IMG/VR virus record: IMGVR_UViG_2541047170_000006
Source of the DNA: a virus
Lineage: Duplodnaviria; Heunggongvirae; Uroviricota; Caudoviricetes
Direction: 5' to 3' (one strand)
DNA: 12,874 bases
A model generated the notes under the pieces. That model did not search any database. It was not told the DNA's origin and was given only the letters and a program-made list of their open reading frames with translations. Below, piece after piece: positions 1 through 12,874 of the stretch. How positions within the stretch are numbered: position 1 is the first letter of the stretch; each line of letters begins with the position of its first letter. A program made the position numbers and the translations under genes.

Positions 1-287
1 ACGCTGAAAAATTTCCTGAACCTTTCAGATCAAGAGCGATGTTAATTTGTTCAATCATCTGGTTTGGAAATCGGATGTTGCGGGTTGTTGTTCTGCGGGT
101 TCTGTTCTTTGATGACATAATGTTGCCCCATATTCAGTGTTGCTGATTTGTATTATCTGAAGTTGCTTTTACGTTAATTTGATGCAGATCAATTAATACG
201 ATACCTGCGTCATAATTGATTATTTGACGTGGTTTGATGGCGTAGATGCACGTTGTGACATGTAGATGATAATTATTATCATTTTGC

Positions 288-301
288 GGGTCCTTTCCGG
301 C
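288..301 (+). other. cosQ: cosQ-like element upstream of cosN (packaging termination signal)
   Basis: GGGTCCTTTCCGGC lies about 17-30 bp upstream of the cohesive-end 12-mer, where lambda carries cosQ; the surrounding 60 bp resembles the lambda right end as I recall it. Exact extent is uncertain. Confidence 0.4.
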
Positions 302-311
302 GATCCGACCG

Positions 312-335
312 GTTACGGGGCGGCGACCTCGCGGG
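312..335 (+). other. cosN: cosN, terminase nicking site containing the 12-nt cohesive-end sequence
   Basis: GGGCGGCGACCT at 318-329 is the lambda cohesive-end 12-mer, in the context GGTTACG / GGGCGGCGACCT / CGCGGG. Sequence to about 362 matches the lambda left end from memory. It sits about 190 bp upstream of the terminase small-subunit gene. Confidence 0.85.
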
Positions 336-364
336 TTTTCGCTATTTATGAAAATTTTCCGGGG

Positions 365-380
365 AAAATCATGTCGGTAC
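365..380 (+). repeat. R3-like repeat (AAAATCATGTCGGTAC)
   Basis: Core TCATGTCGG at 369-377, exactly 100 bp upstream of the same core in the R1-like copy (469-477). Confidence 0.55.
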
Positions 381-425
381 TTCTCGAACATAACTATTTG
401 TTTTTTCTAATATCGAATCCGTAAA

Positions 426-440
426 GGTCCGACATGAAAA
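426..440 (-). repeat. R2-like repeat, inverted orientation
   Basis: 426-439 (GGTCCGACATGAAA) is the perfect reverse complement of 467-480 (TTTCATGTCGGACC), a 14-bp inverted repeat with a 27-bp spacer. Confidence 0.55.
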
Positions 441-465
441 CGCCTGAAAAAGTCATTTTCGGGCA

Positions 466-480
466 CTTTCATGTCGGACC
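466..480 (+). repeat. R1-like repeat (CTTTCATGTCGGACC)
   Basis: Direct copy of the R3-like core and inverted partner of the R2-like copy; ends 24 bp before the Nu1 ATG. Confidence 0.55.
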
Positions 481-504
481 CTGTATTTGTTGTGAGACTG
501 TTTC

Positions 505-1024
505 ATGAAGGTTAATAAAAAGAAACTTGCCGAAATTTTCAACGTGGATCCGCGAACGATTGAACGCTGGCAGTCTCAGGGGCTCCCTTGCGTCTCCGGA
601 GGTGGTAAGGGCGTTGAATCTGTATTTGATACCGCCACGGCAATTCAGTGGTATGCGCAGAGGGAAGCTGATATCGAAAATGAAAAACTCCGTAAAGAGG
701 TTGAGGATTACAGGGCTGCCAGCGAGGCAGATCTCCAGCCTGGGACTATTGAGTACGAATGCCATCGACTTACGCGTGCGCAGGCTGACGCCCAGGAGCT
801 GAAGAATGCCAGAGACTCCGCAGAAGTGGTGGAAACCGCATTCTGTACTTTCGTGCTGTCACGGATCGCAGGTGAAATTGCCAGTATTCTCGACGGGATC
901 CCCCTGTCGGTGCAGCGGCGTTTTCCGGAACTGGAAAACCGACATGTTGATTTCCTGAAACGGGATATTATCAAAGCCATGAACAAAGCAGCCGCGCTGG
1001 ATGAACTGATACCGGGGTTGCTGA

Positions 1025-1050
<26 letters not shown>
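505..1050 (+). CDS. Nu1: Terminase small subunit (gpNu1-like)
   Basis: ORF of 181 aa, ATG at 505, stop at 1048-1050. From about residue 73 (…[14 protein letters not shown]… to …SEYIEQSG) it matches lambda gpNu1 as recalled. The N-terminal ~70 aa are homologous but clearly divergent ([22 protein letters not shown]…GGGKG, a winged-HTH-type DNA-binding domain). First gene after cos; overlaps A by 26 nt. Confidence 0.93.
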
Positions 1051-4731
<3,681 letters not shown>

Positions 4732-4751
<20 letters not shown>

Positions 4752-6051
4752 TCTCCCGCATATTGCCAGCATGGCTTTTAATGAGCCGCTGATGCTTGAA
4801 CCCGCCTATGCGCGGGTTTTCTTTTGTGCGCTTGCAGGCCAGCTTGGGATCAGCCGCCTGACGGATGCAGTATCCGGCGACAGCCTGACTGCCGGAGAGG
4901 CACCCGCGGCGCTGGCGTTATCCGGTGATGATGACGGACCACGACAGGCCCGGAGTTATCAGGTCATGAACGGCATCGCCGTGCTGCCGGTGTCCGGTAC
5001 GCTGGTCAGCCGGACGCGGGCGCTGCAGCCGTATTCGGGAATGACCGGTTACAACGGCATTATCGCCCGTCTGCAACAGGCTGCCAGCGATCCGATGGTG
5101 GACGGCATTCTGCTCGATATGGACACACCGGGCGGGATGGTGGCGGGAGCATTTGACTGTGCTGACATCATCGCCCGTGTGCGAGACATAAAACCGGTAT
5201 GGGCGCTGGCCAACGACATGAACTGCAGTGCAGGTCAGCTGCTTGCCAGCGCCGCCTCCCGGCGTCTGGTCACGCAGACCGCCCGGACAGGCTCCATCGG
5301 CGTCATGATGGCTCACAGTAATTACGGTGCTGCCCTGGAGAAACAGGGCGTGGAAATCACGCTGATTTACAGCGGCAGCCATAAGGTGGATGGCAACCCC
5401 TACAGCCATCTACCGGGTGATGTCCGGGAAACACTGCAGTCCCGGATGGATGCAACCCGCCGGATGTTTGCGCAGAAGGTGTCGGCATATACCGGCCTGT
5501 CCGTGCAGGCTGTGCTGGATACCGAGGCTGCAGTGTACAGCGGTCAGGAGGCCATTGATGCCGGACTGGCTGATGAACTTGTCAACAGCACCGATGCGAT
5601 CACCGTTATGCGTGATGCACTGGATGCACGTAAATCCCGTCTCTCAGGAGGGCGAATGACCAAAGAGACTCAATCAACAACTGTTTCAGCCACTGCTTCG
5701 CAGGCTGACGTTACTGGCGTGGTGCCAGCGACGGAGGGCGAAAACGCCAGCGCGGCGCAGCCGGACGTGAACGCGCAGATCACCGCTGCGGTTGCGGCAG
5801 AAAACAGCCGCATTATGGGGATCCTCAACTGTGAGGAGGCTCACGGACGCGAAGAACAGGCCCGCGTGCTGGCAGAAACCCCCGGTATGACCGTGGAAAC
5901 GGCCCGCCGCATTCTGGCCGCAGCACCACAGAGTGCACAGGCGCGCAGTGATACTGCGCTGGATCGTCTGATGCAGGGGGCACCGGCACCGCTGGCTGCA
6001 GGTAACCCGGCATCTGATGCCGTTAACGATTTGCTGAACACACCAGTGTAA
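4732..6051 (+). CDS. C: Prohead protease (gpC-like, ClpP/S49-type serine protease)
   Basis: GTG start at 4732 preceded by GGAGGAG (4721-4727); 439 aa (VTAELRNLPHIASMAFNEPLMLEPAYA…), matching lambda gpC in length and sequence as recalled. Overlaps the end of B by 20 nt. The 484-aa ORF from the upstream ATG at 4597 is rejected as the start. Confidence 0.9.
5446..6051 (+). CDS. Nu3: Scaffolding protein (gpNu3-like), nested in-frame in the 3' part of C
   Basis: In-frame ATG at 5446 (MDATRRMFAQKV…) shares reading frame and stop with C and gives 201 aa, exactly the lambda C/Nu3 nested arrangement. No strong SD is visible, so the call relies on homology to the lambda arrangement. Confidence 0.8.
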   Translation: MDATRRMFAQKVSAYTGLSVQAVLDTEAAVYSGQEAIDAGLADELVNSTDAITVMRDALDARKSRLSGGRMTKETQSTTVSATASQADVTGVVPATEGENASAAQPDVNAQITAAVAAENSRIMGILNCEEAHGREEQARVLAETPGMTVETARRILAAAPQSAQARSDTALDRLMQGAPAPLAAGNPASDAVNDLLNTPV

Positions 6052-6060
6052 GGGATGTTT

Positions 6061-6393
6061 ATGACGAGCAAAGAAACCTTTACCCATTACCAGCCGCTGG
6101 GCAACAGTGACCCGGCTCATACCGCAACCGCGCCCGGCGGATTGAGTGCGAAAGCGCCTGCAATGACCCCGCTGATGCTGGACACCTCCAGCCGTAAGCT
6201 GGTTGCGTGGGATGGCACCACCGACGGTGCTGCCGTTGGCATTCTTGCGGTTGCTGCTGACCAGACCAGCACCACGCTGACGTTCTACAAGTCCGGCACG
6301 TTCCGTTATGAGGATGTGCTCTGGCCGGAGGCTGCCAGCGACGAGACGAAAAAACGGACCGCGTTTGCCGGAACGGCAATCAGCATCGTTTAA
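6061..6393 (+). CDS. D: Head decoration protein (gpD-like)
   Basis: 110 aa from ATG 6061 ([27 protein letters not shown]…AISIV), with AAGGGA upstream and TAA at 6391-6393; matches lambda gpD as recalled. The ATG at 6055 would add only MF and is not preferred. Confidence 0.93.
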
Positions 6394-6410
6394 CCTGACC
6401 CTTCATCACT

Positions 6411-6436
6411 AAAGGCCGCCTGTGCGGCTTTTTTTA
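6411..6436 (+). terminator. Intrinsic-terminator-like hairpin in the D-E intergenic region
   Basis: AAAGGCCGCCTGTGCGGCTTTTTTT: GCCGC (6415-6419) pairs with GCGGC (6424-6428) over a CTGT loop, extended by A/U pairs, followed by a run of 7 T (6429-6435). On the sense strand of the late operon. Confidence 0.5.
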
Positions 6437-6448
6437 CGGGATTTTTTT

Positions 6449-7474
6449 ATGTCGATGTACACAACCGCCCAACTGCTGGCGGCAAATGAGCAGAAATTTA
6501 AGTTTGATCCGCTGTTTCTGCGTCTCTTTTTCCGTGAGAGCTATCCCTTCACCACGGAGAAAGTCTATCTCTCACAAATTCCGGGACTGGTAAACATGGC
6601 GCTGTACGTTTCGCCGATTGTTTCTGGTGAGGTTATCCGTTCCCGTGGCGGCTCCACCTCTGAATTTACGCCGGGATATGTCAAGCCGAAGCATGAAGTG
6701 AATCCGCAGATGACCCTGCGTCGCCTGCCGGATGAAGATCCGCAGAATCTGGCGGACCCGGCTTACCGCCGCCGTCGCATCATCATGCAGAACATGCGTG
6801 ACGAAGAGCTGGCCATTGCTCAGGTCGAAGAGATGCAGGCAGTTTCTGCCGTGCTCAAGGGCAAATACACCATGACCGGTGAAGCCTTCGATCCGGTTGA
6901 GGTGGATATGGGCCGCAGTGCGGCGAACAACATCACGCAGTCCGGCGGCACGGAGTGGAGCAAGCGTGACAAGTCCACGTATGACCCGACCGACGATATC
7001 GAAGCCTACGCGCTGAACGCCAGCGGCGTGGTGAATATCATCGTGTTTGACCCGAAAGGCTGGGCGCTGTTCCGTTCCTTCAAAGCCGTCAGGGAGAAGC
7101 TGGATACCCGTCGCGGCTCTCATTCCGAACTGGAGACAGCGGTAAAAGACCTGGGCAAAGCGGTGTCTTATAAGGGAATGTATGGCGATGTGGCCATCGT
7201 CGTGTATTCCGGACAGTACGTGGAAAACGGCGTCAAAAAGAACTTCCTGCCGGACAACACGATGGTGCTGGGGAACACTCAGGCACGCGGTCTGCGCACC
7301 TATGGCTGCATTCAGGATGCGGACGCACAGCGCGAAGGCATTAACGCCTCTGCCCGTTACCCGAAAAACTGGGTGACCACCGGCGATCCGGCGCGTGAGT
7401 TCACCATGATTCAGTCAGCACCGCTGATGCTGCTGGCTGACCCTGATGAGTTCGTGTCCGTACAACTGGCGTAA
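6449..7474 (+). CDS. E: Major capsid protein (gpE-like, HK97 fold)
   Basis: 341 aa from ATG 6449 (MSMYTTAQLLAANEQKFKFDPLFLRLFFRESYPF…EFVSVQLA), matching lambda gpE as recalled; the upstream ATG at 6422 lies inside the hairpin and T-run and is rejected. Confidence 0.95.
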   Translation: MSMYTTAQLLAANEQKFKFDPLFLRLFFRESYPFTTEKVYLSQIPGLVNMALYVSPIVSGEVIRSRGGSTSEFTPGYVKPKHEVNPQMTLRRLPDEDPQNLADPAYRRRRIIMQNMRDEELAIAQVEEMQAVSAVLKGKYTMTGEAFDPVEVDMGRSAANNITQSGGTEWSKRDKSTYDPTDDIEAYALNASGVVNIIVFDPKGWALFRSFKAVREKLDTRRGSHSELETAVKDLGKAVSYKGMYGDVAIVVYSGQYVENGVKKNFLPDNTMVLGNTQARGLRTYGCIQDADAQREGINASARYPKNWVTTGDPAREFTMIQSAPLMLLADPDEFVSVQLA

Positions 7475-7476
7475 TC

Positions 7477-7501
7477 ATGGCCCTTCGGGGCCATTGTTTT
7501 T
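7477..7501 (+). terminator. Stem-loop with UUCG-type tetraloop and downstream T-run, 3 nt after the E stop
   Basis: ATGGCCC (7477-7483), TTCG loop (7484-7487), GGGCCAT (7488-7494): a perfect 7-bp GC-rich stem, followed by TGTTTTT (7495-7501). Confidence 0.5.
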
Positions 7502-7515
7502 CTGTGGAGGAGTCC

Positions 7516-7914
7516 ATGACGAAAGATGAACTGATTGCCCGTCTCCGCTCGCTGGGTGAACAACTGAACCGTGATGTCAGCCTGACGGGGACGAAAGAAG
7601 AACTGGCGCTCCGTGTGGCAGAGCTGGAAGAGGAGCTTGATGACACGGATGAAACTGCCGGTCAGGACACCCCTCTCAGCCGGGAAAATGTGCTGACCGG
7701 ACATGAAAATGAGGTGGGATCAGCGCAGCCGGATACCGTGATTCTGGATACGTCTGAACTGGTCACGGTCGTGGCACTGGTGAAGCTGCATACTGATGCA
7801 CTTCACGTCACGCGGGATGAACCTGTGGCATTTGTGCTGCCGGGAACGGCGTTTCGTGTCTCTGCCGGTGTGGCAGCCGAAATGACAGAGCGCGGCCTGG
7901 CCAGAATGCAATAA
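7516..7914 (+). CDS. FI: DNA packaging accessory protein (gpFI-like)
   Basis: 132 aa from ATG 7516, preceded by GGAGGAG (7506-7512); MTKDELIARLRSLGEQLNRDVSLTGTKEELALRVAELEEELDD… matches lambda gpFI as recalled. Confidence 0.93.
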   Translation: MTKDELIARLRSLGEQLNRDVSLTGTKEELALRVAELEEELDDTDETAGQDTPLSRENVLTGHENEVGSAQPDTVILDTSELVTVVALVKLHTDALHVTRDEPVAFVLPGTAFRVSAGVAAEMTERGLARMQ

Positions 7915-7925
7915 CGGGAGGCGCT

Positions 7926-8279
7926 GTGGCTGATTTCGATAACCTGTTCGATGCTGCCATTGCCCGCGCCGATGAAACGATACGCGGGTACATGGGAACG
8001 TCAGCCACCATGACATCCGGTGAGCAGTCCGGCGCAGTAATACGTGGTGTTTTTGATGACCCTGAAAATATCAGCTATGCCGGACAGGGCGTGCGTGTTG
8101 AAGGCTCCAGCCCGTCCCTGTTTGTCCGGACTGATGATGTGCGGCAACTGCGGCGTGGAGACACGCTGACCATCGGTGAGGAAAACTTCTGGATAGACCG
8201 GATTTCGACGGATGATGGCGGAAGCTGTCATCTCTGGCTTGGGCGGGGCGTACCGCCTGCCGTTAACCGTCGTCGCTGA
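7926..8279 (+). CDS. FII: Head-tail joining protein (gpFII-like)
   Basis: 117 aa from GTG 7926, preceded by GGGAGG; sequence (ADFDNLFDAAIARADETIRGYMGT…) matches lambda gpFII as recalled. Confidence 0.92.
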   Translation: MADFDNLFDAAIARADETIRGYMGTSATMTSGEQSGAVIRGVFDDPENISYAGQGVRVEGSSPSLFVRTDDVRQLRRGDTLTIGEENFWIDRISTDDGGSCHLWLGRGVPPAVNRRR

Positions 8280-8290
8280 AGGGGGGATGT

Positions 8291-8869
8291 ATGGCCATAA
8301 AAGGTCTTGAGCAGGCCGTTGAAAACCTCAGTCGTATCAGCAAAACGGCGGTGCCTGGTGCGTCAGCAATGGCCATTAACCGCGTTGCTTCATCCGCGAT
8401 ATCGCAGTCGGCGTCACAGGTTGCCCGTGAGACAAGAGTACGCCGGAAACTGGTAAAGGAAAGGGCCAGGCTGAAAAGGGCCACGGTTAAAAATCCGCAG
8501 GCCAGAATCAAGGTTAACCGGGGGGATTTGCCCGTAATCAAGCTGGGTAACGCGCGGGTTGTCCTGTCCCGACGCAGGCGTCGTAAAAAGGGGCAGCGTT
8601 CATCCCTGAAAGGTGGCGGCAGCGTGCTTGTGGTGGGAAACCGTCGTATTCCCGGCGCGTTTATTCAGCAACTGAAAAATGGCCGGTGGCATGTCATGCA
8701 GCGTGTGGCCGGGAAAAACCGTTACCCCATTGATGTGGTGAAAATCCCGATGGCGGTGCCGCTGACCACGGCGTTTAAACAGAATATTGAGCGGATACGG
8801 CGTGAACGTCTTCCGAAAGAGCTGGGCTATGCGCTGCAGCATCAACTGAGAATGGTAATAAAGCGATGA
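8291..8869 (+). CDS. Z: Tail completion protein (gpZ-like)
   Basis: 192 aa from ATG 8291, preceded by GAAGGGGGG; basic protein matching lambda gpZ in position and length; ATGA overlap with U. Confidence 0.92.
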   Translation: MAIKGLEQAVENLSRISKTAVPGASAMAINRVASSAISQSASQVARETRVRRKLVKERARLKRATVKNPQARIKVNRGDLPVIKLGNARVVLSRRRRRKKGQRSSLKGGGSVLVVGNRRIPGAFIQQLKNGRWHVMQRVAGKNRYPIDVVKIPMAVPLTTAFKQNIERIRRERLPKELGYALQHQLRMVIKR

Positions 8870-9261
8870 AACATACTGAACTCCGTGCAGCCGTACTGGA
8901 TGCACTGGAGAAGCATGACACCGGGGCGACGTTTTTTGATGGTCGCCCCGCTGTTTTTGATGAGGCGGATTTTCCGGCAGTTGCCGTTTATCTCACCGGC
9001 GCTGAATACACGGGCGAAGAGCTGGACAGCGATACCTGGCAGGCGGAGCTGCATATCGAAGTTTTCCTGCCTGCTCAGGTGCCGGATTCAGAGCTGGATG
9101 CGTGGATGGAGTCCCGGATTTATCCGGTGATGAGCGATATCCCGGCACTATCAGATTTGATCACCAGTATGGTGGCCAGTGGCTATGACTACCGGCGCGA
9201 CGATGATGCGGGCCTGTGGAGTTCAGCCGATCTGACTTATGTCATTACCTATGAAATGTGA
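8866..9261 (+). CDS. U: Tail tube terminator protein (gpU-like)
   Basis: 131 aa ([54 protein letters not shown]…) matching lambda gpU as recalled. Confidence 0.93.
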
Positions 9262-9268
9262 GGACGAT

Positions 9269-10009
9269 ATGCCAACACCAAATCCTCTGGCACCGGTGAA
9301 AGGGGCCGGGACCACACTGTGGGTTTATAACGGGAACGGCGACCCATATGCAAACCCGCTTTCAGACAATGACTGGTCGCGTCTGGCAAAGGTTAAAGAC
9401 CTGACGCCCGGCGAACTGACCGCTGAGTCCTATGACGACAGTTATCTCGATGATGAAGATGCGGACTGGGCCGCGACCGGACAGGGGCAGAAATCCGCTG
9501 GAGATACCAGCTTCACGCTGGCGTGGATGCCCGGAGAGCAGGGGCAGCAGGCGCTGCTGGCGTGGTTTAATGAAGGTGATACCCGTGCCTATAAAATCCG
9601 CTTCCCGAACGGCACGGTCGATGTGTTCCGCGGCTGGGTCAGCAGTATCGGTAAGGCGGTGACGGCGAAGGAAGTGATCACCCGCACGGTGAAAGTCACC
9701 AACGTGGGACGTCCGTCGATGGCAGAAGATCGCAGCACGGTAACAGCGGCAACCGGCATGACCGTGACGCCTGCCAGCACCTCGGTGGTGAAAGGGCAGA
9801 GCACGACGCTGACCGTGGCATTCCAGCCGGAAGGCGCAACCGACAAGAGCTTCCGTGCGGTGTCTGCGGATAAAACAAAAGCCACCGTGTCGGTCAGTGG
9901 TATGACCATCACCGTGAAAGGTGTTGCTGCAGGCAAGGTCAACATTCCGGTCGTATCCGGTAATGGTGAGTTTGCTGCGGTTGCAGAAATCAACGTCACC
10001 GCCAGTTAA
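9269..10009 (+). CDS. V: Major tail tube protein (gpV-like) with C-terminal Ig-like domain
   Basis: 246 aa from ATG 9269, preceded by GAGGA; [31 protein letters not shown]… matches lambda gpV as recalled. C-terminal ~85 aa ([54 protein letters not shown]…) has the Big_2/Ig-like signature. The upstream ATG at 9239 is rejected. Confidence 0.94.
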
Positions 10010-10024
10010 TCCGGAGAATCAGCG

Positions 10025-10447
10025 ATGTTCCTGAAAACCGAATCATTTGAACATAACGGCGTGACCGTCACGCTTTCTGAACTGTCAGCCCTGCAGCGTA
10101 TTGAGCATCTCGCCCTGATGAAACGGCAGGCAGAACAGGCGGAGTCAGACAGCAACCGGAAGTTTACTGTGGAAGACGCCATCAGAACCGGCGCTTTTGT
10201 GGTGGCGATGTCCCTGTGGCATAACCATCCGAAGAAGACGCAGATGCCGTCCATGAATGAAGCCGTTAAACAGATTGAGCAGGAAGTGCTTACCACCTGG
10301 CCCGCGGAGGCAATTTCTCATGCTGAAAACGTGGTGTACCGGCTGTCCGGTATGTATGAGTTTGTGGTGAATGATGCCCCTGAACAGGCAGAGGACGCCG
10401 GGCCTGCAGAGCCTGTTTCTGCGGGAAAGTGTTCGACGGTGAGCTGA
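10025..10447 (+). CDS. G: Tail assembly chaperone (gpG-like)
   Basis: 140 aa from ATG 10025, preceded by GGAGAA; MFLKTESFEHNGVTVTLSELSALQRIEHLALMKRQAEQ… matches lambda gpG; ends 6 codons after the slippery site. Confidence 0.93.
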   Translation: MFLKTESFEHNGVTVTLSELSALQRIEHLALMKRQAEQAESDSNRKFTVEDAIRTGAFVVAMSLWHNHPKKTQMPSMNEAVKQIEQEVLTTWPAEAISHAENVVYRLSGMYEFVVNDAPEQAEDAGPAEPVSAGKCSTVS

Positions 10448-10863
10448 GTTTTGCCCTGAAACTGGCGCGCGAGATGGGGCGACCCGACTGGCGTGCCATG
10501 CTTGCCGGGATGTCATCCACGGAGTATGCCGACTGGCACCGCTTTTACAGTACCCATTATTTTCATGATGTTCTGCTGGATATGCACTTTTCCGGGCTGA
10601 CGTACACCGTGCTCAGCCTGTTTTTCAGCGATCCGGATATGCATCCGCTGGATTTCAGTCTGCTGAACCGGCGTGAGGCTGACGAAGAGCCTGAAGATGA
10701 TGTGCTGATGCAGAAAGCGGCAGGGCTTGCTGGAGGCGTTCGTTTTGGCCCGGACGGGAATGAAGTTATCCCCGCTTCCCCGGATGTGGCGGACATGACG
10801 GAGGATGACGTAATGCTGATGACAGTATCAGAAGGGATCGCAGGAGGAGTCCGGTATGGCTGA
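10025..10863 (+). CDS. T: Tail assembly chaperone G-T fusion made by programmed -1 ribosomal frameshift
   Basis: Slippery heptamer G_GGA_AAG at 10423-10429 in the G frame. The -1 frame is open from there to TGA at 10861-10863 (VFDGELSFALKLAREMGRPDWRAMLAGMSSTEYADWHRFY…), matching the lambda G/GT arrangement. Joined coordinates are 10025..10428 plus 10428..10863. Confidence 0.85.
10423..10429 (+). promoter_or_regulatory. -1 programmed ribosomal frameshift slippery site (GGGAAAG)
   Basis: X_XXY_YYZ heptamer in the zero frame of G, 16 nt before the G stop codon, with a long open -1 frame downstream. Confidence 0.85.
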
Positions 10864-12874
10864 ACCGGTAGGCGATCTGGTCGTTGATTTAAGTCTGGAT
10901 GCGGCCAGATTTGACGAGCAGATGGCCAGAGTCAGGCGTCATTTTTCCGGTACGGAAAGTGATGCGAAAAAAACAGCGGCAGTCGTTGAACAGTCGATGA
11001 GCCGGCAGGCGCTGGCTGCACAGAAAGCGGGAATTTCCGTCGGGCAGTATAAAGCCGCCATGCGTATGCTGCCTGCGCAGTTCACTGACGTGGCCACGCA
11101 GCTTGCAGGTGGGCAAAGTCCGTGGCTGATCCTGCTGCAACAGGGGGGGCAGGTGAAGGACTCCTTCGGCGGGATGATCCCCATGTTCAGGGGGCTTGCC
11201 GGTGCGATCACCCTGCCGATGGTGGGGGCCACCTCGCTGGCGGTGGCGACCGGTGCGCTGGCGTATGCCTGGTATCAGGGCAACTCAACCCTGTCCGATT
11301 TCAACAAAACGCTGGTCCTTTCCGGCAATCAGGCCGGGCTGACGGCAGATCGTATGCTGGTCCTGTCCAGAGCCGGGCAGGCGGCAGGGCTGACGTTTAA
11401 CCAGACCAGCGAGTCACTCAGCGCACTGGTTAAGGCGGGGGTAAGCGGTGAGGCTCAGATTGCGTCCATCAGCCAGAGTGTGGCGCGTTTCTCCTCTGCA
11501 TCAGGCGTGGAGGTGGACAAGGTCGCTGAAGCCTTCGGGAAGCTGACCACTGACCCGACGTCGGGGCTGACAGCGATGGCGCGCCAGTTCCATAACGTGA
11601 CGGCGGAGCAGATTGCGTATGTTGCTCAGTTGCAGCGTTCCGGCGAAGAAGCCGGGGCATTGCAGGCGGCGAACGAGGCCGCGACGAAAGGGTTTGATGA
11701 CCAGACCCGCCGCCTGAAAGAGAACATGGGCACGCTGGAAACCTGGGCAGACAGGACAGCACGGGCATTCAAATCCATGTGGGATGCGGTGCTGGATATT
11801 GGTCGTCCTGATACCGCGCAGGAGATGCTGATTAAGGCAGAGGCCGCGTTTAAGAAAGCGGACGATATCTGGAATCTGCGCAAGGATGATTATTTTGTTA
11901 ACGATGAAGCGCGGGCGCGTTACTGGGATGATCGTGAAAAGGCCCGTCTTGCGCTTGAAGCCGCCCGAAAGAAGGCTGAGCAGCAGAGTCAACAGGACAA
12001 AAATGCGCAGCAACAGAGCGATACCGAAGCGTCACGGCTGAAATATACCGAAGAGGCGCAGAAGGCTTACGAACGCCTGCAGACGCCGCTGGAGAAATAT
12101 ACCGCCCGTCAGGAAGAACTGAATAAGGCCCTGAAAGACGGGAAAATCCTGCGGGCGGATTACAACACGCTGATGGCGGCGGCGAAAAAGGATTATGAAT
12201 CGACGCTGAAAAAGCCGAAGTCGTCAGGAGTCAAAGTGTCAGCCGGTGAGCGTCAGGAAGACCAGGCGCATGCTGCCCTGCTGGCGCTTGAAACCGAGCT
12301 CAGGACGCTGGAAAAACACAGCGGTGCGAATGAGAAAATCAGCCAGCAGCGTCGCGATTTATGGAAAGCGGAAAATCAGTATGCGGTCCTGAAAGAGGCT
12401 GCCACGAAACGGCAGTTATCTGAGCAGGAAAAATTCCTGCTGGCGCATAAAGACGAGACGCTGGAGTACAAACGCCAGCTGGCTGAGCTGGGAGACAAAG
12501 TTGAACACCAGAAACGCCTGAATGAGCTGGCACAGCAGGCGGTGCGGTTTGAAGAGCAGCAGAGCGCGAAGCAGGCCGCCATCAGCGCAAAAGCCCGCGG
12601 TCTCACTGACCGTCAGGCGCAGCGGGAGTCTGAAGCGCAGCGTCTTCGGGACGTGTACGGTGATAATCCGGCTGCGCTGGCGAAGGCCACATCGGCACTG
12701 AAGAACACCTGGTCTGCGGAGGAGCAGCTTCGTGGAAGCTGGATGGCCGGGCTGAAGTCCGGCTGGGGCGAGTGGGCGGAAAGTGCGACGGACAGTTTTT
12801 CGCAGGTTAAAAGTGCTGCCACGCAGACCTTTGACGGTATTGCACAGAATATGGCGGCGATGCTGACCGGTGCA
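10856..12874 (+). CDS. H: Tail tape-measure protein (gpH-like), 3'-truncated by the window end
   Basis: ATG 10856 preceded by GGAGGAG (10842-10848) and overlapping the T stop by 8 nt. Open for 673 codons to the window edge (MAEPVGDLVVDLSLDAARFDEQMARVRRHFSGTESDAKK…), matching lambda gpH as recalled. The lambda protein is 853 aa, so about 180 codons lie beyond the window. Absent from the ORF track only because no stop is reached. Confidence 0.93.
   Translation, partial: MAEPVGDLVVDLSLDAARFDEQMARVRRHFSGTESDAKKTAAVVEQSMSRQALAAQKAGISVGQYKAAMRMLPAQFTDVATQLAGGQSPWLILLQQGGQVKDSFGGMIPMFRGLAGAITLPMVGATSLAVATGALAYAWYQGNSTLSDFNKTLVLSGNQAGLTADRMLVLSRAGQAAGLTFNQTSESLSALVKAGVSGEAQIASISQSVARFSSASGVEVDKVAEAFGKLTTDPTSGLTAMARQFHNVTAEQIAYVAQLQRSGEEAGALQAANEAATKGFDDQTRRLKENMGTLETWADRTARAFKSMWDAVLDIGRPDTAQEMLIKAEAAFKKADDIWNLRKDDYFVNDEARARYWDDREKARLALEAARKKAEQQSQQDKNAQQQSDTEASRLKYTEEAQKAYERLQTPLEKYTARQEELNKALKDGKILRADYNTLMAAAKKDYESTLKKPKSSGVKVSAGERQEDQAHAALLALETELRTLEKHSGANEKISQQRRDLWKAENQYAVLKEAATKRQLSEQEKFLLAHKDETLEYKRQLAELGDKVEHQKRLNELAQQAVRFEEQQSAKQAAISAKARGLTDRQAQRESEAQRLRDVYGDNPAALAKATSALKNTWSAEEQLRGSWMAGLKSGWGEWAESATDSFSQVKSAATQTFDGIAQNMAAMLTGA

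Follow-up and report, generated by a model that had tools for sequence, protein, structure and literature searches.

The window analysed here, a stretch of 12,874 nucleotides, very probably spans the region from cos to the tail genes in a lambda-like phage or prophage that carries a phage 21-type module, consisting of cosB and the DNA-binding domain of the small terminase subunit (TerS, the homologue of Nu1), in lambda-type surroundings. The mosaic of sequence types coincides with the packaging sites and with matched specificity residues, the genes are intact, and the same arrangement occurs naturally. On the basis of the sequence analysis, the window is predicted to combine the packaging specificity of phage 21 with the motor and capsid of lambda. 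The arrangement is proposed to have arisen by recombination between lambda-like genomes.

The original prediction had described a divergent block at 363-720, about 3 nt shorter than its lambda counterpart, within an otherwise lambda-identical backbone. A cohesive end of the lambda type follows after approximately 317 nt of the window, position 318 corresponding to bp 1 of lambda and 21. Pairwise alignment to lambda (PV340536) and to phage 21 confirmed that the block is unlike its flanks. The identity to lambda is 91.4 % over 1-362 and 100 % over 318-362, drops to about 59 % in the block (58.9 % over 363-720) as against 96.7 % in the flanks, and recovers to 97.0 % over 721-1050 and 96.4 % over 721-12870. 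In the 358 nt of the block, 145 mismatches to lambda were found, while approximately 13.4 would be expected at the flank rate (binomial tail ~1e-107), and the limits of the low-identity stretch were placed at 363-717 by a two-rate maximum-likelihood fit against lambda. The difference in length was also recovered, since TerS starts at cos bp 188 rather than at bp 191 as in lambda (J02459). As for the backbone, its lambda type was upheld but its identity was not: it is about 96-97 % identical to lambda and includes mosaic patches around 9200-9500 and 12200-12800.

The identity profile with phage 21 mirrors the one with lambda, amounting to 88 % over 318-698 and 64.5 % beyond, and it falls to about 60 % exactly where the identity to lambda returns. 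A sensitive blastn search with 363-720 against the cos and gene 1 sequences of phage 21 (X02501, M81255 and OL657228) gave 86.8 % identity with 97 % of the block covered; the alignment yielded 85.5 %, and the overall identity of the block to phage 21 is about 86-88 %. At the sites that discriminate between the two phages, the window is lambda-type up to 361, 21-type from 363 to 696, mixed from 697 to 719 and again lambda-type from 720. Divergence in situ without recombination is ruled out by these sharp edges and by the 86-92 % identity to 21. When positions 1-1500 were compared by megablast with 50,697 phage records, lambda and its relatives aligned in two pieces that lacked the middle, and IdasGreatGrand was the only phage to align straight through.

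The features of the cos region and of the two terminase genes are collected in Table 1. To the left of the block, the heptamer GGGTCCT, which we take to be cosQ, precedes the cohesive end. In the phage 21 record M81255, the position equivalent to cosQ carries the annotation 'R4'. Judged by the exact cohesive end and by its surroundings (318-362), which are fully identical to those of lambda, this part of cos is lambda-like, and in the I2 equivalent both informative sites (359 and 361) are lambda-type.

Table 1. Packaging sites and terminase genes in the window (positions are those of the whole stretch)
Feature	Position	Strand	Remarks
cosQ (GGGTCCT), presumed packaging-termination subsite	288..294	+	at -30 to -24 relative to the left cohesive end; lambda-type flank
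cosN cohesive end, 12 nt, GGGCGGCGACCT	318..329	+	exact match
I2 IHF site equivalent, lambda-type	347..361	+	mapped from I2 of M81255 (196-210); last segment before the left junction
Exchanged block	363..719	+	21-type cosB and TerS codons 1 to about 72
R3 box, AATCATGTCGGTACTT, 21-type	367..382	+	maps to the annotated R3 of 21, one mismatch
I1 IHF site	391..403	-	minus strand AAACAAATAGTTA, one mismatch to WATCAANNNNTTR
R2 box, inverted	424..439	-	minus strand TTTCATGTCGGACCTT, identical to R2 of 21
R1 box, TTTCATGTCGGACCCTG, 21-type	467..483	+	two mismatches to R1 of 21
Chimeric small terminase gene (homologue of Nu1 and gene 1)	505..1050	+	181 aa, as in lambda; Pfam Phage_Nu1
Large terminase gene A, lambda-type	1025..2950	+	641 aa, without internal stops

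In a complex cosB, three R boxes and an IHF site follow one another as R3-I1-R2-R1; R2 is inverted, and the IHF site separates R3 from R2 (PMC9026076). Exactly this arrangement, with the inverted R2, is found just upstream of the TerS start codon (ATG at 505), and the annotated R3, I1, R2 and R1 of phage 21 all map to the window with unchanged spacing. The three R boxes share the 21-type core TCATGTCGG. The pattern TCATGTCGGWMC has three matches in the 12.9-kb window, where 0.2 would be expected by chance, and all of them are R boxes (369-380 and 469-480 on the plus strand, 426-437 on the minus strand). R boxes of the lambda type (CGTTTCCKTTCT), which were searched for window-wide, are absent from 330-505; when two mismatches were allowed, two matches were obtained, both outside cosB and at chance level. 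In R3, the bases at bp 56 and bp 59 (window 373 and 376, respectively), which lie within the CATGTCGG core, are both G and thus 21-type, and at bp 54 an A replaces the G of the 21 box. When up to one mismatch to the IHF consensus was allowed, I1 was the sole match within 330-505, and it occupies the same place as the annotated I1 of phage 21.

Together with their flanks (426-480), R2 and R1 form a 25-nt inverted repeat that is 88 % complementary and has a 5-nt spacer, and an analogous R2/R1 palindrome is present in lambda. The segment between R2 and R1 (442-464) scores as a terminator-like hairpin on the plus strand, just upstream of the TerS start. Over positions 1-1100, the counts of promoters and terminators were at the level of shuffled sequence, the lone terminator-like hairpin being the one that belongs to this inverted repeat. 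An Rfam scan of the whole window at the gathering threshold returned no match.

The TerS protein belongs to the Phage_Nu1 family along its full length (PF07471, 5.4e-90; it scores 299.7 bits where the gathering cutoff is 30, and all 164 profile positions, 1-164, are covered), and the two parts of the protein are of different types. Codons 1-64, which encode the winged-HTH DNA-binding domain, are 21-type (89 % identity to gp1 of phage 21, 59 % to lambda Nu1), codons 65-72 are mixed, and codons 73-181, which encode the oligomerisation and TerL-binding part, are lambda-type (98 % to lambda, 50 % to 21); over the last 41 residues, the identity reaches 100 % with lambda and 32 % with 21. The recognition helix (residues 17-26) is identical to that of 21 gp1 and of PDB 7LWR and contains E20 and S24, as opposed to Q20 and E24 in lambda. 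Among the solved structures, the best match to TerS 1-54 is 7LWR, the sequence of which is that of 21 gp1 1-54, and the structures of the lambda DNA-binding domain (1J9I, 7LW0 and 6HN7) score below it. The six differences from 7LWR (from the window to 21: K7R, V30A, G32K, G34S, V37I and T45M) include four in or next to the wing, and the wing residue Lys35 is conserved. A literature search for a description of PDB 7LWR found none that was relevant. The right junction, at codons ~65-72, is located just beyond the 68-residue DNA-binding-domain construct of 1J9I. At codon 86 (760-762), the window and the Sakai prophage Sp11 encode Cys, and lambda, 21, IdasGreatGrand, nohA and PhiR5_1 encode Arg.

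These results also bear out what had been predicted for the content of the block, namely that the R repeats of cosB are unlike those of lambda and that the first ~71 codons of Nu1 encode a homologous but divergent winged-HTH domain, and they support the proposal that the two constitute one specificity module. The three boxes of cosB and the N-terminal domain are all 21-type, and both the layout and the contact residues match phage 21.

Lambda and 21 each package their own DNA more than 1000-fold better than DNA from the other of the two (PMC4669245). Recognition and discrimination have been attributed to TerS residues 20 and 24 and to bp 56 and 59 of R3, and Glu24 of lambda clashes with the G-C pair at bp 56 of the 21-type R3 (PMC4669245). 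As E20 and S24 in TerS are accompanied by G56 and G59 in R3, both halves of the recognition pair are 21-type in the window, which is what phage 21 specificity entails at the level of sequence; the features of lambda specificity are missing, as cosB contains no lambda R box and TerS has E20 and S24 rather than Q20 and E24. Following the model established for lambda and 21 (PMC9026076), IHF would bend cosB at I1, and a dimer of the 21-type TerS DNA-binding domain would dock on R3 and R2 across the bend. The recognition helix (E20, S24) would then read the CATGTCGG core (G56, G59), and the lambda-type C-terminus of TerS would hold the lambda-type TerL over cosN, where TerL would nick the DNA and start translocation. 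The combination of 21-type recognition with a lambda-type TerS C-terminus and TerL suggests that the phage should favour cos-21 DNA and discriminate against cos-lambda. That this particular element is viable and packages with 21 specificity is inferred.

With a single change in R3 and two changes in R1 relative to 21, the specificity may not be identical to that of 21. The module might even constitute a further specificity class, distinct from both lambda and 21, in which the wing and the R3 and R1 boxes have co-evolved away from 21. Such a scenario could accommodate the 6 of 54 residues at which the DNA-binding domain departs from that of 21 (four in the region of the wing), the A for G at bp 54 of R3 and the two changes in R1, as well as the third module of PhiR5_1, which shows that the family diversifies. 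It is nevertheless quite unlikely, given that the recognition helix (17-26), including E20 and S24, is the same as that of 21, that the core TCATGTCGG is retained in all three R boxes, that R2 is the R2 of 21, that Lys35 of the wing is kept and that the change in R3 brings this box closer to the consensus of R2 and R1 of 21. There is, similarly, a small chance that the 21-like module, which is 12-14 % diverged, has four substitutions in the wing region and altered flanks of R3 and R1, and is very common in O157:H7, is less than fully interchangeable with that of phage 21 in its packaging specificity. If this were true, the co-resident lambda-like prophages of enterohaemorrhagic E. coli (EHEC) would fall into more compatibility groups than the three documented ones (lambda, 21 and N15).

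Downstream of the block, the 21-type module of the window is followed by genes of the lambda type. The gene order is Nu1, A, W, B, C/Nu3, D, E, FI, FII, Z, U, V, G and T, running into H; every gene from Nu1 through G is intact, and the encoded proteins are 96-100 % identical to those of lambda, except for Nu1 (83 %). The large terminase subunit, TerL, shares 98.9 % identity with lambda gpA, as against 65.5 % with gp2 of 21, and the corresponding values for its N-terminal 48 residues are 96 % and 44 %. The C-terminus of TerS and the N-terminus of TerL are thus both lambda-type, as a lambda-type pairing of the two subunits would require at the level of sequence. Elsewhere, the sequence upstream of cosQ (1-284) is lambda-like, with approximately 90 % identity. 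Over 9200-9500, which covers the end of U and the start of V, the window is 96-100 % identical to phage 21 and 88-93 % to lambda; in the surrounding tail region, lambda and 21 hardly differ from each other. Within the tape-measure gene H (12200-12800), the identity to lambda and to 21 is 63-81 % in both cases and returns to 96 % by 12800, and this drop indicates that the gene holds an internal segment from a different lineage. The Sakai prophage Sp11 is 95.3 % identical to the window over 12239-12874.

The best matches of the whole window are prophages of E. coli O157:H7 (98.6 % identity over the full length). Positions 280-800, which span both junctions, are 100 % identical in many O157:H7 genomes, including the Sakai prophage Sp11, where the gene is ECs_2180, annotated as 'phage DNA packaging protein', and EDL933. 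Of 5426 complete E. coli genomes, 553 contain the cosB allele, counted as present at a coverage of at least 80 %, and most often there is one copy. A search with the right junction only led to an estimate of ~460-575 records at ~97 % identity or more, drawn from an evenly spaced ranking of the matches. IdasGreatGrand is the sole isolated phage that shares the chimera. In other 21-type phages (21, ev017, PhiR57_1, PhiR63_2, Lambda_4C10 and others), the match ends at window position 709, which indicates that these phages retain a 21-type C-terminus. A search of the available literature library for a published account of a natural lambda/21 chimeric TerS in O157 prophages found only laboratory hybrids and the comparison of cos and Nu1 by Asadulghani et al., which was confined to Sp4 and Sp14 (PMC2669165).

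This distribution bears on whether the chimera is real and whether it is functional. The chimera could in principle be artefactual, through mis-assembly between co-resident prophages that resemble one another or as a lambda-21 hybrid of laboratory origin, as O157 genomes contain several near-identical lambda-like prophages that can confuse assemblers and lambda-21 hybrids do exist in laboratories. This reading is effectively refuted by the two junctions, which recur identically in an isolated phage and in hundreds of genomes that were finished independently, and also by the distances involved, since a block that is 13 % diverged from phage 21 in a backbone that is ~4 % diverged from lambda would not be expected of a laboratory hybrid. 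Alternatively, the block could be a non-functional remnant in a decaying prophage, whose chimeric TerS no longer supports packaging. Many lambda-like prophages of O157:H7 are defective, and Asadulghani et al. observed neither excision nor replication nor packaging of Sp11, the block of which is identical (PMC2669165). The failure was put down to int, xis and repressor defects rather than to terminase (PMC2669165), but it means that the Sp11 copy gives no evidence of function. Decay of the block is very improbable in view of the intact Nu1, A, W, B, C, D, E, FI, FII, Z, U, V and G, reported at 96-100 % identity to lambda, of the matched pair formed by cosB and the DNA-binding domain, of the same chimera in the free-living isolate IdasGreatGrand and of the viability of the laboratory equivalent.

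The junctions of the 21-type module offer some indication of how the arrangement arose. The left junction coincides with the end of a ~45 bp cosN/I2 sequence that is common to lambda-type and 21-type phages. Other 21-like lineages, for example PhiR5_1, vary at the informative sites in 335-361, so the true left crossover may lie anywhere between cosN and 363. At the right junction, a 23-nt zone (697-719) matches neither lambda nor 21 consistently. This mixed zone, taken together with the 12-14 % divergence of the block from 21, suggests that the donor was a 21-like relative and not phage 21 itself. As a source of the mixed zone, nohA of the K-12 Qin prophage was rejected, being simply lambda-type, and PhiR5_1, which gave the best match to the junction zone (residues 65-72 at 88 %), was rejected as the donor, as it carries a separate, third type of module. 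IdasGreatGrand is unrelated to the window over 1-284, its similarity starting at window position 285, at cosQ, and cosQ/cosN is therefore itself a mosaic boundary.

Among the aligned sequences, a lambda-type N-terminal module is paired with a lambda-type C-terminal module in lambda and nohA, and a 21-type N-terminal module with a 21-type C-terminal module in phage 21 and a Nissle 1917 prophage; the combination of a 21-type N-terminal with a lambda-type C-terminal module is found in the window, Sp11 and IdasGreatGrand. A third pair is present in PhiR5_1, with the R core CATGTC(A/G), D20 and T24 in TerS and a C-terminus of its own. In every aligned case, the type of the R boxes and that of the recognition helix travel together, which supports the idea of a cassette. 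The combination seen in the window could be the older one and that of lambda the newer. The R-box cores of PhiR5_1 (PV340545, 854-1590) are CATGTCAG, CATGTCGT and the inverted GATGTCGT; residues 73-181 of its TerS are 60 % identical to the lambda-type residues of the window, and its module could represent an uncharacterised packaging specificity.

Packaging specificity determines which of the DNAs of co-resident prophages a terminase cuts and packages. In EHEC strains with many lambda-like prophages, it shapes both the cross-packaging and complementation of defective prophages and the wasteful initiation at foreign cos sites (PMC2669165; PMC4669245). The natural chimera shows that cosB and the TerS DNA-binding domain move as a cassette in the wild, and the right edge of this cassette, directly past the DNA-binding domain (codons ~65-72), is tighter than that of the ~600-bp laboratory hybrid. 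For O157 prophages, in which the gene is labelled just 'terminase small subunit', the assignment has annotation value. Roughly one complete E. coli genome in ten already carries this combination, and a laboratory version was built, and found to be viable, decades ago. The sequences became public years ago, and the underlying biology is textbook material in the field. The analysis confirms established biology and raises no new question.

Compared with the characterised systems, the window resembles phage 21 (M81255, X02501 and OL657228; PDB 7LWR) in the R3-I1-R2(inverted)-R1 layout and its spacing, the core TCATGTCGG, the R2 box and the recognition helix. It differs from this phage in the DNA of the block, which is ~12-14 % diverged, in six residues of TerS 1-54, and in the remainder of gp1, in gp2 and in the head genes, which are 21-type in phage 21 (50-65 % to lambda) and lambda-type in the window. 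Lambda (J02459; 1J9I, 7LW0 and 6HN7), in turn, shares with the window identical cosQ and cosN, TerS 73-181 (98 %), TerL (98.9 %) and head and tail proteins that are 96-100 % identical, whereas its CGTTTCC-type R boxes are absent from the cosB of the window, the identity over TerS 1-64 is 59 %, and its Q20/E24 are replaced by E20/S24. Two natural copies are alike in the junctions and diverge elsewhere. Sp11 is 100 % identical over window 280-800 with the same junctions, but 94.7 % identical over 1-10104 and different in the G/T/H region. IdasGreatGrand (PP925829) has the same junctions and a lambda-type head region (98.3 % identity over the block, 97.3 % over window 285-7498), although it is completely different upstream of cosQ.

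The window is a natural counterpart of the hybrid lambda 21hy51 constructed in the Feiss laboratory. In that phage, cosB of 21, along with the 5' end of its gene 1, was placed in lambda; the hybrid is viable and 21-specific, and its chimeric TerS-hy51 showed that TerL binding resides in the C-terminal half (PMC4669245, PMC9026076). In lambda 21hy51, approximately 600 bp of the left end is replaced, whereas the 21-type stretch of the window ends at ~bp 380-400 from the left end (TerS codons ~65-72); the donor was a diverged 21-like lineage, and the cosN/I2 segment of the window is lambda-type. Both share a TerS that joins the DNA-binding domain of 21 to the TerL-binding C-terminus of lambda.

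Follow-up and report, generated by a model that had tools for sequence, protein, structure and literature searches.

What might a short sequence be doing that recurs, in both orientations, immediately upstream of a phage terminase gene? The question is raised by TCATGTCGG, exact copies of which are found at positions 369-377 (plus strand), 429-437 (minus strand) and 469-477 (plus strand), and nowhere else on either strand of the window, as we designate the whole stretch of 12,874 bp analysed here. With a chance expectation of 0.14 copies, and at least three copies in none of 200 dinucleotide-preserving shuffles, a chance origin of this triplet is ruled out. The two direct copies are spaced by exactly 100 bp. 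The inverted copy belongs to a longer repeat, since 426-439 (GGTCCGACATGAAA) and 467-480 are perfectly reverse-complementary, and this pairing extends into 25-nt arms (426-450 and 456-480) with 88% complementarity and 5 nt between them. The spacer separating the first two copies (381-425) has an A+T content of 73%, against 44% for the whole window. Core positions, inverted partner, 100-bp spacing and AT-rich spacer had all been given in the initial annotation of this DNA and were recovered exactly.

The location of the triplet provided the first clue to its nature. It starts 50 bp right of a sequence, GGGCGGCGACCT (318-329), an identical copy of which is annotated as the 12-base left cohesive end in both phage 21 and lambda DE3, and ends 25 bp before the ATG (505) of a small terminase gene, thus occupying cos bp 50-165 between cosN and terS, which is the location of cosB in lambda-like phages. 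A sensitive BLAST search with positions 363-504 found phage 21 at 86% identity, and the window could be aligned without gaps to the phage 21 cosB region from cos bp 1 to about bp 186, so that an offset of 317 converts cos bp to window coordinates. The binding features of the phage 21 records OL657228 and M81255 (R3 at cos bp 50-65; I1 at 72/74-86, the start at 72 being that of M81255; R2 at 107-122, oppositely oriented; R1 at 150-165/166; terS starting at 189) map onto the three copies and their AT-rich spacer, bearing in mind that the R boxes are labelled "putative" in M81255. Together with PMC4669245 and PMC9026076, these records supplied the box definitions used here. The resulting features of the window are as follows.

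288-294, plus strand: cosQ (GGGTCCT), the subsite for termination of packaging, lying 30 bp to the left of the top-strand nick, by direct reading.
318-329, plus strand: cosN cohesive end GGGCGGCGACCT, by alignment; cos bp 1 is window position 318.
335-366, no strand: I2, the AT-rich spacer between cosN and cosB (cos bp 18-49), the same as in lambda as far as about bp 45.
367-382, plus strand: predicted R3 box AATCATGTCGGTACTT, a TerS site (cos bp 50-65), colinear with the annotated R3 of phage 21.
391-403, minus strand: predicted I1, with the IHF core AAACAAATAGTTA, at the position of I1 in phage 21 (cos bp 74-86).
424-439, minus strand: predicted R2 box, TTTCATGTCGGACCTT in minus-strand reading (cos bp 107-122), identical to R2 of phage 21.
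440-466, no strand: palindromic R2-R1 spacer (GCCTGAAAA / TTTTCGGGC), inverted with respect to phage 21.
467-482, plus strand: predicted R1 box TTTCATGTCGGACCCT, an accessory TerS site (cos bp 150-165), colinear with R1 of phage 21.
505-1050, plus strand: terS, a homologue of Nu1/gene 1 (181 aa), with a full-length match to Pfam Phage_Nu1 (E = 5e-90).
1025-2950, plus strand: terL, a gpA homologue with Pfam GpA_ATPase and GpA_nuclease domains and 94-100% DNA identity to lambda A.

The cosQ subsite, described as a highly conserved 7-bp sequence (PMC4669245), is offset as in the 42,931-bp phage 21 record, where cosQ is annotated at 42902-42908. The I2 segment has been delimited at approximately bp 18-50 and contains a static bend (PMC4856287), and is placed at cos bp 30-44 by the annotation of M81255. 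Two small ORFs predicted in this area, 134-391 on the minus strand and 266-424 on the plus strand, were rejected as genes, having no Pfam match and spanning cosN. Among related loci, the 21-type cosB/TerS pair was observed joined to four cohesive ends differing at cos bp 7-12, where GGGCGG is followed by CGACCT (53 loci), AAGGCG (17 loci), CAGCGG (8 loci) or GAGCGT (2 loci), as illustrated by L036, L073, L074 and related IMG/VR loci; such differences in cohesive ends are common (PMC4669245).

The correspondence with phage 21 extends to individual bases. In this phage the boxes read AATCGTGTCGGTACTT (R3), TTTCATGTCGGACCTT (R2) and TTTCATGTCGGGCCTT (R1), and those of the window occupy the same positions in the same orientations, with R2 facing the opposite way to R3 and R1. 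No base differs in R2, and a single one of 16 does in each of R3 and R1. The sole difference in R3 falls at bp 54, where the G of phage 21 is replaced by an A, and it is because of this A that all three cores are identical in the window. From the start of the R3 core to the starts of the R2 and R1 cores, respectively, the window and phage 21 both measure 59 and 100 bp, and lambda 61 and 101 bp. The latter phage shares the same R3, I1, inverted R2 and R1 layout, with spacings within 1-2 bp, a related I1 and an extended R2-R1 palindrome, together with cosQ, cosN and an I2 that is identical up to cos bp 45, but its R boxes contain CGTTTCC instead of the CATGTCGG found in the window. The simple cosB of N15 has an R3 at the same distance from cosN and a Nu1-like TerS, but is limited to this single R3 and a remote rR2, without I1, R2 and R1 (PMC4669245), whereas the window has a full complex cosB. 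Four features that characterize the complex, lambda-type cosB were found, namely its position, three R sequences with R2 inverted, a predicted I1 between R3 and R2, and a TerS of the Nu1 family with an N-terminal winged-HTH domain. Based on these comparisons, the three occurrences of TCATGTCGG very probably represent boxes R3, R2 and R1 of cosB, at which packaging would be initiated, in a lambda-like prophage having the packaging specificity of phage 21. The initial annotation had already proposed a lambda-like cosB, a reading strengthened by the gap-free phage 21 alignment, the coincidence with annotated R3, I1, R2 and R1 features, and the Phage_Nu1 gene located downstream. The type of element is therefore a known one, a cosB of phage 21 specificity.

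Scattering of the element through the genome, which the initial annotation had regarded as arguing against a specific role, was not observed. All three copies of the window fall in cosB; in the phage 21 genome (42.9 kb), TCATGTCGG is found at R2 and R1 only; and a prophage locus of E. coli O157:H7 (48.9 kb) contains the three cosB copies plus one elsewhere. Outside cosB, the window also contains eight matches to TCATGTCGG with one mismatch, at 939-947, 3107-3115, 5213-5221, 7698-7706, 7877-7885, 9753-9761, 9840-9848 and 10790-10798. All of them are on the minus strand, a bias that is probably an effect of coding-strand composition because all genes are on the plus strand. The near-copy at 939-947, which lies inside terS, was considered as an analogue of the N15 rR2 and rejected, since it belongs to lambda-derived sequence and is located 622 bp from the cohesive end.

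The spacer between R3 and R2 had been proposed to lie in the position of the IHF-induced bend, and it indeed coincides with the annotated I1 of phage 21. The accompanying remark that no clean match to the IHF consensus WATCAANNNNTTR could be found is literally correct, but a core with one mismatch on the minus strand, AAACAAATAGTTA at 391-403, had been overlooked. One-mismatch matches to this consensus are not enriched in the window, with 4 found for 5.6 expected, and since they do not exceed chance the predicted I1 rests on position and homology rather than on motif score. The site also aligns with I1 of lambda (CATAACTATTTGTTTTT in the window, CATAACTTAATGTTTTT in lambda), and in a divergent lineage (L080) the changes found in the I1 core sit at N positions of the consensus.

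The specificity of packaging can be examined from both sides, the DNA boxes and the protein that reads them. The N-terminal domain of the window TerS matches the winged-HTH DNA-binding domain of lambda gpNu1 (PDB 1J9I, E = 1e-23), as well as the chain of PDB entry 6HN7 that represents TerS. This domain (residues 1 to about 66) is of the 21 type, and the remainder of the protein is of the lambda type. All 12 residues of the recognition helix are identical to those of phage 21 gp1, whereas 5 of 12 differ in the lambda helix (SIRTIQNWQEQG). Cross-packaging between lambda and phage 21 is lower by a factor of more than 1000 than packaging of their own DNA, and the contacts and clashes that separate the two specificities have been attributed to R3 bp 56 and 59 and to TerS residues 20 and 24, the Glu24 of lambda TerS clashing with the G:C pair found at bp 56 in phage 21 (PMC4669245). 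At these four positions the window agrees with phage 21 throughout, with G at bp 56 (position 373) and G at bp 59 (position 376), where lambda has T and C, and with E and S at TerS residues 20 and 24, where lambda has Q and E. At the sequence level, both the predicted R3 and the TerS helix are thus of 21-type specificity. Within the otherwise lambda-identical stretch of TerS, a single substitution was also observed, Cys86 (EYECHRLT; codon 760-762), which is an Arg in both lambda (EYERHRLT) and phage 21 (DYERYRLT).

The association between boxes and helix was further documented by comparing related loci. Viral contigs were scanned with the N-terminal domain of TerS, which yielded 80 loci; together with phage 21, 4A7 and PhiR5_1, these represent 27 distinct cosB sequences. 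A similar scan of genome contigs produced nothing but an irrelevant match of 18 residues in a Planctomycetaceae MAG. Across the 27 sequences, variable columns account for 31% of R3, 31% of I1, 38% of R2 and 53% of R1, compared with 62-81% in the spacers within 383-504, and the least variable segment is the cosN-proximal region left of R3 (342-366; 24%). The R1 core CATGTCGG is invariant in these relatives. Every lineage having CATGTCGG boxes encodes the 21-type helix (the window, phage 21 and three other lineages), and in lambda SIRTIQNWQEQG is paired with CGTTTCC boxes. Escherichia phage PhiR5_1 (L089, PV340545.1) offers another combination upstream of its terS at 541, with boxes that are intermediate between those of lambda and phage 21 (GCATGTCAGTTCTT, GATGTCGTTTCTT and TCATGTCGTAAC) and a TerS recognition helix, DIRTIDRWQTQG, unlike that of either phage. 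PhiR5_1 may represent a further packaging specificity.

How the three boxes might be used can be deduced from the model established with lambda and phage 21, in which IHF bends I1, a TerS dimer binds R3 and R2, and TerS positions TerL for the nicking of cosN (PMC4669245, PMC9026076, PMC4856287). By analogy, IHF would bind the predicted I1 (391-403) and sharply bend the AT-rich DNA separating R3 from R2, and the dimer formed by the winged-HTH N-terminal domains of TerS would dock across this bend on R3 (367-382) and the inverted R2 (424-439), with R1 (467-482) providing accessory TerS binding. Bound TerS would then anchor TerL, which would nick cosN (318-329), some 50 bp further left, in a staggered manner, creating the 12-nt cohesive end and starting rightward packaging. 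These functional steps, as assigned to the predicted sites, rest on homology, and the source prophage may be defective, in which case cosB would be a relic there.

A different arrangement had been suggested in the initial annotation, with small-terminase dimers on R2/R1 and a single copy engaged at R3, which does not match the R3/R2 model. In its most explicit form, the inverted R2/R1 pair would be the primary symmetric site of the TerS HTH dimer and R3 would bind a separate, single domain. Such an arrangement would account for R2/R1 being the longest and best inverted repeat of the region (25-nt arms at 88%, perfect over 14 bp), with R2 and R1 more alike than either is to R3, and the presence of several TerS dimers per terminase (PMC4856287) means that R1 must contact another DNA-binding domain. 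Yet 41 bp, or about four helical turns, separate the start of the R2 core from that of the R1 core (cos bp 112 and 153), and scanning for the IHF motif detected no site between them; on unbent DNA, a compact winged-HTH dimer could by inference not span this distance. Studies of lambda and phage 21 likewise point to docking on R3 and R2 across the I1 bend, with R3 as the most critical box and R1 as an accessory one, and the deletion of both R2 and R1 in lambda can be suppressed by a missense change in Nu1 (PMC4669245, PMC9026076). A primary dimer on R2/R1 therefore has scarcely any probability, and docking on R3 and R2 remains the preferred reading.

The symmetry of the R2-R1 region nonetheless goes beyond the boxes, the whole R2-spacer-R1 unit (426-480) forming an extended palindrome of about 55 bp that includes both boxes and spacer around a 5-nt centre. 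When folded as RNA, positions 420-510 yield one long hairpin of -39.6 kcal/mol (z = -6.1). In phage 21 (L006, cos bp 107-166), lambda (L005, cos bp 109-165) and two further lineages, the spacer also pairs beyond the R boxes, and the equivalent extended palindromes fold with -33 to -36 kcal/mol (z = -6.7 to -9.5). The repeats might therefore be the stems of an RNA (or cruciform) hairpin rather than protein-binding boxes. Late transcripts from pR' cross cos into terS, where a 55-nt hairpin located about 25 nt upstream of the start codon could act as a terminator, an attenuator, or an element controlling mRNA stability or translation; furthermore, the inner stem (442-464) was flagged as terminator-like. 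However, a hairpin leaves R3 unexplained, this third copy being 60 bp upstream and without a complementary partner of its own, and it does not explain the covariation between boxes and TerS helix. Terminator-like structures are no more frequent than in shuffled sequences (2 versus 1.1), and the tail following the stem, ACTTTCATGT, is a poor T-run. In addition, PhiR5_1 keeps the boxes yet folds weakly (-15.3 kcal/mol, z = -2.4), and any inverted pair of binding sites gives an in silico hairpin by construction. A permissive Rfam search returned no family at gathering score, with only generic hairpins matching at 20-29 bits for cut-offs of 60-95, and the candidate of a known RNA family was rejected; so was that of a promoter, operator or terminator, as the promoter/terminator scan did not exceed shuffle expectation. 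Taken together, a unit acting mainly as a hairpin is very improbable. In our view the hairpin arises as a by-product of two TerS binding sites in inverted orientation, and the chance that it has a second role as well is small.

The spacer itself was found to differ in orientation between the window and phage 21. The 33 bp lying between the cores of R2 and R1 (438-470) were compared with cos bp 120-152 of phage 21 (L006/L091), giving 30 of 33 matches in reverse complement, against 23 of 33 when read directly. Of the nine positions that are not palindromic, phage 21 agrees with the inverted form at seven and with the direct form at none. This pattern suggests that the spacer was inverted by recombination between the perfect 14-bp inverted arms of R2 and R1. 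In L080, the spacer looks like a mixture of both orientation states. As the spacer is palindromic in lambda, phage 21 and the window, and seems to have been flipped without loss of function, one may ask whether selection acts on R2-spacer-R1 as a whole palindrome, about 55 bp long. The cosB literature cited here states no function for this symmetry, and we consider such selection unlikely. If it did occur, it would imply a symmetric role beyond the R3/R2 docking model, for which a cruciform or hairpin, a second TerS dimer bound across a bend encoded by the spacer, or an RNA hairpin controlling terS on the late transcript would be candidates.

At a larger scale, the region is a natural mosaic (318-3300), in which the sequence of cosQ, cosN and I2 matches lambda perfectly as far as cos bp 45. 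Next come cosB and TerS residues 1 to about 66, which are 21-like (363 to about 700; 78-96% identity), and from about 715 on, the sequence is lambda-like through terL (94-100%), with a breakpoint near 700-715. As this 21-like segment is flanked by lambda-like sequences, cosB and the domain that reads it appear to travel as one cassette of ca. 340 bp. Phage 21 itself does not have this organization, TerS's C-terminal half and terL being lambda-type in the window. A similar assembly is known from the laboratory hybrid lambda-21 hy51, in which cosB of phage 21 and much of gene 1 were placed in a lambda backbone (PMC4669245, PMC9026076), and which likewise combines a 21-type cosB and TerS DNA-binding domain with a lambda-type TerS C-terminus and terL. 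In contrast to this hybrid, the cassette of the window is a natural one that hundreds of E. coli genomes carry; its identity to phage 21 is only 78-96%, and its left side is bordered by lambda-type sequence up to cos bp 45, which implies two natural breakpoints.

The distribution of this cosB allele is broad in E. coli. It was detected in about 550 of 5,426 complete genomes, many of them O157:H7, always in the chromosome and once per prophage, and the plaque-isolated phage IdasGreatGrand carries it with 97-98% identity. This viable carrier and the conservation of the boxes among relatives lend indirect support to the R boxes being bound by TerS and needed for cosN nicking and packaging. No complete RefSeq E. 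coli genome contains the exact window, the best matches being O157:H7 prophages, which share 98.6% identity with it from end to end. Many O157:H7 strains have the cosB segment (355-520) with 100% identity, so that the window is regarded as a further mosaic variant of this prophage family.

Decades of genetic and structural work have gone into the R3-I1-R2-R1 layout of cosB and the specificities of lambda and phage 21, and GenBank already had these boxes annotated for phage 21, so that the identification of this element has in itself little discovery value. The putative inversion of the R2-R1 spacer would indicate that its orientation is neutral. The prophage can now be annotated as having a predicted 21-type packaging specificity, which bears on cross-packaging by co-resident prophages or helper phages in O157:H7, and its ca. 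340-bp cassette provides a natural example of a packaging site and its reader domain moving jointly.
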